64,000 bases of DNA from a virus. Lineage: Duplodnaviria > Caudoviricetes. Each line of letters begins with the position of its first letter. Positions within the stretch are counted from its first letter, which is position 1. The notes under the pieces are model-generated. The model saw nothing but the letters and a program-made list of their open reading frames with translations, did no database searches and was not told the origin of the DNA. Where the stretch lies: positions 96,001 through 160,000 of IMG/VR virus record IMGVR_UViG_3300012344_000386; one strand, given 5' to 3'. This document shows, piece by piece, positions 1-64,000 of this stretch. Position numbers and translations under genes: made by a program.

Positions 1-697
1 TATACAATCCATTACTTAATTTATTTGGACATCCTTTTAAACTTTCAAATGAAGGTAATGAAACTAATACAATTCTCTCTACTGAATCTGGAATTCCTTC
101 TAAATCTACTATTTTCTTACATTTAATTAACTATATAAATCCAACATTATCTGGAATTCCATTAAATGAAGTAAACATATTACAATTTTCTATATAAAGA
201 TGCTCTATTGATTTACATGTATTACTTAATCCTTTCAATGAACGTATTTTACAATTAATAAGCGATAATACACCTAATTTCTCTGGTAATTGTACATTTA
301 AATCTTTTTCCTTACATCCTTTTATATTTAATGTCCCATCTATTTCTTTAGGTAAATTAATAAAGTCTGCAAATTCTACAGTATTACAAGTTATTTTATT
401 AATTTTAACATAATCTGGAATAGAATTCATAAATTTTGCAACTTGTACATTAAATTTTAAATTACAATGTAATCCATCTGATTCAAATGTATATTCAATA
501 TCATTACCTTCATCACATTTAAATGATGTTCCATATTTACAAATAATATTATCTAACAACCATTCTTTAATTTTAGGTTTATCTTCCGTTTCAATTATCT
601 ATTGAGATACATTATTTGAATTATCTGAATTTGATAAAATTTCATCATCAAAATCATCAAATAATCCCTCCATTAATTTCTTAATTAATTTATTCAT
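1..697 (-). CDS. Leucine-rich-repeat-like protein (LxGxP repeats), TAG-recoded, truncated by the window edge
   Basis: ATG at 697; in-frame TAG at 599-601 and 131-133 extend track ORF 131..559. Repeats SLKGLS/SFNGIP/DLEGIP/SLKGCP; leader MNKLIKKLMEGLFDDFDDEIL. Confidence 0.75.
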
Positions 698-719
698 TTA
701 ATAAAAATTAACATTTAAA

Positions 720-727
720 TATTTATT
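720..727 (-). promoter_or_regulatory. Putative late promoter AATAAATA (T4 TATAAATA-like)
   Basis: About 23 nt upstream of a TAG-containing gene; the same octamer precedes nine other late-type genes. Confidence 0.5.
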
Positions 728-731
728 AAAA

Positions 732-767
732 TAATAGGATGATATATTAGTTTATATCATCCTATTA
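732..767. terminator. Intrinsic terminator hairpin
   Basis: 15-bp perfect inverted repeat TAATAGGATGATATA/TATATCATCCTATTA just after the 771..1532 stop. Confidence 0.75.
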
Positions 768-770
768 ATA

Positions 771-1532
771 TTATTTCTTAATGTTAATTATCCACCCATA
801 ATTAAAGTATCTATTTACAACTTTAACTTGTGTATTAGCAGGTAAATCCCAATGTTTTATCATTCTAATAATAGAGTGAATATTAAGATTTTTCTTTTTC
901 CTAATATCCATCATATTAGATGTAAATGGTAATGATTCAATCCAATTAGTCCAATAATTATACTCCTGATTTGCTTCCCACATTATATCATTACCTGATA
1001 AATCTCGAAGTTCAACAAACCACCAAGATTTCCTACTTTCTTTATATACTTTCTTATTACTATGTCTATCAGTATAAATAAAATTATATCTTGGTTTCCA
1101 ATTAGGTTTTTCAATTACCTTATAATGAAAATTCTTCCCTAATCCATTTCTCTGATATGTATCATGTTCAGATCTATAATTCTTTATTTGATTATATTCT
1201 TCACCATATTGTTCTTTTAACCTATTTTGAATAAAATCAATAGGGCAATTTCTTATAAGCCAAATATCGAAATATGTTGATGTATTCCAAAGAGGAATTT
1301 CAAAATGTTTTTCAGCGTCTTCCTTTGATTCATTATATGTTTTTATATGTCGTTGAATAATTTCATTTTTCCAACTATTGAATTCTTCTTCTGTTATATC
1401 AGGATACATAAGGAAATCAATAGCATTATACACTAATCCATTTTTTAATTCTACTTTTTTATCTTTACACCAATCTCTAACTTGTATAAACTGCTGATAA
1501 TCAGATATATATGTTTTATCTATGTAAGCCAT
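771..1532 (-). CDS. Hypothetical protein
   Basis: Intact 253-aa TAG-free ORF, last gene of an early operon. Confidence 0.8.
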   Translation of the reverse strand: MAYIDKTYISDYQQFIQVRDWCKDKKVELKNGLVYNAIDFLMYPDITEEEFNSWKNEIIQRHIKTYNESKEDAEKHFEIPLWNTSTYFDIWLIRNCPIDFIQNRLKEQYGEEYNQIKNYRSEHDTYQRNGLGKNFHYKVIEKPNWKPRYNFIYTDRHSNKKVYKESRKSWWFVELRDLSGNDIMWEANQEYNYWTNWIESLPFTSNMMDIRKKKNLNIHSIIRMIKHWDLPANTQVKVVNRYFNYGWIINIKK

Positions 1533-1535
1533 AAC

Positions 1536-1700
1536 TTATTCCTCCTTATCTTCTTCTAGATCTTCAGATTTTATATCACCTTTTAAAAATGGTTCTTGAG
1601 GATCTACTAATGGAGCTTTCTTAATAGCATATGTTAGCCATACAAAACAAACCAATGTAAATGCTGTATATATAATACAGATCCAACTTATAAAATTCAT
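1536..1700 (-). CDS. Small membrane protein (54 aa)
   Basis: MNFISWICIIYTAFTLVCFVWLTYAIKKAP...; single hydrophobic helix; fills the gap between neighbours. Confidence 0.65.
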   Translation of the reverse strand: MNFISWICIIYTAFTLVCFVWLTYAIKKAPLVDPQEPFLKGDIKSEDLEEDKEE

Positions 1701-1719
1701 AATCATATTTTGTTAATTA

Positions 1720-2172
1720 TTAATATTTAGATAATAGATAAATTATTGTATTCAATGAATTAATATGTTCATCTATTTGTGTTTTTATTTCATCAGTTCT
1801 ATCTGAATAAATTTTTCTCAGCATCTCAATATTTTCAAGTCTAGTATACATATATTTATGTAGATTATCCTTTAATTTGGTATACTTATCATAATTTTGA
1901 ATATCAGATAAAGGATCAAGTTGAATAAGTTTACCATTTAAAACGGTAAAATATCCTTTTACTTGTCCTCTAATTCCGTCTTCTACGAAATAAGATTTAT
2001 CACTATTATCAGGCTTTACTGAATAACCCGCGTATGTTCCAAGAAAGAATTTACCAGATAACCTATTTAAAAAATAACATTCTTTATATGCTTCAATAAA
2101 TTGGTCTGAATAATTATTTTCTTTTTGATGTTCTTTCAACCAATCATATACTTCAAAATTTATCCGCTCCAT
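1720..2172 (-). CDS. Hypothetical protein
   Basis: Intact 150-aa ORF in operon. Confidence 0.75.
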   Translation of the reverse strand: MERINFEVYDWLKEHQKENNYSDQFIEAYKECYFLNRLSGKFFLGTYAGYSVKPDNSDKSYFVEDGIRGQVKGYFTVLNGKLIQLDPLSDIQNYDKYTKLKDNLHKYMYTRLENIEMLRKIYSDRTDEIKTQIDEHINSLNTIIYLLSKY

Positions 2173-2173
2173 T

Positions 2174-2395
2174 TTATTCTATTATATTATTATTTTCTAA
2201 TCTCTTTACTTTATTTTCAAGTAATTCCACTCTACTTACTAATGATGTAATTCTTTCATTAACTTTTTTTAATCTGGATGAATCGCTTTTATCTTTACCC
2301 CAGAATGTTTGCTCTACTTCCGATGTATGCTTAGAATCATATATCGCATAAACAGTTATGCAAATAACAATTACAATAATAACAAATCCTGCCAT
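2174..2395 (-). CDS. Small membrane-anchored coiled-coil protein
   Basis: N-terminal TM segment, C-terminal heptads (LVSRVELLENKVKRLE). Confidence 0.7.
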   Translation of the reverse strand: MAGFVIIVIVICITVYAIYDSKHTSEVEQTFWGKDKSDSSRLKKVNERITSLVSRVELLENKVKRLENNNIIE

Positions 2396-2402
2396 GTTTA
2401 CA

Positions 2403-3065
2403 TTATTTCCATTTTATATAACCGTATAAACAATTTAATGTCCAAAATATGAATTGAATTACCATTATCCAATTATCAGCGATTCCCCACATAAATATAG
2501 ATACAATATCAATTATAATCCAAAATATCCATTGTTCCCTATATCTCATCATCAATAATGTTTGTGCTATAAATGCCGGTATTGTAGAAAAAGCATCCAT
2601 ATATGGTTGTGTATTATCTGTATAATTACTCATATAATACCCAAATAAAATACACAATAAAATCATTATACTACTTATTATACTTAACTGTATATTAGAA
2701 AGTCTTTTAGATTCTACTATTTGTTCATCCTTATTATAATTCTTTAACCATGTAACAATACCTATAATCATGGTAATTATATAGAATATATTTTCTACTA
2801 ATTCACCATAAAATTTCTGCTGCCATGCTAAATACATATAAGTAAATAATTGTATAAATCCAAAGAAATAAAATGAAATTTTTCTCTGTGAACATAATAC
2901 AACAGATATAATACCTGTTACTCCAGATATTAATGAAATCATTGTATCGTTTGTAATATAATATACAATAAATTGTAATATTATACCTACAAGAAGAAAC
3001 ATATGTTCAAATATGTTTCTTCCTTTTATAAACTCTGTATATAAAATATTATTAATACTTTTCAT
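2403..3065 (-). CDS. pnuC: PnuC-family nicotinamide riboside transporter
   Basis: Multi-TM 220 aa with PYMDAFST, AQTLLM and EQWIFWIIIDIVSI PnuC motifs; overlaps nadR. Confidence 0.9.
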   Translation of the reverse strand: MKSINNILYTEFIKGRNIFEHMFLLVGIILQFIVYYITNDTMISLISGVTGIISVVLCSQRKISFYFFGFIQLFTYMYLAWQQKFYGELVENIFYIITMIIGIVTWLKNYNKDEQIVESKRLSNIQLSIISSIMILLCILFGYYMSNYTDNTQPYMDAFSTIPAFIAQTLLMMRYREQWIFWIIIDIVSIFMWGIADNWIMVIQFIFWTLNCLYGYIKWK

Positions 3066-4209
3066 AGAGTGTATTTATATAATTCTTTACATAATCAAAA
3101 TGTTCAAGATATGTACCATCTAGTTCTATAACCTTATGAAGTAAATCAAAGTCCTCCAATAGTTTAACAAGAATATGATAATTTTTCATACGTTCTTCAA
3201 TAGAACTTTGCTCCATATAACGTGTTCCATCATCGACAAATGTATTATGTGGTTTGATAAGATAAATTACATCCCAATCTACATTAGTCTGCAATGATTT
3301 TGCAAGTGGTAACAATATATCATTATATTCTTTTTCAGTAATCTGCATGTTCTTATCCATTGTATATGCTTTCGCATACATAAGAGTAACGAGATTATCA
3401 GTATCAGAAATAATAACACCTTTATTCTTATCACTGTTAAGCGCATCAAAATAATATTGTCTTTGTCCTATAAGGAATTCAACAAAATCGTTTACTGTAA
3501 TATCTGGATCTAACATACAATGTTTCGCCATATAATCCCTACCAAATTCAGTAGTATATGGAACCTGAAAATAATTACCAATATCTTTTACAAGAGTTGA
3601 TTTGCCTTCTGATGCTGTTCCTAATACAAGAATCTTCTTTGTTAGTTTTGGTTTGAATGTAGATACAATCTTATTCCAGTAAAGTTGTGGTCTTTGACGT
3701 ATAAGAGTTGCAGAAATATCATTACTTCTGTTAGAAGGTGAATTGCTGTCATATCCTACCAATACAACATTATAATTTAATTTCTCTAATGATTTAACAT
3801 AAAACTTCTCGCCAACATAAAAAGTAAGTTTCAACTCAAATGCGTTAATAGTATCGTCTACTGTAAAAGGCCAATTATCTTTATGGTCTAAAACTTTGTT
3901 AACAATAAGTTTCTTCACATAATCAGTCCATACTTTCCAATTATGTTCAGACATACTTTCATCAATACCTAATTCTGTATCATTAACAGTAACAACTTTT
4001 ATAATCTCATCGCCTTTAAAATATTCTCTAATAAGTCGTTCTCGTTGCTTTATATTCAAACCTATTTCATTTGCACGTGGTTCATCTGTATATCCACATA
4101 CAACAACATAAACAATATCTGATTCTTTCTTTGCTCGCATAATAACATCAAGATGACCTTGATGCATTGGACAATATCCGCCAAAACAAATTCCTATATT
4201 CTTACTCAT
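3052..4209 (-). CDS. nadR: NadR-like bifunctional NMN adenylyltransferase / ribosylnicotinamide kinase
   Basis: HxGH motif (PMHQGH), ISAT motif, P-loop GTASEGKST, EFGR, DTD, DDGTR; no HTH domain. Confidence 0.9.
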   Translation of the reverse strand: MSKNIGICFGGYCPMHQGHLDVIMRAKKESDIVYVVVCGYTDEPRANEIGLNIKQRERLIREYFKGDEIIKVVTVNDTELGIDESMSEHNWKVWTDYVKKLIVNKVLDHKDNWPFTVDDTINAFELKLTFYVGEKFYVKSLEKLNYNVVLVGYDSNSPSNRSNDISATLIRQRPQLYWNKIVSTFKPKLTKKILVLGTASEGKSTLVKDIGNYFQVPYTTEFGRDYMAKHCMLDPDITVNDFVEFLIGQRQYYFDALNSDKNKGVIISDTDNLVTLMYAKAYTMDKNMQITEKEYNDILLPLAKSLQTNVDWDVIYLIKPHNTFVDDGTRYMEQSSIEERMKNYHILVKLLEDFDLLHKVIELDGTYLEHFDYVKNYINTLYEKY

Positions 4210-4229
4210 TTTTATTAAATTTAAATATA

Positions 4230-4643
4230 TTAATCTATTTCTATTTCAATAAAAGATTTCATCTCAAAAGAATAAGAACCTTCATTGTGAGTAGCATCCC
4301 ACCAACAATCTTCATTATTATCTCCTATCCATATTTTTTCTGAATAATTAGGAATAAGAAGAAATGTACGTTCCCATCCCCAATTCTCATCATATTCTAC
4401 AAATATCTTTGTATTAGTAGGAATATGAATGAATGTGTCATGCATAAATATATGTGAATTTACATCATAAATGATGTCATACATATTAAAATGAATTTTA
4501 ATACCTTGTTTAATAGGTTTCTTATTCTTTATTCTATCTATTAATTCATCTATAGTTATCATCTCATCAGGAAAGTTTCCAGATTCAATTTCAAAAGGAT
4601 CAATCTCTACTACATTAACTAATTCATGATTTATATAATACAT
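4230..4643 (-). CDS. Hypothetical protein (similar in size and pattern to 35951..36307)
   Basis: Intact ORF directly after an early promoter. Confidence 0.75.
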   Translation of the reverse strand: MYYINHELVNVVEIDPFEIESGNFPDEMITIDELIDRIKNKKPIKQGIKIHFNMYDIIYDVNSHIFMHDTFIHIPTNTKIFVEYDENWGWERTFLLIPNYSEKIWIGDNNEDCWWDATHNEGSYSFEMKSFIEIEID

Positions 4644-4683
4644 AATTAATAATTCAACTTTATTTTACTTATAATTTATATTT

Positions 4684-4691
4684 CAAAGATA
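4684..4691 (-). promoter_or_regulatory. Early promoter, Bacteroidota sigma-A -7 box TATCTTTG
   Basis: Matches TAnnTTTG; drives the nadR-pnuC operon. Confidence 0.75.
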
Positions 4692-4710
4692 CACATTTTA
4701 TTTTAAATAA

Positions 4711-4743
4711 AAAAGTCTATAATGAAAACCATTATAGACTTTT
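4711..4743. terminator. Intrinsic terminator closing the ncRNA array
   Basis: AAAAGTCTATAATG/CATTATAGACTTTT inverted repeat. Confidence 0.75.
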
Positions 4744-4765
4744 AGAAAATAAACAAAACAAATTA

Positions 4766-4848
4766 AAAATAACTTAATTCTGTCTTATCATCTTGGTTTG
4801 ATTTTATATGTCATTAGTTTGATGTAGTAACATATATTAAGTTATTTT
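4766..4848 (-). ncRNA. Putative stem-closed small RNA
   Basis: 13-bp terminal complement AAAATAACTTAAT/ATTAAGTTATTTT in a non-coding tract. Confidence 0.35.
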
Positions 4849-4870
4849 CAAACAATTAAAAATTCAATAA

Positions 4871-5025
4871 AAATACATATAATGATGTTACCATACGTTC
4901 ATCCTTTTACAGCTCCTACGTTAAGATAATTCTGTTATGTTTTATCTGTTATTATGATCACTTATAACATTAGACATAATTTGCTCACCTTCTCTTACTC
5001 GCTCTTCGTGAGAATATATGTATTT
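4871..5025 (-). ncRNA. Putative stem-closed structured RNA
   Basis: 11-bp terminal complement AAATACATATA/TATATGTATTT; internal CTCAC/GTGAG hairpin with a purine-rich loop. Confidence 0.4.
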
Positions 5026-5032
5026 AAATTTG

Positions 5033-5124
5033 TTTATAAGAGGGAGTCGAACCCTTAATAACCTCATACCGTTAATCCCTTCTCGATTTATCATCGAGCG
5101 TGCATTCCCGCTACACTATTATAA
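5033..5124 (-). ncRNA. Non-canonical tRNA-like RNA
   Basis: TTATAA acceptor ends, D-arm GTGTA..TGCAC, stem CTCGA-TGATAAA-TCGAG, long variable region, T-arm AGGG-TTCGACT-CCCT; anticodon loop lacks U33. Confidence 0.55.
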
Positions 5125-5345
5125 TTTTTACATTTAATATCAATCCAAAAATTATCTACAAATAATTTTCTTCAATCTTTTAAACGTCAACTACTAATAT
5201 AATTGCAGTTATACTTTCGCCTTAGTAACTATACATTAATTAGTTACTTCAATCTCTTGATTATCATTTTAAGAATTATCATAATTTCTTATACTATAAT
5301 AATATCTATGTTAGATAATTGCATCCTTTTCATTATTATAAGGAG

Positions 5346-5443
5346 TGGTTATGGAGGGACTCGAACTCGTCACCGCAATACCTTTCTTCCATTGATATTA
5401 AAATATCAATTAGATACCTCATTAACCATTATGTAACATAACC
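5346..5443 (-). ncRNA. Non-canonical tRNA-like RNA
   Basis: Perfect 7-bp acceptor GGTTATG/CATAACC, D-loop AATGGTTA, T-loop TTCGAGT; anticodon arm replaced by a long AT hairpin. Confidence 0.55.
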
Positions 5444-5448
5444 AAAAT

Positions 5449-5518
5449 AGATACGATTTTTAACAGTTTCCATTTTTATTTCGAAATTATTATATGGACT
5501 TGTACTGACGACGTATCT
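5449..5518 (-). ncRNA. Putative stem-closed small RNA
   Basis: AGATACG/CGTATCT terminal complement, 70 nt. Confidence 0.3.
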
Positions 5519-5652
5519 TCTTTTTCATTGTTTCTCAACAATATAGTCAGATTAAAAATGCACAACTAAAAATCCAAACACACCGGCTCCGTTGGAATAC
5601 TCCTCATGCTCATATGAGACATTTCGTTAATTCTCATATGAATGTTAAATAA

Positions 5653-5764
5653 TGATACATAACCGATGAAGGTTTTTCAACTATTACCGAGACTATTCGT
5701 TATCACGACTTACGAACCATGAGGTTACCGAACTCATGTTACCTATGGCTTATAGGTTGTATCA
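5653..5764 (-). ncRNA. Multi-hairpin small RNA right after an early promoter
   Basis: TGATACA/TGTATCA closing stem; hairpins ACCTAT/ATAGGT, CATGAG/CTCATG, TTCGT/ACGAA. Confidence 0.5.
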
Positions 5765-5785
5765 CCATTTTTATTTCTTACAATA

Positions 5786-5793
5786 CAAAGATA
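5786..5793 (-). promoter_or_regulatory. Early promoter TATCTTTG pointing into the non-coding array
   Basis: Same TGTGTATCTTTG context as other early promoters; no credible ORF follows before the terminator at 4711. Confidence 0.7.
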
Positions 5794-5850
5794 CACATTC
5801 TTTTTTAATTAAAAAAATAATTATGAATCTTTTTTTAATTTTTTATTTAG

Positions 5851-6129
5851 ACAGTATATAGGGAATCGAACCCAGAATGTTATATTGGTCCGCCATATTA
5901 TTATGGTTACATTCTAATTGCAATTATTCACCATAATCTCAAATGGTATATATGTTATATATGCGTATTAACCTTTTGCAATATTAGTCTTTACTATATA
6001 ACATATAACTCTTATATTGTTTCGTGAGTAACGATTAACACTTTCAGTACCATTACTGAAATACATATAGTCTTACTAGATATGCACTATTTTATTATCA
6101 TGTACTTAGATAACAAAATTATATACTGT
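5851..6129 (-). ncRNA. About 280-nt structured RNA with tRNA-like acceptor stem and T-arm
   Basis: 10-bp ACAGTATATA/TATATACTGT closing stem preceded by GGG-TTCGATT-CCC; about seven internal hairpins. Confidence 0.6.
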
Positions 6130-6141
6130 ATATTTTTTATA

Positions 6142-6654
6142 TTAAATATTACGTATAAAGTCTAATAATAAAGGATCTTGTACTGTAAATTTAATATTTC
6201 TTATTTCATATTTCGTTAATGTCATTCTATATTTCTTATTATGTTGAATCTTATAATATTCTTTCATATCTATATTAACAGGGCAATGTTTACTGTTAAC
6301 ACGAAATACTTGCCAATAACAATTATTATAATGTTTCTTATTCAAATTGTCTGCAATATCACGCAAATAAAACCAAATCCATTGGTTTGGAGAATTTGGA
6401 TTCATATAAGCATCAGGAATATAATCATGTGCAAAAGAAGCTTTTCTACCACCATTTTCTTTTAGATATTTCTTTGCTTTTTTCTTTCTCTCAGGAAAAT
6501 CTCGATTCTTCCACGGAAAATCTCCTTTACTTACAGAATACAACTGTACTCTCTCATCATCACATCCCATAGAGAATGAATTCTCTACATAACCACAATA
6601 TGATTCATCAAGTGCATTATATCCTAAAATAATATAAAATTTATTATTTTTCAT
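6142..6654 (-). CDS. Hypothetical protein
   Basis: Intact 170-aa ORF in operon. Confidence 0.75.
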   Translation of the reverse strand: MKNNKFYIILGYNALDESYCGYVENSFSMGCDDERVQLYSVSKGDFPWKNRDFPERKKKAKKYLKENGGRKASFAHDYIPDAYMNPNSPNQWIWFYLRDIADNLNKKHYNNCYWQVFRVNSKHCPVNIDMKEYYKIQHNKKYRMTLTKYEIRNIKFTVQDPLLLDFIRNI

Positions 6655-7054
6655 AATTATATTTCTTTATTAAATTAGATATTACTTTTTTAGTCACAAA
6701 ACATCCTATACTATATCCTATCATCAATGATATAAAATATAGTAATATATAAGGTCCTATAATATTCAATGTATTATCACTTAATATATAAATATCAATT
6801 CCAAAACATGCGAAAATTATACATAAGCCTAAATACAATAAAGGAATTCCAAGAAAACCTATTGGTGAAGCAAATAATACACATGGAATTATAAAACGAT
6901 TTCCACATTTAAATAATGGTGATAAATCATCTATAGGTCCTAACTTATATGTATATTCTTCACTATCTCCTTTTTCACCAAGAACTCCGCTAAAGAATCC
7001 TATAAAAATTCCATAGAATAAGACTATTATTGATATTATTTCTGTTAAAATCAT
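6644..7054 (-). CDS. Hypothetical membrane protein
   Basis: 3-4 hydrophobic segments. Confidence 0.75.
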   Translation of the reverse strand: MILTEIISIIVLFYGIFIGFFSGVLGEKGDSEEYTYKLGPIDDLSPLFKCGNRFIIPCVLFASPIGFLGIPLLYLGLCIIFACFGIDIYILSDNTLNIIGPYILLYFISLMIGYSIGCFVTKKVISNLIKKYNYEK

Positions 7055-7057
7055 ATA

Positions 7058-8065
7058 TTAATCTCCTTCATGAATAATATAAGTTTCACCTTCATATTTA
7101 ATGACTTCATTCTCATCAAAATCATCAAAATCAATCTGTTCTGGATCAATAACATGCTGAATGTAAATACCACTCCAACCATTAGGTCCAACACAACCAT
7201 AAGTACCATTAAGAATATTAAAAGACTCAATAATCTTTTTTAATTCTTTCTTCTGATTTTCAGATAAAATATTATTCTTATTGTACTTACCACAAATGTC
7301 GATAGCAAAAGATTTTGTTTCATCTGGAAGATCAGACTTCATAATAGCATTATGAACTTTTTCAAAAGTTTCTGGTTTAAATCCACCATATTCAACACCG
7401 GTTGCACTCTTTGCATATTCCTGTTTAATGACCTTCAATAAATCATCATAATAAGAATCTCTTGCACATATTGAAGTAAACCCAATATCGTTATTGATAA
7501 AGAACAAATTATCAATATCTCTATCATCCCACTTACCAGTCGAACGAAGAATGTTACGAACAAGTTCCAACTCATATGAATCTACTAGTTCTGTACCATC
7601 ATCCAAATCGTCTCTCTTATCATTCTTATTGAATACATTAAACTTTTCTTTAAGTTCTTTCAAGAAATATTCCTCTGTTTCATACAACTCTTCCACATCA
7701 GGAAGTGTACACTCATAATAAGTGGAATTTTCATCAATATATGAAAGTTTTACAGAAATAACATCATTCCAATTAATATCAATACAAGGATAATGACAAT
7801 CATCTGTAAATGCTCCGAGATATGTCTGCAATGGTCCATGTTTGAAGTCTTCTCCAAACTTACAATCCTTCCATGTATGCTTCCAATTTCTATTACCCAT
7901 ATATGATAAGAACAACAATACAAAATCATTCATCATATCAGCATCTACTGTTACCATTTTTGTTTCATAAGGTAACATATTATTATACTTGCCTTTAACA
8001 GTAATGATATATTTATTAAGCTTCGTTGCAGACTTACACATTTTCAAAATAAGTTTCTCTTCCAT
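7058..8065 (-). CDS. Hypothetical acidic protein
   Basis: Start moved to ATG 8065 (MEEKLILK) because the track start overlaps the early promoter. Confidence 0.75.
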   Translation of the reverse strand: MEEKLILKMCKSATKLNKYIITVKGKYNNMLPYETKMVTVDADMMNDFVLLFLSYMGNRNWKHTWKDCKFGEDFKHGPLQTYLGAFTDDCHYPCIDINWNDVISVKLSYIDENSTYYECTLPDVEELYETEEYFLKELKEKFNVFNKNDKRDDLDDGTELVDSYELELVRNILRSTGKWDDRDIDNLFFINNDIGFTSICARDSYYDDLLKVIKQEYAKSATGVEYGGFKPETFEKVHNAIMKSDLPDETKSFAIDICGKYNKNNILSENQKKELKKIIESFNILNGTYGCVGPNGWSGIYIQHVIDPEQIDFDDFDENEVIKYEGETYIIHEGD

Positions 8066-8093
8066 ATTATTTAATGTTTTAATTATTATATTA

Positions 8094-8101
8094 CAAAGAT
8101 A
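8094..8101 (-). promoter_or_regulatory. Early promoter TATCTTTG
   Basis: TAnnTTTG, 29 nt upstream of ATG 8065. Confidence 0.75.
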
Positions 8102-8169
8102 CACATATTTCTTTATATAAAAAAATGAACATTAAGTTTTATATCACCTAATGTTCATTTTAAATATTT

Positions 8170-9429
8170 TTAACTTTTATGTCTTGATGAAAAATCTAGT
8201 AATAACTATCCCTTTGAATTCCTCTTAAATTCAAGTTCTTTATTCGGTGTAATAGTTTTTGTTTCTATTTTTGTATTTGACTTTACCTAATAAGGTACAA
8301 TTTCAGGTTCTTCATCTATTGTTAATGGTTTAATAGATGAATATGTAATAGGTTTTTGTTCATCTTTCAATTCAATTATATCAATATCTTCTTTTATAAT
8401 AGATTTTAATTTTTGTTTATTATTATATTCATCTATTTTTAAATCTGTATCTACATTATTCTTTTCTTTCTATACATATGCAGAAATCTTATATTGTTCA
8501 ATTCTCATATGTTCATCATAAGGTCCTGCTATCATAATAAGTTTAAAAAATGTAGGAGTTATCTCTATTATTATAAACAACATTGTTATCATTAATGAAA
8601 CAATTTCTAAAGATGAATTCTATTTTCTTAAATTTGAAAACGCTTCATAACGTGCGCTAAATCCATCTTCTTTTAAATTATCAACTTTATCTTCAAACTT
8701 ATTGATATGTTGATTAACGTCATCTATTCTTTTCTATATAGTTGTTAATCTTTCTTTATGAAGTTTATCCCATTCAGATAATGACTATTTACATTGGTTA
8801 ACATAAATCTCTTTGTCTCTATATATAGATCCATGCCCAACCATACCAGATAATGCATTTCCCTCTGCTTCTTCCTTTAAATCTTTCTATGCTTTTTGTA
8901 AATCGTCTACCAGTTGTTTTCTTTCTTTTGATAACTAACTCTATTCAGTTTGTAATAATGAAATTGTTTTATAATCAGATGATTCATTCTTTGCTGAATT
9001 TATTCTCTCTATATTATCTTTCAATAACTATGATTCAATTCTATCATTAAATATCTTCATCTCGAGAGGTGTCGATATAACTATACCTAAAAATATTGCC
9101 ATTATAATTCTAGGAAGTGCTGCTTTTAATTTTCTCCAACTTATTGAATCTTTACCATCTGTATACATGGAATTAACAATAAATCTATCAAGGTTAAATA
9201 TAAGCAATCCCCAAAATATAGCGAATATAAAAGCAACAATAACATTACTGAATACAAAAAACATCGCATATCCACCAGAAATCATAGCCATTAATGCTGT
9301 GAATAAAATAGTTCCGCCACTACCAGCATATTTAGCATATTCACTCGGGTATAATCTTAATACATCTTTATTAACTCCTGCACATGTCCATAAAAACTCA
9401 TTTATATTCTATTCATTTAATTTACTCAT
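8170..9429 (-). CDS. DUF4407-like membrane/coiled-coil protein, TAG-recoded (419 aa)
   Basis: Open from ATG 9429 to TAA 8170 with 11 in-frame TAG; FLWTCAG..YAKYAGSGG, IFNLDRFIV, ISTPLEMKIF, IEITPTFFK motifs; exact TATAAATA at 9462-9469. Confidence 0.85.
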
Positions 9430-9471
9430 TTATCAAATTAGTTTTCAATTTTTCATTTCATTATTTATAAT

Positions 9472-9499
9472 AAACTTTTTCTTACATTAAAAATATGAA
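9472..9499 (+). promoter_or_regulatory. Putative middle promoter AAAC-N18-TATGAA
   Basis: Same 18-nt spacing as ten other sites. Confidence 0.45.
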
Positions 9500-9568
9500 T
9501 TATTCAGATAAATAAAATGATAGTTAAAGAAAGTTAAAAATAAATTTTAAAATTAAATAAATTACGTT

Positions 9569-9934
9569 ATGAAAAAATTATTTATTTTATTCCTTATAGG
9601 AATATTCAGCATCACTGTATGCTTTGGTAAAATTAACATTAATGAAAATTCATTAGTTAATCCAACATTATTAACAGATTCTATTAATGTCGTTTATGTA
9701 AATGTCCCTGCAAAAGTTAGAATTTACAATGATATTATTGATTGTGTTTCTGTCAGAACTAAATCAAAATTTACTAACATTACATATAATGTGAATGATG
9801 GTAAACTTACAATCAATTCTAATAAGGATTTTAATGAATTAAAAGATGAAGATATTACTATTTTTATTTCATCTTCTAATGCAAAGAAATTAAAAGTTAG
9901 AACTAATAAAGATTATTATATTACATATGAATAA
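9569..9934 (+). CDS. Secreted protein, possible GIN/DUF2807-like domain
   Basis: Signal peptide MKKLFILFLIG; beta-rich with YNVNDGKLTIN. Confidence 0.6.
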   Translation: MKKLFILFLIGIFSITVCFGKININENSLVNPTLLTDSINVVYVNVPAKVRIYNDIIDCVSVRTKSKFTNITYNVNDGKLTINSNKDFNELKDEDITIFISSSNAKKLKVRTNKDYYITYE

Positions 9935-9941
9935 AAAAATA

Positions 9942-9973
9942 AAGGAGAATTAACTACCGTGTTAATTCTCCTT
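9942..9973. terminator. Bidirectional terminator
   Basis: AAGGAGAATTAAC/GTTAATTCTCCTT between convergent genes. Confidence 0.75.
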
Positions 9974-10016
9974 ATTAAATTAATTAAAAAAATATGTATA
10001 AAAGACACCTTATTTA

Positions 10017-12071
10017 TTAAAAATGAAACTTTGCAGAAGCGAACATATTAAATGGTGTATCAACCAAATAATATGCAGTATTGGTTGGAATATCTACAGA
10101 GCCATTAGAGAAGTTAAGCCTATTTGTAATGTTATTCAATACAAGGTTCAACTCTACAATCTTTGATACTCGTGCATTTACATAAGCATTTAACGTAAGA
10201 TTCTCCTTAAGTTTATTCTTATTATAAATATCCATATACATTGATGAACGGAAATTTGTATTCAAACCAAACTTAATTTTATTAACCATATAATTAGCTT
10301 CAGCAAACAATGTAGATGAAGGTGAGAATGTATGATTCATTTCCTTACCTTCAATATTCTTTAATTTATTCTCTGACCATGCCGCATTTGCAATGAAATG
10401 CAATGTATTAATAGGATTATAATCAAGGGCAAGTTCCAATCCAAGACGGTATGCATCATGTTGCTTATGCAATGGAAGACCATTCATCTTTGAAAGTTCA
10501 CCGGTTGCAACAAGTTCATTACTGAAATTCATATAAAAACCATTAATATTGAAATTAACCTTATTGTTACGGATCTCATAACCTGCTTCAATATCATGAA
10601 CTCTCTCATTCTTTGTATTCATCTCCGATTCATTTGAACGATACTCTGCACAGAATAAATCAGTTCGAGATGGTTCACGGTTTGTTACAGCATAACGTGC
10701 ATATACCTTTAAATACTTATCAATATCATAATTAAGTCCAATACTGTAATTTACAAAATTCCAATCATGATTAAACTTTGTATCATATTCATCCATTGGT
10801 GTATTTACACGATAATGCAATGACGTATAACGATATTGAACAGCAGCATCAATAGTGAACTTATTTACTGGTGCATACTTTACATTTGCAAATACATTCA
10901 CATCTGGTTTTGTTCCTGCATTATCATAATATGGTGTAAGTCCAGGATTTTTCCATGCAGTGATAATACTATCAGAATTTGCAATATCATATCCCTGATG
11001 TCTACGATGATATACATAAGCATTTACACCAGATGTAAGAGAAAGATTATCAATAGGATAATACTTTACAATAGTGTTAAATCCTGTTAAATTATAATTA
11101 AGATGATAGTTATTCAATACACTTCCTGTTGGTCGTGTCTCATCATCCCAACCAATACGGTAATTACCTGTCTGATGTTGCCAATACACAGATGATGTTA
11201 GAAATACTTTGTCTGAAAGAACTCCCTTATATTGAAACCTATTATAAGTTGTTAAGAAATCATCTGTTTCCTGTTGACGATTACCTGAAATCATCTGCTT
11301 AAATGGTGTCGGATGCTTCGGAATTAAATCTTCAGTAATTCCCTGAAATCCCTGTCCATTCCTATGATAACCAGTCATTGTCAAGAAATCCAATGAATGT
11401 CGTTCATTAAAGAAATATCCTGTCTTAATAGTAATTGCCTTCGAATTATTGTAAGTATTCTCCTTATAACCATCAGTTTGCTGTGCAGTGCCACGAACAT
11501 GTAATCCCCAATGTCCTTTCTGTCCCATATTATAAACACCTGTAATTCGAGATGAATTAAATGAACCATATCCAAGGTCAAAATAAGAATCGGTATCTTT
11601 CTTCAAATCTACAGATTCAAGAGAAACATTTCCTGCATAAGCAGCTGTTCCATTATTAGTTACAGATGCACCTTTCTCTACCTTAATAGTATGCATAGAA
11701 GACATAAGATCTGGAGAATTACTAAAATAACATCCAAAATCTTCTGCTTCGTTCCAAGGCATTCCATCCAATGTAACATTCATACGTTCCTGACCCATGC
11801 CACGCATACGGAAATAACAGTATCCCATTTGTGTTCCATTATCATTATACGCATAAATATTAGGAAGTCTTTGCAATACATAATCTGTTCCCTGACCATG
11901 ATTCAAAGACTTAAGTGTAGATGTATTAATCATACTACCTGTCTGCACATTATTACGGAAAAGAGAAGTAACAGTTACCTCTTTCAACTTCACTGTATCA
12001 GAAACATTTTCTGCATACATGTTAGCAATACTCATTACCATAATGAGCATAGAAAAAATAATCTTATTCAT
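10017..12071 (-). CDS. TonB-dependent outer-membrane receptor (vitamin-uptake type)
   Basis: Signal peptide, TonB-box-like LKEVTVTS, plug motif FRMRGMGQERMNVTLDGMPWN, LNNITN motif, C-terminal Phe (AKFHF). Confidence 0.9.
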   Translation of the reverse strand: MNKIIFSMLIMVMSIANMYAENVSDTVKLKEVTVTSLFRNNVQTGSMINTSTLKSLNHGQGTDYVLQRLPNIYAYNDNGTQMGYCYFRMRGMGQERMNVTLDGMPWNEAEDFGCYFSNSPDLMSSMHTIKVEKGASVTNNGTAAYAGNVSLESVDLKKDTDSYFDLGYGSFNSSRITGVYNMGQKGHWGLHVRGTAQQTDGYKENTYNNSKAITIKTGYFFNERHSLDFLTMTGYHRNGQGFQGITEDLIPKHPTPFKQMISGNRQQETDDFLTTYNRFQYKGVLSDKVFLTSSVYWQHQTGNYRIGWDDETRPTGSVLNNYHLNYNLTGFNTIVKYYPIDNLSLTSGVNAYVYHRRHQGYDIANSDSIITAWKNPGLTPYYDNAGTKPDVNVFANVKYAPVNKFTIDAAVQYRYTSLHYRVNTPMDEYDTKFNHDWNFVNYSIGLNYDIDKYLKVYARYAVTNREPSRTDLFCAEYRSNESEMNTKNERVHDIEAGYEIRNNKVNFNINGFYMNFSNELVATGELSKMNGLPLHKQHDAYRLGLELALDYNPINTLHFIANAAWSENKLKNIEGKEMNHTFSPSSTLFAEANYMVNKIKFGLNTNFRSSMYMDIYNKNKLKENLTLNAYVNARVSKIVELNLVLNNITNRLNFSNGSVDIPTNTAYYLVDTPFNMFASAKFHF

Positions 12072-12110
12072 TTAGATATTTTATTTAAAAATTAAACTTA
12101 TTTTATATTA

Positions 12111-12197
12111 TCAAGAAAATAAATAAATTACTACTAATATCATAATTATACCTAACATAAATGATATAGTTGTATATAAAGTTTCTTTTCTATTCAT
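12111..12197 (-). CDS. 28-aa membrane peptide
   Basis: MNRKETLYTTISFMLGIIMILVVIYLFS; TAATG overlap with the upstream stop. Confidence 0.5.
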   Translation of the reverse strand: MNRKETLYTTISFMLGIIMILVVIYLFS

Positions 12198-12514
12198 TAT
12201 TCCACTTCTTTCCATATAATTCTATGTTTCTTCATATTGGAATCATATACTTCATATGAATTCCATCCGCTCGTGCTAATTTGCTGAACAAAATCTTCAT
12301 CAATATATTTGTCTCTCAATATAATTTTAAATTGTGCTTCAGTTTTATTATCAGTACCAACAAACTTCTTTTCTCGCATAATACTAATAGGCATAACAAT
12401 ACAAGCATAAGTAACAATCATAAGTATTGTTATAAGAATGAACATACCTCCATTCTTTAACACTTGTTTATCTTCTTCCTTAATTCTACAATTCTTTGCA
12501 TTATGTATAATCAT
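12197..12514 (-). CDS. Hypothetical membrane protein
   Basis: One TM segment; ATGA overlap with upstream gene. Confidence 0.7.
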   Translation of the reverse strand: MIIHNAKNCRIKEEDKQVLKNGGMFILITILMIVTYACIVMPISIMREKKFVGTDNKTEAQFKIILRDKYIDEDFVQQISTSGWNSYEVYDSNMKKHRIIWKEVE

Positions 12515-12888
12515 AATTCTTCTGTTTTATATGTTTCCTTATTTGTTATAAAATCATATGAATGTCCAAATCTTTGATGACAATCCAATCCTATGGAAAT
12601 TTCAAAATCATATTTACCGATATAGATAATGTTTCCAGATTTAACATGTTTTAGTTTAAATACACATTTATTATCGTCTAATATATAATATAAAATATTT
12701 GTCTTATCTATTTTATTTCTTATTTTATCTATTATTTTATTATAAAAAATATTTAACTTCTCATATCGCATATGTTCATTGGGTGAATTATCTAATGATG
12801 AAACTTCATAGATACGTTCATCCTGTTTAATAACAGACGTATATCCATAAAAGTTTAATATTTCATAATTATCAATATTTAATATCAT
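12511..12888 (-). CDS. Hypothetical protein
   Basis: First gene after an early promoter. Confidence 0.7.
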   Translation of the reverse strand: MILNIDNYEILNFYGYTSVIKQDERIYEVSSLDNSPNEHMRYEKLNIFYNKIIDKIRNKIDKTNILYYILDDNKCVFKLKHVKSGNIIYIGKYDFEISIGLDCHQRFGHSYDFITNKETYKTEEL

Positions 12889-12915
12889 AACTTAATTGTT
12901 TAATTTAATTCAATA

Positions 12916-12923
12916 CAAAGATA
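12916..12923 (-). promoter_or_regulatory. Early promoter TATCTTTG for the TonB-receptor operon
   Basis: TAnnTTTG, 28 nt upstream of ATG 12888. Confidence 0.75.
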
Positions 12924-13001
12924 CAACATTTATTTGAAATAAGAAAACACATTAATGAAAATATATCAAAAATAAATAATAAAAGTATTTTTTAACGTTT
13001 T

Positions 13002-14072
13002 ATGAACAAGAATATCAAACTTTTATTGGAAAGTTTATTTGATGATGAATTTGATGATTTATATAATGATGATGCATCAAATAAAACATCTGAATTAATT
13101 TCAAATGCTACAAAGATAACATCGTTAGGATAGTGTGATAATCAAGAAGAGGTAAATGAATATTTTATTAATAAATACGATTTAAATAATTAGGTAATCA
13201 ATACAGTAGTAGCTGTTATGAATGAAATAGATAGATGTACGGATAATGGTTTCTTTTGGGCATCAAAGATGGATAAAGATAAATTATCTGATAAAAATAA
13301 AATGGTTATAATTAACCGTAATTCAGTTATTGATCCAGAAACAGGAAAATTTCAGGAAGTATATTATTTTATATGTTATATAGGTTCGGAATAGAGTAAA
13401 AAAATTGAATTTACAATTAAATAGGAACCTTATACTATTACATATAGAAATAAAGAAAAAGTATTAAAATCATGGGCTGTTGTATTTAATAATTTTGGAA
13501 CAGATTATAAAGTTATATGGAAATTAATTAAATATCCATCAACGCCTTTACGCCGACCAGGTGATAAAGATAAAAATGCGCCTATTAATAAAGTTATTGA
13601 TAAGATTAATCAAGAATAGTTTTCAAATGTAAATAAGAAAATTAATGAAATTAGTATTGCATTAAAAGGACAAGTTGAAACTATATTTAGCACAAAGAGA
13701 CTTGCTGATGAATTAACATGTACAGGTAAAGTATATAAAGTTACATAGAAAGACATTGATCGTATGGATAAATGCTTAATGACCGGTAAGTATAGTGGTT
13801 TTGATAAGATAACAAATCCTGATAAAATGGTTGCGAGACTTGCTGCTTTATTTATATGTGCGAAGAATAGAGATTATAAAGATATGCAACTTTCATTTAA
13901 TGACGATATTCTAATATCTGTTATAACTGGAAAGAATCCTTATAGAATATCTAGAAATATATATTATAATAGATAGGATTATATATAGGTATTGAAAAAA
14001 TTACAATTATTCCCTGATATTCATCTTAAAGATGTAATTGCTACATATAATGCATATAAGGATTAGTTTTAA
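13002..14072 (+). CDS. Hypothetical late protein, TAG-recoded (356 aa), possibly virion-internal
   Basis: ATG 13002 to TAA 14072 with multiple TAG; leader MNKNIKLLLESLFDDEFDD; AATAAATA at 12971-12978. Confidence 0.8.
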
Positions 14073-14090
14073 AAATAATATTATTTAATC

Positions 14091-17000
14091 ATGATTATAA
14101 AAAATAGTAATTAGGCAATAGATGTTTAGAAAAATAGTCACGTATCATGGGAAGGTTAGAAAAGCAGTAAAAGATTCTATGTAAAGAAAACAGAAACTTT
14201 AATTAAAACAGAATACGGTTCTGACCCAAATACTGTACCTAATATATCATGGGAAGGTGGTACAACACAAACATTTAATTTATATCGTAAAGAGACATAT
14301 TTAATACGCGAAGGCTTTTCTACAAGAACAGAAGAAAGAGTATATAACTATCCTAATGCCTCTTTTAAAAGTGGTGAGACATCAGGTTGTAAAATAAATA
14401 ATACACCAACTTAGTATGGTCAAAATACATATAATAATCCTTTTAGTGTTACATTTGAACAAAGAGATAATGCTTCATCAGATAGAACTATTATAATATA
14501 TGCAGTTGGGTTACGTGGCGATATACATGAACAAGCAAATATAACAATTACTCAAACAAAACGTGATAAGTATGTAACTAAATTAGATAATGCCGTTATC
14601 ACAGTTGATAATATTCCTGCATCTGGTGGAACTGTAAGTTCTGGTAAATTAACATACAGAAAAACATTCAATTCCGGTGAAACAGAAGATGCTTCTGAAA
14701 CTGTTACGTTTACAACCGTTTCGGCAACAACAAAAGGTACAACAGAATCAGGTGTAACAAATGTTAAAACAATTGCCGCAGGCGGAACTATCCAAAAATC
14801 AACAACAATAGATAGTGTTACACTAACACACCCTGAATTTACTGTTAAACAAGACGCTAATGTAAAATCAGTTAAAACAGGGGAAACTAAAACAACAGAA
14901 AGCGTTATTCTTTCTGTAAGTCCAACTGTAGTATATAGCTCCGGTGGAACTGTAACATTTAGTTTAAGTAGAAAATATACATTACATAAAACTGTATATC
15001 AATATTCTTCTGGTTCAACATCCGGTGGTGGAACTGATGCAAATCAAGGTCCAGAAACATTAAGTGCTAATAGTAATTATACGGTATCTGGTATATCTGG
15101 AACAACTAATATAAGAGGAGGATCATATACAATACCTGCAACATCATCTGCAAGAACTATAAAATTTCAAACAACATATGATAATATAAAATCTAATGAA
15201 GCTACAGTAACTCAGAAATTAGATGGTCCTGATACATCTAAAGCTTTCTATTATACTGATTTGAATATTACAACATTTAGTTATGCAAAAGGTTCATCTG
15301 GTTATCATTTTCCAGCATCAGGAGGGACTATAACAGCAACTGATTGTACATTGAAGGGTACATATATATGGCATTATACTTCTATGGAAGGTAAGACTTC
15401 ATAGGAAACTGTAAATTGGTCATTAAGTGACTTAACTAATTCAATGTATACATTTACACCAACATCTAAAACAGCTGAATCTTTAGGTACAACTACAGCA
15501 TCAGCTAATAATAGTTACGCTACAATTTCTGTAACAGTTAAAAGCCTTAAACATACATATGATGGGAAACAATATGATGTTAAAAATAATTCAGGTACAA
15601 TATTAACAGCTACATCTACTGCAACACTTACACGATAGGGTAATTCTGGAACACAGGCATCTATAGAATCATCATCTAAACTAAAGGTATCTGTAGACCC
15701 TACTACTTATGATTATAAAGGTGGTTCGGCAACATTAAAAGCAGTACTGACGAAAACATATAATGTATCATGGACATCTGGAGCTACAAGTACAAAAGAT
15801 ACGGATACAACTGTTACTAACGTCACTACTTTTACCGGCTCATATAAAATTGGTTCGAGTACTACTGATAATAGTATTACTGTATCAGATTCAAGTGTCA
15901 CTATCCCAAATTTAGGTACAAGTAAAGACAGTAGAAAATATACATTTACTGGTAGTTATAATGGCCTTACTGGAACGGCGACATTATCACAAACAGGTAA
16001 TACAACAACATATACAGTAACATTTAGCATCAATAATTCATATGCAAAATGGTATAGAAATGGTTCCGCAATAACAGATACAACTGTAACAAAAAAATTT
16101 AGTGAAGGTACTAAATATACAGATTTAACTCCGGATGAAACACCAACATGGATAGATGGAAGTAATTATAAATATACATTTGCTAATAATTATTCCACTA
16201 AAACAGACGGTAACGCTGTATCTAGTTCATCTACATTACAAAGTGACATTACATTATATGCTCGATGGACGCAACCTGACGCATATATTAAAGTATATTG
16301 GGACCCAAAAGGAGGTACATTTACAAAAACTGATAAAACTAGTACAACAACATCTACTATATATGATTATCATGGAAAAACATTTAAATGTCAACCTTCT
16401 GATTTAGGATATAATAACTATCCAACAAAAACAAATTATACATTTAAAACATGGTGTACTAATGCAGGTTTATTATGTTATTCAAACACATTTCCACTTA
16501 GTGTAAATAATAAACAAGGAATAGTCTGGGATTTTTATGCAACTTGGGCTGTAACAAATATAACAATTACATGGAATGGTAATGGTGGTACATGGGATGA
16601 CGGAAAATTATCTCAAACATCTAAAGGAACATATGGGAAAACAATAAATGCATATGGTTCAAATCCTACAAAAACTAATACAACTTCTGAAACATATACG
16701 TTTAAAGGCTGGGGTGAAACATCAAGTTCTATAAATACTATAACATTCCCTTATAGTTTGACAAATCCATCAGGTTCAATAACATTATATGCTATATATT
16801 CAAATTCAACAAGAAGTTATACAATAGAATGGAAGAGTTACCCTATATATAATTTCTATTCTAAAGATGACCAAACATATGAATCATCAACAACGACAAC
16901 AGAAAACTATGGTACAAAATACAAAGATATATCTATTCCTACAGGTGTTAAGGTTACTTTATATAATTCAGACAAAACAGAGCAATATAAGTCAAATGGA

Positions 17001-18092
17001 AGTTGGTATACTACTGAAACTGGTAATATAGTTATTAAAGATAATGACACTACAGTAACAGGTGATACTACATTCTATTTACATTTCAGTACAAATTATA
17101 AAGTTATATTAGATTGTAATGGCGGACAAGTATCTAGTTCAGATAAATCAACAAAATGGGAAATTTACGTAACATCATTTAAATATGATGATTATAAACC
17201 TGTTAAAACTGATTATACATTTGCAGGATGGAATATAAGAGATACTGACACATCTGGAACATTAACAGGTTCATAGAAAGTTTCAGAAGCAAAAACATAT
17301 TATGCAACATGGTCTAAAGATTCTGTTACAATTACATGGAGAAATCACACAAATGGTGCTGTGGTAATATGGGCAGATGGTACAGCGGAAGATAAAAAAA
17401 GTTCTGTTAAAAAAGGTACAAAATATAATGAATTATCAGCGCCAGCATCATTTGCTGATATTATTGAAGATGCTACGTTCATACGATATACTGCAGCATG
17501 GTATACAAAACCATACGGTGGTACTTTAATTTCAAAAACAGAAACAGCAATAACAACTGCGACATCTGTATATACATAGTTTACATATGTATCAGCTAAA
17601 GTTAGCCTTTATCCAAATGGTGGTTCATTAGTAGTAAGTGATACAACATATACAACCAGTCCATATGTTATATATGTAAAATCAATCAATTTAGGCAGTT
17701 ATACTCCAACGAGAAGTGGATATAACTTTAAAGGATGGGCAGAAACAAGTTCTGCAACATCAGGTTCAACTTCTACTGTTACAATTAAAACTGCTACACC
17801 TTATTATGCCGCATGGAAACAAGTATTTACAGTTACATGGAATCTTAATGGTGGTACATATAATAGTTCAACCACTAATCCTACTCAATCTGTTGAATCC
17901 GGTAGTACAGTATCATTCAGTACTTATACACCTACTAAATCTGGATATACATTCCAAGGTTGGGCAGAATCAAATTCTGCAACTTCCGGAAGCACATCAG
18001 GTAATTCAGCTGCAATTACATCGAATAAAACATTCTATGCTATATGGAAGTCTGCAGCACTTACACCAATACTTCTTATATTAGCAAGTTAA
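14091..18092 (+). CDS. Large Thr/Ser-rich surface or virion protein with InlB-B (Listeria-Bacteroides)-like repeats, TAG-recoded (1333 aa)
   Basis: Track ORFs 15444, 16758 and 17361 share this frame; repeated WxxNGG...PTKxGYTFxGW...xYAxW units in the C-terminal half. Confidence 0.85.
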
Positions 18093-18110
18093 TATAATAA
18101 TACATAAATT

Positions 18111-18148
18111 AAAGAACTGTAAATTATCAAAAAGATTTACAGTTCTTT
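18111..18148. terminator. Intrinsic terminator
   Basis: AAAGAACTGTAAAT/ATTTACAGTTCTTT followed by a T tract. Confidence 0.75.
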
Positions 18149-18190
18149 TTTATTTAATAAATATTATACATAATATAAGAATATTAATAT

Positions 18191-19315
18191 ATGAAAAAGA
18201 ATATATATAAGTTATTAAAATTATATGAATCATCGTCCGATCTATTTGATGATGATATTTTAGGAGATGAAGAAAATACAGGCTTAATAGATTAGGAAAT
18301 ATCATCAAAAATAGCATCGAATGATTTAAAACCAGTTATCATAGATTTATTAGGTGTTGATAAGCCTCGTGCATGGAAATATGATAGAGATAAGGATGGA
18401 AATCAAATATTAACACATGAAAGTAAAATATCATATGGTATGGATGCATATGGAGAAAAAGTAATGAACCAACTTAAAGCAAAAGGATTTACTGAATATA
18501 CAGCATCAAATTGTCCATATGCATTTACACATGGCATAGATTATATGAAAGCTCAGAAATTACTTCGTCCAAATTATAATTTTCCTTCACCAGGGCAACC
18601 AATGTTTAATGCATATAATGCTGATATTGAAAAGTATACAATTTGGGTATGTCATACATTTCCTAAAATGCCGTCAATTATTCAAGATATATTTAAAAAA
18701 GATATGTATTGTCATAAAATATTATTATCTGAAGATGAAGGCATAATTTTTATGGAACATCGATATACAAATGAAGGTAGATATTCATTTAAAGATATTG
18801 CAACCATTAAATTAACAGGTAAAGTTATATATGATGAGAAGGATTCTGATGATTAGAAAAATATCATTAAGAATACTAAAGATAGAGAAAAACGATTATC
18901 ATTTTTAAAAAATAGGTATAAAAAAACAGTAGGTACAGGAATAACGCAATTTATTAAATATTTTGATTTAGATAAAAATAATGAGCCTTATGGAGTTATG
19001 TATTTTAACTGGAATAAATCTATTAATGCATCAAAGGTATCAAAGCAATATAAAATACCTGTATTCTTATTATGGTTATTATAGAAAGATATATATCCAT
19101 TAAATGAATTAGAAAAAGAAGATGATTCTGCTGAATATGAATTAACATCAAAGGGTATAACATTTGATTTTTATGCTATGATAGATACAAGATTTGCAAA
19201 TAATGAAAATACGGCAAAAGATCCTATAATATTAAGAAATGCAACTCCTAATTCATGTATAACTGTTAAACTATCAGATTATGCTTTAGAACAATATCAT
19301 GATATTTTCGATTAA
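18191..19315 (+). CDS. Hypothetical late protein, TAG-recoded (374 aa)
   Basis: ATG 18191 to TAA 19315; leader MKKNIYKLLKLYESSSDLFDDDIL; AATAAATA at 18156-18163. Confidence 0.8.
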
Positions 19316-19339
19316 TAACAATATATAAAAGGAAGATCA

Positions 19340-19648
19340 TCATTGATCTTCCTTTTTAATTTCTAGAATATATACACATTTATTTTCAATTTTCATACTA
19401 ATAATAGATGTGATAATTTTATCTTCATCTATTTTATTTCCTACACTCAAAAATGGTCCTCCATCTGGATCTATAAAATTAATATCTGTATAATCTGGTT
19501 TACAATTAATATCATTATTAAATCCGACTCTCATATAATGAAATATTTCATCTGGTCCATGTAACTGATATTCATGTTCAGATATTTGCTCAAGATAAAC
19601 ACCTTTATAATATCTATTATATAATTCTATTCTTTTCTTAGTTTCCAT
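19340..19648 (-). CDS. Hypothetical protein
   Basis: 102 aa with FIDPDGGPFLSVG; AAAC-N18-TATAAA at 19677-19704 (-). Confidence 0.75.
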   Translation of the reverse strand: METKKRIELYNRYYKGVYLEQISEHEYQLHGPDEIFHYMRVGFNNDINCKPDYTDINFIDPDGGPFLSVGNKIDEDKIITSIISMKIENKCVYILEIKKEDQ

Positions 19649-19683
19649 AAATCTTTTACTAATTTCTGTTATATAATTTATAA

Positions 19684-20004
19684 ATGAAAATTATTAAAAT
19701 GTTTTATAAAATATATTATATTGATTTACATATTGTAGAAGATATTAAAAAATTATTAGATAAACTTCATAAATTAGGTTATCCAGAAACATACTTATCC
19801 GACTTTAGTTTTTGTCCATATCTTATTATTCATAAAGACTTTGAACATAACAAATATCCTGTATATGAAAATATAAATAAAGGATATTTAGATAGTATGA
19901 TGTCTAAAGTTATTCTTATTGAATGTAAATCATCATCAGAATTAATTGAATATGCTTATGAGTTAACAAATGATAATAATTCTATAAGCAATGGTCTTTT
20001 TTAA
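19684..20004 (+). CDS. Hypothetical protein
   Basis: Intact ORF; true start may be ATG 19699. Confidence 0.6.
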   Translation: MKIIKMFYKIYYIDLHIVEDIKKLLDKLHKLGYPETYLSDFSFCPYLIIHKDFEHNKYPVYENINKGYLDSMMSKVILIECKSSSELIEYAYELTNDNNSISNGLF

Positions 20005-20765
20005 TGAATTTTAAATATAGGTTCTCTATATAATGATATTTTATTACATGTATTCCAATCAAAATTAGTATTAAACATCAATGGTAATCTAAAAACATTT
20101 ATATATTCATCATTCATAAATATATCACAGTCTGAAGTTATGATAATATCAAAATTATCTGGAATATTATCATTTAAATATTGAATTGCATCAACATCAA
20201 ATACACATCCTTGAAATACTATATACTGTGATATATTATTCTTTATTTGATATTCATTCCGTATTTCTTCTAACCATTGTAAATTATCAACAAATGATTT
20301 ATCTATCATATTATTATCTTTATGTTTATTGTTATTTAACATATTCATAAAGATAATATCATTAAATATTGTTCTATCATCATATATTGGTTCTAATTCT
20401 ATCTTCTGTATATATGGAATGCATCTAAATAAATTAATGTCTAAAATACCTAATCTATAATTTGTTTGTCTATTATGAAATTTAAATCCATTTAATGATT
20501 TAATTTTTAATGTAACATTATAAGGATCATTTACATTATATGAAAAACTATTCCAATATCCATCATGGTATCTTCCTTTTGTCTCATTAAGATATGCTCT
20601 CCATACATCATAATTAGTTCCTCTCATATTAAGATATGAATTTTTCTTAAGTTCCGTAATATTATTACCTATTAAATTAGTTAATGATTCAACTCCTGTA
20701 TCATTAAATACAGAAGATGAATCATCACCAATTAAAATATCATCATCAAAAAGATTATCTATCAT
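20001..20765 (-). CDS. Hypothetical protein
   Basis: 254 aa coupled to the topoisomerase stop; begins MIDNLFDDDIL. Confidence 0.75.
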   Translation of the reverse strand: MIDNLFDDDILIGDDSSSVFNDTGVESLTNLIGNNITELKKNSYLNMRGTNYDVWRAYLNETKGRYHDGYWNSFSYNVNDPYNVTLKIKSLNGFKFHNRQTNYRLGILDINLFRCIPYIQKIELEPIYDDRTIFNDIIFMNMLNNNKHKDNNMIDKSFVDNLQWLEEIRNEYQIKNNISQYIVFQGCVFDVDAIQYLNDNIPDNFDIIITSDCDIFMNDEYINVFRLPLMFNTNFDWNTCNKISLYREPIFKIH

Positions 20766-22189
20766 TATTTAAAATCATTTTCAAGAGATATTCTCAATTC
20801 ACTTAAATCATTAAGATACATGTCCTTAATAGTTGTTTTCTTAATATACTTAAGTTCTTTTTCAATCTCCTTATTCTTCTTAATCAATTCTTTCTTCTCT
20901 TCATCAGTTAACTTAGAAATCTGAATTTGTAATACAGTTTCAGGTAAATTATATTTCTTCAAATCTTCTTTTACATCTTTTCTCTTCCTATTAGAGATAA
21001 CTAATTCACCACTGTTAACTAATTCTATAAATTTACAAATATTATTGTTTTCCTCATAACGTTTTTCCATGACAGAAACTAATCTATCTTTCCTATCATT
21101 ATATTTGTTAAGACGAATATTAACAAAATATTTAATAAGTTCTTCCTTATTGATAAAATGCTTTACTTTCTTATGTTCATCAAGAACATAAAGTAAATCA
21201 TCTGGTACATATGTATATAAACCAATTTTCTTAAAAAGTTTATCTTTACGATCTGGTTTCATTTCACGTTCAAGTTGTTTCTTTGGAAATATTAACCAAT
21301 AATTCAACTTATCGTCCTGTGAATAATTCTTCCAATCCTTAAGATAACCTTTTTCTACCATATCATTAAGTTTCTTTTCAAACTTATCAAATCCCATATC
21401 ATATGGAAGATCTGTTACCTGAAATATATCATTCTTAATATCTACCTTATATACACCTGAATTCAACCATTTACCAGCATCTTTATCAAATGTGAATCTA
21501 TCTTCTTCAATACCTCTAACATAAGGTCTAATAATAGTTTCCTTAATATCACCTGTATTCAATACTTCTGTACATGCGTCGATAATATCAATAGGGTTAT
21601 AAGAAAATGAACTGAATTTATAACCTGGTGCCATACCTTCTGCACGTGCAGTAATAACAGTAGGAATAATAGGCCAATAATTTACTGGTTCAAGATAAGC
21701 ACCTTCATCAAAAACATATTCAAGAAGATCTTCATCTACTTTATAAAGTTTTGCGTATGGAGATAACTTACAATAAAGATAACGTGGAGCTGAAACAGCT
21801 TTTTCATCACGTAACGAACCATGTTGACCAGTTATGGTAATAGGATGCAGGTTATCACGGAACTCTGCAGACATTGTAAACATTGTATTTACCAAACTCG
21901 CGTCACCATGTTGATATAATGTTAAATTATAAACATCGCCAACCAAATTCAAATTCTTGATCTCAGACCCATTTTTCATACCTCCATGGAAAGCAGCATG
22001 CATAATCTTTCTAGCTCCTACTTTAAATCCATCAAGAAGACTCGGTAATGCTCTTGTAGCAATTACATATTTTGTATAATCCTTATAATCTGTATTTAAA
22101 AAATCTGTTATAGTTCTTACTACTTTCTTATTACTATCTTCAATAATATGTGCGTCTAAACCTTTAACTTTCTTTGTTGTTACTTTCAT
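20765..22189 (-). CDS. gp52: Type II DNA topoisomerase, GyrA/T4 gp52-like subunit
   Basis: RALPSLLDGFKVGARK, YQHGDASL, catalytic SAPRY. Confidence 0.95.
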   Translation of the reverse strand: MKVTTKKVKGLDAHIIEDSNKKVVRTITDFLNTDYKDYTKYVIATRALPSLLDGFKVGARKIMHAAFHGGMKNGSEIKNLNLVGDVYNLTLYQHGDASLVNTMFTMSAEFRDNLHPITITGQHGSLRDEKAVSAPRYLYCKLSPYAKLYKVDEDLLEYVFDEGAYLEPVNYWPIIPTVITARAEGMAPGYKFSSFSYNPIDIIDACTEVLNTGDIKETIIRPYVRGIEEDRFTFDKDAGKWLNSGVYKVDIKNDIFQVTDLPYDMGFDKFEKKLNDMVEKGYLKDWKNYSQDDKLNYWLIFPKKQLEREMKPDRKDKLFKKIGLYTYVPDDLLYVLDEHKKVKHFINKEELIKYFVNIRLNKYNDRKDRLVSVMEKRYEENNNICKFIELVNSGELVISNRKRKDVKEDLKKYNLPETVLQIQISKLTDEEKKELIKKNKEIEKELKYIKKTTIKDMYLNDLSELRISLENDFK

Positions 22190-22214
22190 TTATTAAAATT
22201 ATAGTTTCTTATAT

Positions 22215-23387
22215 TTATAATGTATTTTCTAAATATTGTTTTAATTCATCTAAAGAATAAAAAGTTTTATAATTTAAATTATTATCATATGCGGTTTTTA
22301 TTTTTAATGGATCTCTTACAGTCCAAACATCTATTGCTGTATTATAAAATTTTGTATTTTTATTTTTCCATTTATTAAGTTTTTCTATATCATTTAAATC
22401 ATTTTCATTAAATACATGACCACCATGTGTCCAATGATAATTACATTCTATATATAAATTTAATGATTTGACATAAAAGTCACAATAAAATGGATATAAT
22501 TCGGTTTTATATTGAGTTAATACATTATTAATGCCAAATTTATTTTCTAATAAAGTTTTAGATTCATTTTCAGGTTTTGATGTATTAAATGTACCTCTTA
22601 AACGTTTTGTTATATTAGTTTTCTTTTGAATAATATCTCGTTTATTTTCAACTTTATTTTGAATTTCTTCAGACATAAATGGTTTTTCCACTCCATATTT
22701 TTCAATATTTGTTTTTCTTACTTTTTCTGGATTAAATACACCACCATATTTTTTTATTTGTGTATCTATTGTTTTTTGATTTATTTGCTTATTTTGTGCT
22801 GACCATTCAACACCATAACGAATCAAATTTGTTTTCTTTATTTTATCTTTTACAAAATCTAACTACATTATATTATCAACACCATATTTTTCTAATAATG
22901 TTTGTTTACATTTATTTCTATTATTATAATGTGAATCACCATATCTGACAAAAAGAGTCTATTTTGTCTTTTCTCTAATTTCATTCATTTTTAATTTTCG
23001 TTTATCCTATATTCTTTTTATAATATTAGGATCTTTCATATATGAATGATCTATTTTATTTTGAAATTCATCGGTTTTCATATATTCGTATTGACATTTA
23101 CGTGAACATGTTTTCCCATATAACATATTTGAAAGACCATAATATTTTACATATTTTCCACAAATTGGGCATTTAGGTTTTTCTTCTATATTATATTTTA
23201 TTCTATGAAGTATTTCTTTATAACTACAATTATTAGAATCGTTAAATCTATGTAACAAATATTTTTTTATATCATTATTATTTTCAATTATTTTATTGGA
23301 TGATGATCTTATTCTATGTGGCATTGTAGTTGATGTGAAAAATAAAGAAATTATATATTCATCATTTATCTATTGTTTTTCTTCCAT
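22215..23387 (-). CDS. Free-standing homing endonuclease (Zn finger, KYGV repeats, Vsr-like nuclease), TAG-recoded (390 aa)
   Basis: Joins track ORFs 23007..23324 and 22215..22826 via TAG; CPICG..CSRKC, TNIEKYGV, YPFYCDFY..IECNYHWTHG. Confidence 0.8.
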
Positions 23388-23396
23388 AATTTTAAT

Positions 23397-24338
23397 TTAA
23401 TAAAATGTTCCGTTTACATTAACTGACATATCATCGATGTTTATAGATACATATTCTTTCCAAGGACAAATCTTATTTGTTATTTCTTCAGGAATACCTG
23501 AATTTTTAAATATATGATATAAATCCATTTGAGGACCATAATCAGAATATAATTTCCTAATATTCATATGTGTTTTATTTCTTCTAATTTTATTAAATCT
23601 ATTTTTGCCAGAAATATTATGACTATTTGGATTATTAAGAAATTTCTTTGTTTTACGAGGATACTTTCCTTTTTTAAATATATATGAAAGATAATCATTA
23701 TTATAACCAAAATATCGTGGAAACATAAGGCATCTCATTGTTTCCTTATAGAACAATTTCTTTTGAGAAACACTTACTTTATACATATATTTCTGTTTAA
23801 GATATGATCCTAATGCTTGACACATCAATGTTTGATCATTATGATATGACGTCCTCATACTTTGATATTCTTCATTGAATACATCTTTATAAAGCATATC
23901 AGCAGCAATTTTACATGCATCATATAACGTATGAATTGGTTGATGTTGCTCTTTATAATACTTTATTACATCATTAAACCAATCTTTTACACAATATTTA
24001 GGTGCAATAACATGTTTATCTTTTAAATAATCTGAATACTTATCATACATGATTTTATTATAATCAGAAAAACCATAATACCATGCCATAAATTGATCGA
24101 ATTTTAAATTACTATCAATATCTTTTTTACTTAAAATACCGGTATCTATATCATCTTCCCTAATTATAAAATCAATATGTGAAACATTTTTATTAATAAA
24201 ATCAGTTAAAATATTATTTAATATATTAGCTGATTTAGAATTCATACATAACTCTATTAGTTCTATAACTTTATCTTTAGATAAATTATAACCATATAAT
24301 GGTTCTGGAAAACTATTAATTATTTCTTCTTTTGACAT
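23397..24338 (-). CDS. Hypothetical protein
   Basis: Intact 313-aa ORF. Confidence 0.75.
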   Translation of the reverse strand: MSKEEIINSFPEPLYGYNLSKDKVIELIELCMNSKSANILNNILTDFINKNVSHIDFIIREDDIDTGILSKKDIDSNLKFDQFMAWYYGFSDYNKIMYDKYSDYLKDKHVIAPKYCVKDWFNDVIKYYKEQHQPIHTLYDACKIAADMLYKDVFNEEYQSMRTSYHNDQTLMCQALGSYLKQKYMYKVSVSQKKLFYKETMRCLMFPRYFGYNNDYLSYIFKKGKYPRKTKKFLNNPNSHNISGKNRFNKIRRNKTHMNIRKLYSDYGPQMDLYHIFKNSGIPEEITNKICPWKEYVSINIDDMSVNVNGTFY

Positions 24339-24370
24339 AATAATCTTTATATATTAAAACTTTATATTTT

Positions 24371-24871
24371 TTAACATCCACCACTCCAATGATGATATGG
24401 AGAACCATATGTATTACCACATCCTCCTGATGAATAATCATCATAATATTCTCTTGCTGTTTTTGTAACAGTTTTCTTCTTTTCCTTTTGTTTAACTGCC
24501 GTTATTTTTGAAGGAAATAAAGGATCTATAAAAGAATCATCAACATTTTTAAGAATTAAATGTTCTCCTTTATTATCTTGTATTCTAACATAATCATCCA
24601 TATCAATTACCGGTTGTTTTGGTAATATTTTATACATGAGGTCATTCATTATAGTTCGTTTTTCTTCCTCCTTCTTTTGTTTATAATCTTTAAGTTTTTC
24701 TGATAATTCAGAATCATCTATAGAATTAAGAGTATTATCTATATTCTTTATAGCTTCATCTATCTTATTAACAGAATCATAACTTGTAAGTAATTCATTT
24801 CTATTTGCATGGGATGCTATATAATCACCTACATATTTTGTTATTGTATCTATAATATTTTTATAATCCAT
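24371..24871 (-). CDS. Hypothetical protein with Gly/Cys-rich tail
   Basis: Ends SSGGCGNTYGSPYHHWSGGC; directly downstream of the radical SAM gene. Confidence 0.75.
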   Translation of the reverse strand: MDYKNIIDTITKYVGDYIASHANRNELLTSYDSVNKIDEAIKNIDNTLNSIDDSELSEKLKDYKQKKEEEKRTIMNDLMYKILPKQPVIDMDDYVRIQDNKGEHLILKNVDDSFIDPLFPSKITAVKQKEKKKTVTKTAREYYDDYSSGGCGNTYGSPYHHWSGGC

Positions 24872-24889
24872 TTTTATTTTTATTTAATT

Positions 24890-25762
24890 TTATGACCATC
24901 TCTGAACAATTTCACCATTTTCATATATTATACAAAAGAAATATTTCTTTGAAAATAATGGTCTTATTAGTATTTTCAATAAATCATTTATTGATGCATG
25001 TTGTTTATGTGTTTTATAAAAACAACATCTTTTTATTGTAAAATCTGAATTTGATTTATATCCTAAATATGGTGATAAATCAAAATGTTTATTACTACAA
25101 CCATAAGCGAATGGTTTAGGTAATTTAAATCCAAATATATCCTCTAATGAAACATAAAGTTCATCATGTTCAAACATTTCTGCTAACTTAAAATGAGAAT
25201 ACCCTAATTTTTCAAAATGTTTAATATTATCAATAAAATCTTCTTTTGAATCTAAATATCCTTTAATAGCATTTAGTGTTAATGAAACTTTATTCTTATA
25301 TGGAATTTCTTCAAATAATCTATCTCTATTATAAAGTGAAACACTATGTCTTATTTTGTCACCAACTTCTTGATCGTAATGTTGTGGTGATATGATTAAA
25401 TGATCTATCACTTTTATAATTTCAAAGAATGTTTCCTTTTCTGTCCAGCATGGTATAGGCATTGATGTAATTACAGTAACCGGTAATTTAGCAAATCTTT
25501 TTATATTCTTTACCAACTTAAGTAAGTCTTCTATATAAAGCATAGGTTCACCACCAGACACAGTAATTTCATCAATTTTATCTTTTATATTTAAAACAGA
25601 TAAAAATATCTTATCAATATCTGGTTTTGAATTTCCAACGCCTTTATTAAATGCATCTATACAAAATGGACATTTATTTGAACAATTCTTTGTAAAATGT
25701 ATTTGTGCTTCATTTAATATTTGATCACAAATATTATTATTTAATTTAAATAATTTTTTCAT
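24890..25762 (-). CDS. Radical SAM protein
   Basis: CxxxCxxC (CSNKCPFC) and SGGEP motifs. Confidence 0.9.
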   Translation of the reverse strand: MKKLFKLNNNICDQILNEAQIHFTKNCSNKCPFCIDAFNKGVGNSKPDIDKIFLSVLNIKDKIDEITVSGGEPMLYIEDLLKLVKNIKRFAKLPVTVITSMPIPCWTEKETFFEIIKVIDHLIISPQHYDQEVGDKIRHSVSLYNRDRLFEEIPYKNKVSLTLNAIKGYLDSKEDFIDNIKHFEKLGYSHFKLAEMFEHDELYVSLEDIFGFKLPKPFAYGCSNKHFDLSPYLGYKSNSDFTIKRCCFYKTHKQHASINDLLKILIRPLFSKKYFFCIIYENGEIVQRWS

Positions 25763-25806
25763 AATTCATCTTTGACCATAACTAACTATTATTTTTAATT
25801 TATATA

Positions 25807-25814
25807 CAAAAATA
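25807..25814 (-). promoter_or_regulatory. Early promoter TATTTTTG
   Basis: TAnnTTTG variant in TGTATTTTTGTAT context. Confidence 0.6.
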
Positions 25815-25893
25815 CATTTATTTTATTAATTAGGAAACATAAAGTCTTTACTATTAAAACAAATAAATATAAAAAGTTTTAATATTAAACACA

Positions 25894-27354
25894 ATGTCAT
25901 TATATAAAGAATTAATGAATGGTATATCATATAGTTTAAAGAAATCATTAAATGAAATGGCAAAACGTATTGACCATAGAACATTAGATAGGAAATTATG
26001 GTTAAGTGTTGCGTCAGTTTGTTCAAGAAATAAAGCAACTGAATGTGAGTTGGTAAAACCTATGAAGAAACTTACTAAGGATGATTTACTTAACAGATAT
26101 GTTGCAGCTTTAATTATTATGAAAAAACCATGTCCAAAAAGTGAAAGGGATATAGATAAAATTAAAGTATTCAAATTATTTGGACACAGAATATTAGATT
26201 TGGGTGGAACTATAGAAGAAATTCAATAGCTATATAATATTAATATGGGTATTTCATCTGAACCTGTACAAAAACAACCAGTTTCTAGAAAAACACGTGT
26301 AACTGAACCTGTAATTTCAACTCCTAATGTTTCAAAACCACGTGCTAAACGTTCACCTATTAATAAAAAATATATTACAATACTAGATTCACTTATACAA
26401 CATATACCTGTATCATTATATGATAGCAATGATTTAAAAACCAGTTTTGTTGGTAGTTATAACAAAGCATTTGATAAATGTGAAGTAGATATTGAAAAAT
26501 ATGTAAATAGTTTAGTTAGAAAATCTGGATAGAACTTTGATAAACTTATCAGTTTACTTCAAAATGATATTGTTAATTTTAATAAATTATTTAAAAGTAC
26601 AAATGATGTATTATTTGAAATTTATGAAAATGTAGGCACTAGAAAAAGAGGTTGGGATACATTTTATCAATATTTAACTATTGATATAAAGGAAAATTCA
26701 TATGATTGTTTTATTCATAATGAAGCTGCGTCATTCGCACCAGATGCAAGACGACGTGATTTCAATGAAAAATTTGATGGAAATAATTTATTTAAATATA
26801 ATTTCACTGCATGTAGATATTTTGAAAATAAACCTAATATGATAAAATTATTTTCAAAAGGAGTATTTTTATATATTGTTAAACCTTATGTTAAATATAA
26901 ACAAACAGGAGATGAATCTGGAAATGCAGAACATAGTGAAGAAACATTAATTAAATATAATATGGATAATAATCCTTCTAATTATTTTGAATGGGTAAAA
27001 GAAAATATTAAGCAAATATTAAAGAATAATCCTGATAAATTAATTAATGTTAATTATAATGATTGGAGTGGAGCTATTAAATCATTATATTATAATACCG
27101 ATGTGCGTAAATTTATTATACAATGTTATTTACAGTCTGGAAGTTCAGATATGAATAAATCTGATGTATTAATTAATTTAACAAAACTTTCACCATCTGA
27201 TACATATAGGAACAAATATATATCTAATAATGGATATACATATAGAGATTCAGACGATGCAGTTTATACATGTGTTGTTAAAGATTTAAATGCTTTTGGA
27301 GAAAAATTGTTTAATATTATCAAAGAAGATATTATAAAAGGTAAATTAATTTAA
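25894..27354 (+). CDS. Hypothetical late protein, TAG-recoded (486 aa)
   Basis: Track ORFs 25894, 26245 and 26839 are one frame separated by TAG; leader MSLYKELMNGISYSLKKSLNE; AATAAATA at 25862-25869. Confidence 0.8.
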
Positions 27355-27393
27355 TATATAAAAAGGAAGATACTTATTATTGTATCTTCCTTT

Positions 27394-27948
27394 TTATTCT
27401 TTATAAAATAATCCTTGTCTATTAAATGTATCTATTTCATTTTCAATATCCATCTTTGCACCCAATTGCATTATCCATTCATTTAATGGTATATTATCTT
27501 TCAATAATTGATTTATATTACTATAAAATCTCTCACCATTTATATTAATTTGTTTTTGTGTATAATTATCTATACCATTATCATTTGCTTCATTTGTATT
27601 AGAAATAAACATAGATGTTGAGAATGTATTATGTAAGTTATTATTAATTACAAAATCTGATGCATAACACCAACAGCATATTATATTTTTTGCATGAACT
27701 AAATTTACATTAAATTCATGTAATAAATATTTTTCTTTATTAAAATTTGGAAATAATAAACCTTTTGCTGTACCATGTCCCAAAAATAATATAGTATCAT
27801 CTTCTGATATAATTGCATTATTAACTATATCTTCATAACCATCTATATCTGGTGTTATTTCTATAAGATGTATATTATCTAATCCTTGCCATGCATTTCT
27901 AATAACTTGACAATCTGGATCTAACATATTTGAAAATATAATAGTCAT
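27394..27948 (-). CDS. Hypothetical protein, possible caspase-hemoglobinase-fold peptidase
   Basis: ILFLGHG and IICCWCYA resemble a His-Gly/Cys dyad. Confidence 0.5.
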   Translation of the reverse strand: MTIIFSNMLDPDCQVIRNAWQGLDNIHLIEITPDIDGYEDIVNNAIISEDDTILFLGHGTAKGLLFPNFNKEKYLLHEFNVNLVHAKNIICCWCYASDFVINNNLHNTFSTSMFISNTNEANDNGIDNYTQKQININGERFYSNINQLLKDNIPLNEWIMQLGAKMDIENEIDTFNRQGLFYKE

Positions 27949-27967
27949 AATTTATTCATTTTAATAA

Positions 27968-28846
27968 TTAATCATATATTTCATGTTTATACGCAGATAA
28001 TGTATTTTGCATAAGCATTGCAATCGTCATAGGTCCGACTCCTCCAGGTACAGGTGTAATATAACTACATAACGGTGCAACTTCATTATATTTTACATCT
28101 CCACATAATCTAAATCCTGACTTTTTTGTATTATCAGGAATTCGTGTTGTACCAACATCAATAACAACTGCATTTTCTTTTATCATATCTGCAGTTACAA
28201 ATTCAGGTTTACCAAGAGCTACAATTAATATATCTGCATGTTTTGTTATTTCCTTTAAATTCTCAGTATGTGAATGGCATACTGTTACTGTTGAATCTCC
28301 ATATTGTTTTTGAACCATCAATGTAGACATAGGTTTACCAACAATATTACTACGTCCAATAATAACACAATGTTTTCCTTTTGTTTCAATATTATATCTT
28401 TTCAATAATTCAAAAATACCTTTTGGCGTAGCTGATATATAACAAGGTAAACCTATATTTAATCGTCCTACATTAATTGGATGAAAACCATCTACATCCT
28501 TTTTATAATCAATTGTTTCAATTATTTTTTGTTCATTAATATGTTTAGGTAATGGAAGTTGAACTATAAAACCATCTACATTCGGATTATTATTTAATAA
28601 TATAATTTTATTAATTAAATCTTCTTCTGATATATTATCTTCATATTGGTATACTGTACTTTTAAATCCACATGCTTCACAAGCTTTAACTTTATTTCGT
28701 ACATATGTTTCAGATCCTCCATCATGACCTACTATTATTGCTACAAGATGTGGTTGTCGTCCTCCTTTATTTATAATATTATCAACTTCATTTTTTATTT
28801 CTTCTTTAATTTGAGTTGATATTAATTTCCCATCTATAATATTCAT
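27968..28846 (-). CDS. folD: Methylenetetrahydrofolate dehydrogenase/cyclohydrolase
   Basis: [39 protein letters not shown]. Confidence 0.97.
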
Positions 28847-29787
28847 TTTTCTAAATTATTTTTATTTCGTTCTAATGGTGAAAATAAAGTTAAAAATGTT
28901 ATAGATTCTGGATCATACATATCTTTTATTGCTGTCGCCGAATCAGATATGGTTTTACCCGATGTGACTGTATCATCTATAACCAGTATTTTCTTACCAT
29001 TTAAATACTTACCATATGTTATTTCATCTTTATACAATTTATTAATGCCTAATGATTTTATAATACATTTTCGTAATTCTTGTTGGGGTATAAATTTATA
29101 AGAAAAAATACCATCATTACCTTTGTTTTCTTTAGGTTTCATCATATTAGAAATTGCTTCATATAATAAATCATGTATATGTTCCTGCTCATCTTCATTA
29201 TAATGTGTTTCTAGATAATTAGTATCAAGAAAATTTTCATACACATCATTAGCACCATATTTATAAAAGAAATCCTCATATGATGTTTCATGATTTATAA
29301 GTCTCCTTATTCTATATAAAACTTCGGTATTTAATTTATTAGAAGATGGTGTGGTAATAATAACATCAAAATTTTCTTTAAGCTCTTTTGTTACTGAAAC
29401 AAATCTACGTAATAATGCAAATATGTCATATGATGGATTTTTAAATTTCCATCCTCTTATATCTTTAAGTGCATATATAACAGGATTTCCATCATGTTTA
29501 TCTTCAGTTTCTTTACGTTTAAATATTGAAATTACCTTATAACCTTCTACTTCATTATATATAGGTTTTGGATTCCATGGATCATTTGTATCTACATAAT
29601 TCTGATGATTTGGATTAAATGATACAAGTCGTTTTCTTTGATCTATATCTATTCCTTCAAATATATTATCTATACAATTATTTATAGATATTAATATATT
29701 TGATTCATTAATATCACTAATATTATATTTCTTTAATATATCTTTAACGGATTCCGATATATTTTCTTTTAATAATTCTTTATTCAT
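28843..29787 (-). CDS. Phosphoribosyltransferase-domain protein
   Basis: PRPP-binding loop [14 protein letters not shown]; TTPSS motif. Confidence 0.8.
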
Positions 29788-29820
29788 AATTTATTTTTTA
29801 TTTAATTTTATATATTATCA

Positions 29821-29828
29821 CAAAGATA
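29821..29828 (-). promoter_or_regulatory. Early promoter TATCTTTG
   Basis: TAnnTTTG, 34 nt upstream of ATG 29787. Confidence 0.75.
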
Positions 29829-29893
29829 CACACATTATTATATAATAAAAAATTCCATATGTTTAAAATTTATTAACATATGGAATTATATAA

Positions 29894-31798
29894 TTAAACT
29901 TCATTCTTAAGTAATGATTTTCTCTCTTTTGCAATACCCTTTCCAAACCATGTTTTAATAGTCATATCAGAAAGTTCATCTTTCTTAAAGAAATGAAGAA
30001 CAGAATTTCTCATCATATCCTTATAATCTTCATTCGTACTTGAACCAAGACCTTTTAAATATGTTATCTTGTATCCTTTCAATGAATTTTCTTTCTTCCT
30101 AAATTCATCCATCGTATAAAATTTCTGAACATCGTTTCCTTTAACAGCTTTAATAATAGGTGTAATACATCTACAAATTAAACCTGCATCATAAAGTTCT
30201 GGCCATAAATTAAAGAATGTTAAAAGAAGACCTGCGATTTTACTACCATCAAAATCAGCATCTGTTGCTATAACCAATTTACTGAAATTCAATTTCTTCA
30301 CATCTACAGGTTCACCCCATTGTAAACCGATGATATTAAATAAATCAGACAACTCTTTATTTGCCATAATCTTTGTTGGAGCAAGTCCCATTACATTAAG
30401 AATTACTCCTCGTAACATATATGCTGCTTGTGTTTGTGGGTCTCTTGCTGCTCTAAATCCTGCGCGTGCAGAATCACCCTCGAATATCCAAAGCTCTCTA
30501 TCAGCTGATCTTTTAGAATTTGCATCAATGAATTTATCATTATTACGAATTTTCGCTTTAGCTTGTCTATTAAGTTTTCTTAATGTTTTTTGATCCTCTA
30601 CTTCACATTTTTGTTTATACCAATCTATTACAATATCTACAATCTCTGATTTCAAAACAGACTTAATAAATGAATCTGGTACCTTAAATGTATACTTATT
30701 ATCATTTGAAAATCTTTCAACTACTGTTGTCAAACATTCCTTTGTCTGTGAATCATAAGACGGATTATTAACATGGAATGTACAGAACATTGAATATTTT
30801 CCATCTACATTCTTTGGTGTAATATCAATTTTTTCTTTTGATAAAAGATATGCAGATACAGCAGAATTAATTTCATTTCTAACCGCTTTGATATGTGTTC
30901 CTCTTGAGCATTCAGCACCATTCACAAATCCAACATTAATACCATTATCAGGAAATACCCAAACTTGCATGATAGAATCAGAAAACTTCAACATTTGTTC
31001 TGTATCTACATAATCAGAAAATAAATCAATATACTCATCAAATGCACGAAAATGCCATTCAGATTCTCTAACAACATCATTACCATTTGTATATTTAAAA
31101 TGAACAGTTAAACCTATATTAGCGGCAGCTGCATCAATACAACGTTTTTCTATAATATTAATAAAATCTTCCGAGAACTCATTACCACATTCAAATCTGG
31201 AAAAATCAACGTCAAATGTACTTTCTGTAAAATGATCTTTCGTGGTCTTAACTTGTAAATCATCATTCATTTCTCGCATGTTATTCTTCCATGATCTATA
31301 ATATGAATGTTTCTTATCTGCTGTATATATAGAAAAAAACGTAGAGAATATATTACAAATTTTACTACCAAGACCGTTTGTACCTATTACATCTCTATCT
31401 TCTGAATCATCAAAATTACTACTTGTCCTTAGTTGTGAGAATATAAATTCAGGAATATAAATTCCTGCTTCCTTATGTTTAACAACAGGAATACCACCAT
31501 TATCTCTTACGATTACTCGTCCATGCTTATCAATGGTAACAGACATTTCTGTCAATCCCATATTATCTATTCTTCTATACTCATCACATGAATTTGATAT
31601 AATCTCATCCAACATCTTTAACAATGCTGGTGTATATTCAACATCAACTAATTTCATCTTTGCATCATCTGATGAATATAAAAACATTTGCTTATTCTCA
31701 TTCTTTACGGAACCTATATACATACCTGATCTATTCAAGATATGATCTAATTCCGACATACTTTGATACTTACTTTCTAAACTCTTCTTGCTTACCAT
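29894..31798 (-). CDS. gp39: Type II DNA topoisomerase, GyrB/T4 gp39+60-like subunit
   Basis: GHKL motifs EIISNSCDE, DNGGIP, GTNGLGSK; TOPRIM EGDSA, TDADFDG; YLKGLGS. Confidence 0.95.
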   Translation of the reverse strand: MVSKKSLESKYQSMSELDHILNRSGMYIGSVKNENKQMFLYSSDDAKMKLVDVEYTPALLKMLDEIISNSCDEYRRIDNMGLTEMSVTIDKHGRVIVRDNGGIPVVKHKEAGIYIPEFIFSQLRTSSNFDDSEDRDVIGTNGLGSKICNIFSTFFSIYTADKKHSYYRSWKNNMREMNDDLQVKTTKDHFTESTFDVDFSRFECGNEFSEDFINIIEKRCIDAAAANIGLTVHFKYTNGNDVVRESEWHFRAFDEYIDLFSDYVDTEQMLKFSDSIMQVWVFPDNGINVGFVNGAECSRGTHIKAVRNEINSAVSAYLLSKEKIDITPKNVDGKYSMFCTFHVNNPSYDSQTKECLTTVVERFSNDNKYTFKVPDSFIKSVLKSEIVDIVIDWYKQKCEVEDQKTLRKLNRQAKAKIRNNDKFIDANSKRSADRELWIFEGDSARAGFRAARDPQTQAAYMLRGVILNVMGLAPTKIMANKELSDLFNIIGLQWGEPVDVKKLNFSKLVIATDADFDGSKIAGLLLTFFNLWPELYDAGLICRCITPIIKAVKGNDVQKFYTMDEFRKKENSLKGYKITYLKGLGSSTNEDYKDMMRNSVLHFFKKDELSDMTIKTWFGKGIAKERKSLLKNEV

Positions 31799-31866
31799 AA
31801 ATCTTATTTAATCGAAAAAATCTTTTTATTATATATCTAAAAATGTTAAAAAGTTATTTTTTACAC

Positions 31867-32117
31867 TTATTTTTTATCTATAACATTAGATACCGACATT
31901 TTACATAATACTGTATTAATTAATGTTTCTTTATCAGGTATCAGATAATTTAATATATCATAATTAAACTCACTTAAATCTAAATTATTAATATTATTAC
32001 GTATATATATATTATATCTATATCATTATCAGTTTGTAATGTACCTATTGATTCTTCTATTGCCTACTTTACACTTATTGATATATCTTTAATTAATTCT
32101 TTATATAATCTTTCCAT
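31867..32117 (-). pseudogene. Small late gene apparently frameshifted in a (TA)n run
   Basis: MERLYKELIKDISISVKQAIEES leader; stops at 31974 as written; removing one TA from 32002-32012 opens it to TAA 31867. Confidence 0.45.
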
Positions 32118-32189
32118 ATTAATTAAAATATTTTCTTATTTATTAACTTATATTTGTAGTTTATATTTTTTTATTATAATTATTTTATG

Positions 32190-32197
32190 TATCTTTG
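32190..32197 (+). promoter_or_regulatory. Early promoter TATCTTTG
   Basis: TAnnTTTG upstream of three secreted-protein genes. Confidence 0.75.
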
Positions 32198-32250
32198 TAT
32201 TAGTTTAAATTAAATAAAGTATTATTAATTTTTTAAAAAACTTATACGTT

Positions 32251-32925
32251 ATGAAGAAATTTATTTTTATGATTATCGCAATGTTTGCGATTACGGTTAC
32301 AAGTTATGCAAGTAAAAAGGATACTACAGAGATTCATAATCTCCGTGTAGAGAATCAAAAGTTGCAACAGTATATTAATGAATATGGTCCAAAAAATGAT
32401 GGATATTCATTTGATGATATATCACCAGTAATGGAATATGCATTGGAAACTGGTACAGGCGAAATCCGTGCTTATGGTATTGGTGAATCAAAGAACCAAA
32501 TGTTTGCACTTAACAAGGCAAAGGCTGCGGCATCTGCAAGTATTCGTCAAAAGATGGAACTTTATATTCGCTATGGCATTGATCAATATAATGATGAATT
32601 GGAAACAGATGAAGGATCAACTATCAGTAATAAATCTCGTGAGCATATCGTAACTGCATGTAAGGGAATCACTGAAGGTATTTCTGTTGTTAAAGTAGCA
32701 AAATATTATAATCGTTATAAGAATATGTATCGATTTGAAGTTTGTGTAAAGTATGATAAGGAGAATATTATTGATACAATGAAGAAGCAAGATCGTACGA
32801 TTCTTAAGAAAGAAAAAGAATTTGAACGTGATATGATGGAAGCATGGGATGAACTTGATAGTTATCAAGCTGATAAAAAGAGAAAAGCATCTGATGATAA
32901 TGAATCTGTCTCATCAGAAGATTAA
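32251..32925 (+). CDS. Secreted protein with LPP20-like domain
   Basis: Signal peptide; RAYGIGESKNQMFALNKAKAAA..IRQK pattern. Confidence 0.7.
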   Translation: MKKFIFMIIAMFAITVTSYASKKDTTEIHNLRVENQKLQQYINEYGPKNDGYSFDDISPVMEYALETGTGEIRAYGIGESKNQMFALNKAKAAASASIRQKMELYIRYGIDQYNDELETDEGSTISNKSREHIVTACKGITEGISVVKVAKYYNRYKNMYRFEVCVKYDKENIIDTMKKQDRTILKKEKEFERDMMEAWDELDSYQADKKRKASDDNESVSSED

Positions 32926-32984
32926 CTGATAACATTAAATAAAATTAAGTAAAATATAGTTTAACATTAATTATATTATAGGTT

Positions 32985-33530
32985 ATGAAATATATTCTAT
33001 CTTTCCTTATTTGTATCTTTATGTATACAAATAGTTTTTCACAAGCAATTAGTGAAAAGAATAAAGTAAAACTTCGTAATAAAGTCGTATCAGAATATAT
33101 AGAAAATGGTGTAACAGGATGTAATGTTTATAAGACATCAAACGGTAATGTTCTTGTTTCCATTATTAAAATTGCAAATAATAGGAATCCTGAATACATT
33201 GATAGAATTGCTAATATGAAGGCAACTCGTTCAGTCGTTGAATTTCTAAAAGGTGCTAGGAACCGTTCTTATTCTGTATATAATGTAGAAGATTCAGAAT
33301 CAAATCTCTATACAGAAAATTCTGATGGAAATAATGATTTGGGTAATTCTGATATAAGTGCATCAACATCAACGAATATGAATGAAAATTCGCATAATTC
33401 AGATAGTTATACGTTTACAGATGAAATAGTTCAATCATCTATTGGTGAAGTTAGGAATCTTTCTATGTTAAAGAAGATAACTGAACGAAATACAAATGTT
33501 TACATTTATTATATTAAGTTAAAAAAGTAA
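32985..33530 (+). CDS. Secreted protein, LPP20-like
   Basis: Signal peptide; RIANMKATRSVVEFLKG..GEVRNL. Confidence 0.65.
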   Translation: MKYILSFLICIFMYTNSFSQAISEKNKVKLRNKVVSEYIENGVTGCNVYKTSNGNVLVSIIKIANNRNPEYIDRIANMKATRSVVEFLKGARNRSYSVYNVEDSESNLYTENSDGNNDLGNSDISASTSTNMNENSHNSDSYTFTDEIVQSSIGEVRNLSMLKKITERNTNVYIYYIKLKK

Positions 33531-33537
33531 ATTCATT

Positions 33538-34479
33538 ATGAGAAGATTTATTATATTTTTATTTCTTTCTATTATAACAATTAGTTGTTTTGGAAATGAT
33601 GTTACTATTGTATCAGAGGGAACTGGTAAGAATAAATCAGAAGCAACAATGTCTGCATTAAGATTTGCATTAACAGAAGCATATGGTACATATATATCAT
33701 CTCGTTCATCTATTGATACAAATGATTTGTTTTCGGATGAAACTGTTATGATTACAAATGGTAATATCAAATCATATAAAGAAATATCATATAATGAATC
33801 TTCTCATACTATTAAGTTAAGTGTTGTCGTATCACTTGATAAACTTAATAATTATGTAGAAAATCATGGTTCATCAGTTTCTATTGATGGTTCTAGATTA
33901 ATTGCTAATAGAGAAATTAAAGCAACGAATAGAGGAAATGCTGATATATCATTTAATCATTTCTTAGAAAAACTTACTGAAACTGCATGTAAAATGTATA
34001 ATTATTCATTAACTGTAGGTGAACCAAAAGTCGAAGGAAATTTTGTATATCTTAATATTTGTATTAAATGTACAGATAACATAGAACAACAGAAAACCTT
34101 TAATAATATATACAATAATTCATTAAGAGATATTTATAAAAAATATGATATGTCTGATGAATATGTAAGGTATCAAGTAAATAATTATCAAGGTATTGTT
34201 AATAAACTTAATGTATTTGGGTTTTATAGTTTTATATTAAAAGATAATTTAGGTAATAAAGTAGAATTTATTTGGTCTGATACTGCATTGAGAGAACATA
34301 CACGTTTGATGTGTTGTGAAAAATATAATAATGGAGCCGGCATTTATTGTAAAAGTTATAATTACTTATGGATGTATAGAAATGGTTCTATTAGAAATGG
34401 TAATAATATAAAGTTTACATTAAAATATAAAATTAATGACTTTAAAATGCTAAAAAATATTGAAGTTTTACCAGATTAA
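33538..34479 (+). CDS. Secreted protein, LPP20/FlgT-N-like
   Basis: Signal peptide; SEGTGKNKSEATMSALRFALTEAYGTYISS..GNIKSY. Confidence 0.7.
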   Translation: MRRFIIFLFLSIITISCFGNDVTIVSEGTGKNKSEATMSALRFALTEAYGTYISSRSSIDTNDLFSDETVMITNGNIKSYKEISYNESSHTIKLSVVVSLDKLNNYVENHGSSVSIDGSRLIANREIKATNRGNADISFNHFLEKLTETACKMYNYSLTVGEPKVEGNFVYLNICIKCTDNIEQQKTFNNIYNNSLRDIYKKYDMSDEYVRYQVNNYQGIVNKLNVFGFYSFILKDNLGNKVEFIWSDTALREHTRLMCCEKYNNGAGIYCKSYNYLWMYRNGSIRNGNNIKFTLKYKINDFKMLKNIEVLPD

Positions 34480-34503
34480 TTTTTTTATTTAAAACAAAAT
34501 GTG

Positions 34504-34511
34504 TATCTTTG
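34504..34511 (+). promoter_or_regulatory. Early promoter TATCTTTG
   Basis: TAnnTTTG. Confidence 0.75.
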
Positions 34512-34558
34512 TATTATAAAAATAACAATTAAAAATAATAATTTAAAATATAAAAATT

Positions 34559-34741
34559 ATGGTTGTAAATAATTTACCAAATAAGTTTAACGAGTATAAA
34601 ACTGAATATCCTTATACTGTTGTAAGAGAATGTCCAGATGGTTATTGGTATTATGGAGTTTACAATAATATTGAATATGCATCTCGTGTTGCAACTAGTA
34701 TAGGTAATGGTCTTGTTGTTGAATCTAAAACAATTGAATAA
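34559..34741 (+). CDS. Hypothetical protein
   Basis: 60 aa, first gene after promoter. Confidence 0.7.
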   Translation: MVVNNLPNKFNEYKTEYPYTVVRECPDGYWYYGVYNNIEYASRVATSIGNGLVVESKTIE

Positions 34742-34743
34742 TT

Positions 34744-35112
34744 ATGGATAATCATATTTTAAGTGACTTAAAAAATAAGTTTATTGAAGAAGAATCCTTT
34801 CGTCTTAAAGAAAAAAAGATAAAAGAATTACAACATTATAAAGAGCATGGTTTTAAATCATGGGAAGAACTTTTATCATATATAAAAACAGGTAAAACTG
34901 TATACAATTATAATGATACATTATCTTGGAATCATAGAACAAATTTGATAAGGTATCATCATCAGACAAGTGATGGTAGTGATTGTAATTTCTGGTATAC
35001 TAACAGTTATTTTACAGAAGAAGAATTTCTTAGTTGGAAACATGATGTTGATAACCGCTATCCAGAGAATGCACGTAATGAATATGGTTATATTAATGAA
35101 TGGGTAAGATAA
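34744..35112 (+). CDS. Hypothetical protein
   Basis: Intact ORF in operon. Confidence 0.7.
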   Translation: MDNHILSDLKNKFIEEESFRLKEKKIKELQHYKEHGFKSWEELLSYIKTGKTVYNYNDTLSWNHRTNLIRYHHQTSDGSDCNFWYTNSYFTEEEFLSWKHDVDNRYPENARNEYGYINEWVR

Positions 35113-35115
35113 GTT

Positions 35116-35466
35116 ATGAGTAAAAATAAAATTTTAACAGTATATATTGCAAGAGATAATAGAACATATAAAAAAGATGATACAGATCATCTAGAACTAT
35201 ATGGAAAATTGCATATATTTTATGATACTCCTATATGGAATTATGATACATGTAAATGGGAGTTAGCCCGTCAAATTGGTGATGAAGTACCTGGATATAT
35301 GTTTCCGAACATTAAAGAAAAAGAATGTCGTAAATTTATCTCTTTTTCTAATGATCATCAAAATCAATTATCTACATTATGTGAAATGTATGTTGCAATG
35401 AATAAAATGAAGCAAGAAAATGATAATAAAGAAAACAAAGAACAAAATAATGTGCAAATGGTATGA
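35116..35466 (+). CDS. Hypothetical protein
   Basis: Intact ORF; VYIARD..G.LHIF pattern. Confidence 0.7.
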   Translation: MSKNKILTVYIARDNRTYKKDDTDHLELYGKLHIFYDTPIWNYDTCKWELARQIGDEVPGYMFPNIKEKECRKFISFSNDHQNQLSTLCEMYVAMNKMKQENDNKENKEQNNVQMV

Positions 35467-35650
35467 TGTATTATCATATTATTTTCAATTAATATTTTAT
35501 TACATTACATTTATTATACCGTTTCCATTTATGTGGTTATATTGTGTATGTATAGATTTTTATCTAAATAAACCTTATGATCCTAGATATGAATATGAAT
35601 TTATACCAGAATATGGTGAAGTAACAGATAATTTTGGAAATGTTTATTAA
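35420..35650 (+). CDS. Small membrane protein
   Basis: Hydrophobic core; start uncertain. Confidence 0.55.
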   Translation: MIIKKTKNKIMCKWYDVLSYYFQLIFYYITFIIPFPFMWLYCVCIDFYLNKPYDPRYEYEFIPEYGEVTDNFGNVY

Positions 35651-35679
35651 AAATATTTTTTATTTATAATAATTATATG

Positions 35680-35687
35680 TATCTTTG
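35680..35687 (+). promoter_or_regulatory. Early promoter TATCTTTG
   Basis: TAnnTTTG. Confidence 0.75.
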
Positions 35688-35720
35688 TATTGTTATTAAA
35701 TTAATTAAAATACAAAGATT

Positions 35721-35936
35721 ATGGCAGATAAAAAATATTATATTGGTTCTGGTAATTATTTTGGTAAATGTGAAGCAAATAATACATTTTATAATGAGAT
35801 GTTACCTTTGTTAAAGAAATTAAAAATTGATGAAACAGATATTGATAAAATAGCAAATATCGTTTCTGAAATTTATAATTCAGCATATAATGATGGGTAT
35901 GATAATGCAGAACATGAAGTCTCTGAATATTATTAA
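35721..35936 (+). CDS. Hypothetical protein
   Basis: 71 aa after promoter. Confidence 0.7.
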   Translation: MADKKYYIGSGNYFGKCEANNTFYNEMLPLLKKLKIDETDIDKIANIVSEIYNSAYNDGYDNAEHEVSEYY

Positions 35937-35950
35937 AATAATAATTAATT

Positions 35951-36307
35951 ATGAATATTATAACATTAACTGAGCTTATTAATACATTAATTAATGGTAA
36001 TGATTATCCATCTGGAATAAATATTACCATCAATAGAAATGAATTAATATATGATAACACATTATCAGTATATAATAATTTATATTATAAGCATCAACAT
36101 ACAGGTGCTTATTTATTTGTACAACATACAGATGATGAGAATTATGTATCAATTCATATTATTCTTCCAAATGAATCACCAAAAACTGACTATTGGAAAC
36201 ATCATTTAGCAGATGATTTTGGAGATAATCCATATGTATGGGATAAACTCGATGATAATTATGAATCAACAGAATTTGATGTAGAATATAAATTCGAAAT
36301 CACTTAA
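35951..36307 (+). CDS. Hypothetical protein
   Basis: ITLTELI..I.I....IYD pattern shared with 4230..4643. Confidence 0.7.
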   Translation: MNIITLTELINTLINGNDYPSGINITINRNELIYDNTLSVYNNLYYKHQHTGAYLFVQHTDDENYVSIHIILPNESPKTDYWKHHLADDFGDNPYVWDKLDDNYESTEFDVEYKFEIT

Positions 36308-36331
36308 ATGAAACAGATTTTAGAAACAATA

Positions 36332-36381
36332 TATGCAAACAAACATTAATTATACACAAAATATTAATGTTTGTTTGCATA
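36332..36381. repeat. Long inverted repeat, terminator-like hairpin
   Basis: TATGCAAACAAACATTAAT/ATTAATGTTTGTTTGCATA. Confidence 0.65.
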
Positions 36382-36396
36382 AAATAATAATTATTT

Positions 36397-37065
36397 TTGA
36401 TGAAAAAGAAAACAAATACAGAATTATTTCATGAATTAGAAGATGAAATAAAAAAATATGATAATAATATTTTAAAAAATTATCCACAATATAAAATACT
36501 TTATTCTTGTAATACTAATTTGAGAGGTATACCTGTAAATGAATGGGAAGTTACATCCATTTCTGTATCATATATAGATGAAAATAGTAGAACTATTTTT
36601 TATCCAAAAATAAAAGATAAATTTCGTTATTCTAAAAAAGATATTGAAATATTACAAGATTATTTTAATAATATTAAAAGAGCAAAATATGAAATTTGGT
36701 ATTATTTATATTCTAAGCAGAAATATGTAGATCTTAAAGGTGAAATTTCATATGGTACTTGTAAATGTGGCATAAAATATACACAAATTAATAATAAAGA
36801 ATATTCACCAAATAAACAAGATTGCTTAAATTATAAGTGCCAATTTGAAAATAAACAACGTGAATTAAAAAAGAAATATTATGAATATAAAAAAGGATAT
36901 ACACCTTGTGATTATTGTATGAAGCAAGTTCCAACAGATAAGTTAGTTCATAAAACAATTATATCACGTGCAAGAATACAAGGTATTATGAAAGTTGTTT
37001 CACAAGAAATGAATTTTTGCTCAGGCGAATGCGCATATTATATGCAATGTTCATTAGAAGGATAA
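36397..37065 (+). CDS. Hypothetical protein with C-terminal Zn-finger-like motif
   Basis: CDYC...FCSGEC. Confidence 0.7.
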   Translation: MMKKKTNTELFHELEDEIKKYDNNILKNYPQYKILYSCNTNLRGIPVNEWEVTSISVSYIDENSRTIFYPKIKDKFRYSKKDIEILQDYFNNIKRAKYEIWYYLYSKQKYVDLKGEISYGTCKCGIKYTQINNKEYSPNKQDCLNYKCQFENKQRELKKKYYEYKKGYTPCDYCMKQVPTDKLVHKTIISRARIQGIMKVVSQEMNFCSGECAYYMQCSLEG

Positions 37066-37082
37066 CATTAATTTTTATTATT

Positions 37083-37382
37083 ATGAAAGATTTATTGGGT
37101 AGAGTAATTAAGATTGGTGATGTTGTCGCTATAGCAGAATCTAAACATGCTGATATAATAGCAGGAGTTGTAACTGGATTTACAAAAATAAAAGTATCAA
37201 TTAATCCATTTTTTGTTTATAATCAATTTAGTGATACTCTTAAAACAATTTGTACATATGACAAAGAAAAAGGTGGGTATCTTCGTGAACCTAATCAAGT
37301 TGTTATAATGAATAAAGAAGACTTCACTATGATGACACAAAATGAATACTATAATATGATTAAGAAAATATCGGAAAATTAA
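37083..37382 (+). CDS. Hypothetical SH3/KOW-like protein
   Basis: MKDLLGRVIKIGDVVA..GVVTGFT; start moved to ATG 37083. Confidence 0.7.
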   Translation: MKDLLGRVIKIGDVVAIAESKHADIIAGVVTGFTKIKVSINPFFVYNQFSDTLKTICTYDKEKGGYLREPNQVVIMNKEDFTMMTQNEYYNMIKKISEN

Positions 37383-37388
37383 TATCAT

Positions 37389-37467
37389 ATTCTCTCTGTA
37401 TCGCATTAAAATATGTTAAGCAATAAACTATAAGGCTTATATAGAAATAATGTGATACAGAGAGAAT
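37389..37467. repeat. Inverted-repeat element, copy 1
   Basis: 20-bp arms (1 mismatch) around a 39-nt spacer containing TAAACTAT. Confidence 0.75.
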
Positions 37468-37511
37468 TTTATTATTTTACATAATTATTTTTTTATTTCA
37501 ATTAAAATATG

Positions 37512-37519
37512 TATCTTTG
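37512..37519 (+). promoter_or_regulatory. Early promoter TATCTTTG
   Basis: TAnnTTTG. Confidence 0.7.
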
Positions 37520-37548
37520 ATTTACAATAACAATTAAAAATTATAATT

Positions 37549-37833
37549 ATGATATACGGATATGTTTCAATATATAATTATATTAAATGTGATATAGATA
37601 CTGATTATCAAGATGAAGCTGTATCAGAAATAAAGAAAGTTCGACTATTTCTTTCAGAAAAAGAAAGAGATGCTTCCGCACAAGCAGAATATATTTCATC
37701 TCGTTATAATAATGATATAGAAAAATTTGCTACAAAATCCAAGCAAGGTAATTTAGTTATTCTTGATAGAAAAGAATATTATAGAATGAAAAAAGAAATT
37801 GAAGAACTTAAAAAACAACTTAATAAAGAATAA
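37549..37833 (+). CDS. Hypothetical protein flanked by the two inverted-repeat elements
   Basis: 94 aa, C-terminal coiled coil. Confidence 0.7.
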   Translation: MIYGYVSIYNYIKCDIDTDYQDEAVSEIKKVRLFLSEKERDASAQAEYISSRYNNDIEKFATKSKQGNLVILDRKEYYRMKKEIEELKKQLNKE

Positions 37834-37898
37834 TATATAGAAAATAGATGAATATAATGTAAACATTGTAATTAATAATAAAAATCTTAAATTTTATA

Positions 37899-37985
37899 TC
37901 ATATTCATCCCACATCGCATTATAATATCAAAGATAGTAAAGTATTAAGGTATAGTAAAAATAACGCGATACGGAGCGAATATGA
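37899..37985. repeat. Inverted-repeat element, copy 2
   Basis: TCATATTC..ATCGCATTA / TAACGCGAT..GAATATGA arms around a 39-nt spacer containing TAAAGTAT. Confidence 0.65.
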
Positions 37986-38008
37986 AGCTAATCAAAAATA
38001 TATAAATT

Positions 38009-38608
38009 ATGGTTAATAATTTTGAACTTATAAAATCAAAACTTCACTTTCGGAATGAACGTTCCTTTTACTTTATTCAGATTCTTAAACGGAAGAAGGA
38101 AAATCCTGAAATGAAAGCATATTCAATTCCTATTGAAAGTTTTTATATTTTCAGTGTTGAACAGTTTGAAAAGATTGAACATCGTATCATCGAACTTTGT
38201 GACATGCATAATGCACGTGCATATATTAAGATGAATTGTTTGGATGCTGAATCTGTAATGCTTGAACAGATTTCTCTTATTACACAGGAAATTCGTAAAG
38301 GGAATTGGAAACATATGAGTAAATCACTTAATTCTGCATGTGGTATATGTGGTAAGCAGGATGGCAATGAAAAATTGTATCTTGTAGATTTAGATAATAT
38401 TGATATTGGTTCTGATGATTATAATGAAATTGTTTCATATATTAACAATGCTCAACCTATTAATGTAACCAATAAAATTTACATGAGTGTTCCTACAAAA
38501 AATGGATGTCATCTTTTAACAACTGGATTTGACATGTCAAAATTTAAACAGACATTTAAATCTATTGATGTTCACAGTGACGGAATTACTTTACTTTATA
38601 TTTCATAA
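38009..38608 (+). CDS. Hypothetical protein, possible AEP/PrimPol-like fold
   Basis: YLVDLD and PTKNGCHLL resemble AEP motifs I and II. Confidence 0.55.
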   Translation: MVNNFELIKSKLHFRNERSFYFIQILKRKKENPEMKAYSIPIESFYIFSVEQFEKIEHRIIELCDMHNARAYIKMNCLDAESVMLEQISLITQEIRKGNWKHMSKSLNSACGICGKQDGNEKLYLVDLDNIDIGSDDYNEIVSYINNAQPINVTNKIYMSVPTKNGCHLLTTGFDMSKFKQTFKSIDVHSDGITLLYIS

Positions 38609-38611
38609 ATT

Positions 38612-40909
38612 ATGGAGAATTATAAAAATTTTAAATCAGAAACTGTAGGTATCCCTGAATTTGATAAAATTAGAAATGAAGGAAGACTTCTTATAGAATA
38701 TGTCAGGGGCTCTACTTCATATGGTCTTTCAACAGAATCTTCAGATATTGATTCAGGTGGAATTTTTATCTGTTCAATTAAAGAACTTCTTGGATATAAT
38801 TCATATAAGGAAGAAGTTGCTGATGCAAAGAATGATAACAAATGGTATGAATTAAATAAATTCATTTCACTCCTTGTAAAAGCAAACCCTAATATTCTTG
38901 AAGCTTTGTTTGTAGATGATAGATTTATTATAGGCGAAATTCATCCTATTATGAAATATCTACGTGAACATAGAGACATGTTTTTAACTAAACAATGTTT
39001 CACTTCATTCTATAAGTATGCAGAATCACAAATTTATAAGGCAAGAGGTCTTAATAAAAAAATTGTAAATCCTATTACAGAACGGAAAACACCCCTTGAT
39101 TTTACATATACATTTAGAAAACAAGGTTCACAAAATATTGTTAATTTTCTAAAGGAATATGGACTACGTATAGAATATTGTGGTTTGTGTAATATTAATC
39201 ACATGCGAAATAATTATCACATGTTTTATGATTGGGGTAGACACCTATATGAACATCCTGAAGATAAGGAAATTCTTATTAATTCAAGATTAGAACTTAA
39301 TTATGATAGAATAAAAAGATTTCCTTCTATTGATGATGAACCTATTATTCATTATAGAGGGTTAACTACTGAAATTGTTTCACATACAACTCAACTTCGT
39401 TTATCTTCTATCGATGATAAAGATGATTTACCTATTTGTCAAATATCATATAATGTAGATGGATTTCAAGATCATTGTAGAAGATATAAGGAATACAAAG
39501 AATGGGAAAAGAATAGAAACCCTGTGAGATATGAATCGAATCTCAATAAAAACTATGATTGTTATTTAAATAATGAAACAGAATTTTTAACAATAAATGG
39601 GTGGAAAAAATATGATGATATATCAAATGATGAATTAATAGCTTCTTTTGATAATAATCATAATATACAATTTGTACCCATTTTAAGCAGATTCTCTGAT
39701 AGTTATTCGGGTATAATATATACATTTGAAAATAGATATACACGTTTTTCTGTCACAGATAACCATAAAATGTATGTTTCACCAATTCATAGAAATATTT
39801 CAACAAATTTCTCTACAAAATATATAAAAGAAAAATCAAATTGGCAATTAATTAAAATTAAAGATTTATTTAATAATAAACGCTCATATTTTCATCAACT
39901 TCGTCATTTAAATAATAATAATAAAGATTATAATATAACAGATGATGAATTAATTATATTAGGCGCATTTTTATCAGAAGGTACTTTTGAATATAATAAA
40001 AAGCATGAAATTAATGCTATACGTATAGGTCAATATGAGCATAAAGATTTTACAAATATTATTAGAAATATAAAAAGTATTAATATTAAAGAATATAAAT
40101 CAAATAGAAATAAAAAAAATGATATAGAAATTTCATGGATAATTAGAGATTCAAATATTCTTAATATTTGTAAACAATGTAATGGATATTATTCTTATGA
40201 AAAAGAATTACCATCATTTTGTAATAAATTATCAAAACGACAAGTTGATATATTATTAAATATTATGATTTTAGGTGATGGTACAAAAAATAAAAATAAA
40301 GGTCATTATGTTTATTATACGTCTTCAAAAAAATTAGCAGATTCATTATATACATTATTAATATGTAATGGATATAATTGTCAATTTTATGGATGTAATG
40401 ATAATTATTTACATAAAAATGGTTATATACGTAAAGATGGTATTATCTTACCAAAATATCAAATTTTTATATCAAAAAATACAGAATCAACTAATGCAAT
40501 TCATTTTAATGAAAATGATAAACATTGGCACATTAAAAATGTAATTAATGAAAGAATTGTATGTTTTGAAAATAAAAATCATACGCTTGTAACTAGAAAT
40601 AATTATAAAGTTGCATTTCATGGAAATTCTAAGAACATGATGCATAGCTTTCGTCTTATTCATATGGCAAAAGAAATTGCATTAGGAAAAGGAATGAAAC
40701 TCTATAGAACTGAAGATCATGATTTTCTTATGAATATTCGAAACCATAAATATGAATATGATGAATTAATTAAATTAGCAGATAAAGAAAAAGAAGAAAT
40801 GTATGAAATTATGAAACATTCTTCTATTCCTGATTCTGTTGATGAAACTAAATTAAATGAAATTCTAATTAATTTACGAATGATGCAAATTAAAGAAGAA
40901 ATGAAATAA
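38612..40909 (+). CDS. Pol-beta-superfamily nucleotidyltransferase (YcgL/RlaP-like) containing an intein
   Basis: RGSTSYGLSTESSDIDSGGIF, ANPNILE; C-extein KNMMHSFRL..IRNHKY. Confidence 0.85.
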   Translation: MENYKNFKSETVGIPEFDKIRNEGRLLIEYVRGSTSYGLSTESSDIDSGGIFICSIKELLGYNSYKEEVADAKNDNKWYELNKFISLLVKANPNILEALFVDDRFIIGEIHPIMKYLREHRDMFLTKQCFTSFYKYAESQIYKARGLNKKIVNPITERKTPLDFTYTFRKQGSQNIVNFLKEYGLRIEYCGLCNINHMRNNYHMFYDWGRHLYEHPEDKEILINSRLELNYDRIKRFPSIDDEPIIHYRGLTTEIVSHTTQLRLSSIDDKDDLPICQISYNVDGFQDHCRRYKEYKEWEKNRNPVRYESNLNKNYDCYLNNETEFLTINGWKKYDDISNDELIASFDNNHNIQFVPILSRFSDSYSGIIYTFENRYTRFSVTDNHKMYVSPIHRNISTNFSTKYIKEKSNWQLIKIKDLFNNKRSYFHQLRHLNNNNKDYNITDDELIILGAFLSEGTFEYNKKHEINAIRIGQYEHKDFTNIIRNIKSINIKEYKSNRNKKNDIEISWIIRDSNILNICKQCNGYYSYEKELPSFCNKLSKRQVDILLNIMILGDGTKNKNKGHYVYYTSSKKLADSLYTLLICNGYNCQFYGCNDNYLHKNGYIRKDGIILPKYQIFISKNTESTNAIHFNENDKHWHIKNVINERIVCFENKNHTLVTRNNYKVAFHGNSKNMMHSFRLIHMAKEIALGKGMKLYRTEDHDFLMNIRNHKYEYDELIKLADKEKEEMYEIMKHSSIPDSVDETKLNEILINLRMMQIKEEMK
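39560..40627 (+). mobile_element. Cis intein (356 aa) with LAGLIDADG-type endonuclease
   Basis: Starts CYLNNETEFLTINGWK, block B VTDNHKM, LGAFLSEG and MILGDG, ends AFHGN/S. Confidence 0.9.
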
Positions 40910-40915
40910 GTATGA

Positions 40916-40952
40916 AAAAAGAGATATGTCTTTGAATGACATATCTCTTTTT
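40916..40952. terminator. Intrinsic terminator
   Basis: AAAAAGAGATATGTC/GACATATCTCTTTTT. Confidence 0.75.
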
Positions 40953-40989
40953 CTATATATAATATTTTCAATATTCTAAAATCTAAAAA

Positions 40990-41560
40990 TTAATTTTCTA
41001 AAAAGAAAGTAACCAAAGAAAAATCATATTTTCATTAATTAATTAAAAATTGATCCTACAATATTTATCTCTATAAAAACTTACCTTCATTTTCAGAAAA
41101 GAAAGTATGCAAAGAAAAGAACCAAAAGAAAATTAATTTTTCAATATTATATAATAATTAATTTTTTAAATAATTTATATATAATATCTATCACATCCTT
41201 AAATACTAACATATTTATTATACTAAGCTTTTCAGAAAAAGTCTACTTTTTAATGAATTATTTTTATAATTTTTAAAAATAATTTATAATTAGCTGATTA
41301 TCAATAATATTTATCATTATAAAAATTTAATATAGTTTTTTTTAGATATAATTAAATATAATTAATAAATATAAAAATTTATTTTTTAAAAAGAAAGTAG
41401 ACAAAGAAAAAGTAATCAAAAAGAAAAGAACCAAAAGAAAATTAATTTTTCAAATTAAATTTAATTTTTCTTTATATATTTCTTTAATATCTTAACCTCT
41501 CAAAATACCAGTATTTATTTTACTTACTTTTGAAGAAAAAGTCTACATTTTTAAGAAATA
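40990..41560. repeat. Extremely AT-rich non-coding region with an imperfect ~300-bp duplication and iteron-like repeats
   Basis: AAAAGAAAGTAnnCAAAGAAAA at 41001, 41097, 41389; identical 33-mer at 41112 and 41421; AGAAAAAGTCTAC at 41234 and 41534. Confidence 0.8.
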
Positions 41561-41594
41561 TTTTTAATAAAAATTGAAAAAAGTTTATAACATT

Positions 41595-42356
41595 ATGATT
41601 AACAAGATATTAACAACAATAAAAAATATTTTTATATGGTTATTTCATAAATTAACATTTAGAGATTATGTTATTATTCTTTTATGTATGATTGCATTAG
41701 GTCTGTATATAAAATCTAATTATTATGAAGATAAATTTATTCAAACACCAATGGTAATTTATGATTCTGATTCATTGGACATATATAAAAATAAAGTAAA
41801 ATCTTTATATGTTGCAAAACAGATATATGTTCAGAATGTAAAAGATTTACAGAAACAAAATTGTGAGTTATCTAATGAAGTAAAAAATTTAAAAGATAAT
41901 CCATTAGTAGTAACGAAGACAGAAACAAAAGTACGTATACAAAAAGTATATGCTAAATCAGATACAATAATTAATGGTGATTCTATTTATAATTTGCAAT
42001 GGCATATAGATGAACCAAAAGGTTATTATACTGTTAATGGTGTTACTGATGTAAGAAAAGATTTTTCTGATTTTACTACACGATTAGATTCATTTAAATT
42101 AGACGCTAATTTAACATTAGATATTATAGAAGATAAGAAGGGAATTCGATTAATAGGAAAAACTGATAATCCATATATTTCAATTTCTAATATGGATGGA
42201 GTTATGTTTGATCCTACAAAATCTAAATATTTGAAAAAATATTATAAGCAGAAGAAATGGTCTATAGGACCAACAGTAGGATATGGTTTAAGTAAAGATT
42301 TAAAGTTGACACCTTATGTTGGTATAGGAGTTTCATATGGGATTATTCAATTCTAA
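41595..42356 (+). CDS. Membrane-anchored protein with C-terminal beta-strands (possible spanin-like lysis protein)
   Basis: N-terminal TM, coiled coil, ends KKWSIGPTVGYG..PYVGIGVSYGIIQF. Confidence 0.65.
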   Translation: MINKILTTIKNIFIWLFHKLTFRDYVIILLCMIALGLYIKSNYYEDKFIQTPMVIYDSDSLDIYKNKVKSLYVAKQIYVQNVKDLQKQNCELSNEVKNLKDNPLVVTKTETKVRIQKVYAKSDTIINGDSIYNLQWHIDEPKGYYTVNGVTDVRKDFSDFTTRLDSFKLDANLTLDIIEDKKGIRLIGKTDNPYISISNMDGVMFDPTKSKYLKKYYKQKKWSIGPTVGYGLSKDLKLTPYVGIGVSYGIIQF

Positions 42357-42415
42357 AAAAGTGATATGATGAAATATTCATAATAAATACATTAACAATT
42401 AAGTAGTAAAGAAAG

Positions 42416-44647
42416 ATGGCAGAGTTATCAAAGTTTTATTAGGTGACAAATCAAATAATGTTAGAATATATAGCTAACTAGTATGATGATACATCTGAAA
42501 CACCAAACGAGAAAGAAGTAAATTATACAATATATACAGGTAAAGATGGAAATGCATATTATACAGAGAAACCATAGGATATAGATGATCGTTATTCTAA
42601 TGGTTAGTATTTTATAAAATTTCCTGATGAATCATAGTCTGAATATACTTTTGTAGGATTAGAAAAAAATGATAAGCAATATAAAGTATTAGACAGTAGT
42701 ACTAAAAAATTAGTTTATACAGGAATTAAAAGTGATAAAGCATATACATATGATAACAATGATTTATTAAACTTTAAAGATAATACTGAAGCATATGAAA
42801 ATCATACAGGAAAGATGCATTATGATAAAATCAGATTACACTTTATATATGGATTTACATTGGATAGATTAGCAGGTATATCATTATAGGTAAAAACTAA
42901 TGCCAGATATTTAGCACCATAGCAAAAGTATTATCCTAATAGTAATTCATATAAGATGTTTGATGAAAATAATAATCCAGTATTTGAAACTCAACATGTA
43001 TATGTAGATAATAATGAAGAGATTATTAAAAATAAACCAGATGTTTTACAATCAGCATATGCGAATAATAATATAAATGACATAGAAGTAGAAAAATTAG
43101 TATATGATTATACAGATTTTTATCTTCTTGATATATTTTTTCCAAAGGAATGTTTGATATTACATAATGTCGTTAAATGGCATAAGACTCCTATATATCA
43201 AAATGGTAGGTTTTATGACAGATATATAGAATTTCTTGTACCGTCTGCATATTATATGTCTTTGAATACGCAACCATATTCTGTTGAATCACCATATGGA
43301 CATGGATAGATAATTACAGAATATGAATATATTGAAGGGTCAAAGAAACCAGTTGCATGGTATGGAAAGGTTCCATCAAAGATTAATACATTAGATAGTG
43401 AAGGTAATATATAGTCTGATAATAAACGAATTTTAGACTATCAAATATTAGAAGACCCTACATTGATAGTGAATTTCGCTACTGTATCAGAAGAAAATTT
43501 AACATCTGTAGATCCTTAGATATATTCATCTAAGTTTCATTAGGACCCTATTAATACTATAACATTAAAGTATAAATCGAATTCCGATTATTTTAATGTA
43601 AGATTATATGAAGATACTGATAATAAAGAAATTGTTTATTATCCTGTATATGGTGAAGGAAATAAAGCAAAGGAATTAACACCAGATATTATGAATAGAA
43701 TAGAAAATGGTGAAATTCCATTGGTATCAGAAGGTTTTTATGATAATTTAACTAATTCAGATATTGATTCATTTGTATAGACATATGGTTAGGATGCATA
43801 TAAATGGGTTATTTATAATGAAGTTTCTGTTACATATAAATATAGACAAATAACAAGAATACTTGAAGTACATGATGAAGATGATACAATAGATGTAATG
43901 GAGAGTTTTACTAATATCATTGATTATGGTAAACATGATTTTAATGTTGAAGGATCATTTTGGAAATGTAACTTTACTCCTAAACTTAAAATACAAAATA
44001 ATATGGTATGTAATTCTATTTCTATTTCATATACATGTAGATTAGTAAACAGATTAACAAGTGTTGAAGCTATCAGAACAGCAACAATGACTATTCCTTA
44101 TGAACAAGTTCAATTATACATGTCTCCAAAATCTATTATAAATAATATTGTAACTTATAAGGTTGTTAATCAAATAAAGAAAGATTCTGTATAGCAAACA
44201 GTAAAATATAAAGAATCACAACCAAAGATTATTCGCAGTTATTATGATGCAACTAATATCACCATTAAAGATATGAATGATAGTAATCTTTATACATAGG
44301 GATAGATGACATTGAAACTTAAACATTCATCAACAAATTATGTGTTTAGACTATTTAATCTTAATGAAGATAATATTAGAATTCCTTATGATTTAACTGG
44401 TCCGTTTAGATATTATCTTGTATTCCCTTCTAATGATGGTAATAAAATTAAGATAAAACCAAATGGTGACAGTAATGCACTTAATTTAGGAATTGGTTAG
44501 ATCGTATTTTACATATCAGAAGAAAACGTCAAGAGAATTATGAATGTATCATCAACAGATAGATATTTCGCTATTGTCACAGACAGTGATAATAATGATT
44601 CAAATTAGTCTACACTCTATGAGGGTAAAGTGGAATATTATTCATAA
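42416..44647 (+). CDS. Putative virion structural protein, TAG-recoded (743 aa)
   Basis: Track ORFs 42956, 43898 and 44306 share one frame from ATG 42416 to TAA 44647; AATAAATA at 42382-42389. Confidence 0.8.
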
Positions 44648-44713
44648 TAAAAATCTAATAAAAAGTAAACAAAATTAAAATAATTTAGTAAAATTTAAAA
44701 TTATAGTTAAAAA

Positions 44714-45763
44714 ATGGCAACAGAAGATAAGAAACATACAATTGAAGATGTACTTGCTCAGTATGCACAAACAGAAGAAGGAGCAGCACATCTTGCAGAA
44801 ATTGAACAAGGACAAACAAAACAAAATATAAAGAAAGCACCATCTGTACCTAAGACTGCATAGGATAATTTTGCAGAACAAGTTGCATAGTCAAAAATGA
44901 AGCCTTCTATGAAAGAAGCACATGCTATTGTACAAGAATAGATTAGACAAGAAGTTAGAGATAATGGTATGGGATTTGTTGAACTTCCTTTAGAGTCTCT
45001 TCCTACCGGTGGAATTTTTTATCCAGAAGGTACAAAGATTTATATACGTTCTGCATCAGGTGGTGATATTCGTCACTGGTCTATGGTTGATGAAACTGAT
45101 GTAAGTGCAATTGATGACGCATTGACATATATTATAGAGCGTTGTATGAAGATTTCATTCCCGACTGGAACAGCTTCATGGAAAGACCTTAAGGAAATTG
45201 ATAGATTTTATGTTATTCTTGCAATTCGTGATTTTACATTTACTGAAGGAAATAATGAATTGAAGATTAAGGTAACAGAGAATAAAGAAATTGTTGTACA
45301 TAAGGATGATATTAGTTTTATCGATATTAGTGATAAGATGATGAAATATTATAATATGGAAAAACGTTGTTTTACATTCCCTGTTAAAAATCCTAGAGTT
45401 AAATCTATTGATATTTACATGCCATGTGTTGGTGTTACTCAATGGTTGAAAGATTATATGAGAAGAAAACAACAGAGACAAGAACAATTTGATCAAGATT
45501 TCATTACAATTGCACCTATGCTTATTTCTGATTATAGAAAGTTAAATGATTCAAGTTATGGCGAGATTCTTAGGAATACAATGGATTGGGGTCCATATGA
45601 ATGGTCGCTTGTTTCTAAAGTCAAGAGTATCCTTCAAGAAGCTATTACACCAAAATTAGTTTATCAAGATGAAAGCGGAGCCGAGGCCGAAACACCGCTT
45701 AACTTTCAAGGCGGAATCAAAGCAATATTCAACATCAATTTGGACGAGGAATTCGATTTTTAA
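44714..45763 (+). CDS. Baseplate hub / tail assembly chaperone (T4 gp26-like), TAG-recoded
   Basis: ATG 44714 with TAGs before 44969; LPLESLPTGGIFYP..IYIR..DRFYVILAIR pattern. Confidence 0.7.
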
Positions 45764-45869
45764 TACTTGGAATTATAAGTTTTTAAAACAAACAGATATA
45801 TGGGGATTATATTGGTAGTGTTCTGATTTTTCACAAATACATGAGTTATTTAAGATACCATATGATGAT

Positions 45870-46157
45870 TTGATGCATATAGTTTATGTTCTTTCAAAAG
45901 AAATGAATTTAAGTTTTTCTGATGTTAAAGATATGGCATTTTTTGAAATTCTTACAATTCTTGATGTATATAAAGAAAATATGGAACAACAAGAAAAACA
46001 GAATAATGAAGAAAGTCAACGAATGGAAAAACAAATGACAAATATGCAAAGTCGTTATAATATGAATGATTTTAAAAATCAAATGAATAATCCTTCAAGT
46101 ATTACAAATAATTTTACACCACCAAGTATGCCTAATTTTAATATACCGAAAATATAA
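45870..46157 (+). CDS. gp51-like partner of the hub chaperone; start uncertain (frame open upstream to ATG 45669)
   Basis: LSKEMNLSFSDVKDMAFFE..YKENMEQQEK pattern. Confidence 0.6.
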   Translation: MMHIVYVLSKEMNLSFSDVKDMAFFEILTILDVYKENMEQQEKQNNEESQRMEKQMTNMQSRYNMNDFKNQMNNPSSITNNFTPPSMPNFNIPKI

Positions 46158-46172
46158 CGATAATATAGAAAA

Positions 46173-46565
46173 ATGAGTAATAAAAATGTAAAAGAAGATT
46201 TAAAAAATTTAGATATAACTATTGATCCAGAGGATATTGTAATGGACGATGATTCTGATATGCCTGAACCAGAAACAAAAACATATGAGAAATTGATTAA
46301 GTGTACACCAAAATTCATGATGTTATTCCATGATGTTGTTGATACACTTCCATATGCGACAATCCTTAAGAATTCTAATAAGGATCAAATTAAGCTTATT
46401 GATTTAGTTAAGTACGTAGAGCAGAAGTCTGATAGAATGCCTGTTGAAGAAATGGATAAGATTGTTTCATTTATTGCAAATCTTGATTTTAAACATGCAC
46501 GTCCACTTATGGAACTTATTGAGGACGCAAGCAAGCAAAGTATTCTTTGGGAACCAATTGATTAA
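46173..46565 (+). CDS. Hypothetical protein
   Basis: Intact 130-aa ORF. Confidence 0.75.
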   Translation: MSNKNVKEDLKNLDITIDPEDIVMDDDSDMPEPETKTYEKLIKCTPKFMMLFHDVVDTLPYATILKNSNKDQIKLIDLVKYVEQKSDRMPVEEMDKIVSFIANLDFKHARPLMELIEDASKQSILWEPID

Positions 46566-46570
46566 TTATT

Positions 46571-46924
46571 ATGAAGTGGTTTAAGAAAAAGAAAACAGAA
46601 TTTGAGCAAGAGGAAGAAATAGAAAAAGAAATTATTGATAATAATTTAAAACAAAAGAAGACAAACATATGTATAATAAAATATGATATTCAAGAAGATC
46701 AAGATATTCCAGAAATTATACATATATGCGATTTTCATCCAGATATTCTTCCAAATGAAGGTTCAATTATATGGGCACCAAATAAAGAGCAAACAACATT
46801 AATTCCTTATAAGGTAATTAGGTTTGACTTTATAGAGGATCCAGAACAAGAAATAAATTCAAAAATTTATATTGTTGTTTCAGATGCTAAAATAACTGAT
46901 ATAACTGCAGAAAAATTTTATTAA
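46571..46924 (+). CDS. Hypothetical protein
   Basis: Intact 117-aa ORF, followed by a hairpin. Confidence 0.75.
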   Translation: MKWFKKKKTEFEQEEEIEKEIIDNNLKQKKTNICIIKYDIQEDQDIPEIIHICDFHPDILPNEGSIIWAPNKEQTTLIPYKVIRFDFIEDPEQEINSKIYIVVSDAKITDITAEKFY

Positions 46925-46998
46925 TAGATATAGGAAGAATTGCATTTTATAATGTTTTTCTTCCTTTTTATTTTTAACTTAAATTAGTATTATAAAAT

Positions 46999-47502
46999 AT
47001 GTTTAGTAAAGCAGAAAGAAGTTCATTTAAATATTGGTTTGCACATTGGTGCGCATTCAATATGGTAGCGTTAAATCAAAAATGTTGGAAATTTAAATAT
47101 CTATTTCATGATATAGAAAAACCGTTTTTGAAATTAATTTTACCATATAAAACATTACAAAAATTTCATAGATTTCATAATAAACACCATCCGGAATATT
47201 ATTTCTTACATATGGGAAAATATCATAAATGTGATGATTATGATTTTGAAGCAACTGTTATAGATTGGGAATGTTCACATTATACAAAATCAAATTGTCC
47301 AAGGAATGCAAGGCAAGAAATAGATGCACAATATGAAATATATAAGAAAAATGAAAGTGAATATGTGAAACAAATAGCAGAGAAATATTCAGATTATTTT
47401 AATGAAATTATAGGGGAAAATGATAATAACAGATACCATGTACTGGTTGAAATTTTTTATCGAAATTTATATAAAAAATTAAGAAAAATTGGATTAAATT
47501 GA
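46999..47502 (+). CDS. HD-domain-like phosphohydrolase
   Basis: H...FHDIEK...HRFHNKHHPEY...VIDWE. Confidence 0.65.
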   Translation: MFSKAERSSFKYWFAHWCAFNMVALNQKCWKFKYLFHDIEKPFLKLILPYKTLQKFHRFHNKHHPEYYFLHMGKYHKCDDYDFEATVIDWECSHYTKSNCPRNARQEIDAQYEIYKKNESEYVKQIAEKYSDYFNEIIGENDNNRYHVLVEIFYRNLYKKLRKIGLN

Positions 47503-47536
47503 TTAAAATTTTAATGTTTTATTAAAGAAAAATAAA

Positions 47537-47812
47537 ATGAGTGAAAAAAATGTAGATTTTAATTTAACTAGTAATCAGATACATTATTATTCGTTTCTTA
47601 ATGGAAATCAATCAAAAGTAAAGAAATCTTATGAATCAAAGCATAAAGCAGAAATAGCATTAAAACAACAATCATATTTACAACATGTAAAATTAAAGCA
47701 ATTTTATGTTATATGCGAATGTCCAATATGTGATAAGTATCATATTATTCCTAAGAAAAAGATTAATAAAGAAATTGTACAATATATTGTAAATAAAAAG
47801 GATGAAACTTGA
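47537..47812 (+). CDS. Small Zn-ribbon protein
   Basis: YESKHKA..ECPICDKYHI. Confidence 0.65.
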   Translation: MSEKNVDFNLTSNQIHYYSFLNGNQSKVKKSYESKHKAEIALKQQSYLQHVKLKQFYVICECPICDKYHIIPKKKINKEIVQYIVNKKDET

Positions 47813-47836
47813 TTTTTAGTTTCATCCTTTAATTTT

Positions 47837-49387
47837 TTAAAGTCCTACAGAAAGAGGATATTTAATTACTGAATATGATTCATAATCTACAATCTTAATA
47901 TCTTCATATTTAAAATCATTTATATCTTTAATATCTTTATTAAGTTCAAGATGTGCAGGTTTATATTTAAATGGATTTCTTTGAACTTGCTTAATCGCTC
48001 CATCTAATTGATTCTTATAAATATGGCAATCACCTAATGAACATTTTACTTCATATGGTACCATATTACATACTTGTGCGATAAGATGTGTTAAAATAGA
48101 ATAACTTAATAAATCATATGGGAGTCCAAGACATGTATCAACTGAACGTTGCATCCACATACAACTTAAATATTGATGGGGAATATTAAGTTCATCTAAT
48201 TCTTTATCAGAAAGATTTTCATTAACATTATGTCTTTTCTTATATTCATCATTTCTTTCTTTATTAGTCATCTCAGTTACATACCATTGAGACAAATAAT
48301 GACAAGGAGGTAATGCCATATCTTTAATTTCACCTACATTCCATGCGGAGATCATTAATCGTCTATCATCAGGATTTGTTTTCAGCTTATGAATAAGTTC
48401 TTGTACTTGGTTTATTCCATTCCAGTCAACCCATTGCTTTCCATATACAGGACCTAAATCACCAAATATATATGTTTTACTATACATATCTCCATCTTCT
48501 ATATAATGGATAACATCTTGTTTAATAACCCTATTTATAAACTGCTCCTTAGTTGTTTGTTCATCTTTACTTTTATCAGATTCAAACTTTTGAAGATAAT
48601 ATCTATAAGCATCATCATCCCAAATATGAGTATTATTATCTACAAGATACTTAATGTTTGTATCACCATGAAGAATCCAAAGAAGTTCATGAATACATCC
48701 TTTAGAATAAACTTTTTTAGTTGTTAAAATAGGCAAACCATTTCTTAAATCAAAAGACATCATTCTTGCAAATAAAGACAATGTATCTCCTGCACGTGTA
48801 TGTTTAGTTTGACCACATTCAATAATATTATCCATTAATCGAAGATATGTATAATCAAAACATTCACATGGAACTATTTTGCTTTTATTATTATAAAAAA
48901 CAATAGGGCATATATTATCTGGATAATTATGTTTATTTAATATTAATGATTCATTAAAATTTGTTAAATCAACATTAAAGAATGTATCAAATCTATCTTC
49001 AGTTAAACCTGTATCTAAATAATCGATATACAATATATCAATAAGATTCTTTTCTAACGATTCCTTATAAATTGATCCACCACCGATAATAAATGCAGAA
49101 TCAACTTTAAGTTCTTTTGATTTTTCAATTCCTTCTTCAATTGAATGACATACATAACAGTTAGGAATTTGAATATCTTGATGTGTAATTACAATATTAA
49201 TTCTATCTTTCAATGGTTTACCAATAGACTCATATGTAGTTCTTCCCATAATAATGGAATTATTACCTTGACCTATTGTAGTTTCTTTAAACCATTTCAT
49301 ATCATTTTTATTAGACCATGGAATTCTTCCATTTTTACCGATACCCATGGTTTTTTCATCTACTGCAACAATTAAATTTACATTCAT
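47837..49387 (-). CDS. thyA: Bifunctional dihydrofolate reductase-thymidylate synthase
   Basis: DHFR motifs GIGKNGRIPW, IMGRTTYESI, PLKDRINIVI, IIGGG; TS motifs LGPVYGKQW, MALPPCH, QRSVD, GDCHIY. Confidence 0.95.
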   Translation of the reverse strand: MNVNLIVAVDEKTMGIGKNGRIPWSNKNDMKWFKETTIGQGNNSIIMGRTTYESIGKPLKDRINIVITHQDIQIPNCYVCHSIEEGIEKSKELKVDSAFIIGGGSIYKESLEKNLIDILYIDYLDTGLTEDRFDTFFNVDLTNFNESLILNKHNYPDNICPIVFYNNKSKIVPCECFDYTYLRLMDNIIECGQTKHTRAGDTLSLFARMMSFDLRNGLPILTTKKVYSKGCIHELLWILHGDTNIKYLVDNNTHIWDDDAYRYYLQKFESDKSKDEQTTKEQFINRVIKQDVIHYIEDGDMYSKTYIFGDLGPVYGKQWVDWNGINQVQELIHKLKTNPDDRRLMISAWNVGEIKDMALPPCHYLSQWYVTEMTNKERNDEYKKRHNVNENLSDKELDELNIPHQYLSCMWMQRSVDTCLGLPYDLLSYSILTHLIAQVCNMVPYEVKCSLGDCHIYKNQLDGAIKQVQRNPFKYKPAHLELNKDIKDINDFKYEDIKIVDYESYSVIKYPLSVGL

Positions 49388-49415
49388 GTAACTTCAAATA
49401 AAATTTAAATTTTTA

Positions 49416-49451
49416 ATTATATAAAACTTTTTAGTGTTTGTTTTTTATAAC
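49416..49451. promoter_or_regulatory. Overlapping divergent middle promoters AAAC-N18-TATAAT (-) and AAAC-N18-TATAAC (+)
   Basis: 49416-49443 (-) and 49424-49451 (+), both with exact 18-nt spacing. Confidence 0.6.
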
Positions 49452-49478
49452 TATTAAATATATTTTATATTATTAATT

Positions 49479-50456
49479 ATGAGTGGAATGGCAATTAAAG
49501 GGTCTCAACCTATTAAAGGTAAGGACGCTGAATATATAGCAAGTCATGTTATTAAGAAATTAAATAGTTCATGCAAAGATAAAGATGGAAATATAGTTCA
49601 TTTTAATACATGTACATTAGGATCAACCGGAAAGAAAAATCCGGATGATTATTCTGGTGATATTGATATTGCGGTAGAACTTGAATTTAATGATGATAAT
49701 ATCAATATGATTTCAGATTGTATTAAAAATTATATTTGTGATACTAATATATATGATACACAAATTAAAGTAAGTTCTGGATTTCATCTTATTTCATTTG
49801 GATTAGAATATTCTTTAAATAATGAACCATATAAATTAGTTCAGGTTGATTTGATGTTTTCTAATGATTTGAAATATACAAAGTTTATGTATCATTCACC
49901 AAATTTTAAAAATGGCGAATCTAATTTTAAAGGCTTATATAGGACGAATTTACTTATTGCATTAGCAGGAAGAGTGGAAACTTGTGTAGATGATATTGTT
50001 CAGGAAGTAAATCATTATGGTGAACAACAAGTATTGGATTACTGGAAATATACATTGACATATGATAAAGGATTATTTTTAAGACATAAAACATATAGAG
50101 GAAAAAGAGGATTATTAAAGAATCCTGTTACAGTAAAAGAAGATGATCAATTAATAACAAAAGATATTAATAAGATTATTAAGTTTGTATTAGGTGATAA
50201 TGCAACAGAAAAAGACACAAATTCATTTGAATCTTTAATTAACTTTATATTTAGTGATAAGTATAAGTATAATAATAAGGTGATTTATAATGCTTTATCA
50301 GATTTTCTTAATGATAAGAGACATGAAGATAAATTTTTGGATATTATAGCATATATTAATAAAGTAATTATGAGTAAACATAATTCTACATACAATAGTG
50401 AATATAAAAGTCATCTTATAAATGAATTGTTAAAAGAAATTTTATTACTTAAGTAA
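49479..50456 (+). CDS. Pol-beta-superfamily nucleotidyltransferase
   Basis: LGSTGKK..SGDIDIAV and VQVDLM. Confidence 0.75.
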   Translation: MSGMAIKGSQPIKGKDAEYIASHVIKKLNSSCKDKDGNIVHFNTCTLGSTGKKNPDDYSGDIDIAVELEFNDDNINMISDCIKNYICDTNIYDTQIKVSSGFHLISFGLEYSLNNEPYKLVQVDLMFSNDLKYTKFMYHSPNFKNGESNFKGLYRTNLLIALAGRVETCVDDIVQEVNHYGEQQVLDYWKYTLTYDKGLFLRHKTYRGKRGLLKNPVTVKEDDQLITKDINKIIKFVLGDNATEKDTNSFESLINFIFSDKYKYNNKVIYNALSDFLNDKRHEDKFLDIIAYINKVIMSKHNSTYNSEYKSHLINELLKEILLLK

Positions 50457-50459
50457 ATT

Positions 50460-50789
50460 ATGATAAAGTTAGAAGATTTACATATTGGTGATGAAGTAAT
50501 GACTAATATATCTAAATATCCAGCAGAAGTTATTAAACTTGAAAGTAAATCATATATTAATTATAAGAAAGCATTACAAAAAATAGATGATCCTAATGAA
50601 AGAGTTTTATTAAAATTTACAAACGATAATAAAACAGATATATGTACAATATATGATTGCGTAACATTATTGTTTGAAAATGATGATTATCTTTTTGGCG
50701 TTGATATATCTAATATAACAGAAATTATAAAATATAAAAAAGAAAATAAAGATTCATTTATAAAAAGATTATTTAAGAAAATATTTTAA
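50460..50789 (+). CDS. Hypothetical protein
   Basis: Intact ORF in operon. Confidence 0.7.
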   Translation: MIKLEDLHIGDEVMTNISKYPAEVIKLESKSYINYKKALQKIDDPNERVLLKFTNDNKTDICTIYDCVTLLFENDDYLFGVDISNITEIIKYKKENKDSFIKRLFKKIF

Positions 50790-50791
50790 TT

Positions 50792-51190
50792 ATGAAAAAG
50801 TTTTTAATTTTATTTTTGATGATGTTTAGTTTTGTAATATCATCAAACGCTCAGATTCAATATTATAAGACAACCGCATTCGCAGAGGCGAAGATTTATA
50901 ATGGAACTTATTATTGGGGTGATTGGCAAAGTTCAAGTCTTGTAATTACTTTTAACCTTAATACTGATGTTATTACAATTTACAGTCCAAAGACACAAGT
51001 ATATAAAGTTTATAAAACTGGTAATGCTTATACGGATTCAAAAGGTGGCAGGCAGGTTACTTTTTATGTAATTGACCAAGATTCAGATAAAGGAACTGTT
51101 AGACTACGTATAGATCCTTCAGGAAGTTCGCAGGTATATGTTGATTTCAGTAATGTAGGATGGGTATATTCAGTTATTAGAACATCTTAA
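50792..51190 (+). CDS. Secreted beta-rich protein
   Basis: Signal peptide MKKFLILFLMMFSFVISSNAQ. Confidence 0.75.
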   Translation: MKKFLILFLMMFSFVISSNAQIQYYKTTAFAEAKIYNGTYYWGDWQSSSLVITFNLNTDVITIYSPKTQVYKVYKTGNAYTDSKGGRQVTFYVIDQDSDKGTVRLRIDPSGSSQVYVDFSNVGWVYSVIRTS

Positions 51191-51234
51191 AAAATAAAAG
51201 GGATTTAGTTTTTTATTACTAAATCCCTTTTATT

Positions 51235-52422
51235 TTAATTATTATAACCTATTATATATACAATTTTATAACTCTATTTCTATTTGTTGTAAAATTTTTT
51301 TATATTAATTATTTTTGCATTTGCATTATTATTTTCTTTATTTAACTATACACATTTATTAATAGCTTGTGCATTTGCTTTATTCATAGCAAACATTTCA
51401 TCCCTTGAAATTCCTGATACTTCTATAATGTTATCATAATTTGTTTCTCTTTCTCCAACCTATACAAGCTCTTGAGTATTCTATACAATAGTAGAATTAT
51501 TACTTACAGTCTCGACTGCATTAGCATTTGTAAATATAGATGTTGCGAGTGCTGCTGTTAAACAAAATTTCTTTAAATATTTTTTAATGTCTATACCTTC
51601 ATTTATATCATTTGCTTCTACTTTAAGTAAAGAATCATCAACTTTAAATGTTTCTTCTATTGAATTAATTTTGTCAAATAATTTTGTTTTTAATTTATTA
51701 ATCATCTCAAGATGACCACTTCTTCTTAATACTTTGAATACAATATTTCCTGTTGCCTATTCACCATCAACCGGTAATGATTTCTTTCTTCCTTGAATAA
51801 TCTAATCATATAAATAATCTACTTTTGACTATAATAACAAAATAGCTTTATCACTGTTTAATTCATCAAATTTCCTGTTATAATATTCTATCTTATTAAT
51901 ATACATAGATGCAATTTCTCTGATTGCATTTTTATCTAATTGCTTATGCTTATATGCAGGAATTTTTAACCAATGACTATATTTAATAGAATAAATACCA
52001 TTACTTTCATTCTATTCACTTATATCCTACGCATATAATTCAACATCATAACCATATATTTTTATATTACCATGTTTATCATTCCATTCACATTTCTTTG
52101 AATAAAGATAATTCTTCACTAAATCTACATTATCATTTAATTGTTTGAAGTCAACAATTACATGTAAATCAATATCTGAATATTTAGACCAGTTATAAGA
52201 TGCTATGGAACCGACAATAACAATATCAACTGGAATTATATTTAATTCAGTTGTCTCAATAAATTCTTGTGCTATCTTTAATAAACGTTTTCTTATATTA
52301 CCTTTTAACTTACCATTTTTCCAAATCTTTGGATTTAATTTTTTCTTAAAATCGAATGATTTTAAGTTTATTTGATTTGGATATATTTTTTCTATAATAG
52401 TATTTACTTCATTAAGTTCCAT
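51235..52422 (-). CDS. Nucleotidyltransferase fused to an internal signal/TM segment and an LPP20-like domain, TAG-recoded (395 aa)
   Basis: VGSIASYNWSKYSDIDLHV; one frame from ATG 52422 to TAA 51235 with 10 TAG; AATAAATA at 52445-52452. Confidence 0.8.
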
Positions 52423-52507
52423 ATTAGAAAATATGTATTTTAAATATTTATTTAAAAAGAATTATGGTGATTACTTAAACATAGTAATCACCATAATATT
52501 TTATAAA

Positions 52508-52885
52508 TTAAATTAAATTGCAATACATACGTATATTTCCAATAAGGTCGTCTCCATCTGTTGCACATGTTGCAACAGTAAAGAAATTATAATCGTTATT
52601 TTTTATTAATACTTGATTAAGTTGAACATAAAAATTCTGATCATCAATAGATGGTACAAATACAACTTTATCTTCTATAGTAAAACATTTACCACGACTT
52701 GACATTTGATTACGTAATTTACGTGCGGTACTTTCTTCCATAATATAAAATACATCATCATCAGTTAATGTATCAAGTAATTCATCTGCTTCAAAATCAG
52801 CATCTTCATTAAGTTTTCTTTTCACTGTTTTTGAAACACTCTTCATTATACTTTCATATAAAGCTTTCTTATTTCTTGTATTCAT
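52508..52885 (-). CDS. Hypothetical late protein with L-x-E leader
   Basis: MNTRNKKALYESIMKSVSKTVKRKLNE; AATAAATA at 52913-52920. Confidence 0.75.
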   Translation of the reverse strand: MNTRNKKALYESIMKSVSKTVKRKLNEDADFEADELLDTLTDDDVFYIMEESTARKLRNQMSSRGKCFTIEDKVVFVPSIDDQNFYVQLNQVLIKNNDYNFFTVATCATDGDDLIGNIRMYCNLI

Positions 52886-52980
52886 AATTTAGTTTTTTTT
52901 TTTCTTATAATTTATTTATTCAATAAAACTTTAGTAATTAATAGAAATATAAAATATAGAAAAATTATATTTTTAATAAA

Positions 52981-53826
52981 GTGAGCACATATGTAACAAG
53001 AGTAATAGAAGTAAGACTTCCAGAGATTGATGGATATGTATGGCAAGAGAAGGATTTAGATAAGTTAGATAAGAAAACACTAAAACCTTGGTCAATTTAT
53101 AAGGTTAATTCAGATTCTGAATATCCATATAGACAATATCATATTGCGCATGAAATAGATGGAATTCCTGAACATTGGATAAAAATGAAAACATGTGATT
53201 ATAAATGGAATTTATTTAAATATTGGGTTCCAAATAATATTCATGACAAAACTGATAAACCTGATTTTTTGGTTGATAAAACAGAATTAAAGAGGAAAAC
53301 ATACTATTATGATAATGGAGGTTCAATAAGAGATGTATATCTTTCTCAATGGTATTCGGATAAGTATAATATTGCAGAGAGAGGAATTCCTGATGATTGT
53401 TCTGAAGAAACAATAAAAGAATTAGATTTAGATGACAAATATATTTATAATAGAACTAATGTATTATTATCAGAATTATGTTCAATATATAATAGGGAAA
53501 TTGAAGAATTCAAGAATAAGATAAAAAATACCATTTTCAATAAGCAACTTAAGACTATAGATGAAAAAGTAGATAAAATATATAGTAAGTTGAATGGTGA
53601 AGATATATCCGAAGATTCATCTACAAATAAAGAAAATAATGATAACATAACATTAGAAGATGATGAAGGATATGATTATGAAGTAAATATCGATACTTTA
53701 TTTGAAGAGGAATTCAATGATATTCAAACATTAAATGATGAGATTACAATTATCCATCATTTGGTTGATGAAACATATGGTTATATATCATCAGAAAACA
53801 TACGCATAAATTATTATTTTTCTTAA
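52981..53826 (+). CDS. Hypothetical protein
   Basis: GTG start, 281 aa; AAAC-N18-TATAAA at 52926-52953. Confidence 0.75.
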   Translation: MSTYVTRVIEVRLPEIDGYVWQEKDLDKLDKKTLKPWSIYKVNSDSEYPYRQYHIAHEIDGIPEHWIKMKTCDYKWNLFKYWVPNNIHDKTDKPDFLVDKTELKRKTYYYDNGGSIRDVYLSQWYSDKYNIAERGIPDDCSEETIKELDLDDKYIYNRTNVLLSELCSIYNREIEEFKNKIKNTIFNKQLKTIDEKVDKIYSKLNGEDISEDSSTNKENNDNITLEDDEGYDYEVNIDTLFEEEFNDIQTLNDEITIIHHLVDETYGYISSENIRINYYFS

Positions 53827-53828
53827 TT

Positions 53829-54428
53829 ATGGATAATACGACAAAACTTATTATTATAGATGGTATGGATAATACAGGTAAGACTACATTAATTAATAGA
53901 CTTACATCTGTATTATAGGATTAGTTAAAAATGAAAATTCATACAATACATCTATAGAAACCACCTTCTGAAATATCAGAAGAAGAGATACCGGAATATT
54001 CGCATAATTATTATACGACAAATCTTGTAAATACATTAAAGTCTTTTTATGATTTAGGAGAATATGATTATATAATATTAGATAGAGGATGGGTATCAGA
54101 ATATGTATACGGACCAATGTATAGGAATAGAGATCCAAAAGATATTGTCGAGGATAATATTGTGATGGATTATAAAATATCTAATATATTTGGGCGGGAA
54201 AATATATATCTTTATGTATTAGTTGGAACATCAAAGTTTCTTATAGCACATGATGATAATATGTCACTATCATAGGCAAATGAAAAACTTCTTATTAAAG
54301 AATTTAATCTATTTCAGAACGCGTTTTATATGTCATTATTAAATAATAAGAAACTTATAAACGTAGATGATACTACTAATTATAGAGAGTACCTTTATGA
54401 GATATTTAATGATATTGTACAATTTTAA
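53829..54428 (+). CDS. tmk: Thymidylate/dNMP kinase, TAG-recoded (199 aa)
   Basis: IIIDGMDNTGKTT P-loop, ILDRGWVSEYVYGPMYR; 4 in-frame TAG; absent from the track. Confidence 0.85.
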
Positions 54429-54493
54429 TATATAAAATATTTTTAGATAATTTTAAATAAAAATAAAACAAATTTAGATAAATAATATATAAA

Positions 54494-54665
54494 ATATAAA
54501 TTAGAACTTCAGGCGTTAAAAAGTAAATAACTCAAAAAATAACGTCAGTTCAATTTATTATATTTTAAGATTTATTATTTTTTAAGTTTAAGTGCACAAA
54601 AAGATTTAAAGTAATTAAAGTTTTAAAGTAAAAGTTAAAAAAGAAAATTAAAGTATTTTAAAGTT
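54494..54665 (+). promoter_or_regulatory. Long SSB 5' leader, candidate autogenous translational operator
   Basis: GAACT..GGCGTT/AACGTC..AGTTC stem, then five TTAAAGT repeats before the ATG; AAAC-N18-TATAAA at 54466-54493. Confidence 0.5.
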
Positions 54666-55802
54666 ATGGCTAACACACAAGGAAAAGATTTACTCGATGA
54701 GTTATTTAACGCAGCTCCTACAATTTAGGTAGAGCAACAGCAAATTATTGAATGGAAACCTGCAGCTAAGAAGGGTCAGGGACAGGTTTATGATGCAGTA
54801 ATTCGCTTTATTCCAAATCCAGAGGATCCTTCAAATAAATCTATCGTTTCTAAGAATACAGTATTCCTTAAGAATCCTTTGACAAATGCACAGATGGAAG
54901 TTGATTGTCCATCTACAATTGGTCAACCAGATATTCTACAGGATACATTCTTTGCACTTCGTAATAGTGAGAATCCTGTTCTTAAAGAAAATTCAAAGCA
55001 TTTTTCACGTCGTCAGCGTTATGCTTCACTTGTACAGATTCTTTCATGTAAGTCAGAACCTCAGTTGGTAGGTAAGATTCTTGTATGGCGTTATGGTATC
55101 AAGATTCATGAGAAGATTTACAATGAGATGAATCCACCTATGGGAACTCCAAGAAATCCATTTAATATGTTTGTTGGACGTCCATTTTATGTAAAGTGTA
55201 AGTTGGTGTCTAATTTCAATAACTTTGATGATTCACAGTTTATTGATCTTCAACCAGCAGATGGCGCTCTTCGTATTCAGGTTAAGAATGCACAAGGTCA
55301 GGAGACATGGCAACCAATTACTCAGCAAGTAATTGAATCAAATCCAGATATTAAACCTACAATTCTTACATATCTTAAGGAGAATTGTCCTTCACTTGAA
55401 CCTTATGAGTATCATGCATGGACACAGGAAACAACTAATTTTGTTAATTCATGTATTAAGATTTATACAAATCCTCAGGCTTCAATGCAAGCTGCAACCG
55501 GTATGCAACCAGCAGCAATGTCTACAGCAAATCCTTATATGCAACCAGCTATGCAACCGCAGGTAAGTCCAGGAATTCCGGCAAATCCTATTCCATCTGC
55601 ACCAGCAACAGGTCTTGAAATGGGTAGTGATGCTACATCAATGAATCAGACAACTCCTGGTGGTTTTAATGCTGCTAATATTCCTGGTGTAGGTACAGGA
55701 GAACTTGATTCTATTTTGAATGCAGGTGCACCAGCTCCATCAGCTCCTACAAATCCAGCAGCAGGAATGAGTCTTGATGATGTTCTTGGAGGTATTATGT
55801 AA
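54666..55802 (+). CDS. gp32: Single-stranded DNA-binding protein (T4 gp32-like), one TAG at codon 21
   Basis: AVIRFIP, DCPSTIG, ILVWRYGIKIHEKI, NPFNMFVGRPF, NFDDSQF; C-terminus LDDVLGGIM. Confidence 0.85.
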
Positions 55803-55929
55803 TTTATTATAGCTTAAATATAAGATAGCATCTAAGATTAGAAATTAATTTTAGATGCTATTATTTTCTAAACAAATTAATAAAAAACATATATAATATA
55901 TAAAATAAAAATTAACGTAATTTAATATT

Positions 55930-56904
55930 ATGGCAAAGAAAAAGTAGTCAAGCGAAGATTTTGAAGGTGGTATTGGTTCATTAATGTCAATGGTAAGTAG
56001 TATAGATGATCAAGCTGAAATTATTGCAGATTCAGCGTATTCAAATATAAAAGAATGGATTTCAACAGGTAATTATATTTTAAATGCATGTATGAGTGGT
56101 GACATATATAAAGCTATTCCGACTGGTCGTATTATAACATTTTCAGGAACATCTGGTTCTGGTAAATCTTTTTTAGCATGTTCATGTTGTAGGGAAGCTC
56201 AAAAATTAGGTTATATTCCAATTTATCTTGATTCTGAAGGTGCAATAGATTCTGATTTTGTTAGGCGTCTTGGAGTAGATCCATCTAAATTAATTATTAA
56301 AAAAGTTAATACAATTATGGAGACAAGCCAATTTATTGCAAATTTATGTGATAAATTGCAAGAACAACAAGATAAGTATGGTCAACATGATAAAGTTATT
56401 ATTGTATTGGATTCTCTCGGAAATTTAACATCTGAAAAGGAACGTGAAGATACATTGTCAGGTTCACAAAAAGCAGATTTTACAAAAGCAAAAGATACTA
56501 AAGCAATGTTTAGAGTTTGTGCTACTCCAATTGCAAAATTGCAAATTCCTTGGATTGTAGTGAACCATGTATATCAATCTATGTCATTTATTCCTCAGAA
56601 TATACAAGCAATGGGTTGTTTACGACCAGATGAAAAAATTATTACAAATAATGGAATTAAACAAATGAAAGATGTTGTTGTTGGAGATAAAGTATTGTCA
56701 CATGATGGTGAATATCATGATGTAGAGAAACTTTGGCATTTTAAAAAACCGACATATACATTTACATTTGATAATGGAGAGACTATTACATGTTCAAATA
56801 CACATAGATTTCTTATTAATCCTGATAAACCAGAGTTGGATAGCTCATGGAAAATAGTTTCAGAATTAAATGAAAATGATGAAATTTATGCAATTTCTGA
56901 ATAA
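55930..56904 (+). CDS. uvsX: UvsX/RecA N-terminal part + split intein N-fragment (Cys230 to end)
   Basis: TAG at codon 6; ISTGN, GTSGSGKS, LDSEGA, VLDSLG, VNHVY; IntN CLRPDEKI..CSNTHRF from 56617, true TAA stop. Confidence 0.92.
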
Positions 56905-56989
56905 TACCATAAAATATTTTTTAATTTTGATTATTTTTACTTTATATATGAATAAATATTATAAGGTATAAAATAATCAAAAATTTGAA

Positions 56990-58381
56990 ATGTTTAATAT
57001 GAAAAAAGTAGAAATAAATGTATTTGATATAAATGAGTTTATATAGTTTATAAACAAATATAATAAGTTTTATAATTTTAATATTAATACAAATAATACA
57101 TAGTATATTAATAAGTTACAATAGTTATTTAGTGAAAATAAAGTATATGGCTCTCAAGAAATAATAGATATATTATTAAATTATTTAAAGAATATTACAA
57201 ATAAACATAAAAATACAACATTTTTATATTGGGATGTTAGAGGATATTCATTTGATGAATATAAAAAAATTATATTAAATAAGTATAAAAAGACAGTTGT
57301 ATATTTTAATAAAGATGATATATTTAATTCATTCATTAAAGATAATAAATATTCATTTAATTTGAATAATATTTCTTTTATTAAAAGATTTATAAATTTC
57401 ATAACATTTTCTGATTTTATAACAGAACGAGATATTAATGATTAGTTAATGATTTGGTGTAAACAATATTATCCTGATAAGTAGAATAAAGGATATATTA
57501 AAAGTAGTAAATCGTTTTATTTAGCACGAGGATATAGTGATACTGAAGCAGAATCAATTATACGAGAATCAAATAAAAATAGATCACCGCGTTGTGTTGA
57601 ATATTGGTTAAATAAAGGTTATACATTAGAAGACGCAAAAATAGAAGTAAGTAAAGTTCAATAGAATAATTCAACATGTTCTAAAAGCACAACAAAATAT
57701 TGGTTAAATTTAGGGCTAACTATAGAGGATGCAAAAAAGAAAGCTTCATATTATGCAAAAGAACATAGTGTATGGACGTTTAATTATTGGAAGAAGTTAG
57801 GATATTCTGATGATGAAGCTAAATTAAAAGTGCATGAAATTAATCCATCATGTGAGGAATATAAAGGTTATAAATCATATGAAGATTATTTAAAGAAAAA
57901 AGAATTACAATCAAATTTAGCAAAAAATATTTGGAAAAATTGGAAACATAGTGATAACTTTTTATGTAAAATAAAAGGTGGCTGGATGACAAATATATCA
58001 GAATCAGAAAATAGATGTTTTGAATTTTTACAAAAATATATCGATAAGAAAATCATTCATAAACCATATATAGTAATAATTCCAGATGAAATATCAGATA
58101 AAACACGAAATAAAATATTTTATGCATGTGATGGGTATTTAGAATATAAAGGTAAAATAATTATATTTGAATATGATGGTGGACAAGGTGTATTTCATTA
58201 GGAAGAATTGGATAAGCAAAGAGATAATGATATTTTATTAATAGATAATAATGTATTAGGTATTGTTAGAATTTCAGAAACAGTTTTTAAATATTTAGAA
58301 TATAAAAAAATAACGCAATATATAAATGATGAAATATAGAAAGTTAAAGATTGTAAAGAAGATATAGTCAGAATTAAGTGA
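56990..58381 (+). CDS. Vsr-like (EDxHD-type) homing endonuclease inside fractured uvsX, TAG-recoded (463 aa)
   Basis: YWxxxGYxxEEA repeats; CDGY..IIFEYDG..FH..DKQRD; AATAAATA at 56951-56958. Confidence 0.8.
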
Positions 58382-59063
58382 GGATGTAATAGATTTAACA
58401 GTTAAAGACACACATAATTATGTTTCTGCAAATGGTATTATAAATCATAATTCAGGTATTGTATATAATGCATCAATTACAATTGAATTAAGTGCTGCTA
58501 AACTGGAAGATAAAGAGAATGATTCAGCTGCAAAATCAAGACAAGGTTCTGATGCAGGTACAAAGAATGGTGTTTTAGTTACAGCAAAACCAGTTAAGTC
58601 TCGTTTTTGCAGACCAATTAAAGTGAAATTTCAAATTCCATATTTTAAAAAACCTAACCCATATGTTGGTTTGGAACAATTTATGACATGGGACAATTCA
58701 GGTGTTTGTAGAGGAAATTTACTTACGCAAAAAGAATATGATAAATTATCAGATTCAGATAAAAAGAAAGTATATACATGGACAACAGATGATGGTGAAA
58801 CACATTATTGTTTACCGAAAGATACAGCAAGGTATATTGTAGTAAAACATCTTAATGAACAAGTTCCTTTTACTGAATTTTGGTCTGATAAGGTATTTAC
58901 ACCAGAATATCTTGATTATATAAATGAGCATGTTATTCACCCAATGTTCCAATTACCAGATCAATCTGCATTTGATGATGTTAAAGATTTGGAGGAAACA
59001 ATGGGTATTTCAGATGAAAATGATAATGATGAAGATCCTATAAAAGAAGCAAGTATTAATTAA
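58326..59063 (+). CDS. uvsX: Split intein C-fragment (42 aa) + UvsX/RecA C-terminal part
   Basis: MMKYRKLKIVKKI(TAG)SELSEDVIDLTVKDTHNYVSANGIINHN/SGIVYNASI..KSRF..PYVGL. Confidence 0.9.
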
Positions 59064-59069
59064 TATATT

Positions 59070-59115
59070 AATGAGGTAAATAGTTTTAATTCTGTTAAAA
59101 ACTATTTACCTCATT
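59070..59115. terminator. Intrinsic terminator overlapping a middle promoter (59099-59126)
   Basis: AATGAGGTAAATAGTTTT/AAAACTATTTACCTCATT. Confidence 0.7.
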
Positions 59116-59154
59116 TTTTATATAATTAAAAATAATAATAATTTATTATTAGAT

Positions 59155-60375
59155 ATGATTATTAATGATGACTACATAAAAGAAAAATTTATAACAAAAA
59201 AGAATTAGTTAGCAAAAAATTATACAAGATTATCTTGGTTAAATAAACATCAAGATATTTATGATTATTTAATTAATAGATATAATGATAGCGAATCTAT
59301 ATAGGAGACAATATACCGTATTGTAAATAAAATAGAAATAAGACCAGTATGTGAAACATGTGGGAAACCTGTGAGATTTAATTGTTATAGTAGAGGATTT
59401 CGTAAATTTTGTTCAAATTCACGATGTGTAATGAATTCAGTTAATGTATAGAATAAAATAAAAAATACATTAAAAGAACGATATGGTGTTGAACATCAAA
59501 TGTAGTTAAAATCAGTTAAAGATAAAATAAAACAAACATGTTTAGAAAAATATGGAGTTTCATCATATACAAAAACATCGGAATATTTATAGAAGACAAA
59601 AGAAACTAATTTAGAACGATATGGTGTAGAATTTTCAGGATAGAATGAAGAAGTTAAATAGAAATCAATTAATACATGTTTAAAAAAATATGGGTGTAAA
59701 TATAGTTTTTAGTCAGATAATAATAAAGAAAAATCAAGAGAAACTGTTATTAAAAAATATGGCGTTGATAACCCTGCAAAAAATGAAGAAATAAAAAACA
59801 AAATTAAAGAAACAAAATTAGAATTATATGGGGATCCAACATTTAATAATAAAGAAAAGACAAAAGAAACTGTTATTAAAAAATATGGTTCATTAGAAAA
59901 TTTTCATCAATATTAGTTTGATCAATATGTAAAAACAATAAAGAAAAAATATAAAGATAATTTTGGTATGTCAAAACCAGAATATCAAACATATGAATAT
60001 TTACAAACAATATTTGATAAAGATGATATATAGTTTAATGTAAATGTTGATGAGCGTTATCCATTCCATGTAGATTTCTATATAAAACCATTAGATTTAT
60101 TTATAGAGATAAACGCATTTTGGACACATGGGAAACATTTATTTGATGAAGATAATAAAGATGATATTGATTTATTAAATAAGTGGAAACAAAAAGCAGA
60201 AATATCAAAACAATATAAATCTGCTGTAAATGTTTGGTCAATCATTGATCCTTTTAAATGTCAAACTGCGAAAATGAATAATCTGAATTATCTTCCTATA
60301 TGGAGCAATAAGATAGAAATAATAAAAACTATAATAAATGAATATTTAGAAAATAATAAAAGAGAATGTATATAA
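59155..60375 (+). CDS. Free-standing homing endonuclease (Zn finger, KYGV repeats, Vsr-like), TAG-recoded (406 aa)
   Basis: CETCG..FCSNSRC, many xKYGV repeats, YPFHVDFY..IEINAFWTHG; paralog of 22215..23387; absent from the track. Confidence 0.85.
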
Positions 60376-60382
60376 ATTTAAA

Positions 60383-62041
60383 TTATACATTCTCTTTCTC
60401 ATATATTAAATATCCTGAATAACATTTCATATAATCTTCTAATGAATCAGAATCATCTAATTTCAATAATTGATTAACTTCTTTCTTATTAATTCTATGT
60501 TCAGTTGTTCTATAATTATAATAATTCAGATTAAATTTTAATTTATCACTATTTAATTTGAATCCTAATTTTTCATATAATTTATTATTTTCAATTTCTA
60601 AATCACAATATGTTATCAATTTATTAAATTTATAATTATTAAAAAAATAATATAATAATAATTTTTCAGAATTTATAACATATAAATTATCTTTATAACA
60701 TATTTGATTTAATGTATAATTATTATCATTATTATTTGAAAATGTCATAACAAATAATAATTTATCATCCTTAAATAAACCTAAATTTATATTAGATATA
60801 ATATATTTTTTAATTGAGTTATTATTAATAAATGACTTACATATATCAATATCTATTTCTCTAATAACAGTATCATTTGAAAATAATTTCTTTTCTAAAT
60901 TGCAACTTCTTAATATGATATTTTCTATCTTATCAATGTTATAATGAATATCGTCTTCCCAAAAAGTTAACATCTATATATCAGTTTTGGATAATAGTTC
61001 ATATTTAACTTTAAATCTATTTTTACCGTTTATCCCTGAATGCCAATAAATCCCATTACATTCTATTGCTACTTTATAAGCAGGTAAATAAAAGTCTAAT
61101 TCCCTTGGTGATATTATATACCTAACATGTTGCGTAAATTTTATATTATGTTTCTCTAATATTAACCTAATTTTATATTCTATAGAAGTCTCCATATTTT
61201 TTTCAGGATTACAAATAGGACACATAATTATATCTTTTCCTTGTCTATTAAAGAATGTATATTTTTTAATTTTAAATGGATTATGTAAATTACATTGATT
61301 ATATACAAGAAATTCATTTTTATTTTCTGTATATTTAATTTTATATCCACGGTTTAACCATTTATTTTCTATAGTTTTATGCTTATTATTTAATTTTATG
61401 TTAACATTATTTTCATTCTTATTTGCACATTCATTTGAACAATAATGCCTGAATCCTTCACTAAATCTATAAAAGTTAACATATTTCCCACATGTTGGAC
61501 ATCGAGGAGATTTATCTATATGATATTTCATTCTATATATAATTTCTTGAATAATAGATTTATTTTTCTGTAAATCGTCATATCTATTCATCATATAATC
61601 ATATATACCAAATTGCTTAAGTTTTTTATTCTTACAATATTCTGAAACTAATCTATTGTCTTTAATCATTAAATTCAATACATAATTATCATCTATATCA
61701 TCTTTTTGTTTTACATTTGTTAATTTATGTATTTTATTTGGATCATTTAAAGAACATTTATAAGAACAATATTGATTATATCCATATAAGAATCCTCTAA
61801 ATTGTAAAGGTATTTCATTACCACAAGTATTACAATGTAACTGTAAATTATCCGGTAATTTATAATATATCCTATATATAATTTCTTGAATATTATCTAT
61901 GGTTTTAAATCTATTAATTAAATACTCATATAAACCATGATCTTTTAACCATGTTTCTTTTATTCTACATGTATTTAATTGTATTTTATTATGTCTAAAT
62001 ACTGTTAACTTATCTATTATAATTTGATCTGTAATTTCCAT
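60383..62041 (-). CDS. Free-standing homing endonuclease (two Zn-finger repeats + Vsr-like), TAG-recoded (552 aa)
   Basis: Track ORFs 60974..62041 and 60383..60973 are joined by one TAG; ELDFYLP..AIECNGIYWHS..FWEDD. Confidence 0.85.
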
Positions 62042-62045
62042 ATAT

Positions 62046-62106
62046 CTTATATTAAATATTGTTAATAATGTTTTTAATAAACAAATAGAATTTTTATTTG
62101 TATAAT
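62046..62106. promoter_or_regulatory. Divergent middle promoters AAAC-N18-TATAAG (-) and AAAC-N18-TATAAT (+)
   Basis: 62046-62073 (-) and 62079-62106 (+). Confidence 0.6.
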
Positions 62107-62130
62107 AATTAAATCGTTAATTAGAATAAA

Positions 62131-62943
62131 ATGGAAGAACAACATAAGAATTATAAATTTTGCCAAGTAGACCCTGAGAATTGCAGTATTGAAGAACTTG
62201 AAAAAGAAGTAGAAAGATTAAAAAATTTAGGGGATTTTTATGAGACTAAACAGTTAGCGTTAAAGAAATTTATCAATAGTGTTTATGGAGCAACTGCGAG
62301 CAAGTATTTCATTGCGCATAACACAGCAGTTGCAGAGTCTATTACTCTTCAGGGTCAGGATTTGAACCATTATTCTGAGAATTCTGTTAACGCGTATTTC
62401 AGTGGTATATTTCAGAATGATACAGAATTGCATAAGAAACTTGGTATTGATTCGGAGAAAGCAAAACGAGTAAGTATCGCAAAAGGTAAGACAACTGAAA
62501 CAGGTACGTTGGACGGACCCGAGTTTTCGTATCTTGATGGAAACCAATCACTAACTGTAGCGGGGGATACGGATTCGCAAACTGCTGATACTCAAGTAGT
62601 TATAGATAATAAAGTATTTTCAATGGAAGGCTTTTTTACTAAAGCAAAATATGAAAATGACGATGTTGTTATAAAATTACAAAATGGGTCTGAAGTCATT
62701 CCTGTACATAATCACGATACATTATCATATAAGGATCATGATTATAAAACTATTACACGACCGATTAATTATATAATGAGACATAAAGTAACTAAAGATA
62801 AGTTTAGGTTAAAAACTAAATCCGGTAAAGAGCTTATAGTTACAGGTGATCATAGTATAATGGTTATACGAAATAATGAATTAATATCTGTTCCTGCAAG
62901 AGAAATAAAAAAATCTGATAAAATTATAACATTAGATAGATAA
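62131..62943 (+). CDS. gp43: Family B DNA polymerase internal fragment (motif B to motif C) + split intein N-fragment (Ser149 to end)
   Basis: KKFINSVYG, ITLQGQ, VAGDTD; then SQTADT..VTGDHSIMV, true TAA stop. Confidence 0.9.
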   Translation: MEEQHKNYKFCQVDPENCSIEELEKEVERLKNLGDFYETKQLALKKFINSVYGATASKYFIAHNTAVAESITLQGQDLNHYSENSVNAYFSGIFQNDTELHKKLGIDSEKAKRVSIAKGKTTETGTLDGPEFSYLDGNQSLTVAGDTDSQTADTQVVIDNKVFSMEGFFTKAKYENDDVVIKLQNGSEVIPVHNHDTLSYKDHDYKTITRPINYIMRHKVTKDKFRLKTKSGKELIVTGDHSIMVIRNNELISVPAREIKKSDKIITLDR

Positions 62944-64000
62944 TGAAATATTTAAGTGAATAGAACGTAGTTCAATATTGTAAAGATAATAATATAGATC
63001 CATCAATATGTTATTGTAAAGAATGTGGTAAATTTCTTATATATGATAATGGTACATTTCATATAAACTCAAAAACACATAAAATAGTATGTGATAATAA
63101 TAAGTTATCATTTTTAAGTACTAGAAATTATAATGGTAATGAATATCATTTATGTAGGTGTTATGATTGTGTATGCAAGAAATTTCCAAATTTTAAAGAT
63201 GTAAAATTTAAATTTGCGCATAAAGCTGCAAAATATACGTAGTATGGATTTGGAGTACCTGATAAGGATTTCAACCCTGTAGCAAAAGAAAGACAATGTG
63301 TTACCAAAGAAAAAATGATTAAACGATATGGAAAAGATATAGGATTAGAAAAATGGAATTCATATTGTAATAAACAATCAGTTACAAATACATATGAATA
63401 TAAACATGAAAAATATGGTATGTCTCAAGATAAATTTGATGAATACAATAAATCTAGAGCGGTAACAAAGGAAAATCTTATTAAAAGACATGGTGAAATA
63501 GATGGTTTAAAAATATGGAATGCTTATATCGAACGTCAGAGATATACATGTACATTAGATTATTTTATCGAAGAATACGGTAAAGAAGATGGAACACAAA
63601 AATATAATGAATTTGTAGAAAAACGTTCAGAACAATATTATTTAATAGGTAATAAGTCAAATATATCATTAGAGTTATTTTCTCATTTAAAAGAATATTA
63701 TAAAGATAATGATACTTATATAGAATATACAGTTAAGTTATTAAATAATAATTTTTATCATGTAGATTATTACGATAAATCATTAAATATTGTTATAGAA
63801 TTTTATGGAGATTTTTATTATTTTAATCCAAAGAAATATAATGCTAATGAAACAAATTATTTTATATTAAGAAACGGACGTTCAGTTAAAGATAAATGGA
63901 ATCATGATAGAGAAAGAATTGAAGATATTCAACAGACATTGAATTGCAAGGTTATAATAGTTTGGGAATCTACATATAAAAATGATAAGAAAGGAACTAT
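62943..64000 (+). CDS. Vsr-like homing endonuclease inside fractured polB, TAG-recoded, truncated by the window edge
   Basis: TAATG overlap; xxYGxxxGxxKW repeats; VDYYD..IVIEFYGDFY..DRER..IVWES. Confidence 0.8.

Follow-up and report, generated by a model that had tools for sequence, protein, structure and literature searches.

The window, a 64,000-nt stretch of DNA from a B-type Lak megaphage of Prevotella (99.3% identity to Lak-B2), carries what appears to be a conserved non-coding operon of structured RNAs. In the reading favored here, which is given about an even chance, non-decoding tRNA mimics punctuate the precursor transcript and release folded small RNAs. Among phages of human and animal guts, Lak phages are some of the largest, and the available text of the paper that describes them singles out large intergenic regions with high expression, together with odd tRNAs, as features without an explanation (PMC6784885). 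The analysis offers a first structural reading of an unexplained large Lak intergenic region and assigns it coordinates, a strand, a promoter, a terminator, and models of its individual helices, all open to direct testing.

The array occupies an ORF-free gap of ~1.5 kb (4644-6141) between two minus-strand genes (4230-4643 and 6142-6654). Apart from the tRNA cluster, which lies ~92 kb away, this is the largest such gap on the 249-kb contig. Base composition in the gap is strongly AT-biased, and hairpins arise readily in DNA of this kind. Under translation table 11, the longest ORF in the gap is 77 aa. The Lak paper gives TAG=Q as the code of these phages (PMC6784885, as far as its available text goes), and with TAG read as Q the longest stop-free run is 88 codons; in a scan of recodings of the gap, a frame was opened by removal of TAA alone. 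The initial annotation, which saw no credible ORF, was therefore right on this point, and the seven terminal complements that it described as closing consecutive RNA units were all recovered at the same positions on the minus strand. Every feature of the array and of unit G lies on that strand, and the features are as follows (window coordinates).

6142..6654, minus strand: gene for a 170-aa protein, always directly upstream of unit G; PHROG 15953 (unknown function)
5851..6128, minus strand: unit G, an RNA of 277 nt whose ends are tRNA-like (acceptor stem of 7 pairs and adjoining T-arm) and whose body is large and folded
5786..5835, minus strand: predicted promoter element, a T-rich block and then TGTATCTTTG (5795..5786), directed to lower coordinates
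5647..5776 (core 5653-5764), minus strand: unit F, first in the predicted transcript, an RNA with a three-way junction
5611..5640, minus strand: hairpin d, 13 pairs, 98.6% of cells paired
5560..5609, minus strand: domain e, two nested helices with conserved loops GGAGTATT and TTTTTAG
5527..5542, minus strand: hairpin f, 3 pairs, 2 of them changed on both sides; sequence differs by clade
5449..5518, minus strand: unit E, a 70-nt stem-closed RNA with a nearly invariant core
5346..5443, minus strand: unit D, with acceptor stem, D-arm with GG loop, and T-loop; an insert takes the place of the anticodon loop
5131..5186, minus strand: hairpin X, a long hairpin in the interval between units D and C; 22 pairs, 96.7% of cells paired
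5032..5125, minus strand: unit C, tRNA-Tyr-like, of the long-variable-arm type; loop U-G-R-U-A-A-A
4871..5025, minus strand: unit B, 155 nt long and multi-branched, its closing stem enclosing four inner arms
4766..4848, minus strand: unit A, a B-clade-specific hairpin with a 13-pair closing stem
4711..4743, minus strand: predicted intrinsic terminator, a 15-pair stem (3 G-C) and then the T-rich tail TTATTT
4693..4684, minus strand: second promoter copy, after the terminator, which would serve gene 4643..4230

The core of the promoter element, TATCTTTG (5793..5786, the reverse complement of 5786-5793), has 24 exact copies in the 249-kb contig, where ~1 would be expected; 18 of these sit 25-53 nt upstream of an ORF on the same strand. 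Further copies of the element precede the tRNA cluster and another ORF-free gap, and the element is near-invariant between the B and A/C clades. The TAnnTTTG inside TGTATCTTTG is presumably the Bacteroidetes-type -7 box. The promoter element was also the sole thing that LR756504.1 had in common with the locus. At the other end, the transcribed strand has at 4743..4711 a hairpin with G-C pairs that leads into a T-run. No other terminator-like site was found between 4500 and 6300, where shuffles produced 0.3; in the A/C clade, this position is taken by another hairpin, also with a T-run. The predicted promoter and terminator enclose ~1.05 kb with units F, E, D, C, B, and A and the extra hairpins, the domains following one another in the predicted transcript as F, d, e, f, E, D, X, C, B, A. 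On these signals, the span 5793..4711 is a predicted non-coding transcription unit. The promoter and terminator attributed to the array were thus both found in the right orientation, but unit G (5851-6128), which had been counted within it, lies upstream of the promoter and outside the unit.

Structure was assessed against the Lak-A/C clade (~65% identical to the window) by use of RNAalifold on the alignments followed by hand curation. Among curated pairs, 13/74 and 19/88 on the same alignments had changed on both sides and yet remained paired, compared with 2.0 and 2.7 in shuffles, although the array-body alignment spans two clades only, most double changes represent one split, and the shuffles ignore relatedness. 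None of 500 shuffles reached the observed counts, and slid partners gave 0-4. GC/AU and UA/AU swaps also occur inside the A/C clade and are independent of the clade split. MAFFT misaligned the window T-stem strand of unit D and the A3 closing stem of unit B, so changes in these two helices were under-counted for the window. When a structure predicted from the window alone was scored, 22/26 doubly changed pairs were kept (11/26 in coding controls); single-sided changes broke 44 pairs and kept 18, so many of the single-sequence MFE pairs must be wrong. Within the F-to-E block, plus-strand folds equaled minus-strand ones (10 kept, 1 broken). Over the array, 15 pairs have G-U as their commonest type; read from the plus strand, these would become C-A mismatches. 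Collectively, these comparisons with relatives, a check that the initial annotation had itself proposed, indicate that many array helices are kept by compensatory substitutions and that the structure, so far as alignments can tell, is real. Its structured-RNA array stands for several helices; unit A has no counterpart in the A/C clade, and the outer stem of unit F is clade-variable.

Folding energies gave a more uneven picture. Relative to dinucleotide shuffles of the minus strand, z was -3.6 for unit A, -1.1 for B, -2.0 for C, -0.9 for D, -2.2 for E, -2.2 for F, and -3.4 for G (-3.6 in a second run), values that are biased because the units were chosen by their end stems. The whole span 4744-5775 scored -3.45, and thirteen 100-nt coding windows had a mean of -0.53. 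By comparison with shuffled controls, another check named in advance, the values are modest as well as uneven, and units B and D fold no better than shuffles. Sequence conservation pointed in the same direction as the compensatory changes: identity between the clades is 74-76% in the RNA blocks vs 71.5% in the flanking gene, and within the A/C clade the array has a diversity of 0.018 and unit G one of 0.0195, compared with 0.037-0.044 for the two flanking ORFs and 0.047-0.055 for third codon positions. The array is thus 2-3x less diverse within the clade than neighboring third codon positions, which is consistent with purifying selection. Relatives came in part from a metagenome scan that yielded 7 loci: five were further A/C-type loci, and L007 (a duplicate of L005) and L008 (a chance match) were left out. 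Three DNA patterns from the conserved core, searched in viral contigs, found the same two A-type contigs and no others.

These data make it extremely improbable that the locus lacks a function as RNA and is either a decaying tRNA cluster or a feature that acts as DNA (an origin or a packaging site, for instance). Such a reading could draw on the window T-stems of units C, D, and G, which are weaker than the A/C-clade copies, on the lack of conservation of unit A, and on the hairpin-prone base composition. It is opposed by compensatory changes above coding controls, by the reduced diversity within the clade, by G-U pairs that suit one strand only, and by the correct orientation of promoter and terminator; nor was any turn seen in cumulative GC skew at the array.

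The two most tRNA-like members of the predicted transcript are units C and D, both of which appear to retain a TTCGA T-loop and a GG-bearing D-arm. The acceptor stem of unit D has 7/7 pairs kept, 4 of them double-changed (slid controls 0), and its D stem has 3 pairs; its T-stem, perfect in the A/C clade, consists of 4 pairs and a bulge in the window, where the mismatch corresponds to a G:C pair in Lak-B2 and B4 (cloverleaf read by eye). The region where its anticodon loop would be depends on clade in both sequence and length, with an insert of ~30 nt in the window vs ~105 nt in the A/C clade (~3.5-fold), and the would-be anticodon, again read by eye, is AAT vs GAA between the clades. In unit C, the acceptor stem (6 A-U pairs) and the 4-pair D stem are invariant, and just 3 pairs of the T-stem are conserved. 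Double changes affect 2/5 pairs of its variable arm and 2/5 pairs of its anticodon-like stem, one of the latter varying within the A/C clade; this stem also shows a C:G to U:A change between the window and Lak-B2/B4, which are 99% identical. Its anticodon-like loop has G33 in 11/11 aligned sequences, whereas all 14 canonical tRNAs of the phage have U33 (read by eye), so the combination of a seven-base anticodon loop and U33 is not found in unit C. Against the Rfam tRNA model (RF00005; gathering score 29), unit C scored 26.0 bits and unit D 17.5 bits, unit G gave no hit, and the canonical tRNAs scored 48.6-66.6 bits, leaving C and D 22-49 bits under every one of them. No Rfam family reached its gathering score across the array, and the initial annotation had recognized none in the sequence; its view that nothing familiar was present needs the qualification that C and D are sub-threshold tRNA matches. 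Both are best classed, on sequence features, as degenerate tRNA mimics that lack a normal anticodon loop.

Unit G is more divergent. It begins right after the stop codon of gene 6654..6142, and its closing stem is paired at 7/7 positions in 14/14 sequences from three clades whose letters differ (CAGTATA, CGGTACG, and GGGAGTT); unit lengths in the three are 277, 252, and 249 nt. The A/C-clade copies have a 5-pair T-stem; the window copy has one of 3 pairs, and no D-arm was seen in it. Units D and G thus carry from 30 to ~200 nt where an anticodon loop would be. By these features, unit G is a putative third tRNA-ended RNA, a unit separate from the promoter-terminator cassette. The order of gene and then unit G is common to the B clade, the A/C clade, and L021. 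Homologs of the 170-aa protein were found in Lak-type phages only (P0002-P0004 at 73-85% identity), and genome contigs searched with it gave no match. It had no credible Pfam match, and its AlphaFold model (mean pLDDT 66) had no Foldseek match in the PDB at E <= 0.001. The protein may be a partner of unit G.

Units C, D, and G could instead be working tRNAs, with unusual loops or 'enigmatic introns', that decode after splicing, with C reading Tyr codons. ARAGORN called unit C as tRNA-Tyr in every clade, Tyr(ata) in the window and Tyr(gta) in the A/C clade, and with introns allowed it called the L004 and L009 orthologs of G as tRNA-Tyr(ata) with a 170-nt intron. Intron-bearing tRNAs are reported for Lak phages, and Table S2A lists no tRNA-Tyr without an intron for A1 or A2 (PMC6784885, in its available text). 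The ARAGORN calls varied: with introns at default stringency, neither D nor G was called in the window; at lowered stringency, D became Ile(gat) without an intron and a 154-nt part of G became Thr(agt); on A/C-type loci, Tyr or Cys was returned with a 921-937-nt 'intron' running from D to G; and the anticodons of G orthologs were inconsistent (Tyr(ata) or none). The published tRNAscan tables (S2B and S6 of Devoto et al., eukaryotic-mode re-prediction included) list no tRNA at the locus in A1 (~28.5-30.5 kb) or B2 (29.3-31.8 kb). The array shared just 9-11-nt matches (E >= 0.04) with the nested 'intron' elements of the phage tRNA cluster, and recognizable exons with a defined anticodon after removal of an insert at position 37/38 were not found. 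Given the low scores of C and D, the invariant G33 and all-A-U acceptor pairs of C, the clade-dependent anticodon reading and insert length of D, and the lack of an entry in the published tables, working tRNAs are very unlikely.

Of the remaining domains, units B, E, and F resemble nothing known. Unit F has an outer stem with clade-specific letters at the same position in both clades, and the window has complementary insertions in both strands of its closing stem. Double changes affect 2/7 pairs of its helix 4 and 2/5 pairs of its helix 5, one of the latter varying within the A/C clade (GC n=8, AU n=3), and helix 6 shows no variation. Hairpin d has 1 double-changed pair and 2 single-sided changes, both wobble, and 4 of the 12 pairs of domain e are double-changed. 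Hairpin f has undergone a 17-nt tandem duplication in some A/C-type genomes. Seven pairs of the 8-pair closing stem of unit E are invariant, so covariation is uninformative there; its inner hairpin has 1 double-changed pair, and the tip of that hairpin is cleanly deleted in L009. In hairpin X, 6/22 pairs are double-changed, and upstream of it (5187-5345) lie partly conserved sequence and a small hairpin (5225-5247). Unit B has strongly conserved loop sequences and 9 double changes among its 42 helix pairs. A covariance model built for it (R1) found one copy per Lak genome (152 bits for its own, 201 bits for A-type), and nothing >15 bits elsewhere. For the distant Lak-like contigs G002 and G003, its top score was 15 bits (E 0.3), so neither has a homolog by this model. 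Unit A is not alignable to the A/C clade, where only small, different hairpins occur.

In the favored reading of a punctuated precursor, the mimics would not decode. Host RNase P on the 5' side and an endonuclease on the 3' side would cut at units D and C; these cuts would punctuate the precursor and free the flanking folded RNAs as stable small RNAs, whose best-guess role would be to bind host factors that act on tRNAs. Processing in the manner of tRNAs is plausible because some units are tRNA-like at their ends. The initial annotation had envisaged non-canonical RNAs processed like a tRNA cluster: the units are indeed non-canonical and some have tRNA-like ends, but C and D are degenerate look-alikes of tRNAs. 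The sub-canonical tRNA-model scores of C and D, the invariant G33, and the clade-variable loop of unit D speak for loss of decoding. On the other side, the window copies of C, D, and G have T-stems of just 3-4 pairs, perhaps too weak for RNase P; the conserved Tyr-type anticodon of unit C (GTA/ATA) could mean that decoding is retained; and unit A is not conserved. If correct, the reading adds three tRNA-shaped, putatively non-decoding RNAs to those of huge phages, with bearing on tRNA-directed host defenses and on the phage's own alternative code.

What the RNAs do is a question distinct from how they are made. They could serve as decoys or sponges for host tRNA-cutting defense nucleases or other tRNA-binding factors, a proposal that goes back to the initial annotation, concerns function only, and is compatible with the processing model. 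The altered anticodon-like loops of the mimics are conserved across clades, and a gene of the RNA-repair-type RlaP family lies in the same window; high expression is also reported for some Lak intergenic regions, this locus not being named in the available text (PMC6784885). Decoy function is nevertheless considered unlikely: it is speculative, and the resemblance to tRNA does not extend to units B, E, and F. A bolder version, also of low probability, is that the locus represents a new ~1-kb modular RNA class in which tRNA mimics with disabled loops (by G33 or by inserts) are joined covalently to unique folded domains between them, and which, whole or processed, captures host proteins that recognize tRNAs. 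If that were true, the captured proteins could include anticodon nucleases, modification enzymes, or synthetases, and the tRNA set and recoded translation of the phage would be protected.

The ~1-kb transcript might also remain uncut as one ornate RNA, a multi-domain particle, perhaps multimeric, with tRNA-like modules embedded in its linker. GOLLD is built in this way, from a 5' domain, a linker, and a 3' domain. Its size, its location in a phage, its many closed domains, and the tRNA-like modules in mid-transcript would fit, and published work places GOLLD and ROOL in phages, close to tRNA islands, the GOLLD linker sometimes containing tRNAs (10.1101/2024.12.08.627333, in its available text); tRNA-like units are embedded in the predicted transcript here. 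In the distant Lak-like contig L021, the same promoter motif precedes a GOLLD match, and the G-like gene pair is 1.3 kb away from that match. The GOLLD model (RF02032, for the conserved 3' domain), which scored 80.8 bits on L021 as a positive comparison, had no match in 4500-6400 at E <= 10, and ROOL (RF03087) had none in the array or, likewise, in control genomes. A looser RF02032 search of the whole genome gave a separate, tentative site at 193139-193499 of the contig, which a repeat search did not reproduce. No long-range helices between domains were found; the only ones proposed by RNAalifold clash with the acceptor stem of unit D. A single uncut particle is therefore rather unlikely.

Among known systems, GOLLD and ROOL are like the array in being large, many-stemmed phage non-coding RNAs that adjoin tRNA genes, but the array domains are short and each is closed, and neither model gave a match to it in sequence or structure. 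The tRNAs with 'enigmatic introns' of Lak phages (Devoto et al. 2019, PMC6784885; preprint 10.1101/356790) come from the same lineage and likewise have tRNA shapes with large inserts at the anticodon loop; those reported in the available text lie in the main tRNA clusters, whereas most array units (B, E, F, X) are not tRNA-like. For Lak intergenic regions, the available text of that paper contains no proposal of structure, covariation, or RNA genes. The locus thus stands apart from the intron-bearing tRNAs of its own lineage. The tRNA cluster of T4 includes stable non-tRNA 'species 1 and 2', of unknown function, which are co-transcribed with the tRNAs and excised by tRNA-processing enzymes; in the Lak array, the tRNA partners are degenerate, and the array is distant from the real tRNA cluster. 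mascRNA and the herpesvirus tRNA-miRNA units are tRNA-like processing signals, as are the t-elements of plant mitochondria according to the available text of PMC1920247. These three are eukaryotic or organellar, and processing of the Lak array would be a predicted counterpart; what it would have in common with them is the use of non-decoding tRNA modules that recruit RNase P or RNase Z and set the ends of neighboring RNAs.

The gap between the minus-strand genes at 4230-4643 and 6142-6654 has a longest open reading frame of 77 aa, in agreement with the initial annotation, which saw no credible ORF there. Lak phages are reported to read TAG as Gln (PMC6784885); with that reading the gap offers at most 88 open codons, and a long frame opens solely on removing TAA. 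In a ranking of ORF-free gaps on the contig (ATG-initiated ORFs of at least 70 aa, TAG as Gln), this one was the largest outside the tRNA cluster. Others occur at window 40910-41594 (685 nt) and, outside the window, at 198762-199712 of the same contig (951 nt), the latter with the same promoter element at its head as the array. The Lak preprint (10.1101/356790) describes regions of up to ~1.5 kb that encode no proteins or tRNAs, and ranks the expression of some of these with the highest in the genome. The published Lak tRNA tables (PMC6784885 supplement) have no entry at the array locus, and a 2021 Lak paper (PMC8346664) does not mention intergenic regions, non-coding RNA, or tRNA-like RNA.

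The assembly is a single 249-kb contig, of which the window covers positions 96001-160000. Prevotella phages Lak-B2 and Lak-B4 are 99.3% and 98.9% identical to the 2.5 kb around the array; Lak-A1, A2, and C1 share ~74% identity with it, in blocks. The neighboring genes (topoisomerase II subunits, NadR, PnuC, and a thymidylate synthase-DHFR fusion) are consistent with a T4-like megaphage. Comparisons used ten distinct A/C-type sequences from pattern scans and GenBank records (loci L001-L006 and L009-L012; L007, a duplicate of L005, and L008, a chance match, were left out), and within-B variation was taken from Lak-B2 and B4. The A/C-type sequences are 96-99% alike among themselves and ~65% identical to the window overall; the array body is thus represented by effectively two clades. 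Between them, identity is 71-76% in the conserved blocks (6039-5842, 5835-5415, and 5222-4859) and 71.5% in the flanking gene; B-type genomes show 61-65% ANI to A1 over an aligned region (PMC6784885, Table S3). Other features noted in these genomes were as follows.

Window 10017-12071, minus strand: 684-aa ORF carrying the plug and beta-barrel domains of a TonB-dependent receptor, in a phage genome.
Window 38612-40909, plus strand: 765-aa protein with an N-terminal RlaP domain (RNA-repair-pathway nucleotidyltransferase), which could be relevant where tRNA or RNA damage is at issue in a conflict.
L001:2534-2755 (from position 2224 in the reverse-complemented locus), minus strand: 74-aa ORF separating unit G from the promoter, with equivalents in the other A/C-type loci and absent from the B clade (window).

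All seven end-complementary units first described were recovered in place, on the minus strand. Their folding energies beat dinucleotide shuffles, but only moderately (z between -0.9 and -3.6 for single units, and -3.45 across 4744-5775; mean -0.53 in 13 coding control windows), and these scores were given little weight because the units had been selected for their end stems. A covariation check, of the kind proposed at the outset, gave compensatory changes in excess of shuffles and coding controls, mainly between two clades. In an unbiased test, the window sequence was folded alone and the effect of A1 substitutions on predicted pairs was counted.

Predicted pairs changed on both sides between the window and Lak-A1
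F-to-E block, minus strand: 8 kept, 1 broken
X-C-B block, minus strand: 14 kept, 3 broken
Unit G, 3' part, minus strand: 2 kept, 1 broken
Flanking gene, sense: 7 kept, 7 broken
Flanking gene, antisense: 4 kept, 8 broken

Single-sided changes broke 44 pairs and kept 18 in the RNA blocks (69 and 15 in coding controls), an excess of broken pairs that is expected when many minimum-free-energy pairs are wrong. Plus-strand folding gave as good an outcome as minus-strand folding for the F-to-E block (10 pairs kept and 1 broken) and a poorer one for X-C-B (7 and 6). The pair-count scoring then used curated structures; these came from RNAalifold on the same alignments, with unit C written as a cloverleaf and two long-range helices removed because they clash with unit D.

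Pairs changed on both sides in the curated structures (shuffles leave the relatedness of the sequences in place)
Alignment A2 (F to E), 74 pairs in 13 helices: 13 changed; shuffles 2.0 ± 1.2, 0/500 reaching the observed count; slid partners 0-2
Alignment A3 (X, C, B), 88 pairs in 13 helices: 19 changed; shuffles 2.7 ± 1.3, 0/500 reaching the observed count; slid partners 1-4

The unit D acceptor stem kept 7/7 pairs, 4 of them changed on both sides (slid controls, 0). The unit G closing stem is paired at 7/7 positions in 14/14 sequences; these represent three clades, each with its own stem sequence. The result is somewhat inflated, since the 5' partner was chosen as the best one in a stretch of 180 nt. 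Inside the A/C clade, a GC/AU swap occurs in unit F helix 5 and a UA/AU swap in the anticodon-like stem of unit C. Of the 12 differences that separate the window from B2/B4 inside the gap, 3 are in that stem as well, and they change C:G to U:A and U:A to U-G. These changes within both clades are independent recent events that fit the helices. Hairpin f carries a 17-nt tandem duplication (columns 246-266 of alignment A2, ~window 5527-5545), polymorphic among A/C types and present in Lak-C1, Lak-A2, L005, L009, and L011. A rival explanation is that the array is decaying sequence or a DNA-level element. Against it stand the pairing data, in which G-U is the commonest type at 15 pairs, fitting only the minus strand, and the nucleotide diversity within the A/C clade, with values of 0.018 for the array and 0.0195 for unit G, compared with 0.037-0.044 in the two flanking ORFs (third codon positions, 0.047-0.055). 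The array observation is real and beyond chance expectation.

Read on the minus strand, the promoter proposed at 5786-5793 is TATCTTTG, the core of a contig-wide element. The contig has 24 copies of the 10-mer TGTATCTTTG with a T-rich block ahead (~1 expected), and 18 of these have an ORF on the same strand 25-53 nt downstream. Among the copies distant from ORFs, two head the tRNA cluster, and others head the array and another ORF-free gap. The element contains TAnnTTTG, the Bacteroidetes -7 consensus.

Window 4684-4693: T-rich block, then TGTATCTTTG.
Window 5786-5795: T-rich block, then TGTATCTTTG.
L033:3020-3029 (from position 3049 in the reverse-complemented locus): T-rich block, then TGTATCTTTG.

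The element is nearly invariant between the B and A/C clades and is also found in the distant Lak-like contig L021 and the 636-kb uncultured phage LR756504.1; it is a predicted phage-wide promoter element. The proposed terminator, 4743..4711 on the minus strand, was the sole terminator-like site found in 4500-6300. Together these positions predict a transcription unit from ~5780 down to 4711 containing F, d, e, f, E, D, X, C, B, and A. The single cassette first envisaged would thus hold six of the seven units, but unit G (6128..5851) lies upstream of the promoter. Unit G comes immediately after the stop codon of the gene at 6654..6142, an order kept in three clades.

Three units resemble tRNAs to different degrees. 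ARAGORN called unit C tRNA-Tyr in every clade (ATA in the window, GTA in A/C). Its D-arm is canonical, and compensatory changes occur both in its anticodon-like stem (5 pairs) and in its variable arm, which is long; the acceptor stem consists of 6 A-U pairs, the T-stem has only 3 conserved pairs, and the loop reads U-G-R-U-A-A-A, with G at position 33 in 11/11 aligned sequences. Unit D keeps an acceptor stem, D-arm (AATGGT loop), and T-loop. Unit G keeps the acceptor stem and T-arm alone, enclosing a ~200-nt body, with a small D-arm too in the A/C-clade and L021 versions.

Scores against the Rfam tRNA model
14 canonical tRNAs of this genome: 48.6-66.6 bits
Unit C: 26.0 bits
Unit D: 17.5 bits
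Unit G: no match

The canonical tRNAs lie ~92 kb from the array on the contig and, read by eye, all have U33. At its anticodon-loop site, unit D carries an insert of 30 nt in the window and ~105 nt in the A/C clade. Real intron-bearing tRNAs are a rival reading; reported Lak tRNA introns are located in the main tRNA clusters (PMC6784885 supplement). Judged on sequence features, the tRNA-shaped modules fail tests for decoding tRNAs. Three more expanded tRNA-shaped elements (160, 235, and 214 nt) lie in the main tRNA cluster; their acceptor and T-arms are perfect, and default ARAGORN misses them.

Own contig 5006-5165 (outside the window), minus strand: expanded tRNA-shaped element.
Own contig 5394-5628 (outside the window), minus strand: expanded tRNA-shaped element.
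Own contig 2092-2305 (outside the window), minus strand: expanded tRNA-shaped element, with a tRNA-like element nested at 2131-2240.

Host RNase P and a 3' endonuclease would cut at units D and C, and these cuts would free the neighboring RNAs. Unit E ends 5 nt upstream of the unit D acceptor stem, and ~10 nt separate unit C from the start of unit B. The rival here is an unprocessed ornate RNA; the proposal of decoys concerns function only.

The initial annotation recognized no Rfam family, and none reached its gathering score, but unit C was called a tRNA as described. In the Rfam search, units B, E, F, and X and hairpins d, e, and f gave only noise at E <= 10. Unit B is present once per Lak genome and was not found in two more distant Lak-like contigs. 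Identity of the array with GOLLD was rejected, with no match in family searches; ROOL gave no match either and is an unlikely identity, although the control genomes in one of the ROOL searches were also negative. GOLLD-like matches occur elsewhere.

L021:5386-5805, plus strand: cmscan 80.8 bits, E 5e-20, full model span (gathering score 150 bits), behind two copies of the array's promoter motif, with a tRNA-like gene and then tRNA-Met after it.
Own contig 193139-193499 (L023:1501-1861), outside the window: 61.8 bits in a looser pipeline, cmscan on L023 being negative.
A-type genome G001 370164-370526 (locus L025): 67.8 bits, looser pipeline.

None of the papers searched named both GOLLD and megaphage. 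Collectively, these results show a conserved, structured, non-coding unit with a predicted promoter and terminator. The array is akin to known kinds, namely phage tRNA-like RNAs and the large structured phage RNAs found beside tRNAs.
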